NCBI GenBank assembly: GCA_937899865.1
Contig: CALBRH010000023.1
Coordinates: forward strand, 1 to 45,278
DNA length: 45,278 nt
Direction: 5' to 3'
Source: an uncultured euryarchaeote
GTDB lineage: Archaea; Thermoplasmatota; Poseidoniia; Poseidoniales; Poseidoniaceae
Shown: piece after piece, positions 1 to 45,278 of the stretch
Position numbering within the stretch: position 1 is the first letter of the stretch
Layout: each line of letters begins with the position of its first letter
The notes under the pieces: generated by a model
Database searches by the model: none
What the model saw: only the letters and a program-made list of their open reading frames with translations
What the model was told of the DNA's origin: nothing
Position numbers and translations under genes: made by a program

Positions 1-48
1 AGTCGTAACAAGGTATCTGTAGGGGAACCTGCAGATGGATCACCTCCT
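1..48 (+). rRNA. rrs: 16S rRNA, 3' end (partial, truncated by window)
   Basis: AGTCGTAACAAGGTA (1492 primer region), helix 45 TCTGTAGGGGAACCTGCAGA, and anti-SD tail GATCACCTCCT ending at 48. The helix 45 flanks look Thermoplasmatota-like. Confidence 0.97.
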
Positions 49-56
49 AAGAAACC

Positions 57-97
57 GGAGGCTGGAGTCCTTTTGGGCTCCAGTCTCCACTTTTTTT
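57..97 (+). terminator. GC-rich hairpin plus U-tract downstream of 16S (terminator or processing stem)
   Basis: GGAGGCTGGAGTCC (57-70) pairs with GGGCTCCAGTCTCC (75-88): 14 bp including 2 G-U pairs, TTTT loop, then T7 at 91-97. Confidence 0.7.
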
Positions 98-134
98 ATT
101 CAGTTTCCAGTTTACTTTTTACACTTAGTAGTAC

Positions 135-1031
135 TTATACTAATTCTTGTGCAATTAAATCTGCCAGTTTTTCATTGATAGATTTTCTAAATGTGAGTAA
201 ACATAATTTCGGCGCTTCCAAATTAACAGTAATACTTGCTCCTCGATTAAAATGAACTTCATCCCATCCATCAGGGACGACATATCCTCTATGCATGTCT
301 GATGTGATTACAGTATCTTCATTCGTCCAATCAAACCATGACCATTCTTCATCTTCACGTTGTTGGTGTGGAATTTCTCTAGAAACTACAAAATAATGAT
401 CTCCAATTTCTGAAGTATCAACTTTTTTTCTCATTTTCTGCATAGTACTCTTTTCGAGTATATGATTTAACCATGCACCTTGTCCTAGCCAAGTCGAAAA
501 CACAATTCCACTACTTTGCTGTCGACATTTTTTACCTCCTCTTCTAAGATGGTATTTACTTGGAGCATATTGATGAGTATTTGCGATAAGCAAATCATTC
601 ATTGCAGGATCGGTAGTGAAACGATTACCAGAAGTAGTATCAATAATAGCTTGTAAACGAGGTACTTCGTTGATGATAGAGTTGCCATTTAAAGCAGTAA
701 CAATATCCTCGGCAAATGTATCAACATTAGAATCCATATAGAATCCAAAACTTCCCGCAGGGTCTTGTTCAATTGGGTGTGAATTAACTCCGATGACAGG
801 CGTATCAGCATCGATATTGTGAGAAATACTTGTTAGAGTACCATCTCCGCCCAAAACAATTACCAAATCTCGACCAATAAAGTCAGCACGTCTAACTTTT
901 TCACGAGCAGTAAGGTCAAATTTGACATCAAAACGCTCGCTAATATCGTGCAAAATATCTGTTATTTTCCGTAGACTTTCATCATGTACTTGCTCAAAGT
1001 TTTTCTTGAAAACCACGAGTACATTGGTCAT
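135..1031 (-). CDS. nadK: NAD(H) kinase, NADK2/plant NADK3-like
   Basis: GGDGT motif (VIVLGGDGTL), PVIGVNS, ND motif (AMNDLLI), SSGIVFSTWLGQGAW. Start moved from the track's 1136 to ATG 1031 (MTNVLVVF), which has upstream GAGGCGG and leaves room for a divergent promoter. Confidence 0.85.
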   Translation of the reverse strand: MTNVLVVFKKNFEQVHDESLRKITDILHDISERFDVKFDLTAREKVRRADFIGRDLVIVLGGDGTLTSISHNIDADTPVIGVNSHPIEQDPAGSFGFYMDSNVDTFAEDIVTALNGNSIINEVPRLQAIIDTTSGNRFTTDPAMNDLLIANTHQYAPSKYHLRRGGKKCRQQSSGIVFSTWLGQGAWLNHILEKSTMQKMRKKVDTSEIGDHYFVVSREIPHQQREDEEWSWFDWTNEDTVITSDMHRGYVVPDGWDEVHFNRGASITVNLEAPKLCLLTFRKSINEKLADLIAQELV

Positions 1032-1134
1032 TAACTCCGCCTCATGTATCGCAAGAGTTCTTCCTTCTTCAAGAACACTATGATACGAGTTGTGAGATAC
1101 GAGCCTTGAATAGGTAAGACTCTTACCGGTATTC

Positions 1135-1704
1135 ATGGAACCAAATACCTGGGATGATTTGACAGCAGAAACTGATGAACAGCAGATTTTGATTGATGGA
1201 CAACCAGCTCAAATTTCAACGGGATTTGGCAACCAAATAATTATGTTACAACCACCATCTTCCGCAGCAAAAGTAATTGGTATATTTGTAATAATTTATG
1301 CTGTATTTAATGTAATAGGATTAATTACGAACTTTCTAGCATTCTCAAGTGAAACAATCAATGATGATTTGGGTTATACAAATCTAGACATGATAATCGC
1401 TACGATTCAAGGAATTTCGATAATAGTAACTTGTATGATAGGAGGAATATGGATGTTGAATTATCAAAGGAAAGGTTTGACACTAGTTATGGTTGGAATA
1501 GTTATTGGATTTGTTTGTCAAATTTTTCTTTCCTTTGGTGGCAGCACAGAGGTTGCAGCAACAGATAGTGGTTTAAGTGAAGGCGTAGTTTCAGGAATAT
1601 CAATTGGCATAAGTGCGTTGTGTAGTGCACTATGTGGGCTAATCGTTGCAATTCCGTTGATGGTTTCGAATAATGGTTTGGATGATTCTAAGTTGTTTGG
1701 TTGA
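1135..1704 (+). CDS. Hypothetical 4-TM membrane protein (paralog of the TM domain of 37209-37985)
   Basis: 189 aa ORF with an acidic N-terminus and four hydrophobic helices; no known family recognised. Confidence 0.8.
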   Translation: MEPNTWDDLTAETDEQQILIDGQPAQISTGFGNQIIMLQPPSSAAKVIGIFVIIYAVFNVIGLITNFLAFSSETINDDLGYTNLDMIIATIQGISIIVTCMIGGIWMLNYQRKGLTLVMVGIVIGFVCQIFLSFGGSTEVAATDSGLSEGVVSGISIGISALCSALCGLIVAIPLMVSNNGLDDSKLFG

Positions 1705-1743
1705 TTCACAACATTAATGACTCGTAGTATCCAGCAGTAAGCG

Positions 1744-3102
1744 ATGATAGATACACTCAACCTCCAAGCAGGTTCTTTCAAGATAGTTTTACCATATCGA
1801 TGGCAAGAATGGTTGGGTTATGTTATATTTGGAATATTGGTTATGTTTGGGTTATTGATGACTCTCAGTGGTCTTGAGGGTTCCGTTGATAACCTGTTAG
1901 CAGGATTTTTCATTATGGGTATTGGCTTCTTTGGCCTTTCAGCATGTACTCCAGGCTCTCATCAAAAGGACTTGCATAATATAAGAAGTCAAGCCATCGA
2001 TAAGGCCGAGATTGAAGCTAAAGCCAAACAAAGTGGCCTTACTGTTGATAATTGGCTTCTAAGACAGACCACTTATATTCCAACCAATGACCCTAATGAT
2101 TGGATTTTACCTGCACCAGGACCTGCATCATGGAACAAAGAAAATAGGTACGGTCCAGATGGTGATGGAACGCCTTTGGCTGAACACCCAGTTAAAGTTG
2201 GTACTCCAATACCCGCTAGTTTTAGCTTGTATGGAATATTCGGATTGATGGGAACCTTTTGCTTTATTGCTGGGGCTGGAGTGGTGATGTCTATGTTAGA
2301 AGATACTAATCAAAAGTATATTGCAATTGGTGTAATGTCAGTAATTGCGATAGTTTGGTTGCTTACTGGTTGGCTTAAAGCTAAAATGCTCAATCAGATG
2401 ATTGACACTCCAACATCTTTAGTACGTTCTGTGGCTTTAGGACATAGTGAATTGGTTGGGCAAGTTAGGCCATCTCATGAAGGTGTCCTGAGAGTAGTTG
2501 TTGACGGTAATGATACAATGGTTATGGAAAACATGGTCGCTTTTCATTGGACTTACGAGCAACAGCAAGAAAGAACAGTTACGACAAAAGATGGAACAAG
2601 AACAGAGAGGAGATGGGTTACTATTAGATCAGATTCCGGCGGATGTCCATTTATTCTTCATGATGGAACTGGCGGCATTAGGGTTAATGCACAAAGTTTC
2701 AAGCGTAACGATTATGGTAATTTTATCAAGCGTTGGGATAGTGCTTTTGCCAAATCATTAGGGCAGCAGTTCATGTCATCTCTTATTGCTGGGGCACTTG
2801 GTGGATGGAGAGTAATTGACCATCGTTGGACTCTATATGGTGTAAAATTGGGTAATCCAATTTACCTAATGGGCGAGGTGAAGTCGCGCTCCAGAGAAGA
2901 TATTGATGCTGAGAATCTTGATGGAACTTTGCAAAATAGCATAATTGAAGTATGGGGTGATAAAGATGGAGTGGGCCAGAAAGTCACCTTAAACAGAGGT
3001 ACAGAATTGTCCAACATTGGCCGTTCTAGGTCTTCGGTAGAAATGATTGCACTGCCAATGATATTATTTTTGGGCGCACTTTCTATGCTTGCTTTAGCAT
3101 GA
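1744..3102 (+). CDS. GIDE-domain (MUL1 intermembrane-like) membrane protein, about 5 TM, no RING
   Basis: DTPTSLVRSVALGHSELVGQV ... HWTYEQQ ... RWVTIRSDSGGCPFILHDGTGGIRVN resembles the GIDE domain, flanked by TM helices. Confidence 0.7.
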   Translation: MIDTLNLQAGSFKIVLPYRWQEWLGYVIFGILVMFGLLMTLSGLEGSVDNLLAGFFIMGIGFFGLSACTPGSHQKDLHNIRSQAIDKAEIEAKAKQSGLTVDNWLLRQTTYIPTNDPNDWILPAPGPASWNKENRYGPDGDGTPLAEHPVKVGTPIPASFSLYGIFGLMGTFCFIAGAGVVMSMLEDTNQKYIAIGVMSVIAIVWLLTGWLKAKMLNQMIDTPTSLVRSVALGHSELVGQVRPSHEGVLRVVVDGNDTMVMENMVAFHWTYEQQQERTVTTKDGTRTERRWVTIRSDSGGCPFILHDGTGGIRVNAQSFKRNDYGNFIKRWDSAFAKSLGQQFMSSLIAGALGGWRVIDHRWTLYGVKLGNPIYLMGEVKSRSREDIDAENLDGTLQNSIIEVWGDKDGVGQKVTLNRGTELSNIGRSRSSVEMIALPMILFLGALSMLALA

Positions 3103-3133
3103 AGTTCAAATCCTTGTTTGAATTCGCCACCTC

Positions 3134-4351
3134 ATGGAAGAAGTTGTGATAGTGGGCGGAGCAAGAACTCCATTTTGTGAATGGCAAGGTGGTAAGCGTG
3201 GCGATGGCCAGCCTGGAGGCTTACTGAAGGGTTACAGTGCACTAAAACTCGGTGAAATTGCTATCAAAGGTGCTTTAGAAAAAACAAATACTTCTGCTGA
3301 AAATGTTGATCATGTAGTCATGGGTTATGCATTGCAAACTTGTGACCAAGCAATCTTTGGTGCTAGGCATGCAGGTTTAGGAGCAGGTATTCCTCAAGAA
3401 GTCCCTATGCTGACATTATCAAGAATTTGTGGAAGTGGAGTCCAATCAATAGTTACTGGAGCTCAAATGATTATGTTAGGAGAGGCTGAAACAGTTGTAG
3501 CAGGTGGTATGGAAAATATGTCGCAAGCACCGCATGTCCTTAGAGGGATGCGTGATACATACAAACTAGCCCGCTCTCCTAAGGAAGGTACAGTTTTAGA
3601 AAAGGATATGGAAGACTATCTTTTCACTAATTTACTTGATGGAATGTGTGGCTCTTTTATGGCTCAAACATCTGATGAGATTTGTAAGCGTAAAGGTGTC
3701 ACTAGAGAGGAGACAGATGAATTTGCAGCGCTGTCACATTCACGAACTGCAAATTCTATAGATGCTGGTATATGGGAGCAAGAAATAGTCAAAGTTGGAG
3801 ATATTGGGCATAAAGATGAGGACCATGTGGTTAGAGGAAGCACGCCAGAATCATTAGCTGAATTGAGAACTGCTTTTGGTCCCGAAAGTTTAGTCACAGC
3901 AGGTAATGCTTCAGGAGTAGTTGATGGTGCAGCAGCAGTTGTGATTAAATCTGCAAGCAAAGCATCTGCAGATGGAGATAAGCCACTTGCTCGAATAATT
4001 AGTTGGGGGATAGTTGGTTTGGAGCCAGCAATAATGGCTTATGGTCCTGTTCCATCGTCAAGGAAAGCACTGGAAAAAGCAGGTCTGACAATTGATGATA
4101 TAGATCGCTGGGAAATTAATGAAGCATTTGCAGGTCAAGCAGTTGCATGCGTCAAAGACTTAGGTTTAGATATTGAGAAGGTCAATGTCAATGGAGGTGC
4201 TGTAGGAATTGGGCATCCACTTGCAGCAACAGGAACTAGATTAGTTCTTACTTTGGCTCATGAACTAAAACGTTCAAATGGCCGTTATGGCGTTGCTACA
4301 GCATGTATCGGCGGAGGCCAAGGCATTGCTATGGTAATCGAGTCTATTTGA
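3134..4351 (+). CDS. Acetyl-CoA C-acyltransferase (thiolase)
   Basis: Catalytic Cys in SRICGSG, NEAF, GHPLAATG, CIGGGQG. Confidence 0.95.
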   Translation: MEEVVIVGGARTPFCEWQGGKRGDGQPGGLLKGYSALKLGEIAIKGALEKTNTSAENVDHVVMGYALQTCDQAIFGARHAGLGAGIPQEVPMLTLSRICGSGVQSIVTGAQMIMLGEAETVVAGGMENMSQAPHVLRGMRDTYKLARSPKEGTVLEKDMEDYLFTNLLDGMCGSFMAQTSDEICKRKGVTREETDEFAALSHSRTANSIDAGIWEQEIVKVGDIGHKDEDHVVRGSTPESLAELRTAFGPESLVTAGNASGVVDGAAAVVIKSASKASADGDKPLARIISWGIVGLEPAIMAYGPVPSSRKALEKAGLTIDDIDRWEINEAFAGQAVACVKDLGLDIEKVNVNGGAVGIGHPLAATGTRLVLTLAHELKRSNGRYGVATACIGGGQGIAMVIESI

Positions 4352-4352
4352 T

Positions 4353-5150
4353 TCACAGAATTAGATCAATTAGATAGTTTATCCATGTCAAAGATAGGAC
4401 TCCAATAAAGACTTTAATCAAAATTTTCTCATCAAAGAACTTGAATCCAAGAATAGCGCCAGTTTTTGAGCCAACATAATTTGTTATAACCAATATTACC
4501 AAAAATAATGTTTCATCTAGCAATTGCGAGATTTGATAATCGTTGAGTAGCATGAAATGCGCAACAATCGCAAATGGTACAACAATCATCATGATGTTCA
4601 AACTTGAACCGATAGACTTTCTAGTATCTAAGTTGCCAAAAAATTTCATTGCTGGAACATAAATCATTCCTGCACCAATTGCCATTACACTTGATAGAAA
4701 TCCACCAAAACCTGATAGTGATGTCATTTTTCCAAGTTGGACTTCTCTTTCAACAATTGAATTAGATTGTTCATTGAACATTCTGTTAGCCATTTTAAAA
4801 ATCACAAATCCGACAACAATAACACTTAGAATTTTGAATATCGATTTAAATTGAGTACCGGTAATCATCACAAAAAATACGCCTAACAATGCTCCAGGGA
4901 TGGCGCCCCAAAGAGCAATACCGGTCAATTCATCATCAACATAGGATTTTTTACGATGTTCAATGCCACTTCCATAACTGGTTATTGCACTCAATAATAA
5001 TGAAACTATAATTAATCGCTGATCAATATCCCAACCGCCTACATAATGAAATAATGGGACATAAAGAATTCCACCACCAAGGCCAAGTGGTGCGAATAGA
5101 AACCCTATTGCTAAGACCCCAATTACTATCAAAACATATTCAATTAGCAA
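4353..5150 (-). CDS. Sulfite exporter TauE/SafE (TSUP) family membrane protein
   Basis: Two repeats of the GxGGG-x-PxL-type motif (GLGGGILYVPLF; AIGAGMIYVPAM), about 8 TM. TTG start at 5150. Confidence 0.85.
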   Translation of the reverse strand: MLIEYVLIVIGVLAIGFLFAPLGLGGGILYVPLFHYVGGWDIDQRLIIVSLLLSAITSYGSGIEHRKKSYVDDELTGIALWGAIPGALLGVFFVMITGTQFKSIFKILSVIVVGFVIFKMANRMFNEQSNSIVEREVQLGKMTSLSGFGGFLSSVMAIGAGMIYVPAMKFFGNLDTRKSIGSSLNIMMIVVPFAIVAHFMLLNDYQISQLLDETLFLVILVITNYVGSKTGAILGFKFFDEKILIKVFIGVLSLTWINYLIDLIL

Positions 5151-5219
5151 CTTTAATCCTCAATTATTTCAAGCCTAATTTGCGATAGTATTTATTCTAT
5201 TTCAGTTGTAATACCATAG

Positions 5220-5234
5220 AAAAGGCTCTTAAAG
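5220..5234 (+). promoter_or_regulatory. Putative BRE-TATA (AAAAGG-ctc-TTAAAG) for lemA
   Basis: TTAAAG lies 21-26 nt upstream of ATG 5255, as expected for a leaderless archaeal transcript. Similar AAAAGG-N-TTA motifs occur at 44081-44094 (+) and 16621-16633 (-). Confidence 0.45.
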
Positions 5235-5248
5235 CAATAACTACTGGT

Positions 5249-5827
5249 ATGCATATGGAACTATTACTTATTGGATTACTAGTTGTTGGAGTTATATTTT
5301 TATTCTTTATTTTCTGGTTTTTCTCAACTTGGAATCGTTTGGTAGCATTGGAAGAGAATGCGATTCAAGCATGGTCAAATATCGATGTATTATTGAGACA
5401 AAGGTATGATATGTTACCAAATTTAGAGAGGATTGTTAGTGAGTATGCAAGCCATGAAAAAGATTTGTTCATGGAATTTGCTAAGGCTCGTCAAATGGCT
5501 GCTGGTGCACTTCAAAACAAAGATGTCAAGGGTGTAGGTGCTGCAGAATCAATGATGGCAAATATGATGCCAAGGATTACTGCAGTCGCAGAAGCCTACC
5601 CTGAGTTAAAGGCTGATTCAAATTTCTTGAACATTCAAAGCGAATTAGTTTCAATAGAAAACCAAGTCGCTGACCGAAGAGAAATGTACAACGCATCAGC
5701 AACTAACTACAACAAGGCTATTCAGATGATACCAACAACATTTGTTGCATCGATCAAAGGTTGCCAAAGAAGAGACTTATTCGAAGTACAAGGTGCAGCA
5801 AGAGAAGCTCCAGTTCTGTTTGCATAA
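5249..5827 (+). CDS. lemA: LemA family protein
   Basis: N-terminal TM, then AWSNIDVLLRQRYDMLPNL, YASHE, AEAYPELKADSNF, ENQVADRREMYN. The start may be ATG 5255. Confidence 0.93.
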   Translation: MHMELLLIGLLVVGVIFLFFIFWFFSTWNRLVALEENAIQAWSNIDVLLRQRYDMLPNLERIVSEYASHEKDLFMEFAKARQMAAGALQNKDVKGVGAAESMMANMMPRITAVAEAYPELKADSNFLNIQSELVSIENQVADRREMYNASATNYNKAIQMIPTTFVASIKGCQRRDLFEVQGAAREAPVLFA

Positions 5828-5856
5828 ACCGGAAAAACGACCATCAAGTGTTTGGT

Positions 5857-7248
5857 ATGTTTTTGATTTTTGGCTCCAGCGGGCTTGGTCTTAGGCTTGC
5901 AAAGTGGTGCTCCACTAGGAAAAATTGCACACTAATTGGGCTAGCCAAAGATTTGCCTATTGGTGAAGCTTTGGAAAACTGTGAAATTATTGCTTTACCT
6001 TCATCTATGCCGCTTAGTGATTTACCACTTACAAATAAATCTCCAACTGCTATACTGTACTTAGATGATAAATCAATTAGTGATGAGGAGCCTTTAGAAG
6101 TGATAAAGCGTAAGTGGCCAAAAACCCCAATATTGACTACTATTCCTATTGAAGGAGATGGTTATGACCTAATTAGTATTGATGATATTTCATTTTCAGC
6201 AATGCAGGATAGAATTAGAGGTTGGGAGCGAAAAGAAGGAGCATCAACTTTAGATAATTATCTAAAATCAATATCTGAAAACAGTAGAGTTACTATTTTC
6301 TGTCATGATAACCCTGACCCTGATGCACTTGCTTCTGCACTTGCAATGAATGAGTTGTTTGTCACACATGGTCATGTATCACAAATTGTCCATGGTGGCA
6401 TGATTGAACATCATCAAAATCAAGCTATGGTTAAGGAGTTAGAAATTCCCGTTCGTAGACTTATTCTTGATTGGGAGATAACAGATTTAATCAATGAATC
6501 AGATATTATCATCGCAGTTGATTTCCATCGACCTGGTGCCAATAACATAATGCCAAAGGATTGTATACCTCATATTATCATTGACCATCATTCTGTTGAC
6601 GATCCAGTAACTGCAGATTTGGCGATGGTTAGTTCAGAGTATTCATCAACCTCTTCTATGGTTGCTTCACTGCTGATGAGTAGTGATTTTGAAATGAATT
6701 CAAGAGTTGCAACAGCGTTGGCATTTGGAATAAAAACCGATACATTAGGTTTCACTCGTAATTTTAATGCAGTTGATGTTCGTGCTTTGCTATGGATTAA
6801 TGCATGGGTGGATAAAGAAAAGTTACGTGCTATTGAAATGCCACCAAGGTCAATTGAAGCACTTGAATCATTTTCTGTAGCTCTAAATGATAAATTACAC
6901 TATGATAATCTAATCATTGCACCTGTTCACAATTTGACCAATAGAGATTCACTTGCTCAAATTGCAGATTTCCTACTTCCAACTGAGGGTATTGATACAG
7001 TAATAGCATTTGGAATAAGGCGTAACAAAGTTATTTTATCTGTACGTTCAAACAGAGAAGGTCTTCATGTTGGTAAAATTTTGTCAAGTCATTTCCCTGA
7101 AGGATTGGCAGGTGGACACAAGTCATTAGGTGGGGGGCAAATTCCATTTGATGTGATTGTTGAAAATAATGAACAATTAGATGAGAATCATCATATCCTT
7201 ATTATGGAAGAAACCAAGAAATTATTGTATGATATTTTTACAAATTGA
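5857..7248 (+). CDS. DHH/DHHA1 phosphoesterase (NrnA-like) with degenerate N-terminal TrkA-N/RCK-like domain
   Basis: HDNPDPDA, VDF, IDHH, GIKTDT, AGGHKSLGGG. Start moved from the track's 5761 (which overlaps lemA) to ATG 5857 (MFLIFGSSGLG). Confidence 0.88.
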   Translation: MFLIFGSSGLGLRLAKWCSTRKNCTLIGLAKDLPIGEALENCEIIALPSSMPLSDLPLTNKSPTAILYLDDKSISDEEPLEVIKRKWPKTPILTTIPIEGDGYDLISIDDISFSAMQDRIRGWERKEGASTLDNYLKSISENSRVTIFCHDNPDPDALASALAMNELFVTHGHVSQIVHGGMIEHHQNQAMVKELEIPVRRLILDWEITDLINESDIIIAVDFHRPGANNIMPKDCIPHIIIDHHSVDDPVTADLAMVSSEYSSTSSMVASLLMSSDFEMNSRVATALAFGIKTDTLGFTRNFNAVDVRALLWINAWVDKEKLRAIEMPPRSIEALESFSVALNDKLHYDNLIIAPVHNLTNRDSLAQIADFLLPTEGIDTVIAFGIRRNKVILSVRSNREGLHVGKILSSHFPEGLAGGHKSLGGGQIPFDVIVENNEQLDENHHILIMEETKKLLYDIFTN

Positions 7249-7293
7249 GGTGATATAATTTCAAACACACTGGTTGTAGAGATAAGTTCTAAT

Positions 7294-8409
7294 TTGCGTT
7301 TATTGGGTACTGCTCACGTTTCTACCAAAAGTGTTGAAGCAGTAAAACAACAGATTGAGGAATTCAAACCAGAAGTAGTGGCTGTAGAGTTATGTAAATC
7401 GAGATATGATTCTTTAGTAAGTGGACGTAGACTGGACAAAGAAGGTTTACTGAAGGTGATAAAAGAAGGCAAAGCACCATTGGTACTATTACAATCGTTA
7501 TTGGCAGCAGAGCAGAGAAAACTTGGTTTAGATGAGGGGCAGCAACCAGGCGCAGAATTGTTAGCGGCAGTAACTATCTCTGAGGATTTAGGAATTGACG
7601 TTGAATTAATTGATAGAGATATTCAAACCACTTTACGTAGAGCATGGAGGAAAATGAAATTTAGAGAGAAGTTCAAGATTCTTTATTCAATGCTCGGTGA
7701 AGATGAAGAAGAAGATGAAGTTGATCTTGATGAGATACTGGAGAATCGTGATATCTTATCTGACTTGATGAATGAGTTGAAAGAATTTTCACCAGGTGCT
7801 GGTCAAGTACTTATTGATGAAAGAGATGAATTTCTTGCACAGAAGATCTTGGGAATTGACAGCAATAAAAGAACATTAGCAATCGTGGGAGCAGGTCATT
7901 TGAGTGGCATAGAAAATCACCTTGCTAATAATCAGCCAAAGTATAGTATTGATGAATTATCAATGGTGCCAAAACGTTCTCTGTTCTCTAAGAGCATTCC
8001 TTGGCTAATACCTATGTTCGTCTTTGGCTTATTTGGCTTCTTAATGTATCAGGGGAGTAGTGTAGATATCATTGAATTATTCACCGTTTGGACATTGGCA
8101 AATGCAGTTTTAGCAGCAATAGGGTGTATTATTGCAAGAGGTCATATTTTAGCAGTCCTAACCGCAGCCTTAGCATCGCCAATTACTTCACTTAATCCAA
8201 CCTTAGCAGCAGGATGGTTTGCTGGTTATGTTCAATTAAAAGTAGCTGAACCAACAGCTGAAGATTTACAGCAATTCCTCAAATTAGAATCATTAGGGAG
8301 TTTTTGGTCAAATAAGGCTGGAAGGGTGTTATTAGTTACCGCTTTAACAAATCTCGGCAGTATGCTTGGAGCATGGGTTGCTGCTGCAGGATTAATTGGT
8401 GGAATCTAA
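7294..8409 (+). CDS. TraB/GumN (PrgY-like, Tiki superfamily) protein with C-terminal TM helices
   Basis: LLGTAHVS, VAVELC, IDRD, ERDEFLA, IVGAGH, then SLNPTLAAGWFAG in the membrane part. The real start may be upstream at 7258 (see findings). Confidence 0.9.
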   Translation: MRLLGTAHVSTKSVEAVKQQIEEFKPEVVAVELCKSRYDSLVSGRRLDKEGLLKVIKEGKAPLVLLQSLLAAEQRKLGLDEGQQPGAELLAAVTISEDLGIDVELIDRDIQTTLRRAWRKMKFREKFKILYSMLGEDEEEDEVDLDEILENRDILSDLMNELKEFSPGAGQVLIDERDEFLAQKILGIDSNKRTLAIVGAGHLSGIENHLANNQPKYSIDELSMVPKRSLFSKSIPWLIPMFVFGLFGFLMYQGSSVDIIELFTVWTLANAVLAAIGCIIARGHILAVLTAALASPITSLNPTLAAGWFAGYVQLKVAEPTAEDLQQFLKLESLGSFWSNKAGRVLLVTALTNLGSMLGAWVAAAGLIGGI

Positions 8410-9269
8410 TCATTAAGAGCATGATAAACTTTGAACAAATCATTGTGCTCATCTATGTCATGGACTCTAAGTATGTCAACTCCATTTAGTGCAGCAAAAA
8501 GTGAGGATGCTAGTGTGCCAGACAATCTATCTGAAGCATCAGACTTTCCAGTAATTTTGCCGATAATTGATTTTCTTGATATGCCCCATAACAATGCATA
8601 GCCTGAAGCTTTGAATCTATCAATCGATTTCATCAATTTTAAATTATGTTCTTGAGTCTTGCCAAAACCAATACCTGGGTCTATGACAATAAGTTCCTTG
8701 GAGTGCCCTTGAGCAATCAACTCCTCTGCTTTTTGTTCAAGTTGCGATGCAACCTCTTCAACCACGTCATCGTAAAATGGGTTGTCTTGCATATTTCCTG
8801 GTTCACCATTCATATGCATTATACAGACTGCACATCCCGATTCTAAGACTAAATCTAGCATTTGTTTATCTCTTAATCCAGATACATCATTAATCATATT
8901 AGCACCATTTTCAATTGCTAATCTAGCTACTTGATGATTTCTTGTATCGATTGAGATCATTATTTCGGGATTTTCATTTCTTAATAGTTTGATAACAGGA
9001 ATAACTCGACTTATTTCCTCTTCTATAGAAATTTTAGATGCTCCTGGACGTGTTGATTCACCGCCTATATCTATCCAATTTGCACCATTATCAATCATCG
9101 ACTTTGCTTCTTTCAAAGCATCATCAATTGAATAGCGAGAATTGGAGAAAAACGAATCAGGAGTTATGTTTAGAATTCCCATCAATAGTGGCCTACTATC
9201 AGATCTCCTATGAATATCTGAAAAAGAGGGTACTCGGCTTTCGGAATTAGGTGTTAAGTTCTCACTCAT
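8406..9269 (-). CDS. folP: Dihydropteroate synthase
   Basis: MGILNITPDSF, DIGGESTRPG, SIDT, INDVSG, DPGIGFGK, SRKS, LRVHD. Confidence 0.96.
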   Translation of the reverse strand: MSENLTPNSESRVPSFSDIHRRSDSRPLLMGILNITPDSFFSNSRYSIDDALKEAKSMIDNGANWIDIGGESTRPGASKISIEEEISRVIPVIKLLRNENPEIMISIDTRNHQVARLAIENGANMINDVSGLRDKQMLDLVLESGCAVCIMHMNGEPGNMQDNPFYDDVVEEVASQLEQKAEELIAQGHSKELIVIDPGIGFGKTQEHNLKLMKSIDRFKASGYALLWGISRKSIIGKITGKSDASDRLSGTLASSLFAALNGVDILRVHDIDEHNDLFKVYHALND

Positions 9270-9291
9270 TGACTCGCCCAGTTCGATAGAT

Positions 9292-9960
9292 TTGATAAGT
9301 TGTGACCTTCAAGGGCGGTTAATGTCGGGTGGGGATGTTATGGATTCTGAGGCTAATATGTCTGAAGAATCTCCTGATTTAGAAAATTCTGTAATGGAGT
9401 ATAGCGAAGAGTTGGCTGATAGATTAATCAGTCGTTTGAAGCCAGAAGATAATGCTTCAATTTTGAAGATGATTGCTAACAAAGCATATTTTAGCGGTGG
9501 CTTAGGTACAATCATTTTGGTATTTTGGTGGCTTACAGTTGATACAGGTAATGATGATTTAGACGCCGGTGTCTCAACGTTCTTTAGTTTAGACTTCTCT
9601 CAAGTCGCATTAACTGTAATTGGCTTGGGTCTATTGTCCGCATTGCTGCGAGATTTCAGTAGAGAATTAGGTAAATTGGCACCAGCTTTGATTTCTGGAG
9701 CATTGATTATTCTTTGTTGCCTATACGTCTTAGAGCCAATGGCGCTTGGATTTTTCACAGATGAACTGGAAAGTTCTGATGGGATTTGGAGGACTGCAAG
9801 ATTAGCTCTGTTATGGCTGGGTATAACCTATTGCGCTCACTTATTAGTCGATGCTTCGTTGCTAGCATGGTTAAAGAAATTCTGTGATTCTAAGGGGTGG
9901 AATATAGAACCTCTAAACAGCCGAGATGATGCTCAGAATGGCTTATTACTCGATGATTGA
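9292..9960 (+). CDS. Hypothetical membrane protein (about 4-5 TM)
   Basis: 222 aa ORF with an acidic N-terminus and several hydrophobic helices. Likely start is ATG 9340 after GGTGGGGA. Confidence 0.75.
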   Translation: MISCDLQGRLMSGGDVMDSEANMSEESPDLENSVMEYSEELADRLISRLKPEDNASILKMIANKAYFSGGLGTIILVFWWLTVDTGNDDLDAGVSTFFSLDFSQVALTVIGLGLLSALLRDFSRELGKLAPALISGALIILCCLYVLEPMALGFFTDELESSDGIWRTARLALLWLGITYCAHLLVDASLLAWLKKFCDSKGWNIEPLNSRDDAQNGLLLDD

Positions 9961-9983
9961 CGATTTCAATCAGTGGTGAGGAA

Positions 9984-10532
9984 ATGACTGACTTCGATAT
10001 TGAAGTTTTAAGATTGGGTCATCGTAAGGGTAGAGATCCAAGAATTACTACGCATTTGGCTTTAGTTAGTCGAGCGATGGGGGCTAAAAAGTTCATTCTT
10101 GCTGGAGATAAAGATGACAAATTATTTTCTAATATTGAATCGGTTAACGAAAGGTTCGGTCAAGGACTATTGTGCCGTTATGAGAAAAGTCCAATGAAGA
10201 TGTTAAGAGATATATCTACATCAAAAGATGAAGATAAGCCATTAATAATTCATTTGACAATGTATGGTGAACCATTCAAGGAAGTAATTCCTAAAATTGC
10301 AAAAGACCAATCTGTAGTAGTTATTGTTGGAGGCGCAAAAGTTCCCGGAGAGATATTCAAACTCAGTGATTATAATATTGCAGTTGGTAATCAACCTCAT
10401 TCAGAAGTTGCAGCATTAGCACTGTTTTTGGACACTTGGACGGAAGGCCATGGATTTAATCGAAAATTTACTGAACCACAACTAATTATATCTCCCTCTA
10501 AATCAGGTAAAGATGTAAAGGAACTGGATTAA
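9984..10532 (+). CDS. trm56: tRNA (cytidine56-2'-O)-methyltransferase, archaeal SPOUT
   Basis: VLRLGHRKGRDPRITTHLALVSRAMGA, HLTMYG, VGGAKVP, AVGNQPHSEVAALA. SD GGTGAGG precedes ATG 9984. Confidence 0.95.
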   Translation: MTDFDIEVLRLGHRKGRDPRITTHLALVSRAMGAKKFILAGDKDDKLFSNIESVNERFGQGLLCRYEKSPMKMLRDISTSKDEDKPLIIHLTMYGEPFKEVIPKIAKDQSVVVIVGGAKVPGEIFKLSDYNIAVGNQPHSEVAALALFLDTWTEGHGFNRKFTEPQLIISPSKSGKDVKELD

Positions 10533-10656
10533 TGGCCTAAGTAAAAATTAACTTACTTGTCTGATGCTGATTAATTTAATACAAATCTTTAATCTTTTAA
10601 TTGATTAATTTTAGATTAATTTCATCCCAATTATTATTTGAGTCCTTCATCGACAG

Positions 10657-11967
10657 GTGCTGATGTCGATACCCCTAGAGGCCGCTGGTAGTTTCTGCCC
10701 GGGCTCATTAAATCACAAAATTTCGACATATCCAACTTTCAAAGATGCTGCTGATGGCTTTAATTCAGGGCAGGAATTGAGTCCTCAAGCCAGTGGTCCA
10801 GGAATCTTATTGACTGCTGATGGCGGCAGATATGAGGGTAATTTATTCGGCGCAGAAGGTATTGGTGAAGGGGAATTAGTATTTACAACTGGAATGATGG
10901 GTTATCAAGAATCATTAACAGACCCATCATTTGCAGGACAGGTACTAACATTTACTTATCCCCTAATTGGTAATTATGGTATTCATATTAACCGTTCTGA
11001 ATCCTCTTCAGTATGGCCTCGAGGAGTTGTAGTTAGGCATGCGATGAAAGACCCTGACCATCGTGATTCTGTCGCTACAGTGAATGACTTTTTGCGCTTG
11101 CACAATATTCCAGGTATAGAAGAGATTGACACCCGTGAGATTACTAAAAATGTACGAGAATTAGGGACAGTATTGTGTGTTTTTGGACCTGCAGATAAAG
11201 AAGAGTTGTTAAGGAGTAAATTGAGTAAACTAACCTCGCCTGAACTAGAAGACTTAGTTGATCTTGTAGCAATTAAAGAAGCAGTCATACTAAATCTTGA
11301 TTCTGCTGATGAATTGGGAATTAAGAAGCCAAGGATAGCAGCATTAGATTGTGGCATTAAATTCAATATCCTGCGAAGTTTATGCCATTATTTTGAAGTT
11401 ATTTGGTGTCCACCAGATACGCCGTTTAGAACTCTAGTAGATGATTATGCAATTGATGCGTTATTTTGTTCCAATGGCCCAGGAGACCCCGCTCATCCAG
11501 GTAAAGCTTCAGCAGCTAAGGAAACACTTGCTAAGGCTGTATTAGAAGGATATCCAGTAATGGGAATTTGTCTTGGTCATCAATTGATGGGATTAGCCTC
11601 TGGTTTGAAAACCTACAAGATGAGATATGGTCATAGAGGAGCCAATCAACCAGTTGTTGATTTGGTTACTGGTAAAGTATTGATAACAAGTCAAAATCAT
11701 GGATTTGCAGTAGCAGATCCTGATGCAGGGATGTTAGCAGCGCATCCATCAGGCGCAACATCTCCAGACACTGAAAATTTACACGGTCAAGAAGTTAAAG
11801 TTCGTTACATCAATGCCAATGATAGAACCGTTGAGGGTCTCGATGTTATTGATAAGCCGTGTTTTACTGTTCAATTCCATCCTGAAGCATGTCCTGGACC
11901 TCATGATGCAGAGGGCCTGTTCAATAGATTCAGAGAGATAGTAGATTCACATTTGGGGGTTGAATAA
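10657..11967 (+). CDS. carA: Carbamoyl-phosphate synthase small subunit
   Basis: GELVFTTGMMGYQESLTDPSF, SNGPGDP, nucleophile GICLGHQ, GHRGANQP, TSQNHG, QFHPE. The start is uncertain (10657, 10663 or TTG 10777). Confidence 0.97.
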   Translation: MLMSIPLEAAGSFCPGSLNHKISTYPTFKDAADGFNSGQELSPQASGPGILLTADGGRYEGNLFGAEGIGEGELVFTTGMMGYQESLTDPSFAGQVLTFTYPLIGNYGIHINRSESSSVWPRGVVVRHAMKDPDHRDSVATVNDFLRLHNIPGIEEIDTREITKNVRELGTVLCVFGPADKEELLRSKLSKLTSPELEDLVDLVAIKEAVILNLDSADELGIKKPRIAALDCGIKFNILRSLCHYFEVIWCPPDTPFRTLVDDYAIDALFCSNGPGDPAHPGKASAAKETLAKAVLEGYPVMGICLGHQLMGLASGLKTYKMRYGHRGANQPVVDLVTGKVLITSQNHGFAVADPDAGMLAAHPSGATSPDTENLHGQEVKVRYINANDRTVEGLDVIDKPCFTVQFHPEACPGPHDAEGLFNRFREIVDSHLGVE

Positions 11968-14900
11968 GTGCCAAGGAGAAATGATTTGAAAACTGTAATG
12001 GTTCTTGGTAGTGGCCCGATAAAGATAGGTCAGGCAGCTGAGTTTGATTTTTCAGGTAGTCAAGCAGTTAGAGCACTACGTGAAGATGGTTATGAAGTGA
12101 TTTTGGTAAATTCTAATCCAGCAACCATTCAAAATGATCCTGAAATGGCTGATAAAGTGTATATTGAGCCACTACTTGCATCGTCAATAAAGCGAATTTT
12201 AGAGATCGAAAAACCCTGTGCACTTCTCGCTGGAATGGGTGGTCAAACGGCGTTAAATATCGCAAGCGAATTGGCCCATTCCGGCGTACTTGATGAATTA
12301 GGAGTAGAATTGATCGGTTCAGATTTAGATGCCATAGACAAGGCAGAAGATAGGGATTTATTCAATAAAGTGTGTAATTCAATAAATCTGCCAATAAGTG
12401 AGGCAATTGCTTGTAATTCAATGGAAGAAGTGATTTCTGCTTCTGAAAAAATAGGCTCTTGGCCTTTATTGATTAGGCCGGCATTTACTCTTGGAGGTTT
12501 AGGCGGAGGTACCGCATGGAATGTAGGGGAATTAGTTGAGATTGCAACCTTGGGATTGCGTAATTCAAGAATTAGCCAAGTTCTTATCGAAGAATCTATC
12601 CTTGGTTGGCAAGAACTTGAATATGAAGTAATGAGAGACGAGGCTGACAATGCAATTATCGTCTGTACTATGGAAAATATTGATCCGATGGGCGTTCATA
12701 CTGGTGAATCAACTGTAGTTGCTCCACTGCAATCATTTTCAGATAGAGATCACCAAATTCTCCGTGACCAAGCACTAGCGCTTATTCGAGCGTTGAATAT
12801 TAAAGGCGGTTGTAATGTTCAATTTGCTTTCAATCAGTTTACTGGCGAGATACGTGTGATTGAAGTAAATCCTCGAGTATCAAGATCATCTGCCTTAGCA
12901 AGCAAAGCAACAGGCTATCCAATTGCTAGAATTGCTGCCAAGATTGCGGTCGGATATACTCTTGATGAATTGCCTAACCCTATTACAGGAGACGGAACTA
13001 CTGCTGCGTTTGAGCCAACTTTGGATTACTGTGTAGTAAAGATACCACGTTGGCCATTTGATAAGTTTAGAACTGCCGATAGAACACTTGGGACCTCCAT
13101 GAAATCGACAGGAGAAGTCATGGCTATAGGTAGGAATTTTGAAGAGGCTTTCCTCAAAGCTTGGGCTTCACTTGAGCAAGGTTGTCCTCATCCTAGGCCT
13201 TTGACGAAGGCTGATGAATCAGAAGGGGAAACAATGGCAGAAAGAGCCAATGAACCGCTCCCTGATGAGGTCTTAGTCGATTGGTGTAGTATTGCTACAG
13301 ATCGTAGAATGGGTGCTTTAATCGAGGCTTTTAGACGAGGTTGGAGTGTTGAAAAAGTTCATGAAATCACTAGAATTACTAGGTGGTTCCTATATCGCTT
13401 TGAAAAAATCGCTCAAATGGAAAAAGAAATTGTCGACTTATCATGTAATCCAACTGAACTAGATATCGATTTATTGAGAAAGTGGAAATCTCATGGATTT
13501 ACTGATTCTCACATCGCTGATGCACTTAATGCATTCCCGGCCAAGGGTTACAAATCACTACCAAGAGGCCGTGATGAAGATTCTGTAATGCGTAGAAGGC
13601 ATTCTCTTTCACTGCATCCTAATTATCGAATGGTAGATTCTTGTGCAGCTGAATTTGCTGCCAAAACACCATATTATTATTCTACATATGAACCAAGTTC
13701 TACTATTGGAATTGATCATATTCCAAATTTATCAAATCGTACAAAAGAGCGTTATGTTGCGATAGGTAGTGGTCCGATTAGAATCGGTCAAGGTATTGAG
13801 TTTGATTATGGCTGTGTACATGCAGTTATGGCAATTAGAGATGCTGGCAAAGATGCTATTTTGATTAACAATAATCCTGAAACAGTATCTACAGACTTTG
13901 ATACTTCAGATAGGTTATACTTCGAGCCATTGACGTTAGAGTATGTTACTGAGGTATTATTACGAGAGCAAGCCCATTCTATATTGCTACAATTTGGTGG
14001 TCAAACCGCAATAAATTTGTCTCAGCCACTTGACAAAAGATTACCTGAATTGAAGAAATTAGGTCTAGATTTACAGATTGCTGGAACTTCTTGTGATGCA
14101 ATTGATGAAGCAAGTGATAGAGAGAGGTTCGAAAAATTTGCTAAACGTTCGGGTCTAACCATGCCAAGAGGTGCTACTGGTATTACCGCGGATGATGTAA
14201 GAAATGCTGTTGATGAAATAGGTTATCCGGTATTAATCAGACCATCTTATGTTTTGGGTGGCAGAGGGATGGAGATATTATCTAATGACAATCAGTTAGA
14301 AGCATACTTAGGAGAAGCTTACCTAGCTCCCGATAAACCATTGCTGGTGGATGAATATCTTGGTCACGCAACAGAGATTGATGTTGATGCAGCATCTGAT
14401 GGAAAAGAGGTACTGATTGGTGCAATAATGGAACATTTAGAAGAAGCCGGAATCCACTCAGGAGATTCGACTTGTTTTATTCCAACACAGAATATTTCGC
14501 AAAAGATGTTGGATTTGATTAAGGAACAAACAACTATCATTGGCCTTGGCCTTAATATTGTAGGTTGTTTCAATATTCAATTTGCAATTCAAGGTGAAAA
14601 ACTGTATGTGTTAGAAGTTAATCCAAGGTCTTCTAGAACTGTGCCTTTTGTTGCCAAATCATCAGGCTTGCCACTTGCTAGAATTGCAGCAAAGATAACA
14701 ATAGGGATTCCTTTATCAAAGCAAACAATACCTGTGAGGACTTCTGGTAATGTTTGCGTTAAAGCACCAGTATTCCCATTCATAAAATTAAGGGGATTAG
14801 ACCCTGCCCCAGGTCCCGAAATGAAATCTACGGGAGAAGTATTTGGTTCACATCAAGATGCAGACATAGCATATCTCAAGGCAAGATTGGCAACAGAGGT

Positions 14901-15312
14901 TCCAGTTGCCAGTGAGGGTGGAGTTTACCTTACGGTTAGGGATGGAGATAAAACAAATTTAGTTCCAATAGCTAATCAATTGAAAGAATTAGGTTTCTCA
15001 TTATATGCTACGCCAGGGACTGCAGATGTGCTTAGAGAAAATGATGTTCCAGTTGAGATAGTTTACAGAATTAGGGAAAGAATGCATCCTGATGCGTTGG
15101 ATTTGATGCGTGAAGGAAAAATATCATTCATTGTAAATGTTCCAACTGTTTCAGGCGGAGCAGTAAGAGATGGAAATATGATGAGAAGATTGGCTGTTGA
15201 ACTGAATATTCCTTTTGTTACTACTATTCGAGGTGCTAAAATGGAAGTATCAGCAATAGCGGCAATGATGAAAGGTGAAATGGAACCTGTTAGATTGCAG
15301 GTTAATTATTGA
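11968..15312 (+). CDS. carB: Carbamoyl-phosphate synthase large subunit
   Basis: GSGPIKIGQAAEFDFSG and duplicated GSGPIRIGQGIEFDYG, two ATP-grasp halves (EVNPR twice), MKSTGEV twice, C-terminal MGS domain (YATPGTA). Confidence 0.98.
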   Translation: MPRRNDLKTVMVLGSGPIKIGQAAEFDFSGSQAVRALREDGYEVILVNSNPATIQNDPEMADKVYIEPLLASSIKRILEIEKPCALLAGMGGQTALNIASELAHSGVLDELGVELIGSDLDAIDKAEDRDLFNKVCNSINLPISEAIACNSMEEVISASEKIGSWPLLIRPAFTLGGLGGGTAWNVGELVEIATLGLRNSRISQVLIEESILGWQELEYEVMRDEADNAIIVCTMENIDPMGVHTGESTVVAPLQSFSDRDHQILRDQALALIRALNIKGGCNVQFAFNQFTGEIRVIEVNPRVSRSSALASKATGYPIARIAAKIAVGYTLDELPNPITGDGTTAAFEPTLDYCVVKIPRWPFDKFRTADRTLGTSMKSTGEVMAIGRNFEEAFLKAWASLEQGCPHPRPLTKADESEGETMAERANEPLPDEVLVDWCSIATDRRMGALIEAFRRGWSVEKVHEITRITRWFLYRFEKIAQMEKEIVDLSCNPTELDIDLLRKWKSHGFTDSHIADALNAFPAKGYKSLPRGRDEDSVMRRRHSLSLHPNYRMVDSCAAEFAAKTPYYYSTYEPSSTIGIDHIPNLSNRTKERYVAIGSGPIRIGQGIEFDYGCVHAVMAIRDAGKDAILINNNPETVSTDFDTSDRLYFEPLTLEYVTEVLLREQAHSILLQFGGQTAINLSQPLDKRLPELKKLGLDLQIAGTSCDAIDEASDRERFEKFAKRSGLTMPRGATGITADDVRNAVDEIGYPVLIRPSYVLGGRGMEILSNDNQLEAYLGEAYLAPDKPLLVDEYLGHATEIDVDAASDGKEVLIGAIMEHLEEAGIHSGDSTCFIPTQNISQKMLDLIKEQTTIIGLGLNIVGCFNIQFAIQGEKLYVLEVNPRSSRTVPFVAKSSGLPLARIAAKITIGIPLSKQTIPVRTSGNVCVKAPVFPFIKLRGLDPAPGPEMKSTGEVFGSHQDADIAYLKARLATEVPVASEGGVYLTVRDGDKTNLVPIANQLKELGFSLYATPGTADVLRENDVPVEIVYRIRERMHPDALDLMREGKISFIVNVPTVSGGAVRDGNMMRRLAVELNIPFVTTIRGAKMEVSAIAAMMKGEMEPVRLQVNY

Positions 15313-15313
15313 T

Positions 15314-16579
15314 TCAACAAGCATCAAATGCTTCGATTATGTATTTAGTGAGTGGACTGGTCCAAGCAAGATCACTAATTCCCTCTTCACCTTCAGATGC
15401 ATAGATTCGAACAACATCTCTAACTCTAACGTTTCCTTCAGAAGACCTTGCAAGAATAGTTGCTGCTTTGATGACTTTACCAGTGCCATGCGGGTCGTAA
15501 ACTGTATCAAGAGCATCTTTTAGGAACCAATCAACTTTGCCACCTTCTTCTCCATCATACTTTTTAATGACCTTTTTATCTCCAAATAAACCACCACCTT
15601 TCTTTGGTTCAGATTTCTTCTTTGGAGCCTTTTCTTTTGTTGATTTTTTGGTAGGTTTTTTGGCTGGTTTCTTTTCAGAAGTTTCTTTCTTTGCAACATC
15701 TGAAACAGTTTTGTTGGCAAATTCTTCTGTTAATTCATTGCGGATCTCTTTTTCAAGTTCCTTACGAATCTCTTTAGTTAACTTGGTTCGAAGCTTTTTC
15801 TCTATCTTTGCAGTATCTGTTTTCGATAGTTTATCAAAAGCATCATCTCTTTCGTCTTGCAATGCTTGCATGACATTGATATAGTGAGAAGCAACTTGTA
15901 TTAGGGCAGTTTCCATTGAAGCTTCTAATTGCATTGAAACAACTTCACTGGACGAATCACGCCATTTTCTCCATTGCAGCATAGTATTTGAATGAATATC
16001 GGAGCCACATTTAGGACAGAAACTTCGCTTTGGAGGCTTTAGAACTGGTATTGCTCGCATAGCATCAGGGTCAATTCCTTCATGCTCACCACTTGCTACA
16101 TCGTGAATGTGGGTTGAAGCTTCCATACCTGTGTCCATAGCGCTTCTAAATAAACCCTCATTTAGGTCTAGTTTTCCATCTTGAATTAGATCCCAGGCAT
16201 TTGTTCCACGAACAACAGCACGAACAGCTGCATTAGCAGCGGGCGAATTACCCCAATCCTTGGCGATATTTACTTTCCTAGAAGCAATATCCATATCGTT
16301 TGAAATGAATGCATCAGAGATGTCTACTTCTTCACCTTCAGCAGGTGCTGCAATACCTAATTGAATCGGGTTTGCCCCTTCCTCTATTTTGGCAATCATA
16401 TCGAATTTTTCGGCCATAGAGAGGTCATCTCTTAGACGAATTACTTCTCTAAGTTGATTTAGGTCATGGCCAGTTGAAGTAATTGGACCTTGAACGCCCA
16501 TATCGTGGCCACATGACAAACAGTATTTTGCGGCCGGTTCAACATCTGCTTCGCAGATAGGACAGTATACACCCGCCAT
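15314..16579 (-). CDS. Hypothetical Zn-ribbon / coiled-coil / Lys-rich protein
   Basis: 421 aa ORF: CPIC-x10-CLSC at the N-terminus, internal CPKC, E/K heptad region, then KKPAKKPTKKSTKEKAPKKK. Confidence 0.75.
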   Translation of the reverse strand: MAGVYCPICEADVEPAAKYCLSCGHDMGVQGPITSTGHDLNQLREVIRLRDDLSMAEKFDMIAKIEEGANPIQLGIAAPAEGEEVDISDAFISNDMDIASRKVNIAKDWGNSPAANAAVRAVVRGTNAWDLIQDGKLDLNEGLFRSAMDTGMEASTHIHDVASGEHEGIDPDAMRAIPVLKPPKRSFCPKCGSDIHSNTMLQWRKWRDSSSEVVSMQLEASMETALIQVASHYINVMQALQDERDDAFDKLSKTDTAKIEKKLRTKLTKEIRKELEKEIRNELTEEFANKTVSDVAKKETSEKKPAKKPTKKSTKEKAPKKKSEPKKGGGLFGDKKVIKKYDGEEGGKVDWFLKDALDTVYDPHGTGKVIKAATILARSSEGNVRVRDVVRIYASEGEEGISDLAWTSPLTKYIIEAFDAC

Positions 16580-16648
16580 GATATAGGTTGAATGCCCCTA
16601 TCATTTGAATGGTGCGGAAATAATAAGCCTTTTTTGTTAATTGTTATG

Positions 16649-18253
16649 TCAATTAACATTCTCTAAACAGAGTCTGAATTGATTAACTATTTCGCGTTGG
16701 TTTAACTCTACCAAAATCGGAGCCAATCTTGGACCTTTTTTGGCTCCCATTAGGCAAATGTAAGATACTCCGTATGCAATTCGAGGTGATTTTTCGATAG
16801 ACTTGGCAGAATCAACAATACAGGAAGCAATACTATCTAAATCCCAAGAACAATTTTCGAGCATTTCAGTTAAGTTGGCAAGTACTAATTTTTCATCATC
16901 AGAAAAGTTTTGCAACATTTCAATTGGTGCATCATTAATTATCTTAATACGCATTTCTTCAGGGAAATGAGGGGATTCAATCCAAGTTCTCATTTTCTCT
17001 AATCTATCAATCAAAATACTTGAAGGTGGATTGCTGGAATTTAATCCGAGACTATCCCAAACCAATTGGTCGTTAGATTTAGTTTGAGCAAGTAAAGCTA
17101 GATGTCGAAATGACACATTAGATGAATCCGATTTTGAGTTTCTTTCAATAGATGAAAGTCTCACTGCACCCATTAAATCTTCTAATTGTACCTTTCTTCG
17201 ACGTGAAAGTGAATCATCACTCAGTTCTAAAGTCAAATTGCGTGCGCAACTTCTCTCATATTCATCTGCCAAGTTAACCAAACTCATTCCAGCATCAAAT
17301 TCAATTGCTTTACTTGGCTTAGACTCAGCAATAAGGAAGCGAAGGATTTCGGGTGGCACCAATTCCAATGCTTCCATTGGCCCTATTGTATTGCCAGATG
17401 ATGATGACATCGCACCTTTTCCTTTCAAACTAATCCATTCATAGACAAGAGGTTGGGGTGCATCATAGCCGAATAATTGACAGATTTCTTTTCCAGTATC
17501 GTACGAGCCACCAGAGGCTCCGTGATCTTTACCAAATGCCTCACATGTCACTCCAATCCAAGCCCATTTAGCAGGCCAGTCAATTCGCCAAGGCAATTTT
17601 CCTTCGCCTTTGGTAATATCTGATGAACCTTTATTGCCTTTTGAATCGATGAAATGGACTAGTGGAAAATCATATCCAGTTACCGTGACTCCTTCAAGTG
17701 AACCAGATGAATCAAGTGGGCTCCAAGGAAACCAAGAATCAGATAATTCTCTACCAGAAACCCGTTCAATGATTTCCCTAATTTTGTCAGCATTATCGCA
17801 AGCAATTTTTGAACATTCAGAAAACATTCCAGTTTGATATGATGCTAAATTTTTAACAATACGAGGTCTTACTCCAATTGTTTTCAATGCTTCAAGAAAT
17901 GGATTAAGGAAGTGGTCTGCATAGTTCCATCCATTTTCATTAAATCGTTCGTAATCCGGTTTCCCTTCAGCGTTTGGAGCCGGTATGTTGCCAATTTGAT
18001 GACCTATGTATTTGCTGTATTCCTCATCTAGGAATGGATATACGCGCCTTAACGGATCGGCATCGTCAACAATGAATATGAAATCAACATCTAGGCCAGC
18101 ATCTTTTGCGGCTCTTGAAATCATCTCACCAGTAAGTATTTCTCTTAAATGCCCAATGTGAAATTCTCCACTTGGAGTAATTCCAGTCGATACAATGTGT
18201 TTAGTACCTCTACGTGATAAATTAAGGGCAATAACATCAGCCCAGTGCACCAA
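16649..18253 (-). CDS. lysS: Class I lysyl-tRNA synthetase
   Basis: HWAD, GITPSGEFHIGHLRE (HIGH), WRIDWPAKW, EAFGKDH, GSYD, YEW, AMSSSSGN, KGPRL. Confidence 0.97.
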   Translation of the reverse strand: MVHWADVIALNLSRRGTKHIVSTGITPSGEFHIGHLREILTGEMISRAAKDAGLDVDFIFIVDDADPLRRVYPFLDEEYSKYIGHQIGNIPAPNAEGKPDYERFNENGWNYADHFLNPFLEALKTIGVRPRIVKNLASYQTGMFSECSKIACDNADKIREIIERVSGRELSDSWFPWSPLDSSGSLEGVTVTGYDFPLVHFIDSKGNKGSSDITKGEGKLPWRIDWPAKWAWIGVTCEAFGKDHGASGGSYDTGKEICQLFGYDAPQPLVYEWISLKGKGAMSSSSGNTIGPMEALELVPPEILRFLIAESKPSKAIEFDAGMSLVNLADEYERSCARNLTLELSDDSLSRRRKVQLEDLMGAVRLSSIERNSKSDSSNVSFRHLALLAQTKSNDQLVWDSLGLNSSNPPSSILIDRLEKMRTWIESPHFPEEMRIKIINDAPIEMLQNFSDDEKLVLANLTEMLENCSWDLDSIASCIVDSAKSIEKSPRIAYGVSYICLMGAKKGPRLAPILVELNQREIVNQFRLCLENVN

Positions 18254-18259
18254 ACCACC

Positions 18260-18844
18260 TCAAACAGAAACCGCTCTAACAACGCCTCGAAGTGGAATGT
18301 CTCCAATTTCATTTCTCATTGTTTTATTGACTAATACGATTACTAAACCAACATCGCCACCTGCTTCCTTGATGGAAGATATGGTTTTACTAACAGTTTT
18401 TCCAGTAGACAATACATCGTCAATAATTACTACTTTCTTACCTGAAACTTGTCCATATTTGCTAGATAATGAACCTGAACCATCTCCATTGTCAGTAGTT
18501 CTAAAAACTGTGAATTCGCAATCAAGGATTCTTGCAACTTCGTGAGCAAATGAGATTCCATTGATTGAAATTCCAACAATTGTATCAATATTGTCGAAAC
18601 CTAATTCTTCGTCTGCTACATCAGCCATTATTGTGCCAATGGCTGAAATTCTGTTTGGCTTTACTCCAATAGTTCTCCATCCTATTCTAACATCACTTGG
18701 TTGATCGTCACCTTGGCTTCCTGCTAATAGCCAAGATATCGTATCTTGGGATAGTGATAATTCGTCTGCAATTTGTTGGCTGTTTAGACCTTCTTTACGC
18801 AGATTCATTGCAGTCATTCTCAATTCTTCAATACTAACAACCAT
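18260..18844 (-). CDS. HTH + phosphoribosyltransferase-like protein (PyrE-like / GfcR-type regulator)
   Basis: N-terminal HTH (GLNSQQIADELSLSQDTISWLL) and PRPP-binding loop VVIIDDVLSTGKT. The track start is 18853; ATG 18844 is preferred. Confidence 0.85.
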   Translation of the reverse strand: MVVSIEELRMTAMNLRKEGLNSQQIADELSLSQDTISWLLAGSQGDDQPSDVRIGWRTIGVKPNRISAIGTIMADVADEELGFDNIDTIVGISINGISFAHEVARILDCEFTVFRTTDNGDGSGSLSSKYGQVSGKKVVIIDDVLSTGKTVSKTISSIKEAGGDVGLVIVLVNKTMRNEIGDIPLRGVVRAVSV

Positions 18845-18957
18845 TACTACCAAAGCATGCCATGAGTCTCATGTTCATCAAACCTTTCATCAAAATCAAT
18901 CTTCAATCACTAATTGACATACCAAGCATTGAAGAATGGAACCTACGAGCCACTAAC

Positions 18958-19368
18958 ATGGCAGACTTTGATTATGAGACTCTGCTGGATAGGGCAAGGG
19001 AGAAAATCCCTGAAAATATTTCCAGCAAATCACGATGGAAGTTACCTGAGCCACAAATTTTGATTGAAGGTTCAAATACTATCTTTAGAAATTTCAATGA
19101 AGTTGTTTCAATGATGGATAGAGATGATAATCACGTTTACCAATATATTTTGAATGATCTTGGAACTTCTGGTTCAAGAGATGGACCAAGAGCCAGGTTC
19201 AAAGGAAGGATTCCACCAAAAAGGATCAAGAAAACCATCGTGAATTATGTTAATTCTTACATTATATGTAGCCAATGCTCATCACCAGATACCATGTTTG
19301 TCAAAGAAGAGCGAACCACTTTGTTGAAATGTCAAGCTTGTGGAGCAACAAGGCCAGTTAAACTTTAA
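18958..19368 (+). CDS. eif2b: Translation initiation factor aIF-2 beta
   Basis: DYETLLDRARE, EGSNTIFRNF, LGTSG, C-terminal Zn finger CSQC...CQACGA. Start moved from 18862 to ATG 18958. Confidence 0.95.
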   Translation: MADFDYETLLDRAREKIPENISSKSRWKLPEPQILIEGSNTIFRNFNEVVSMMDRDDNHVYQYILNDLGTSGSRDGPRARFKGRIPPKRIKKTIVNYVNSYIICSQCSSPDTMFVKEERTTLLKCQACGATRPVKL

Positions 19369-19937
19369 TCGAGATAAGTTACTATCTCTGAAAGGGCTTT
19401 TTTCTTAACTTCACGAACTTTAACTGGATAACCAGCCTTGACAAAGCCAATGATTTCTTCACTTTCATAATCTATAGAAAGAGTGCTGTAGGTTTGTAAA
19501 TCTCTTGTTATAGATCCGGTTGACCATTGAGCGCCAACACCATTCTCCCATAAAGATAGAACCATATTGTGTAAAGCACAAACCGATGCAGCATAATCCT
19601 CCTTTTCTCTAAATTTGTCATCATGAGATTTTTTTGAGGTAACTGCAACCAATAGAGGGGGTTGTACAATTTTATTTATTGCCCTTTCAACATTTGATTC
19701 AAAGTTTTTTGATTGCATCTTTTCTGACTTTATATTTGCCAACTTAGTGATTGTAGGGATTAATTTCTTTCGAATATCATTACCTAGAATATAGAATTTC
19801 CATGGATGTGTATGCTTGTGGCATGGAGCATTTGATGCAGCAAGTAGTGCTTGTTGTAGAATTTCATCATCAACAATTTCATCAGTAAATTGGTATATAC
19901 TTCTTCGATTATTGATTACATCTTGTAGGCGAGTCAT
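19365..19937 (-). CDS. Nitroreductase family flavoprotein
   Basis: INNRRSIYQF, AASNAPCHKHTHPWKF, ALHNMVLSLWENGVGAQW. ATG 19937 preferred over TTG 19952. Confidence 0.9.
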   Translation of the reverse strand: MTRLQDVINNRRSIYQFTDEIVDDEILQQALLAASNAPCHKHTHPWKFYILGNDIRKKLIPTITKLANIKSEKMQSKNFESNVERAINKIVQPPLLVAVTSKKSHDDKFREKEDYAASVCALHNMVLSLWENGVGAQWSTGSITRDLQTYSTLSIDYESEEIIGFVKAGYPVKVREVKKKALSEIVTYLD

Positions 19938-19948
19938 ATCAACACCAA

Positions 19949-20272
19949 TCAAATATTGTCAATCTTTGCTGCTAGGATGAAATCAGATTCATTTAAACCA
20001 TCAATTTTGTGAGTCCAAATCATTACTTTGACCCGTCCCCATGATAGTTCGAAATCAGCATGATGTCCCTCTTCTTCACAAATTTTTCCAGCATCATTGA
20101 CAAAGTCTAGAGCTGTTTGAAAATCATCAAAAGTAAAAGTCCTCTCAATATGATGGTCAAGAACTAATTTCCATTCTTGATGTATTTGTTCCATATATGG
20201 TTTGATTTCTTCGACTGTTAAAGGTGGTATACCTCCTTCACAAGGAATGCACTTTTTCTCATGTAGAGTCAA
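19949..20272 (-). CDS. phhB: Pterin-4-alpha-carbinolamine dehydratase
   Basis: KCIPCEGG, RTFTFDDFQTALDFVN, EEEGHHAD, WTHKIDGL...DFILAAKID. TTG 20272 follows GGGGT. Confidence 0.93.
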   Translation of the reverse strand: MTLHEKKCIPCEGGIPPLTVEEIKPYMEQIHQEWKLVLDHHIERTFTFDDFQTALDFVNDAGKICEEEGHHADFELSWGRVKVMIWTHKIDGLNESDFILAAKIDNI

Positions 20273-20276
20273 AATT

Positions 20277-20723
20277 TCAACCCCATAGATGTGAATCGTC
20301 TTGCCTACCTTTAACCTCTTTCTCGACTTTCTCATGAAGTGAAGATCTTCGCTTCATATCTTCTCTTTCGAATGCTAACAATTCCTTGTCATCGATATAT
20401 GCAGGGCGAGTGTGAGCGATTAGAGTAATTTTCACAATTACATCTCTTGCAACATATACGGTTGAACCTTCATCGGTTAGAATCTCAATACTTGTTTTTC
20501 CAGATGATAACAATCTACCTTTTATGATTGTGTTATCACCTTCCTTGAATGCACGTGCATCAAGTAAAATTTCAACTAAGTCATCTTTACGTAGTCCATG
20601 TCTTCTTTCCAACAGGTCGCCATTATGTACACTTGTGATTTCTGTGAGGCTCGGAGAGCCCATTTCTTCCCAAATTGGTATAGCCCAGTCTGGTAAACTT
20701 GAGTCCTTTTTCTTATTCGCCAT
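20277..20723 (-). CDS. Hypothetical protein, possible Sm/Rpp29-like beta-barrel
   Basis: 148 aa ORF. The central LVEILL...IKGRLLSSG..SIEILTDEGSTVYVARDVIVKI has a five-strand pattern. Confidence 0.7.
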   Translation of the reverse strand: MANKKKDSSLPDWAIPIWEEMGSPSLTEITSVHNGDLLERRHGLRKDDLVEILLDARAFKEGDNTIIKGRLLSSGKTSIEILTDEGSTVYVARDVIVKITLIAHTRPAYIDDKELLAFEREDMKRRSSLHEKVEKEVKGRQDDSHLWG

Positions 20724-20837
20724 GAGTTAACGTGGCGGCGAGCGTACTTTAACCTCGCTCTCAAAATAATATATCAAATCATTATCGAGGGTATGGGTTA
20801 TTCAAGTATTGGCATCCAGCGTGTAATCGGGGATATA

Positions 20838-21950
20838 ATGAAAGTGTCATGGCGCGCCTTGCCAACTGTTCTTACTAAGGAAGAGTTGCTTGATAAGGCG
20901 TATGGAAGGGCTAAAAAAGCCGCTGACAGGGTTGATGATAGAGATCGAATTTTCCGCGTAAGAAAACAACTCAATCGTATGATTCAAACCGCTTCGGATA
21001 TTCTTGGCACCTATCTAATGGATACAGTCAATCAATGGCCATCTTTAGACCAATCTCCACAATTTGATGTTTCAATGATTGATGCTTGTGTGGGTTGTGA
21101 TGAATATCGCCATCACCTTTCAATGTTACAATGGGCAGCTAATCAAATCTCAAATATCGCTACACAAAATACTAGAAAAATTACTAGGACTGCTAAAATT
21201 GAATTGATGCATGAAGCAAGAAGAGAAGCTTATGGCCGTATTTCCTCAATCGTAGGAAGAATCGGTCCATCTCTAAAGTGGCTTGGAGAATCTAGAGAGA
21301 CACTAAAGAGGCTACCAAGTATTGATCAATTATCACCTTGCATTGTTGTTTGTGGTGCTCCAAACGTTGGCAAGTCTGCATTCATTTCAGCTTTGAGTTC
21401 AGGCAATATGGAAGTAAATCATTATCCATTTACCACCAAGAGAATCCATTTAGGCCATTTTACATTTAGGCGACTTCAGTATCAGATGGTCGATACGCCA
21501 GGATTGCTTGACAGGCCAATGGAAAAGCGCAATGATATTGAGATGCAAGCGATATCAGCACTTGAGAATCTTGGTTCTTTAGTATTGTTTTTAATTGACG
21601 AAAATGAAGAATGTGGGACTTCAATTGAAGAACAAAACAATCTTCTCGAAGAAATACTTGAGTTACTTGCTGGAACTACCGTAATGGTAATTTCAACCAA
21701 GGCAGATTTACATCAAACAAAGCCAGAAAATTGGGATTTAGTATGCAAAGCCGAACAGGATTATTTGCAATCTGGTGAAGAGCAATATACAGAATTACCA
21801 TTATTGATTGATAAAAGTGGCTACATTACAATTTCAGCATTAGAAAATGTTGGAATGGAAGCACTCAAAATGGAGATTGTTAGAATCGTTAAAGATAATA
21901 CTCCAATAGATCCAATGAATTTGCCAGAAGGATGGCACAGAGCGGATTGA
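20838..21950 (+). CDS. NOG1-family (OBG-like) GTPase
   Basis: N-terminal helical domain (PTVLTKEELLDKAY...REAYGRISS), G1 GAPNVGKS, G2 YPFTT, G3 DTPG, G4 TKAD, G5 ISA. Start moved from 20793 to ATG 20838. Confidence 0.93.
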   Translation: MKVSWRALPTVLTKEELLDKAYGRAKKAADRVDDRDRIFRVRKQLNRMIQTASDILGTYLMDTVNQWPSLDQSPQFDVSMIDACVGCDEYRHHLSMLQWAANQISNIATQNTRKITRTAKIELMHEARREAYGRISSIVGRIGPSLKWLGESRETLKRLPSIDQLSPCIVVCGAPNVGKSAFISALSSGNMEVNHYPFTTKRIHLGHFTFRRLQYQMVDTPGLLDRPMEKRNDIEMQAISALENLGSLVLFLIDENEECGTSIEEQNNLLEEILELLAGTTVMVISTKADLHQTKPENWDLVCKAEQDYLQSGEEQYTELPLLIDKSGYITISALENVGMEALKMEIVRIVKDNTPIDPMNLPEGWHRAD

Positions 21951-23732
21951 TTACATCTGTTCAAGAGGCGATATGCCAAGTCCAATCATGCCCGATTTCA
22001 TTAATTTTGAAGCAATTTCGGAAACTGCTAGATACATTTCGTTTACTTTACCATTTGAGATGACCTTACAATCACGATAAAATCCATTATATGAGTTTGC
22101 TAAATTTAACAATTGGTTAGCAAATAAATTCGGTCTGTTTTGCTCAACAGACTTGCTTAAAGCATCATTATGAGTAACCATAACTCTCAATAATTCATAC
22201 ATACTATTTGGTATCTCATGATTTTCATTTTGAAGTTTTGAATTATCAATAATGTCAAAAGTTATTCCCAATGCTAAACATTTATTGGAAATAGATCTAC
22301 TTCTTGTATGGCTGTACATTATGAATGGCGCAGAATCTGAATCAAAGGCTAATGCTTCTTCCCATCGGAATGTAAAACCCTTATCTGGACTTACTTTTAT
22401 TATGTTAAATCTAACTGCAGAAGTGCCTACTGCCTCGGCAATTTCAGTAATTTCTACATCACTGTAATCAGTTCTAATCTCTCTAACTAAATTAGCAGCA
22501 TGCGCTTTGGCTTCTTCCAATAAATCATCCATAAAAACAACATTACCTTTTCTGGTTGACATCTTACCTTCTGGTAATTTGATGAATGAGTAGAATAATA
22601 CTTCAGGAGAATCATATCCAAGTTCATTTAAGGTCAATGAAACTTGTTTTGACTGCAATTTGTGGTCTTCTCCTAAGATATTTATCAAATTGTTACATTG
22701 ACTAAATTTCCAAATGTGATAAGCTATGTCACGAGTTGCGTATAGTGAACTGCCATCTCCACGGCGGAAATAAAATTCAGTTTTTCCTTTCAAACCTCTT
22801 GTTCCAAGGTCAAGATACTCTGCTCCATTATCGGCAACACCATGAATCTCTAAGGTAGATAATTTCTCCATTATTTTACTTACATCACCATTGGTTACAA
22901 ACAAAGATTCCTTGGTGAACTCATCAAAGTTTATTCTTAGTCGATTCAAGGTTTCTAACATGCCATCAAGCACTGGTTGGTATGCATTTTCAAACGCTGC
23001 CAAAACCTCATCATCACCATTTTCGCTTGCATGAACCATGTCAGCAATCGCCTTTTCAATACCTTCTTTGACACTATCGTCATTCCTTAACACTTGAGCG
23101 GCTTGATACCATCTTACTCTTTCGTGATCAGGCTTGTTGTTCCACATGTCATTGATTGATTCTCTATCTGAAAGGATGTCATCTACTTGTTCTGGTTTGA
23201 GATTGGCCAATGCCCACGCTAAAACAGCAACCTGTTTCCCCATGTCATCAACATAATACTCAGAGCGAACCTCATTACCATATAGCCTATGAAGCCTAAC
23301 TAAAGTATCTCCAAGTATTGCATTTCTCGCCCTACCTACATGGAATGGTCCGTTTGGATTTGCTGAAGTATGTTCAATGAGTACAGATTTTGCGCCTGTT
23401 GGCAAACCTCCTAATGCATCACCAATTCGCACATTTCCAGAAACAACATAATCGGCCAACCAGTTTGCTGATGCCTTGAAATTAAGATAACCCGCAGTAG
23501 AATTTATCTCATCAATAATATCATTATTCTCGATTAATGATTGTAATTTTTCTGCAATTTCATTTGGCGCCATATTAAGTTGTTTTGCAAAGGCAAAACA
23601 TGGTAGAGAAAGATCTCCCATACTCTTTTCTCGTGATGGAGCAATCATAGATTTCCAATTTTCGTTAGTGATGCCAAGTTGTTGTAAAGCAGGTGATAAG
23701 ACCTGTTCAACATGTGGTCTGATAATTTCCAT
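21951..23732 (-). CDS. argS: Arginyl-tRNA synthetase
   Basis: GDLSLPCF, GYLNF, EHTSANPNGPFHVGRARN, YATRDIAYH, KMSTRKG, PFIMYSH, YNGFYRDC. Confidence 0.97.
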   Translation of the reverse strand: MEIIRPHVEQVLSPALQQLGITNENWKSMIAPSREKSMGDLSLPCFAFAKQLNMAPNEIAEKLQSLIENNDIIDEINSTAGYLNFKASANWLADYVVSGNVRIGDALGGLPTGAKSVLIEHTSANPNGPFHVGRARNAILGDTLVRLHRLYGNEVRSEYYVDDMGKQVAVLAWALANLKPEQVDDILSDRESINDMWNNKPDHERVRWYQAAQVLRNDDSVKEGIEKAIADMVHASENGDDEVLAAFENAYQPVLDGMLETLNRLRINFDEFTKESLFVTNGDVSKIMEKLSTLEIHGVADNGAEYLDLGTRGLKGKTEFYFRRGDGSSLYATRDIAYHIWKFSQCNNLINILGEDHKLQSKQVSLTLNELGYDSPEVLFYSFIKLPEGKMSTRKGNVVFMDDLLEEAKAHAANLVREIRTDYSDVEITEIAEAVGTSAVRFNIIKVSPDKGFTFRWEEALAFDSDSAPFIMYSHTRSRSISNKCLALGITFDIIDNSKLQNENHEIPNSMYELLRVMVTHNDALSKSVEQNRPNLFANQLLNLANSYNGFYRDCKVISNGKVNEMYLAVSEIASKLMKSGMIGLGISPLEQM

Positions 23733-23736
23733 ATAA

Positions 23737-24984
23737 TCACATCACTGGGTACCTAAGTATTGCAGCCAAGCCGCCAAATCCTTGCAGCAATTGTGAACCT
23801 TCTTCGGTATCTGTTGAGATAAATGAGAGGTTAGAGTTTCCTTTTCCTGCTAATTCTGTTAATTCATCAATTAGAGAAATACAGCTTAATTCCTTGATAA
23901 CATCTCCTTTTGCTTCGCATTTAGAGCATGGTGGTAATTCTTCAGTTCTGGACAATGATATGTTCCAATCATGGCCACAGGAATCACATTGAAGGTGATA
24001 AGAATTCTTTCTCATTCCTTCAGAAATGAGTAATGTATCAACCGCACCCATATCAAGTGCCTTTTTGATCATCATTTCACCATAAGTTGCTTTTGGGTGT
24101 GCTTTGACTAACTCTTCAAGAAATTTGTTCATCAGTTGTCTCTCGGCATCTAATTCTATTTCACCCATCAATTTACCAGCATTGTCAACTAATTCTCGAA
24201 CACCACTTTCATTTGAATACCCAACATCAAAGGTAGTTTTTGCAATTTTTTTGGCAATCTCATGATGGAAGTAATCGTTCTTGAAAACGAAATCTTTGGT
24301 TGCCCCCGGCCCTCCGATAATCACTGCCTGAATGTTTTCTAAATTAGGCAACCAATAATCACAAGCATGCTCTGTAGCACGCTTGAAGAAATTATGTGCC
24401 GCTTCTTCAATTAGTCGCTCGAATCTTTGAGCAGATTGACCACCTTGGCGGTGCTTACCCATGATGTTTGAAACAAGATGCTCTTGAACGTGAATTCTCT
24501 TTCCTGAGGCAATACCATAAGCCGCTTCAGCACGATCGATAACAAATAATCCGTATGATTTCTTATCAACTAGCATATCTTCTAATTGACTCAATTCAAA
24601 TGTTGAATCACATCTGTATCTAAAAGAAAGAAGCGCTTGTGGCGGATTATCAATAACAATATTTACCATTCGAGTTTTATTATTGCCAATGATTATCGCA
24701 CCGACAAACAGGGCTAAGCCATTTTCTCCTGGAGTTTTGAAACGATTTAGAGTAGAAATAGCGGATTCAATTGCCCCTTGAACATTTTTCTTTGTACCCT
24801 TTGATTTGATGTTGGCTGCTTGACCATGTTCATTTTGTAGCATGCTCCTAGCATCGGAAATTTGACGGTCAGGTGGAATAATTATGGTGACTAATTCGGT
24901 TCCAAAACCTTTCATCTCTCTTAATTCCTCTAGAGCAATCTTTAGTCTTAATCGCTTAGTTGCAATGTCTACATCTCCTGACAT
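23737..24984 (-). CDS. prf1: Peptide chain release factor aRF1
   Basis: TELVT, ANIKS, YRCD, KHRQGGQSAQRF, IIGGPG, YSNESG. SD GGAGGAG precedes ATG 24984. Confidence 0.98.
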   Translation of the reverse strand: MSGDVDIATKRLRLKIALEELREMKGFGTELVTIIIPPDRQISDARSMLQNEHGQAANIKSKGTKKNVQGAIESAISTLNRFKTPGENGLALFVGAIIIGNNKTRMVNIVIDNPPQALLSFRYRCDSTFELSQLEDMLVDKKSYGLFVIDRAEAAYGIASGKRIHVQEHLVSNIMGKHRQGGQSAQRFERLIEEAAHNFFKRATEHACDYWLPNLENIQAVIIGGPGATKDFVFKNDYFHHEIAKKIAKTTFDVGYSNESGVRELVDNAGKLMGEIELDAERQLMNKFLEELVKAHPKATYGEMMIKKALDMGAVDTLLISEGMRKNSYHLQCDSCGHDWNISLSRTEELPPCSKCEAKGDVIKELSCISLIDELTELAGKGNSNLSFISTDTEEGSQLLQGFGGLAAILRYPVM

Positions 24985-25120
24985 CAAGACTCCTCCAAGT
25001 AATGGGCGTTGGATATAGCACTTGAAGCCTCCCTTCGCGGTTTGATGAAATCGTGAAAAAGCGTATACAAGGAATGATTTTCATGGGATAGTCTAAGTGC
25101 TTAAACTCTAACGAGCATCT

Positions 25121-25825
25121 ATGAGACTTCCTCAAGTCATAGCATTAGGCGGTAGCCTGCTAAGGCCGGAGGAATCCGAAAATCGAAAGACATGGTTTGG
25201 CAAATTACGTCAGTTAGCAGTTCACATCGAAGGAAATTCTAGGAAGTTAGGAATAGTTGTTGGAGGCGGTTTGCCTGCAAGAGAGGGTATCGAGCTTGCC
25301 AGCAATTTGATTTCTGATTCTGATAGATTGGATGAAGTTGGTATTGCAGCAACCCGTATCAATGCGACAATAATTCAGCAAATACTCATTGATATCGGAT
25401 GTAATGTAGCACCTTCTATTCCACATAATACAGTTGATGCAGCCCAATATTTTGATCAGTACAATATCGTAGTTATGGGTGGTACGACTCCAGGGCATAC
25501 GACAGATGCGGTAGCGATTTCACTTGCTCGAGATTGTGGTGCTCGAGATTGCATCATAGCGACTAATGTTAGTCATATTTTTGACAAAGATCCTAAAGTT
25601 TCTGAAGATGCAAAACCATTTGTAGAAATGACTATTTATGAACTGATAGAACTAATTGGTACTGATAGAATGAAACCAGGGCAGTCTGCAGTAGTTGATC
25701 CAATAGCGGTTGGATTAGCTGAAAAAAGTCAAATTAATATTGCAGTATTGGATGGTCGTGATATTGACTTAATCGAGTCTGCACTTGACGGGAAAGAGTT
25801 TGAAGGTACTTTAGTAAGGAGTTGA
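25121..25825 (+). CDS. pyrH: UMP kinase, archaeal type
   Basis: LGGSLL, IVVGGG, DEVGIAATRINA, MGGTTPGHTTDAVA, TNVSHIFDKDP, VDPIA. Confidence 0.93.
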   Translation: MRLPQVIALGGSLLRPEESENRKTWFGKLRQLAVHIEGNSRKLGIVVGGGLPAREGIELASNLISDSDRLDEVGIAATRINATIIQQILIDIGCNVAPSIPHNTVDAAQYFDQYNIVVMGGTTPGHTTDAVAISLARDCGARDCIIATNVSHIFDKDPKVSEDAKPFVEMTIYELIELIGTDRMKPGQSAVVDPIAVGLAEKSQINIAVLDGRDIDLIESALDGKEFEGTLVRS

Positions 25826-25829
25826 TTAC

Positions 25830-26096
25830 TTGGTTGATGTAAAGAAGATTAAAGAGAATGTGTCAAAAGTTACTAGTAAAATATCTAGCAGCAAACTCCC
25901 TGCTCACAAGCATTGTAGGATTTGTGGAATCTCTATTTCTCCAAATGCTGAGCCAAGAGTATGTAAAGACCAAGAATGTATTGATCAACATGAGAAAAAC
26001 CTTCGTAATGAAAAGCAAATGAGAATTTGGATGTTCATATTCTTCGGAATCTTTGCTTTCATATTCTTGAGTTCAATATTAAGACAATTGATGTGA
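25830..26096 (+). CDS. DUF2116-like Zn-ribbon protein with C-terminal TM helix
   Basis: PAHKHCRICG...CKDQEC followed by MWMFIFFGIF-type hydrophobic tail (IWMFIFFGIFAFIFL). TTG start follows AAGGAG. Confidence 0.75.
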   Translation: MVDVKKIKENVSKVTSKISSSKLPAHKHCRICGISISPNAEPRVCKDQECIDQHEKNLRNEKQMRIWMFIFFGIFAFIFLSSILRQLM

Positions 26097-26097
26097 A

Positions 26098-26604
26098 TTA
26101 ATCATCTAATTCTTCTTCTAATATTGATTCTGCCGCAGTTTCATCCATACGTTCCTCTCCAACTGATTTTAGTCGGTCACCAAGTCTAAAAAGTGCTTCA
26201 ACAGCCTCGTCTATAGATTTATTCTGTTTTAGAAACCTTATTGTTGGCCATCCACAATCAATGATCTCAGGGTCTACAGTGTTCTCTTCTATCCATGCTG
26301 AGCAAGCTGAAACATAACACAAAGCACTAAAATTATCTACATCTATCCAAAAAGTGCGTCTACCACATACTGGACAGTCTTTACATTCCATTGTTGACAA
26401 AACAGTCATTGCTTCTTCGCCAACAATATCAACATCCCAAATAACTACGCTACTACTCTCTAGTAGCATTTGTTCACTTTTCTTCAAGAAGGCACGTAAT
26501 ACTTGCCAGGCGGTTTCTTCGCTACTAAAGCAACCAAGCGCAATTGTACCACCATTTTCTTCGGTGACAGATGGAACGAACACTCTAGGAATTGACTCGC
26601 CCAT
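26098..26604 (-). CDS. Hypothetical Cys-rich protein
   Basis: 168 aa ORF with CKDCPVCG...CYVSAC and an acidic tail. Confidence 0.7.
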   Translation of the reverse strand: MGESIPRVFVPSVTEENGGTIALGCFSSEETAWQVLRAFLKKSEQMLLESSSVVIWDVDIVGEEAMTVLSTMECKDCPVCGRRTFWIDVDNFSALCYVSACSAWIEENTVDPEIIDCGWPTIRFLKQNKSIDEAVEALFRLGDRLKSVGEERMDETAAESILEEELDD

Positions 26605-26635
26605 GGTTATGTTAAATCAATCAAATGTATCAATT

Positions 26636-26995
26636 CTATTGTTCAAATGGCCATTCTGCTTCAACAATTGCTAGTCCACCTTCATGTGGCAACGCTGCTT
26701 TGGGCTTTTCAATTCTTATGGAAATTTTCTTGACTAGTCTATTCTGGCTAATCTGTTCAAACATTTTGGTCATCATAGTTTCCATCAATCTAATCGGAGG
26801 AGAATTTGCAATGACTTCATGTACAACATTTTGTAGATCTGCATAGTTGATGGTTTTGGAGAGATCATCATCAAATTGATTGTGATTTAATTCGACCCAT
26901 ATACTGACAGTGAAAGGTTGTTTACTTTCATGCTCAAAATCGTATGCGCCGTGCCTTCCAAGCACGGTATAATTTTCTAGTCCAACCTTAAACAT
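26636..26995 (-). CDS. folB: Dihydroneopterin aldolase, bacterial type
   Basis: GRHGAYDFE...QPFTVSIWV, DDLSKTINYADL, LMET, IRIEKP. Confidence 0.92.
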   Translation of the reverse strand: MFKVGLENYTVLGRHGAYDFEHESKQPFTVSIWVELNHNQFDDDLSKTINYADLQNVVHEVIANSPPIRLMETMMTKMFEQISQNRLVKKISIRIEKPKAALPHEGGLAIVEAEWPFEQ

Positions 26996-27286
26996 CTAAT
27001 TCTCTTCCCTTTCGTGAACCCATATTAGATGGTAACCAAATTGGGATTTTACCGGGTTTGATGTGGTAGAAAGTGGAATGCTCCAAACTGCTTCATCGAA
27101 CTCTCTTACCATCATTCCTTTTCGAAACCAACCCAAATCTCCACCCTTTTGTGAGGATGGACAAGTGCTTTTTTTCCTAGCTAATTTTTGAAATTCTTTT
27201 AACTTGGAAATTTTTTGCTTAAGCTGAATTGCTTCAGATTTTGACTTTACCAATATGTGAGATGCCCAAGCACTAGGAGCCACCAT
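26996..27286 (-). CDS. ppiC: Parvulin-type peptidyl-prolyl cis-trans isomerase (single domain)
   Basis: ASHILVK, STCPS, GGDLGWF, MVREFDEAV, PVKSQFGYHLI. Confidence 0.95.
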   Translation of the reverse strand: MVAPSAWASHILVKSKSEAIQLKQKISKLKEFQKLARKKSTCPSSQKGGDLGWFRKGMMVREFDEAVWSIPLSTTSNPVKSQFGYHLIWVHEREEN

Positions 27287-27325
27287 GGGCTGGCCTAATG
27301 TAATGTATTATTGAATCTCACGGAA

Positions 27326-29095
27326 TCAAGCATTCATGTCATATGCAAGTAATCTCATGTATGTGCCGTAAATAGTTCCTGATACATGCAGTGATTCTTC
27401 ATTGAAACGATCCATTGTATCTAAGTAGGTATGATATTCCCATGCACCTCCACCATAGCATGAAACTGCGCGACCCACTTTATTTCCTAACTCATAAATA
27501 AACGGACAGTAATCTGAATTACAAGGCATCTCATTTGATTCGCCTTTTGCTCCATCAAGTAAACTGAATCTAATGTCGTATTTGTTAGCAATTTCATTAC
27601 GCTCTTCGGTGTATAGATTAGCGATTCTTTTGATATGTCCATAGTCATCTTCATTATTGGTAAACAGGGTCAATGAATTACCTCGATTTTGGAAATCAGC
27701 ATCTACGTGATTCATATCAAAATTGAGATATAATCTCAAATTGTTTCGCAAACTGTTTTGCATTTCAGCAACATATGCTCTACTGCCCCATAATCCTTCT
27801 TCTTCGCCACCCCAGGTACAGAATTGAATTGTTCGTTCTGGCATACCTGTATTGTTGACTATTTCAGCCAGTTGCCTAGCCATTTCCAGTACTGTTGTTA
27901 CTCCTGAAGTGTCATCAACTGCACCTTCTCCTTGGTATACAGTGTCGTGATGTGCTCCTGCAATAATGACCTCTGAACTTCTACCCTCAATGATTCCGCA
28001 GGGAACGTAGATAGTTCGCTCTTCATCATTGGTCACATCAATAATAAGTTCGATCGATGCAGGTTCTGTAGCATTGATTACTAAGGCTTCAAAAATATCG
28101 CCAGCATCTCTTGACATCGCGATAAATGGAATGTCAGTTGGTATAGTTCCTCCATTTGCCGAGACCAATGCATCATAATTTGTACCCTTGAAAATTGGTA
28201 CGCAGTCATTACCTTCTATCTGTCCACAATTGATTATTTTGTTAACACTGATTATTCCGGCCAAATCATTTTGAGCAGCATAACTATACATCTCAGTATT
28301 ACTAACTCTTGATTCATCCATTCTTACATATCCTAAGGTTCCAGTAGCTGATTGCCAAAGTGCTTCATCTGTACCATTGCCCAAATCAGTTACAGTAATA
28401 TCTTCGTCAAACATATATTGAGATTGACCTGATAATCCTTGAATTACATAATCCACTCTATGTTGGAAAATGGTAACCTGTGAGCCACCAACTTGCCCAA
28501 CAGGGCCGTCACACGGTGAAAAACCTAGACTTCCTTGGACACATAGCCTGAAACTCGGTTCTGAATTTACATGATGCATTGGGACTTCATAACTATACGA
28601 CTGAGCCTCATAACCCATTTCTGACAACCGGTCAAGGATATACAGTGAGGTATTTGCTTCTTCTACTGTACCGCTCATTCTCCCTTCCCAGTCAGGATGG
28701 CCTAATGCTACTAATTCCTCAGCATATATTTTGGTTTGGCTTTGGTCAAAATCAATTAACTGATAATCATAATCATCGCCGAAACCAAGCCAAGCCGGCT
28801 TTAGTATAAGAACAGATGAAATCATTAGAAGAGAAAGACCAATTGCGATTACTGCTCCTAAATTCAAAGGCCCAACAACTTGTGTTTTCATTTTAGCAAA
28901 TATTGCCTCATAACGAGATTCATCTTCAATCAAATCTGCTTCAATTGAGATCATTAACGGTTCTTTAGAATGAGCCATTAAACGCTCAATTAGTTCTGAT
29001 TTTTTTCCTGAAGTGGGTAAACCAAAATTCTCTAATTCCTGCTTAAGTTCAGCGACTAACATATTGTTGTAGTCTGATTGAGACATGAGGAACAC
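27326..29095 (-). CDS. SAP domain - TM - M28 metallopeptidase (with PA-like insert)
   Basis: SAP consensus YNNMLVAELKQELENFGLPTSGKKSELIERL; TM LGAVIAIGLSLLMISSVLIL; M28 zinc and catalytic motifs GAHHD, GAVDDTSG, GEEEGLWGS, NFDM, YHT. Confidence 0.9.
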   Translation of the reverse strand: MFLMSQSDYNNMLVAELKQELENFGLPTSGKKSELIERLMAHSKEPLMISIEADLIEDESRYEAIFAKMKTQVVGPLNLGAVIAIGLSLLMISSVLILKPAWLGFGDDYDYQLIDFDQSQTKIYAEELVALGHPDWEGRMSGTVEEANTSLYILDRLSEMGYEAQSYSYEVPMHHVNSEPSFRLCVQGSLGFSPCDGPVGQVGGSQVTIFQHRVDYVIQGLSGQSQYMFDEDITVTDLGNGTDEALWQSATGTLGYVRMDESRVSNTEMYSYAAQNDLAGIISVNKIINCGQIEGNDCVPIFKGTNYDALVSANGGTIPTDIPFIAMSRDAGDIFEALVINATEPASIELIIDVTNDEERTIYVPCGIIEGRSSEVIIAGAHHDTVYQGEGAVDDTSGVTTVLEMARQLAEIVNNTGMPERTIQFCTWGGEEEGLWGSRAYVAEMQNSLRNNLRLYLNFDMNHVDADFQNRGNSLTLFTNNEDDYGHIKRIANLYTEERNEIANKYDIRFSLLDGAKGESNEMPCNSDYCPFIYELGNKVGRAVSCYGGGAWEYHTYLDTMDRFNEESLHVSGTIYGTYMRLLAYDMNA

Positions 29096-29141
29096 TATGC
29101 CGTAGTCGTTTTACTTCAATAACTCGGCGGTCATTTGTGCA

Positions 29142-29711
29142 TTAAATTTCATCGCCAGTCCATCGCTTGCCAACTTGATGTTCAATATCTAAATGGTCTA
29201 ATATCCTAGCAATGATAAAATCAATCAAGTCATCAACTGATTTCGGATGATTGTAAAATCCAGGCGAGGCTGGAATGATTATTGAGCCCCAAGAAGACAA
29301 CTTGGTCATGTTTTCTAAATGAACAGTAGCGTATGGAGCTTCTCTTGGAACTAGAATCAACTTTCTTCGCTCTTTCATGGCTACAATTGCCGAACGAGTT
29401 ACCAGGTTGTCACTTATTCCAGCAGCCATTTTTCCTAGTGTTGTTCCTGAGCAAGGACAAATTACAACTGCATCAATTTTTGCTGAACCAGAAGCAGATT
29501 TTGCACCAATATTTCCTTCCTCTTCTAAAGTGGAACCAGTTGCTTCAGCTAGTTCTTCTTTTGAAATATTACATTCATGTTGAAGGGTTATTTCTCCAGC
29601 ATTGCTTACAACCAATCTAGTATCTCTACCATGTTGTTGCAAAATCTCCAATAAGCGTTTTCCGTATATTGCACCAGACGCACCAGTGATGGCAACAACA
29701 ATTTCGCCCAT
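29142..29711 (-). CDS. ubiX: Flavin prenyltransferase
   Basis: AITGASG, PCSGTTLGKMAAGISDNLVTRSA, VPREAP, NM, PASPGFY. Confidence 0.96.
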   Translation of the reverse strand: MGEIVVAITGASGAIYGKRLLEILQQHGRDTRLVVSNAGEITLQHECNISKEELAEATGSTLEEEGNIGAKSASGSAKIDAVVICPCSGTTLGKMAAGISDNLVTRSAIVAMKERRKLILVPREAPYATVHLENMTKLSSWGSIIIPASPGFYNHPKSVDDLIDFIIARILDHLDIEHQVGKRWTGDEI

Positions 29712-29750
29712 GTGTCGGGGAGAACATCAATTACTTTTATTGGCTTGTTT

Positions 29751-30941
29751 TTAATTTAATGCTAAATTAAGTGATTTATCCAATGCTTCAACTGCTAATT
29801 CAAACTGTTTTGGTTCTATAGACCATGCTACTCGAACCCATGAAATCATTTTCTCGCTGAACATTGAACCTGGTACTGCCAATAAGTCATTGGCTTTACA
29901 GAAGTGATCTACAAAATATTCTGAATTGATGTTATTCGGCAATTCAAAACATCCAAACACTCCTGCTGGAGGTTCATTCCAAACAATGCCATGTTTTTGT
30001 AAAACACTGCGTAGGATAGGTAGGTTCGCTCTACGGTATTCTTCGACTGCATCATCTACAGTGTCTAATCGTTTCATGACTTTAGCAGCAATCCTCATAG
30101 TTGGACTTGACATTACGCCTGAAAAAGTCATGAATATGCTTCTTGCGATTGCTATTGTTTCTTTCTCTGCAATAAGCCATCCAAATCTTATAGAACCTAA
30201 GGAATAAACTTTTGTTAATGAGTTAATAGAGATGCAATTATCTCCAAAACTATGTATTGATCGATAATTTTCTTTGTGTCTATATGCATCGTTGTAAGCC
30301 TCGTCAGCAATAACAATTACATCATTTATTCTGGATTGCTCAATAATCCAATCCATATCTTCGGGATGTAAATTCCAACCACATGGATTGGAAATAGGAG
30401 TTATCATAATTATGTGAGATTTCTCAATTGCTGCTTGCCACTCAGAGTAATCTATTCTCCAGTGACCAATACCATCAGTTGGTGGAGATTTGTCAATTCT
30501 AATTACTTCATCTGCCAGAATCAATGCTGTTTGAGGTATTGGCGCATAGGTTGGTGATTCGACAGCTACGGTTATTTTGCCATTGACATTATCTCTAATT
30601 TTAGCTATTGCAGTCAATAATGCGATGTTGATACCTTGAGTTGCACCATTTGTGATCAATACATTTTCAAGTTCAACATTTTCTCGATTAGCAATAGTTT
30701 CTCTTGGGTCTTCGATGTCACCAAAGAATGTTTTCCCAAGTTTATCGACACTCTCGCCTAATAACTCGGTAAAGTCCCAATCAAATTGCATTCCACTAAA
30801 TGAAAGATTATGTTTCCTTTCCTCTTGTAGCCTCGGTATGTACCATTCAAGATAGTCGATTGGGGCTACTGAATTTTCAAAACCTTCTCGAGTAAACCTT
30901 GGCCAATATCGAGTCATAGACATCGCATTATCTCTAATCAA
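29751..30941 (-). CDS. PLP-dependent aminotransferase, class I/II fold
   Basis: ITNGATQG, ESPTYAP, ISNPCG, ADEAY, PLP lysine in SLTKVYSLGSIRFGW. Substrate not assignable. Confidence 0.9.
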   Translation of the reverse strand: MIRDNAMSMTRYWPRFTREGFENSVAPIDYLEWYIPRLQEERKHNLSFSGMQFDWDFTELLGESVDKLGKTFFGDIEDPRETIANRENVELENVLITNGATQGINIALLTAIAKIRDNVNGKITVAVESPTYAPIPQTALILADEVIRIDKSPPTDGIGHWRIDYSEWQAAIEKSHIIMITPISNPCGWNLHPEDMDWIIEQSRINDVIVIADEAYNDAYRHKENYRSIHSFGDNCISINSLTKVYSLGSIRFGWLIAEKETIAIARSIFMTFSGVMSSPTMRIAAKVMKRLDTVDDAVEEYRRANLPILRSVLQKHGIVWNEPPAGVFGCFELPNNINSEYFVDHFCKANDLLAVPGSMFSEKMISWVRVAWSIEPKQFELAVEALDKSLNLALN

Positions 30942-30971
30942 TTATTTTTTGTCATCAATTTAGTTGAATAA

Positions 30972-31607
30972 TTATTCTACTGTTCTTCCCATTAAATCAC
31001 TCATATTGTCAATAAGAAGTTGAACGATTTGTTGTTTTTCAACATTATATCCTAATTTGCTTAAACAAGTTGTAGTTGCTGCACCCAATCCACAACCAGA
31101 TAGATTCTCAACTCTATGCCCGGGTGTATTGATGTTAATGGTAAATCCGTGCCTTGAAGTCCATCTAAGGAAAGACAGCCCTATACTACATATTTTGTAC
31201 CCGTCAACCCAAACTCCTTGCATTCTTGAATCCCTTTCAGCCGGTATTGCAAGGCCCTTTAGACATTCAATTACCCATTCTTCGATTTTTCTAATTATTG
31301 TTGCAACCGAATCTTCTCCCTCTAAATCCCACTTGAATATCGGGTAACATACTATTTGACCTGGTCCATGCCACGTTAGGCCACCACCTCGATCGACGGG
31401 AAAAGTTTCGTATCCAGGAGGGGCAGAAATGCCATCATTTCTTGCTCTTGGACCAACTGTAACAATTTCAGGATGTTCTAGGATGAGCATTGTGTCTAAT
31501 ATCTCATCATTTATCCTCTGTTGTTGTAACTTTTTCATCAGTTCAATAGCCAAATGATATTCTACAATGCCCTCAAAGCGAATATCGACATGACGGCTAC
31601 CGGTCAT
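30972..31607 (-). CDS. lipB: Lipoyl(octanoyl) transferase
   Basis: LEHPEIVTVG, VDRGGGLTWHGPGQIVCYPI, GVWV, KICSIG, HGFTIN, CGL. Confidence 0.95.
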   Translation of the reverse strand: MTGSRHVDIRFEGIVEYHLAIELMKKLQQQRINDEILDTMLILEHPEIVTVGPRARNDGISAPPGYETFPVDRGGGLTWHGPGQIVCYPIFKWDLEGEDSVATIIRKIEEWVIECLKGLAIPAERDSRMQGVWVDGYKICSIGLSFLRWTSRHGFTININTPGHRVENLSGCGLGAATTTCLSKLGYNVEKQQIVQLLIDNMSDLMGRTVE

Positions 31608-31641
31608 GATTAAGCCAATAGAAACAGCATCATAGAGTTAA

Positions 31642-32937
31642 TCAAAAGTCAAATTCTATTGATTTCACATCGGTTCTTCCTGCTTTGTAAGCCTCAATTG
31701 CCGCTTTAGCAATTGCTTTAGGGTCATTAATTACTTGTTTGTCAATTTTGTCTCCATTGAATAAAGCATCTCCAACCAATACGGAATCCATCAGTGAAAG
31801 GTTCTTCTCACCAGGAGTCTCGCTTTGTTTGACGATTCTCTCCATGTCTACAGAAAGTGCTTGTATTGTTTCTAATTCTAGAGCCTTCTTTTCTAACTCT
31901 ATTTCTAAGTTAGAAACTTTTTCACGAGTCTCGTTTAATTGAACTCTTAGCATCTCAGATTCTATTCTTGTCGCACGCATTTCATTGGCTAATTCCTTTA
32001 GAACGTCTCTTGCAGAAGTGGGCTTATTACTGTCATTTCTTGGAGTTGAAACCTCTTGACTAGTCATTGTTTGTGGAATTGCTATATGTTCAGTTTCACC
32101 AGGGTATGTTGCGGACAAATAACTCACTGAATAATGCCCTGAAATGTTGAATCCAAGCGCCATTACAGCAAGCAATAAAGCTTCATCATTATGCCTAACA
32201 CTCATGCTAAAGTTAGAATCAATTTGGTAGAAAAAATCAAAGAAACTCATCATTGTTATGATTGAAATTAATGCAGAAAAGAAGTAGATGACAAATATTC
32301 TTCGACTATCTTTCCCGCTAGGTTTTGATGCAGGGACAGGATTTGGCATGGTAATCCTGCCTTCTATTACCCCTCTAGGATCATTAGCTAATTGTCTAAT
32401 TATTGGCCGTAATTTTTCCTCTACTGCATGAAGACTTTGCAAGTGTTGTTTTCTTCTTTTATTTGCTAATCTAAAACCAGACATAATGACTGTCCCTCCT
32501 AATAGGTAGTATAGCCAAAACCAAGGACCGTTTGGAGAGTTGCCATGATTTAGTTGATTGCCGATGTCAAATCCTATGCCCACCTCTGAATTCATTAGAA
32601 AACCATCAATCTGCTTGGCTAAATCTTCTGAAGTAAATTCTTCAAATGTACATCTATACTTATTCGTGTGTTTTTGCTGATTGCATTTCTCGTTTTCATA
32701 TGCAGCGATATTTTCTGAATAGTCAATTAGTGTATTTACTGCTACGAACATAATGGTTAGAATAATACATTTGGCAAGCAAGACTCCTACTCCACTAGGT
32801 GGTTTGTTAAAACGTTGATTTTGATTGATTGTTCTTGTTGTTCGCTGTCTTTTTGGTCGAAATACGTAAATCATTAATAGTAGTATAACAAATATGACAA
32901 TTTTGTCTAATTCTTGAATATGTATTTTCCCAGCCAT
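31642..32937 (-). CDS. Hypothetical multi-TM protein with C-terminal coiled coil
   Basis: 431 aa ORF with about 5 hydrophobic helices, a long heptad region (ARDVLKELANEM...ERIVKQ) and tail DSVLVGD...NDPKAIAKAAIEAYK. Confidence 0.75.
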   Translation of the reverse strand: MAGKIHIQELDKIVIFVILLLMIYVFRPKRQRTTRTINQNQRFNKPPSGVGVLLAKCIILTIMFVAVNTLIDYSENIAAYENEKCNQQKHTNKYRCTFEEFTSEDLAKQIDGFLMNSEVGIGFDIGNQLNHGNSPNGPWFWLYYLLGGTVIMSGFRLANKRRKQHLQSLHAVEEKLRPIIRQLANDPRGVIEGRITMPNPVPASKPSGKDSRRIFVIYFFSALISIITMMSFFDFFYQIDSNFSMSVRHNDEALLLAVMALGFNISGHYSVSYLSATYPGETEHIAIPQTMTSQEVSTPRNDSNKPTSARDVLKELANEMRATRIESEMLRVQLNETREKVSNLEIELEKKALELETIQALSVDMERIVKQSETPGEKNLSLMDSVLVGDALFNGDKIDKQVINDPKAIAKAAIEAYKAGRTDVKSIEFDF

Positions 32938-32983
32938 TATGTATCAATTGTTAATTTGTTTTTGTTAGTACTTAAAACAAATG

Positions 32984-33433
32984 CTAAAATCTTCCAGAAG
33001 AGCCAAATCCACCAGTACCTCTGTCAGTAGTTCCTAATTGTTCAAAATCTCTTTCAACAAATTTAACGCTTGGAACTCTAGAGAATAGTAATTGAGCAAC
33101 TCTTTCACCTTTTTGAACAACAAATTCATCGCCTTCGCCAATCCATGTGGCAAGTACCATCAATTCGCCACGGTAGTCTGAATCAATAGTTCCTATGCCA
33201 TTTGGCATAATCATGCCCTTTTTTCCTAATGATGATCTACATCTTATTTGCCCTTCCCAACCAAGTGGAATAGCTATTGCTAATCCAGTTTTTATCATTG
33301 AACTTGTATTTCGCTTGACAATAGTTTCTTCCAACGCATACAAATCCCATCCGGCTGCTTGTGGTGAGCCTTGGGTTGGAATTATTGCTTCGGAATTTAA
33401 TTTGGCAAATTCAATGATTAAATCACTTGTCAT
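32984..33433 (-). CDS. dut: Trimeric dUTP diphosphatase
   Basis: All five motifs: AGWDL, RSSLG, GTIDSDYRGE, RVAQL, RGTGGFGSSG. Confidence 0.96.
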   Translation of the reverse strand: MTSDLIIEFAKLNSEAIIPTQGSPQAAGWDLYALEETIVKRNTSSMIKTGLAIAIPLGWEGQIRCRSSLGKKGMIMPNGIGTIDSDYRGELMVLATWIGEGDEFVVQKGERVAQLLFSRVPSVKFVERDFEQLGTTDRGTGGFGSSGRF

Positions 33434-33703
33434 ATATCTGCCATATGTTCTCGGTTATTGACAATTGCTAAGTATAATTTTACTTACTTAGTTCAGTGGA
33501 AACAAAGGAATAAAATAGAGCAAAATTTGGCTTATAATGTTGACTATTTACGGGAAGTATTTTTATGAACAATTTCGCATCACTAAGTCAAAATCTCCCC
33601 GTTGAGATTGTTGCAATAAAATCCATATTTCCACAGGAAATAATAGAGGTAGTATTATACACCTCATTGGCCGAGAAGAAACTCCAGCACGATTCGAGAT
33701 TAT

Positions 33704-33711
33704 GGAGGTGA
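33704..33711 (+). promoter_or_regulatory. Strong Shine-Dalgarno site of nrdB
   Basis: GGAGGTGA is exactly complementary to the 16S tail TCACCTCC seen at the start of this window, and lies 4 nt before ATG 33716. Confidence 0.85.
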
Positions 33712-33715
33712 GAGT

Positions 33716-34756
33716 ATGGTAATTGACCACAGTATAAAAACATCAGAAGAAGTAGAAATAGATTTATCACAAGAACACATAGAACCTATGCTTAAAGAAG
33801 CTCCAGAAAGATTTGTTTTATTCCCTATCGAACATTCCGATATTTGGGAAATGTACAAACTACACGCTGCATCATTTTGGACTGCTGAAGAAATCGATTT
33901 GGCTGAGGATGCTAAAGATTGGAAAAGCCTCAATGACAACGAACGCCATTTCTTAAAGCACGTTCTAGCATTTTTTGCGGCAAGCGACGGTATCGTTAAC
34001 GAGAATCTAGTAACTAATTTTGCCGATGAAGTCCAATGGGCTGAAGCTCGTTGTTTCTATGGATTCCAAATAATGATGGAAAACATACATGCCGAGACTT
34101 ATTCATTATTGATCGACACTTACATTAGTGACACCGACGAAAAGAATCACTTGTTCAATGCACTCGAAACAGTACCTTCAGTGCGAAAGAAAGGTGCATG
34201 GGCATTGAAGTGGTTGTCCAGAAAGAAGGGTTCATTTGCTCAGAGGTTAGTAGCATTTGCCGCAGTAGAGGGGATTTTCTTCTCAGGCTCATTCTGTGCT
34301 ATATTTTGGTTGAAAAAGCGAGGATTAATGCCAGGTTTAACCTTCTCAAACGAATTAATTTCACGAGATGAAGGTTTACATTGTGACTTTGCTTGTCTTC
34401 TTCATAGTAAGTTGATTAAAGGCGCAGGAGAGAATGTAATTCATCGAATCATTGCAGAAGCAGTTGAGATAGAGATTGAATTTGTAACTACAGCACTTCC
34501 AGTTGAGTTAATCGGGATGAATGCTGGTTTGATGAAACAATACATCGAGTTTGTTGCAGATAGATTATTGGTATCTCTTGGTGCATCTAAATTGTATAAT
34601 GTTTCCAACCCATTCCCATGGATGGAGATGATTTCTATGCAAGGCAAAACCAACTTCTTTGAGAAGCGAGTTGGCGAATATCAGAAATCTGGTGTTAAAG
34701 ATGGCGCAACCCTTGGAAGCGTCCAACAACGCTTCTCAGTAGACGAAGACTTTTGA
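33716..34756 (+). CDS. nrdB: Class Ia ribonucleotide reductase beta subunit (eukaryote/Bacteroidota-like R2)
   Basis: [33 protein letters not shown] (radical Tyr), [24 protein letters not shown]-terminal FSVDEDF. Confidence 0.98.
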
Positions 34757-34817
34757 ACCGTACGCGATGGAGTGAAGATACTGCGAAATTCAACAAAGAG
34801 ACACAGGGGGGCAAAAA

Positions 34818-37208
34818 ATGACCATGCAAGTAGTAAATAGAAAAGGCGAGAGAGAAGATGTTAGGTTTGATGCTATCCTTGAAAAATTGTCAAGTTTGAC
34901 AGATGGTCTTGATACGGATTGGGTTGATGCAGCAAATTTGACCAAACTTACTATCGAAGGCCTCTACGATGGTGTTACTACAAGAGAGCTAGATCAACTT
35001 GCAGCCGAGACCGCAGCTTCTTTGGCCTCCCACCATCCCGATTACAGCAAGTTGGCTGCTAGGATTTGTGTAGATGATTTGCATCGTTCAACAAAGGAAT
35101 CATTTTCAGAAGTAGTAACTGACTTAAGAGAATTCATTGATCCAGAATCGGGCGCACATGCACCATTAATTTCTGAAGAAGTCTATGAAATTATAATGGC
35201 TAATAAAGAAAAGCTGGATAATTACATTGACTATGGAAGAGATTTCAGTTATGATTACTTTGGTTTCAAGACTTTGGAGCGTTCATATCTACTGAAATTA
35301 AATGGTGAAGTCGCAGAAAGACCTCAACATATGTTGATGAGAGTCGCTGTTGGAATTCATCATGGAGATATTGAAAAGGCACTCGAGACTTATGATTTAA
35401 TGAGCCAAGGATACTTTACTCATGCAACTCCTACCCTGTTTAATTCTGGAACACCAACTCCTCAGATGTCTTCTTGTTTCTTGTTGACAATGCAAGATGA
35501 TTCCTTAGTTGGCATTTATGATACGCTAAAGCAATGCGCTCTTATCTCAAAGTCTGCAGGTGGTATTGGTCTTTCAATCCATCACATTCGTTCAAAGGGA
35601 TCTTACATCAAAGGTACCAATGGTGAAAGCAACGGTATTGTGCCTATGCTAAGAGTTTTCAATGATACTGCACGATATGTAGACCAAGGTGGCGGCAAGA
35701 GAAAAGGTTCCATTGCAATTTATCTTGAACCATGGCATCCGGATATTATCCAGTTCCTTGACTTGAGGAAGAATCACGGTAAGGAAGAACTACGTGCAAG
35801 AGATTTGTTCTATGCATTGTGGACTCCAGATTTGTTCATGGAGAGAGTAGAACAAAATGCAGATTGGTCATTTTTCTGCCCGAATGAATGTCCTGGATTA
35901 CAAGATGCTTATGGTGAAGAGTTCAAACAACTATACGAATCATATGAGGCGCAAGGACTTGCCAGAGAAACAATTCCAGCAAGAACTGTTTGGGACAAAG
36001 TAGTCGAGGCTCAAATTGAGACAGGAACTCCATACATGCTGTACAAAGATTCTGCAAACATGAAGTCAAATCAAAAGAATTTAGGAACAATACGTTCTTC
36101 AAACCTTTGTACTGAGATCATGGAATATACTTCTAAGGATGAAGTAGCAGTATGCAATCTTGCTTCTATTGCTCTTCCAACTTATGTCAATAATGAAACC
36201 AAGCAATTTGATTTCCAAAAGTTGTATGATGTAACTTATCATGTAACAGGCAATCTAAATCGAGTTATCGATGTAAATTATTATCCTGTTGAAGAAGCAA
36301 GAAACTCAAACATGAGGCATCGGCCAATAGGTCTTGGTGTTCAAGGGCTAGCAGATACTTTCGCAATGCTCGGTATGTATTTTGAATCAGATGAAGCAAA
36401 AGCATTGAACAAGGAGATTTTTGAAACAATTTACTTTGCAGCATGTACCGCTTCAAAGGACGCTGCTATAGTAGATGGTCCATACTCAAGTTTCAAGGGC
36501 TCTCCAGCAAGTAAAGGTCTGTTACAATTTGATTTGTGGGATATGAATGAGCACAGCGGAAGATGGGATTGGGATTCTCTAAAGCAAGAAATCGTAGAAC
36601 ACGGTATGAGAAATTCTCTTCTGTTAGCTCCAATGCCAACTGCAAGCACTTCACAAATATTAGGTAACAACGAATGTTTTGAAGCATTCACTTCTAACTT
36701 GTATGTTAGAAGAACTCTATCTGGTGAATTCGTAGTTACTAACAAGCACTTGATTAAAGATTTGATAGACATTGGTCTTTGGAGCCTTGAGATGAAAGAT
36801 GAGATTCTAAGACATAAGGGTTCAATTCAAGCAATTGCAGGAATCCCTGAACATATTAAGCAACTTTACAAGACAACATGGGAAATCAAGCAGAAGAATG
36901 TTATTGATATGGCTGCTGACAGAGGCGCATATATTGACCAAAGTCAATCGATGAATATTCACATGATTGATGCCAATGCAGCAAAGGTAACTTCAATGCA
37001 CTTCTATGGCTGGAGAAAAGGGCTCAAGACTGGAATGTATTACTTGAGAACCAAGGCAGCAGCAGATGCTATCCAATTCACCGTCGAACAAAAGAAAGCG
37101 CAAGATCAAACTGTATCTGGATTAGCTGATAGAGCCGAAATAAGTAGTATGGATGAGATTGCATGTAGTTTAGACAGTCCTGATGATTGTCTAAGTTGCG
37201 GTTCTTGA
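34818..37208 (+). CDS. nrdA: Class Ia ribonucleotide reductase alpha subunit with ATP cone
   Basis: N-terminal ATP cone (VVNRKG...FDAILEKL), [35 protein letters not shown]-terminal CLSCGS. Confidence 0.98.
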
Positions 37209-37985
37209 TTATACTTGAGATTGCTTACCACATTGTGGGCATGAAATTTTACCAGAGTAGCCATTAGGAACTAAAAGAGAATGACCACAGTGAACACATT
37301 CAATCTGCTTTTTTCCACTACTGCGATCTCTATTCAATATTCTCTCTATAGCAGGCGGCCAGCCTTCTTTCAACTCCTCGTCGGTAAGTAGTAGTGGTAT
37401 AGCCGCAACTCCAATACCAAGTAATGTGCACATCATCGAAAACGGTATCATCATACCTCCGTCGGCGATTGAAACAGAAACAGGATTCAAGTCTTCACCA
37501 GAGAATATTACACTAAGAGTTCCAGAAAGTATGAACGTTGCTATTGTGGTATAAATCCCATTGCGGTATTCTTGACTCAATAGTATACCGCTGTAGATGA
37601 ATAAAGCAGCGACTAAAAATGCAACTGGGGCTAATAGCCAGCCCAGATTACCATCACCGAATGCAGCAAAACCTAGTGCCCAAAACATTCTAAATACACC
37701 ATACATTATGATTACGGTTCCAACGGTAGAAGTAGTCCCTGTATTGCGATTAATTACTATTCCTTGAGATGTCATTCTGCCATAAACAACTTGAGGGGCT
37801 ACTGGCATTTGCCCTTGCATATTTGCTACTGGAGTGGAAAATGTTGCAGGTTGGTTTGTTCCTTCCATTGATTCATCATATTCCATTAAACGGATTACAA
37901 CTTCGTCTTTTTTCCCAGAGACTTTTAATCCTCTATCTTTACATAATTTTTTCAAATCAAGTAGTGTCATTTGGTCGTAAGACAT
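37209..37985 (-). CDS. SAP domain - 4TM - Zn ribbon membrane protein
   Basis: YDQMTLLDLKKLCKDRGLKVSGKKDEVVIRL (SAP), four hydrophobic helices, C-terminal CVHC-x12-CPQC. Confidence 0.82.
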   Translation of the reverse strand: MSYDQMTLLDLKKLCKDRGLKVSGKKDEVVIRLMEYDESMEGTNQPATFSTPVANMQGQMPVAPQVVYGRMTSQGIVINRNTGTTSTVGTVIIMYGVFRMFWALGFAAFGDGNLGWLLAPVAFLVAALFIYSGILLSQEYRNGIYTTIATFILSGTLSVIFSGEDLNPVSVSIADGGMMIPFSMMCTLLGIGVAAIPLLLTDEELKEGWPPAIERILNRDRSSGKKQIECVHCGHSLLVPNGYSGKISCPQCGKQSQV

Positions 37986-38036
37986 GACTTTACCATATTT
38001 GAACTACATTTATACTTATGGCCGATATTAACGTAA

Positions 38037-39467
38037 TTATACGGTATGAATTGCGTGGCCAAGTGTAGCAAGAACTGCTTCATGTGTCATCTCTGTCATA
38101 GTAGGATGTGCATGAATTGTGCCAGCGATGTCTTCCAATAATGCTCCCATTTCGAGAGCAAGAGTCCATTCTCCAACCAATTCACTAATATGAGTTCCAA
38201 CTGCTTGGATACCGAGTATTCGATGATCGTCTTCTCTTGCACAAACCCGAACAAATCCACCAGTCTTTTCTGCTTCTTGAGTTAGTGAACGTCCATTTGC
38301 TGCTAGAGGGAACTTTCCAACAATCACAGGATGTCCAGCTTCTTTTGCTTGTTCTGGAGATAATCCAACGCTAACAATTTCGGGTTCAGTAAATACGATT
38401 GCAGGAACGGCTACTGGGTCGTAAACACGTTTCTTTCCAGCAATAATCTCTGCAACCATTTCTCCTTGGAAGGATGCTACATGGGCAAGCATCTCTCCAG
38501 AGTTACATACATCACCAATAGCGTAAACACCTTTCATATTTGTTTCACATCTATCATTTACTTTGACAAATCCTCTTTCATCTAAAGCAACACCAGTTGG
38601 CTCGAGTGCTTTGCTATTGGGTTTTCTTCCAACAGTAACTAAGATTTTATCAGCGATTATTTCATCAGGTTTAGTGCCTTCTTTTGCATTTTTGTCAACA
38701 AAGAATAATTTGACTTTACCATCTTTCATATCTTCTGAACCTTTAGCAAAAACTCCAGTATGAACTTTGATCTTATTTTTCTTAACAAATAATTCTAGAG
38801 GTCTACGAAGTTCTTTGTCAAAGATTGGCAAAATCGAATCCATCGCTTCGACAATAGTGACCTCTGAACCGAGCATGCGATAAGTAATTCCTAACTCAAG
38901 TCCAATGTAACCTCCACCAACTACAACAACATGTTCAGGTAATTGCTCAAGACTCAATGCTTCTCTAGATGAGATTACATTATCATCAAATTTCATAAAT
39001 GGTAATTCAATTGGGATAGAGCCATTAGCCAAGATTACATTTTCACCTTCGATAATTGTCGCATCCTTGCCGCTACCTACCTTTACTGTCTTCGCATCTT
39101 GGAATTCTGCCCATCCATTAATCAATTCAACTCCAGCAGACTTTAGTAAGTGCTCAACACCTTTGTTCAATTTGTCAACAATATCATCTTTCCAACCTAC
39201 CATTCCAGCCATACTCAATTCAGCAGGGCCTGGAATTGAAATCCCCATATGGCCGTCTTTGGCAGAATGTTTTGCTAAATCATGGAACCGATGTGCAGCG
39301 TGAATTAACGCTTTACTTGGAATACATCCTCTAATCAGACATGTGCCTCCAGCCTTTTCACCCTCAACAATTATTGTTGACAATCCTAATTGTCCCGCTC
39401 TAATTGCTGCAACGTAGCCTCCTGGGCCTGCTCCAATAACCAATACTTGGCATTTTTTTGTTTGCAT
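38037..39467 (-). CDS. lpdA: Dihydrolipoamide dehydrogenase (E3)
   Basis: GAGPGG, redox disulfide GGTCLIRGCIPSK, GGGYIG, AIGD, HAHPT. Confidence 0.97.
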   Translation of the reverse strand: MQTKKCQVLVIGAGPGGYVAAIRAGQLGLSTIIVEGEKAGGTCLIRGCIPSKALIHAAHRFHDLAKHSAKDGHMGISIPGPAELSMAGMVGWKDDIVDKLNKGVEHLLKSAGVELINGWAEFQDAKTVKVGSGKDATIIEGENVILANGSIPIELPFMKFDDNVISSREALSLEQLPEHVVVVGGGYIGLELGITYRMLGSEVTIVEAMDSILPIFDKELRRPLELFVKKNKIKVHTGVFAKGSEDMKDGKVKLFFVDKNAKEGTKPDEIIADKILVTVGRKPNSKALEPTGVALDERGFVKVNDRCETNMKGVYAIGDVCNSGEMLAHVASFQGEMVAEIIAGKKRVYDPVAVPAIVFTEPEIVSVGLSPEQAKEAGHPVIVGKFPLAANGRSLTQEAEKTGGFVRVCAREDDHRILGIQAVGTHISELVGEWTLALEMGALLEDIAGTIHAHPTMTEMTHEAVLATLGHAIHTV

Positions 39468-39476
39468 AATTAATCC

Positions 39477-40754
39477 TCACATGAAAATAGTTGCAGGGTT
39501 TTCAAGCAATGTCTTGACTCTTTGTACAAGGGTTGCACCATCATGGCCATCAACAACTCGATGATCCCATGACGAGGATAGATTCATCATTCTTCTAACT
39601 ACAATTTGGCCGTTTCTAACTACTGCTCGCTCTTTCGCATTGTGAACTCCCAAAATTCCAACTTCTGGCTTATTGATAATCGGTGTAGCACCAAGTCCAC
39701 CTAATCTGCCCAAACTGGTAATGGTAAAAGTAGAGCCACTCAAATCATCTGCAGATGCTTTACCTTCTCTAGTTGCTGAGGTAACTCTTACCATCTCAGC
39801 TGCAGACTGCCAAATATCCATTGACTCAACATGCTTGACAACTGGGACATATAGTCCTCTGTCAGTTTGAGTTGCAATTCCAAGATGAATTGCTTGGTGT
39901 CTAGTAACTACATTTGCTTCATCATCAAATAAGGCATTACACTCTGGACTTTCTCTTAGAGCTTTGACCAATGCTTGCATGATAAACGGCAAGTAAGTTA
40001 GTTTTGGAGCGCCTTCGGGTCTTGTAGAATTGAGGTGCTGACGTAATTCTTCAAGAGCAGTAATATCAACTTCTTCAAAGTAGGAAAAGTGAGCAATTGT
40101 ACTGTATGATGACATCATGCTGTCAGCGATTTTTCTTCTAAGTCCAATGACCTTAATATCTTCAGTTCCAGTTAGTTTAGTCTTGATGCTTGCTCCTACA
40201 GGAGCAAATGTAGAGGCACCTGCTGCACCTCCTGCAATATGCCGGTCCAAATCAGCATGACTGATTCTACCGCCAGGTCCTGAGCCTAAAACGAGTTGTA
40301 AATCGACATTAGCCTCTCTTGCTCTTTGTCTTACAGCAGGGCTTGCTAGTGCCTTAGTTCCAGCAGCCTTTGCCACTGGTACTGCTGGTGCGACAGGTTC
40401 TGGTGCTTTTTCGACAACAGGTTCAGGCTTCGCTTCTTTCGCCGGTTTTGTTTCAACAACTTCCTCAGCAACAGATTCTGGCTCTTCAGAACTTGCAGAC
40501 GCATTGCCAGAGCCTTCAACTTCAAACTCTATGCAAACTTCTCCAACAGGTAAAATATCACCAGGCTCGCCAATCATTTTGGTAACCTTGCCATCTACTG
40601 GAGATGGTATTTCCACCGTTGCTTTGTCAGTCATTACTGAAAGTATCGGATCGTCTTCTTTGACAGTATCTCCAACAGATACCATCCATTCAACAACTTC
40701 TCCTTCTACTACTCCTTCTCCAATATCTGGTAGTTTAAACGCATATGTTCCCAT
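39477..40754 (-). CDS. bkdB: Dihydrolipoamide acyltransferase (E2), single lipoyl domain
   Basis: Lipoyl-Lys MTDKATVEIPSP, PSBD ASPAVRQRARE...GSGPGGRI, catalytic DHRVVDG. Confidence 0.95.
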   Translation of the reverse strand: MGTYAFKLPDIGEGVVEGEVVEWMVSVGDTVKEDDPILSVMTDKATVEIPSPVDGKVTKMIGEPGDILPVGEVCIEFEVEGSGNASASSEEPESVAEEVVETKPAKEAKPEPVVEKAPEPVAPAVPVAKAAGTKALASPAVRQRAREANVDLQLVLGSGPGGRISHADLDRHIAGGAAGASTFAPVGASIKTKLTGTEDIKVIGLRRKIADSMMSSYSTIAHFSYFEEVDITALEELRQHLNSTRPEGAPKLTYLPFIMQALVKALRESPECNALFDDEANVVTRHQAIHLGIATQTDRGLYVPVVKHVESMDIWQSAAEMVRVTSATREGKASADDLSGSTFTITSLGRLGGLGATPIINKPEVGILGVHNAKERAVVRNGQIVVRRMMNLSSSWDHRVVDGHDGATLVQRVKTLLENPATIFM

Positions 40755-40756
40755 TT

Positions 40757-41767
40757 TTATTCCTCCTGTGTTTTTCTTATCGCATCCGCAATTCGCTTAG
40801 GGCTAGGCAGATAATCCCACTCTGTGGTGTGAGGGAATGGTGTGTCCCAGCCGGTGACTCTTATTATTGGTGCTTCCAAATGATAGAAACATCTCTCTTG
40901 GATTGATGCACTCATTTCTGCTCCAAAACCACTGGTTTTTGGTGCTTCATGGACAATGACACATCTTCCGGTTTTCTTGATTGAATTGACTACAGTATCT
41001 CTGTCCCATGGAACCAGAGTTTGTAGATCGATTAAATCACAATTAAGACCGGAATCCTTGATGGCTTGTTCAGCAACATGAACCATTGCTCCCCAAGAAA
41101 TAACGGTGCAATCATTACCTTCCATGACAACTCTTGCTTGTTCAAGCGGTATTGAATAGTATTCTTCAGGAACCTCACCATCTGGATGACTATTCCATGT
41201 TGGAACTTTGTGCGGGTCGCCATAGAAAGGACCACGATAACATCGCTTTGGTTCAAAGAAAATAACTGGGTCGTTTGATTCTATTGCTGAGGTCAACAAT
41301 CCCTTTGCATTATATGGATTTGAACAGTAAACAACCTTTAGCCCAGGGGTATGAGTGAATTGTGATTCAGGTGATTGTGAGTGGTGATGTCCACCTTTAA
41401 TTCCACCACCAGCAGGTGTTCTAAAAGTTACAGGAGTAGAAAATTCACCGCCAGAACGATGTCTTAATTTGGCTATTTCATTGACAATTTGATCGTAAGC
41501 CGGGAAGATGTAATCAGCAAACTGAATCTCAGCAACTGGTCTAAGTCCATTGATTCCCATACCCATAGCAATTGCTGCAATACCGCCTTCAGCTAATGGT
41601 GAATCAAATACACGGTGGGCACCAAATTTATTTTGCAGTCCAGCAGTTACTCTAAAGACACCACCAAAATATCCAACATCTTCACCAAAGATTACCACAT
41701 TTTCATCTCTCTCTAATTGATGCTCTAGGGCTGAGTTAAGTGCTGCAATCATATTCATTTTTACCAT
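40757..41767 (-). CDS. bkdA2: 2-oxoacid dehydrogenase E1 beta (branched-chain type)
   Basis: GEDVGYFGGVFR, PLAEGG, EIQFADY, HHSQSPE, FFEPKR, VHEAPKT. SD AGGTGAT precedes ATG 41767. Confidence 0.93.
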   Translation of the reverse strand: MVKMNMIAALNSALEHQLERDENVVIFGEDVGYFGGVFRVTAGLQNKFGAHRVFDSPLAEGGIAAIAMGMGINGLRPVAEIQFADYIFPAYDQIVNEIAKLRHRSGGEFSTPVTFRTPAGGGIKGGHHHSQSPESQFTHTPGLKVVYCSNPYNAKGLLTSAIESNDPVIFFEPKRCYRGPFYGDPHKVPTWNSHPDGEVPEEYYSIPLEQARVVMEGNDCTVISWGAMVHVAEQAIKDSGLNCDLIDLQTLVPWDRDTVVNSIKKTGRCVIVHEAPKTSGFGAEMSASIQERCFYHLEAPIIRVTGWDTPFPHTTEWDYLPSPKRIADAIRKTQEE

Positions 41768-41775
41768 GATATCAC

Positions 41776-43020
41776 CTACTTGCCTAACTCCTCTCTTTGT
41801 TCTTGAACATGCCAAGGAACTGTTTCGTAAACTTCTGTGAAAATGGTTGATGCTGGCGGATATGGACCACTTGCTAAATCGCCAAATTCACACGCTGCTT
41901 TGTATGCAGCCATAACTTCATCATCGATTTTCTTCTCAAGTTTCTTGTGATTCTTTTCATCCCAATTACCTGATTTGATGAGGTATTGTTTCAACCTTTC
42001 AACTGGGTCACCACCAGGCCAGCATTTGAATTCATCATCTGGCCTGTATGCTGAAGGGTCATCTGAGGAAGAGTGAGCACCCGCTCTATATGTGTAAACT
42101 TCGATGTGAGTTGGACCAAGTCCTGCACTTGCTCTATCTCGAGCCCATCTGGTAACGCTGTATAATGCTAAGAAGTCATTTCCATCAACTCTAATGGATG
42201 GAATGTCATAAGCCAATCCTCTTTCAGCAAATGTTCTACCACCTGTAGCAAGGTTTTGGTGTGTGGAAATCGCCCATTGATTGTTGACTACATTGAGAAT
42301 AACTGGTGGCTTGAATGTAGAAGCAAAGTTTAGCGCATAGTGGTAATCACCTTGTGCAGAAGTTCCATCTCCTAACCAAGTAATACATGCTTCATCTAAG
42401 CCCTTGTAAGCGCTTGCCATTGCAACTCCAACAGCTTGTGAGAATTGTGTTCCAACAGGTGAAGATATCGAAATGAATCTTCCTTCTTTCCAGGTATAAT
42501 GAACCGGCATTTGACGTCCTCTAACATTGTCTTCAGTATTACCTATACAATGACAAATCATGCTAACCATGTCTCTGCCACGAACAAATTGGGCTCCTGG
42601 TTGTCGGTATGAGGGGAAAATCCAGTCATTATCTTCTAAAGCCATAGTTTGTGCAATTGCGACTGCTTCTTCACCGAAAGAGCGCATGTAAAATGATAGT
42701 TTACCAGTACGTTGCATTTTCATCATTCGATCATCGAAGATTCTCAATCGCATCATATACTCTAATCCTTGAATCAATTGTTCAGCTGAAACATCAGGAA
42801 TCCACTCACCTTTGGCTTCATGTTCATCATTTAGCACTCTAACTAAACCTGAAGCATGCTTGATAGTGTCATCTGCACTGCACTTTACTGGGTCTGGTCG
42901 ATTCAAATCCTCTGGCTGTTCTTTGAATTTACCACCAAAGTCGGCTTCATCCCCAGGTCGAAATGGTGCAGTACCAATTGTGTAAGGTGTCGTTACAGCA
43001 GTCTTCCTATCACTCATCAT
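41776..43020 (-). CDS. bkdA1: 2-oxoisovalerate dehydrogenase E1 alpha
   Basis: RTGKLSFY, GEEA, SYRQ, GRQMPVHY, ThDP motif GDGTSAQG...NNQWAIS, YRAGAHSSSDDPSAYR; the N-terminal APFRPGD region is Pseudomonas BkdA1-like. Confidence 0.92.
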   Translation of the reverse strand: MMSDRKTAVTTPYTIGTAPFRPGDEADFGGKFKEQPEDLNRPDPVKCSADDTIKHASGLVRVLNDEHEAKGEWIPDVSAEQLIQGLEYMMRLRIFDDRMMKMQRTGKLSFYMRSFGEEAVAIAQTMALEDNDWIFPSYRQPGAQFVRGRDMVSMICHCIGNTEDNVRGRQMPVHYTWKEGRFISISSPVGTQFSQAVGVAMASAYKGLDEACITWLGDGTSAQGDYHYALNFASTFKPPVILNVVNNQWAISTHQNLATGGRTFAERGLAYDIPSIRVDGNDFLALYSVTRWARDRASAGLGPTHIEVYTYRAGAHSSSDDPSAYRPDDEFKCWPGGDPVERLKQYLIKSGNWDEKNHKKLEKKIDDEVMAAYKAACEFGDLASGPYPPASTIFTEVYETVPWHVQEQREELGK

Positions 43021-44042
43021 TTCACCTCAGGTTGCAACCGGTTTAAGGTATCTCTCATGGTAGAATTTTCTTCCCGAACCATGACATATGCTCCGGGTAA
43101 GACTTCATCATTACTTGAATCGTAGGTTTTTCGATATAATAGTCCGGCTTTGTAAGACGATCTTACAAGTGGGCCGCTTGCAACTCCTGAGAATCCTAAG
43201 TCAATGGCTTCTTGAGCCCATACATCATACATTTCTGGTTTTGGAAAGCGGTCGATTTTCAGATGCTTTTCTGAGGGTGCTAAGTATTGTCCGATAGTAA
43301 TCAAATCCACATTTGCTTCTCGAATCAATTTCAAAGATTCACTAATTTGTTCATCTGTTTCACCAACACCAACCATCAAAGAAGTCTTGGTAATTATGTC
43401 TGGGCGTATTAATTTAGCATGCTTTAAAATTTCTATAGACTGAGAGAATGAAGCCCTGTGGTCTCTAACTTTGTGATCTAATTCTGGTACACATTCGACA
43501 TTGTGGGCAAATACATTCAAAGGACTATTTTCTAATAGCATTTCAAGTGCAGACAAATCTCCTGCTAAGTCCGAGCAGAGTAGTTCTATTGTTAGATTTG
43601 GCAAGCGACTGTGAACTTCATCAATGCATGCTTTGTAATGTGCTGCACCACTATCAGGTAAGTCGTCACGATTAACAACTGTGATAACTAAATGACGCAA
43701 ATTCATTGATTCTACTGCATCAGCAAGATGGTTTGGCTCTTCAACATCTAAGGGCGGAGGACGTTTTATGGTTCCAACTGCACAAAATCTGCAACCCCTT
43801 GTACACTCTTGTCCTGCAATCATGAAAGTAGCATCTCCACTCGACCAACATTCGTGGATATTAGGGCATTTTGCTTCTTCACAAACAGTGTGTAATTTGT
43901 TATCTTTAACTGAAGCTTTTGTATCATTGAACATTTTTTGTTGCTTGCCAGTTGGTAGTCTGGTTCTAAACCAAGGGGGTAGTCTACTTTTGGGTTTATT
44001 CACTGGCTTGTCACTGGCCATTGGTAAATGTCTTGAAGCCAT
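43017..44042 (-). CDS. lipA: Lipoyl synthase
   Basis: CEEAKCPNIHEC (auxiliary cluster), CTRGCRFC (radical SAM), HNVE, GQYL, RSSY. Confidence 0.97.
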   Translation of the reverse strand: MASRHLPMASDKPVNKPKSRLPPWFRTRLPTGKQQKMFNDTKASVKDNKLHTVCEEAKCPNIHECWSSGDATFMIAGQECTRGCRFCAVGTIKRPPPLDVEEPNHLADAVESMNLRHLVITVVNRDDLPDSGAAHYKACIDEVHSRLPNLTIELLCSDLAGDLSALEMLLENSPLNVFAHNVECVPELDHKVRDHRASFSQSIEILKHAKLIRPDIITKTSLMVGVGETDEQISESLKLIREANVDLITIGQYLAPSEKHLKIDRFPKPEMYDVWAQEAIDLGFSGVASGPLVRSSYKAGLLYRKTYDSSNDEVLPGAYVMVREENSTMRDTLNRLQPEVK

Positions 44043-44158
44043 TGAATTCCCCCTTGTTGTAAGCCAATGAATACTACTCTAAAAGGTGTATTAATACTAT
44101 GAAATCAACACTTTAATCAAATACGACATTTATTGAATGTGATTGCTTTCGTAGTTTC

Positions 44159-44902
44159 ATGGCAAAACCTGTGGTTTTCATTACGGGAGGTGGGCGCAGA
44201 ATAGGCGCTGCAATTTCCTCACTACTGATGAAATCAGGTTACTATGTTTTGATTCATGTAAGGAATTCAGTTGTTGAAGCACAGTCTATTATTGATGAAC
44301 ACAGCAAGTTGAGTGATGGGCAAATTAGTGGCGATATAATCCAAGGAGATTTGCTAAATGATGACATTTCTAAATTGATTGATTCTGTAATCAATCATCC
44401 CAAAGTGGTTGAATATGGTGGTTTATTTGGTCTAATCAATAATGCTTCAATATACCAACCGATTAGTTTCAGCGACCTCACTTTTGAAGAGTTCAAGAAA
44501 AATTTCACAATCCATGTTGATGTTCCATTCTTGCTAACCAAAGGATTGTATGATAGTTTGAAAGCGAAATCAGGTTCTGTAATTGGAATCGTAGATACTT
44601 CACAAGGTCGTGCATGGAAAGATTTGACACATTATACTGCAAGTAAGAATGCACTTCGTCAAATGATGATTAATCTTGCAGGAGATCTTCATCCGCACGT
44701 TCGAGTAAATTGTATTGCACCAGGCGCTATTGTTTCAGCAGATTGGGAAGCTGAACATTTTGCTTCAGTGCTTGAGGTTGTGCCTATGGGTCGTTCAGGT
44801 GAGCCAAATGATATTGCTAATGCAGCAAAGTTCCTTCTAGAATCAAACCATATTTCAGGTCAAACTATCAATGTAGATGGTGGCTGGACTATTGTAGAAT
44901 AA
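44159..44902 (+). CDS. Pteridine reductase / FolM-like SDR
   Basis: TGGGRRIG (Arg as in PTR1/FolM), NNAS, YTASK, VNCIAPG, SGQTINVDGG. Confidence 0.82.
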   Translation: MAKPVVFITGGGRRIGAAISSLLMKSGYYVLIHVRNSVVEAQSIIDEHSKLSDGQISGDIIQGDLLNDDISKLIDSVINHPKVVEYGGLFGLINNASIYQPISFSDLTFEEFKKNFTIHVDVPFLLTKGLYDSLKAKSGSVIGIVDTSQGRAWKDLTHYTASKNALRQMMINLAGDLHPHVRVNCIAPGAIVSADWEAEHFASVLEVVPMGRSGEPNDIANAAKFLLESNHISGQTINVDGGWTIVE

Positions 44903-44939
44903 GCGTTTAGTTCAAAAGATGCCTTGTTTACGGCTACTT

Positions 44940-45026
44940 GCAGGGGTGGCTGAGGTGGTCAAAGGCGCCGGGCTTAAGATCCGGTCCCATACGGGTTCGT
45001 GGGTTCGTATCCCACCCCCTGCACCA
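44940..45026 (+). tRNA. trnL: tRNA-Leu (anticodon TAA), CCA encoded
   Basis: Acceptor GCAGGGG/CCCCTGC, discriminator A, then CCA; anticodon stem CCGGG/TCCGG with loop CTTAAGA; long variable arm CCC-ATAC-GGG; T arm GTGGG-TTCGTAT-CCCAC. Confidence 0.95.
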
Positions 45027-45084
45027 AACTACTAATCCAACAATTACCCAATGTTAATTTGCTATCATAATTTTAATTGCCATT

Positions 45085-45278
45085 ATGAAGAGATCCATTG
45101 CTTTGCTATTTTGCCTGCTGATGATTACTATGCCCCTTGCTGGGTGCTTTGGGGGAGATGATTCGTCAGATGCATCAGATGAGAAATTAGATGATTGGAA
45201 CGTACATTTTGCTGCAACTGCTTCAGATCTACCAACTTGTGATGAAGATACAAATGGTAGACTGTATTATGTTGAAGC
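45085..45278 (+). CDS. Lipoprotein, 5' partial (runs off window; not in ORF track)
   Basis: My translation: MKRSIALLFCLLMITMPLAGCFGGDDSSDASDEKLDDWNVHFAATASDLPTCDEDTNGRLYYVE. Basic N-terminus, hydrophobic core and lipobox LAG-C. Confidence 0.8.
   Translation, partial: MKRSIALLFCLLMITMPLAGCFGGDDSSDASDEKLDDWNVHFAATASDLPTCDEDTNGRLYYVE

Follow-up and report, generated by a model that had tools for sequence, protein, structure and literature searches.

A conserved and undescribed family of SAP-domain membrane proteins in Poseidoniaceae, possible tethers between membrane and nucleic acid

Introduction

The window analysed here, by which we mean the whole stretch of 45,278 nucleotides from an uncultured archaeon of the Poseidoniaceae, contains on its minus strand an open reading frame (ORF; 37209-37985, 258 amino acids) whose product joins a SAP domain, a linker, four transmembrane (TM) helices, a short helix with a GWPP motif and a Cys4 zinc ribbon. 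This SAP-4TM-ribbon protein, hereinafter type A, belongs to a conserved and undescribed family, in which known modules are combined in an architecture that is itself undescribed. We propose, with a probability of roughly 0.45, that type A acts as an accessory tether of nucleic acid, likely DNA, to the membrane. This reading draws on SAP being the most constrained region of the protein, on the predicted cytoplasmic position of both soluble ends, on the lack of a recognizable enzymatic domain and on an architecture that can be permuted.

SAP is regarded as mainly a chromatin or nuclear-matrix module of eukaryotes, and to our knowledge no isolate of the order Poseidoniales is available. Our literature searches on prokaryotic SAP, HeH and LEM returned eukaryotic and viral work only, and no paper was found in which the SAP domain and Marine Group II appear together. 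The database labels of the type A family are generic, being either ‘SAP domain-containing protein’ or ‘hypothetical protein’, and the view of the preliminary description of this DNA, that the family had gone undescribed, is therefore upheld. One member carries the JGI name ‘RNA polymerase subunit RPC12/RpoP’, which reflects the ribbon only and is misleading.

The type A gene and its product

The type A ORF is a real, constrained gene, a chance ORF being excluded by homologues that form 92 clusters at 90% identity and by a dN/dS of 0.08-0.14, a rough figure with dS above 1 in the pairs in which it could be estimated. The identity of the homologues goes from 97% down to 33% and nearly all of them are 245-275 amino acids long, with about 15-20 full-length representatives in a library clustered at 50% identity. 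A TATA-like hexamer (38009-38014, minus strand) is located 29 nt upstream of the ATG, within the 51-nt gap that follows the gene of an E3 subunit, and, as read from the sequence, it suggests a putative promoter of the gene's own and a near-leaderless mRNA.

The overall order of SAP, flexible linker, four TM helices and C-terminal Cys4, as first described, was recovered by Pfam, by hydropathy and by an AlphaFold2 (AF2) model built on 28 homologues (mean pLDDT 68.6, moderate confidence). SAP is the most conserved and most constrained region of the protein, with a mean pairwise identity of 77% as compared to 42-48% in the TM helices, 45% in the ribbon and 23% in the linker. The latter (residues 43-80; 37746-37859, minus strand) is disordered, rich in Q, P and T, variable in length and modelled with pLDDT below 50. 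Searches with Pfam, ESM Atlas, Foldseek and VIA-align revealed no catalytic or transport domain in the protein.

The SAP domain

The SAP domain of type A (residues 3-38; 37872-37979, minus strand) is a true member of PF02037, whose model it matches with 34.8 bits (E 1.2e-8; gathering score 23.9), and a six-frame search of the genome for the same model independently gave a match at 37872-37979 with 39.1 bits. The domain had previously been placed at 37884-37979, which is correct as to its presence and too short as to its extent, that range covering residues 3-34 of the match. In the AF2 model its helices span residues 8-17 and 26-41, and the helix-extended loop-helix fold is present together with the conserved glycine and basic residues. 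Invariant positions include T7, L11, K12, C15, K16, R18, G24, K26, an IRLME stretch, D37 and E38, and the invariant basic residues across type A are K12, K16, R18, K26 and R32.

Among solved structures, the family profile best fits the SAP domain of yeast Tho1 (E 6e-8), on which (PDB 4UZW) the type A SAP model superposes with an rmsd of 1.0 Å over 40 columns at 42% identity. The likeness to the Tho1/SARNP SAP (PDB 1H1J, 4UZW) thus lies in a genuine SAP fold with conserved basic residues; the whole proteins differ, since Tho1, a soluble factor of nuclear mRNPs, has an RNA-binding domain at its C-terminus, whereas type A is archaeal and polytopic and carries a zinc ribbon. In NMR titrations the SAP domain of Tho1 bound dsDNA and did not bind dsRNA (PMC4909252); DNA binding has therefore been demonstrated for Tho1, while for type A it is predicted by analogy.

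The membrane core and its orientation

The four-TM core (residues 83-204; 37374-37739, minus strand) consists in the AF2 model of helices at residues 83-109, 113-137, 141-161 and 179-204, which match the four hydrophobic segments of the hydropathy profile. Invariant residues of the core across type A include Y95, R99 (inside TM1), G133, G143, S154, G155, S158 and P197, and a Y-(R/K)-N-G motif is conserved in its cytoplasmic loop. The core has no Pfam match and no usable match in ESM Atlas. Foldseek against the PDB returned nothing at E ≤ 0.001, the best matches being MS4A tetraspans at E 0.09-0.4. A wide VIA-align search with the core gave a flat ranking of generic four-helix bundles, the top Z, 10.1, being under the level that VIA-align itself flags as uninformative for helical bundles; MS4A/tetraspan proteins (CD20, Fc epsilon RI beta) occurred amid these bundles at Z 8.3.

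The distribution of charges among the 28 aligned members is uneven: loops 1 and 3 hold on average 0.0 K/R, with 0.8 and 3.0 D/E, respectively, while about one basic residue is retained in loop 2 and each terminus has 8-9 K/R. The external loops are tiny, of 4 and about 13-17 residues. Applied to these charges, the positive-inside rule predicts an N-in and C-in topology, in which SAP and ribbon would both be cytoplasmic. The prediction agrees with a Cys4 zinc site, which fits the reducing cytoplasm, with the position of a ribbon of the same kind after the stop-transfer of a CARDB protein (see below), and with the order of modules in the permuted counterpart, type B. The earlier proposal that both putative binding ends lie on the same side of the membrane is thereby borne out, the side being the cytoplasmic one by charge across the 28 homologues, by the Cys4 ribbon and by the type B order; a SAP domain facing outside is not what the sequences indicate.

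A free-standing 4TM paralog had also been reported, and it is confirmed at 1135-1704 of the window (plus strand; 189 amino acids, with neither SAP nor ribbon) by an HMM of the 4TM core (E 2.3e-9 among the 17,163 ORFs of the genome) and by BLASTP (E 2e-6; 22% identity over 153 columns). Similar matches were found in other genomes. The free 4TM family counts 340 clusters, which apart from one PF07690 flag are devoid of Pfam domains and most of which are unnamed; the few named ones are ‘hypothetical’ and come from Poseidonia or Thermoplasmatota. In view of this family and of the invariant arginine within the membrane, the 4TM core could also be functional in itself.

The GWPP motif and the zinc ribbon

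Immediately after the membrane, a juxtamembrane GWPP motif and a short helix (residues 208-217; 37335-37364, minus strand) are conserved, G208 being invariant and P210 kept in at least 90% of the members, with the AF2 helix at 211-217. The C-terminal zinc ribbon (residues 227-258; 37212-37307, minus strand) has the form CxxC, 15 residues, CPxC. Its cysteines C230, C233, C249 and C252 are each kept in at least 90% of the 28 homologues, a VPxxYSG motif is conserved between the two pairs, and AF2 models four beta strands at 225-257 as the ribbon unit. In the preliminary description the ribbon was written as CVHC-x12-CPQC: the Cys4 is present and conserved as stated there, and the spacer between the pairs is of 15 residues and not of 12.

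Pfam zinc-ribbon models match the type A ribbon below their cut-offs (9.7 bits against 30.3 for the MJ0042 type), and a weak, sub-threshold likeness to the Brz and TFIIB ribbons is found in Pfam at E 0.16-0.27. Sister ribbons elsewhere in the genome reach 27.6 and 25.5 bits against Zn_ribbon_4/5, also under the cut-offs. Ribbons of the MJ0042 type (Zn_ribbon_4, Zn_ribbon_5) are common beside TM regions in prokaryotic membrane proteins, and type A resembles them in having a CxxC...CPxC ribbon beside TM segments; it differs in that its ribbon scores far under the family cut-off.

The same kind of ribbon occurs on other membrane proteins of the genome to which the window belongs (G000), where it stands at the head of a 3-TM protein and, in a protein of 133 amino acids, lies ahead of the tail anchor. 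A surface protein of 836 amino acids in this genome (C54:39682-42189), with a CARDB domain and many N-glycosylation sequons, ends in two such ribbons on the cytoplasmic side, both copies lying after the last TM segment and a K/R-rich stop-transfer. Proteins of about 740-950 amino acids with a ribbon of the type A kind were matched in many of the Poseidoniales genomes searched.

A permuted counterpart, type B

A second protein, type B, of 260-297 amino acids, is composed of SAP, linker, ribbon and then a membrane region of about three TM segments that includes a Cys-rich external loop (loci L038-L041 in genomes G003, G016, G028 and G036, and P0174; alignment A2). It has in common with type A the three kinds of modules, a similar size, the lineage and the ribbon signature, the ribbon being the same according to the ribbon HMM (E about 1e-12). 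The two differ in the order of the modules, which in type B brings both soluble ones before the first TM segment, and in the TM region, which in type B is not recognized by the 4TM HMM. The SAP subtype of type B is no closer to the SAP of type A than those of ribosomal proteins are; the sharing of a SAP subtype is not decisive as evidence of direct common descent of A and B, their 32-46% identity being similar to that with the ribosomal SAPs.

Type B is present in at least 16 of 201 genomes and, among the matches listed, full-length type A is found in none of these. Within the genus of G000 the matches listed give 22 genomes with type A only, eight with type B only, four with neither (83-92% complete) and none with both. 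Over E3, NrdA and NrdB, G003 and G016, both of which have type B, share 96% identity, with the nearest type A genome at 91%, and type B is probably one subclade within the genus, so that the mutual exclusion of A and B is in part a matter of phylogeny and rests on few independent events. The occurrence of the same types of modules in permuted order and in complementary genomes suggests that the selected unit is the combination of SAP, ribbon and membrane anchor.

SAP domains across Poseidoniales

The 2.0-Mb genome G000 encodes eight SAP domains above the PF02037 cut-off, carried by the ribosomal proteins eS1/S3Ae and eL32, an FKBP, Pus10, a SAP-TM-M28 ectopeptidase, a 722-amino acid SAP-TM-ectodomain protein, a polytopic protein with EF-hands and type A. 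In eS1/S3Ae (C54:32283-33347, L001) SAP is C-terminal, and in eL32 (C39:26643-27317, L002) N-terminal, on a strongly acidic linker in both; SAP-eL32 is also found in MGIIb genomes (L035, L036, L043). The domain is inserted within the C-terminal domain of the pseudouridine synthase Pus10 (C13:65392-67107, L006), stands at the C-terminus of the FKBP-type isomerase (C65:83514-84404, L004), and closes a polytopic protein with about 11 hydrophobic segments and two EF-hands (C13:9253-11433, L009). SAP is thus a general-purpose module in this lineage and is not specific to membrane proteins.

The fusion of SAP, one TM segment (residues 79-97) and an M28 peptidase, to which attention had been drawn earlier, is indeed encoded in the window (27326-29095, minus strand; PF02037 46.7 bits, PF04389 101.6 bits). 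Matches to it occur in 87 of 93 Poseidoniales genomes, and most of the alignments begin at query residues 2-10, that is with SAP included; fusions of SAP to a membrane anchor are thus a conserved trait rather than a sporadic one. In two families of Poseidoniales the number of SAP copies per genome is 3-9, all genomes (20/20 and 11/11) having a match, while elsewhere in the phylum one sister family of the class has five and the other lineages 0-3. This order-wide expansion of SAP in Poseidoniales is undescribed.

Distribution and genomic position

Among 200 genomes sampled from the order, with 12-13 candidates at most scored per genome, so that ‘not found’ refers to the matches listed and is not proof of absence, full-length type A was found in one family only (f1). 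The gene was found in at least 22 of 34 genomes of its own genus (G000 counted), in at least five of 32 of the MGIIa genus g2, at least nine of 10 of g3, about 10 of 11 of g4 and the single genome of g8; among the same matches it was not found in 12 of the 34 own-genus genomes, in most of g2, or in the families f2 and f3, the latter being MGIIb. A scan of species-representative genomes gave 122 relatives, and the best 80 of these 122 all bear the labels Poseidoniaceae, Poseidoniales or older equivalents, with Ca. Poseidonia alphae and the bins MGIIa-L1 and MGIIa-K1 among them. Contig CAXQWT010000096.1, which encodes type A, is part of a MAG that carries the name of the bacterium Salipiger bermudensis, where it is probably mis-binned. 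Among the matches listed, type A is therefore found only in Poseidoniaceae (MGIIa), and patchily there. A full-length homologue in another genome (G006:C5:3498-4253) contains three in-frame TGA codons, which could point to recoding, to a sequencing artefact or to a pseudogene. In viral contigs the matches were limited to SAP, with no full-length type A among them, so that a viral origin, or a role as an auxiliary viral gene, is unsupported.

In the window, the type A gene begins 51 nt after the E3 gene of a LipA-E1alpha-E1beta-E2-E3 2-oxoacid dehydrogenase (OADH) operon and abuts the stop codon of the convergent nrdA. Among the contexts compared, this position is shared only by G000 and G182, whose type A copy is 48% identical as against 84-92% for the neighbouring genes. 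In G003, G054 and G016, E3 and nrdA converge directly, with a gap of about 90-300 bp and no type A gene at the junction. Five other genomes have type A at the 3' end of a cytochrome b/HdrD-like cluster, and its contexts in a further four are unique. That cluster (L026:1710-7568, with equivalents L031-L034) is composed of three ORFs without Pfam domains, a cytochrome b and an HdrD-like protein of 942 amino acids with a CCG domain and 4Fe-4S domains; it is conserved and may be a respiratory module. A further ORF of the window, of 431 amino acids and without a Pfam domain (31642-32937, minus strand), lies between dUTPase and LplB and is 41% identical to its counterpart in G182, although the neighbours are well conserved.

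The location of type A varies between genomes of one genus, which rules out gene neighbourhood as a clue to function and, together with the patchy distribution, makes the OADH and ribonucleotide reductase (RNR) neighbours incidental: in its behaviour the gene resembles a single-gene unit that can relocate. Its patchiness, its fast evolution and its changing position mark its function as accessory and dispensable. An essential role such as chromosome segregation is unlikely on the same grounds of patchy distribution, fast evolution and mobility; segregation, one of the roles that the preliminary description had offered, is improbable as a core role for a protein that, among the matches listed, was not found in MGIIb, in most of g2 and in 12 of 34 own-genus genomes. 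The suggestion that type A, SAP-TM-M28 and the free 4TM paralog form one system also falls, because the three genes are unlinked and the location of type A varies.

Possible functions of type A

In the mechanism that we propose, the four TM helices would anchor type A in the membrane as an adaptor, and SAP, on its flexible linker of about 40 residues, would face the cytoplasm together with the C-terminal Cys4 ribbon. SAP, possibly aided by the ribbon, would bind nucleic acid, most likely the dsDNA of the AT-rich nucleoid, and the type A protein would thereby keep the DNA at the cytoplasmic surface of the membrane. The known preference of SAP domains for A/T-rich DNA is suited by a genome that is AT-rich (about 38-40% GC). 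Nucleic-acid binding as such, the choice of DNA over RNA, and the outcome, be it nucleoid positioning or a coupling of transcription, translation and membrane insertion, are what we infer.

Since SAP is also carried by eS1, eL32, Pus10 and FKBP, which have to do with translation, its ligand might instead be a shared protein, the ribosome or RNA. A type A protein that brings mRNA or ribosomes engaged in translation to the membrane, for instance to allow co-translational insertion, is a rather doubtful alternative, in favour of which speak the four SAP proteins of the eight in G000 that act in translation (counting the FKBP as a chaperone), the recurrence of SAP-eL32 in MGIIb and the function of some eukaryotic SAP proteins in RNA metabolism. 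However, the closest solved SAP, that of Tho1, bound dsDNA and not dsRNA (PMC4909252), and since ribosomal proteins belong to the ribosome anyway, their SAP more plausibly links it to something else. We consider about equally improbable that the 4TM core is the functional part, as a channel, a transporter subunit or a scaffold, with SAP and ribbon as regulatory or protein-interaction appendages. Such a core would account for the free-standing family of 340 clusters, for the invariance of R99 in TM1 and for the conservation of the Y-(R/K)-N-G loop, S154, G155 and S158, and ribbons of this kind are general cytoplasmic tails of unrelated membrane proteins in G000; zinc ribbons can also mediate protein contacts in other systems. 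Yet the TM helices are less conserved than SAP, type B retains SAP and ribbon while the 4TM HMM gives no match in its TM region, which speaks for the soluble modules as the unit under selection, and the core matched generic four-helix bundles (top Z 10.1) and no known channel or transporter fold.

Type A could also be a one-component regulator sequestered at the membrane, with SAP and ribbon as the DNA-binding factor and the 4TM core as the sensor of a signal. The layout does recall that of membrane-tethered regulators, which join DNA-binding modules to a TM sensor, and the sub-threshold Brz/TFIIB likeness of the ribbon would fit; nonetheless, external loops of the size found here leave little room for sensing, no conserved target operon or neighbourhood was found, and neither a protease site nor a partner is evident. 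We know of no SAP domains acting as sequence-specific transcription factors in Archaea, and overall this possibility is very remote. The accessory tether between membrane and nucleic acid, likely DNA, is thus the reading that we retain. A wider proposal, for which the odds are low, is that SAP in Poseidoniales serves as a docking tag of general use, directed at nucleic acid or the nucleoid, of which types A and B would be the dedicated membrane anchors; the tag would then be present on both ribosomal subunits (eS1, eL32), on a chaperone, on a tRNA-modifying enzyme and on several membrane proteins.

Relation to known tethers and significance

The proteins that type A most recalls in design are the eukaryotic LEM/HeH proteins (LAP2, emerin, MAN1, Heh1/Src1 and Heh2), which likewise combine a helix-extension-helix module, a flexible linker and a TM anchor and expose the binding end on the DNA-facing side of the membrane, a side that for type A is predicted. 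In a Pfam search of type A with E up to 10, only SAP and SAP_new25 were matched, and none of the LEM, HeH and MSC models. The eukaryotic proteins have one or two TM segments and, in the MAN1/Heh type, an MSC/winged-helix domain, whereas type A has four TM helices and a Cys4 ribbon instead. Given the disagreement in TM number, in the MSC domain and in the models that define the motif, the link to LEM/HeH proteins that had been drawn reduces to analogy, possibly a convergence, and homology beyond a SAP-like superfold is unsupported. Bacterial tethers between DNA and membrane, such as Noc of Bacillus and RacA-DivIVA, achieve the outcome proposed here for type A by different means, with ParB-like or HTH domains and an amphipathic helix or a partner, acting at specific sites and not as integral polytopic proteins.

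An abundant and uncultured order of marine archaea carries 3-9 SAP domains per genome, some of them on the predicted cytoplasmic face of membrane proteins and others on ribosomal proteins. This order-wide expansion would still need an explanation if type A bound no nucleic acid. If the docking-tag proposal were true, it would mean a prokaryotic, SAP-based spatial organization of DNA, ribosomes and membrane, a functional analogue of the tethering of chromatin to the nuclear envelope that evolved in an archaeon without a nucleus. Should type A itself bind DNA, it would be a simple archaeal tether between membrane and nucleoid and an entry point to the organization of chromosome, ribosomes and envelope in small planktonic cells, and the design of a helix-extension-helix module with a linker and a membrane anchor would have arisen outside eukaryotes as well.
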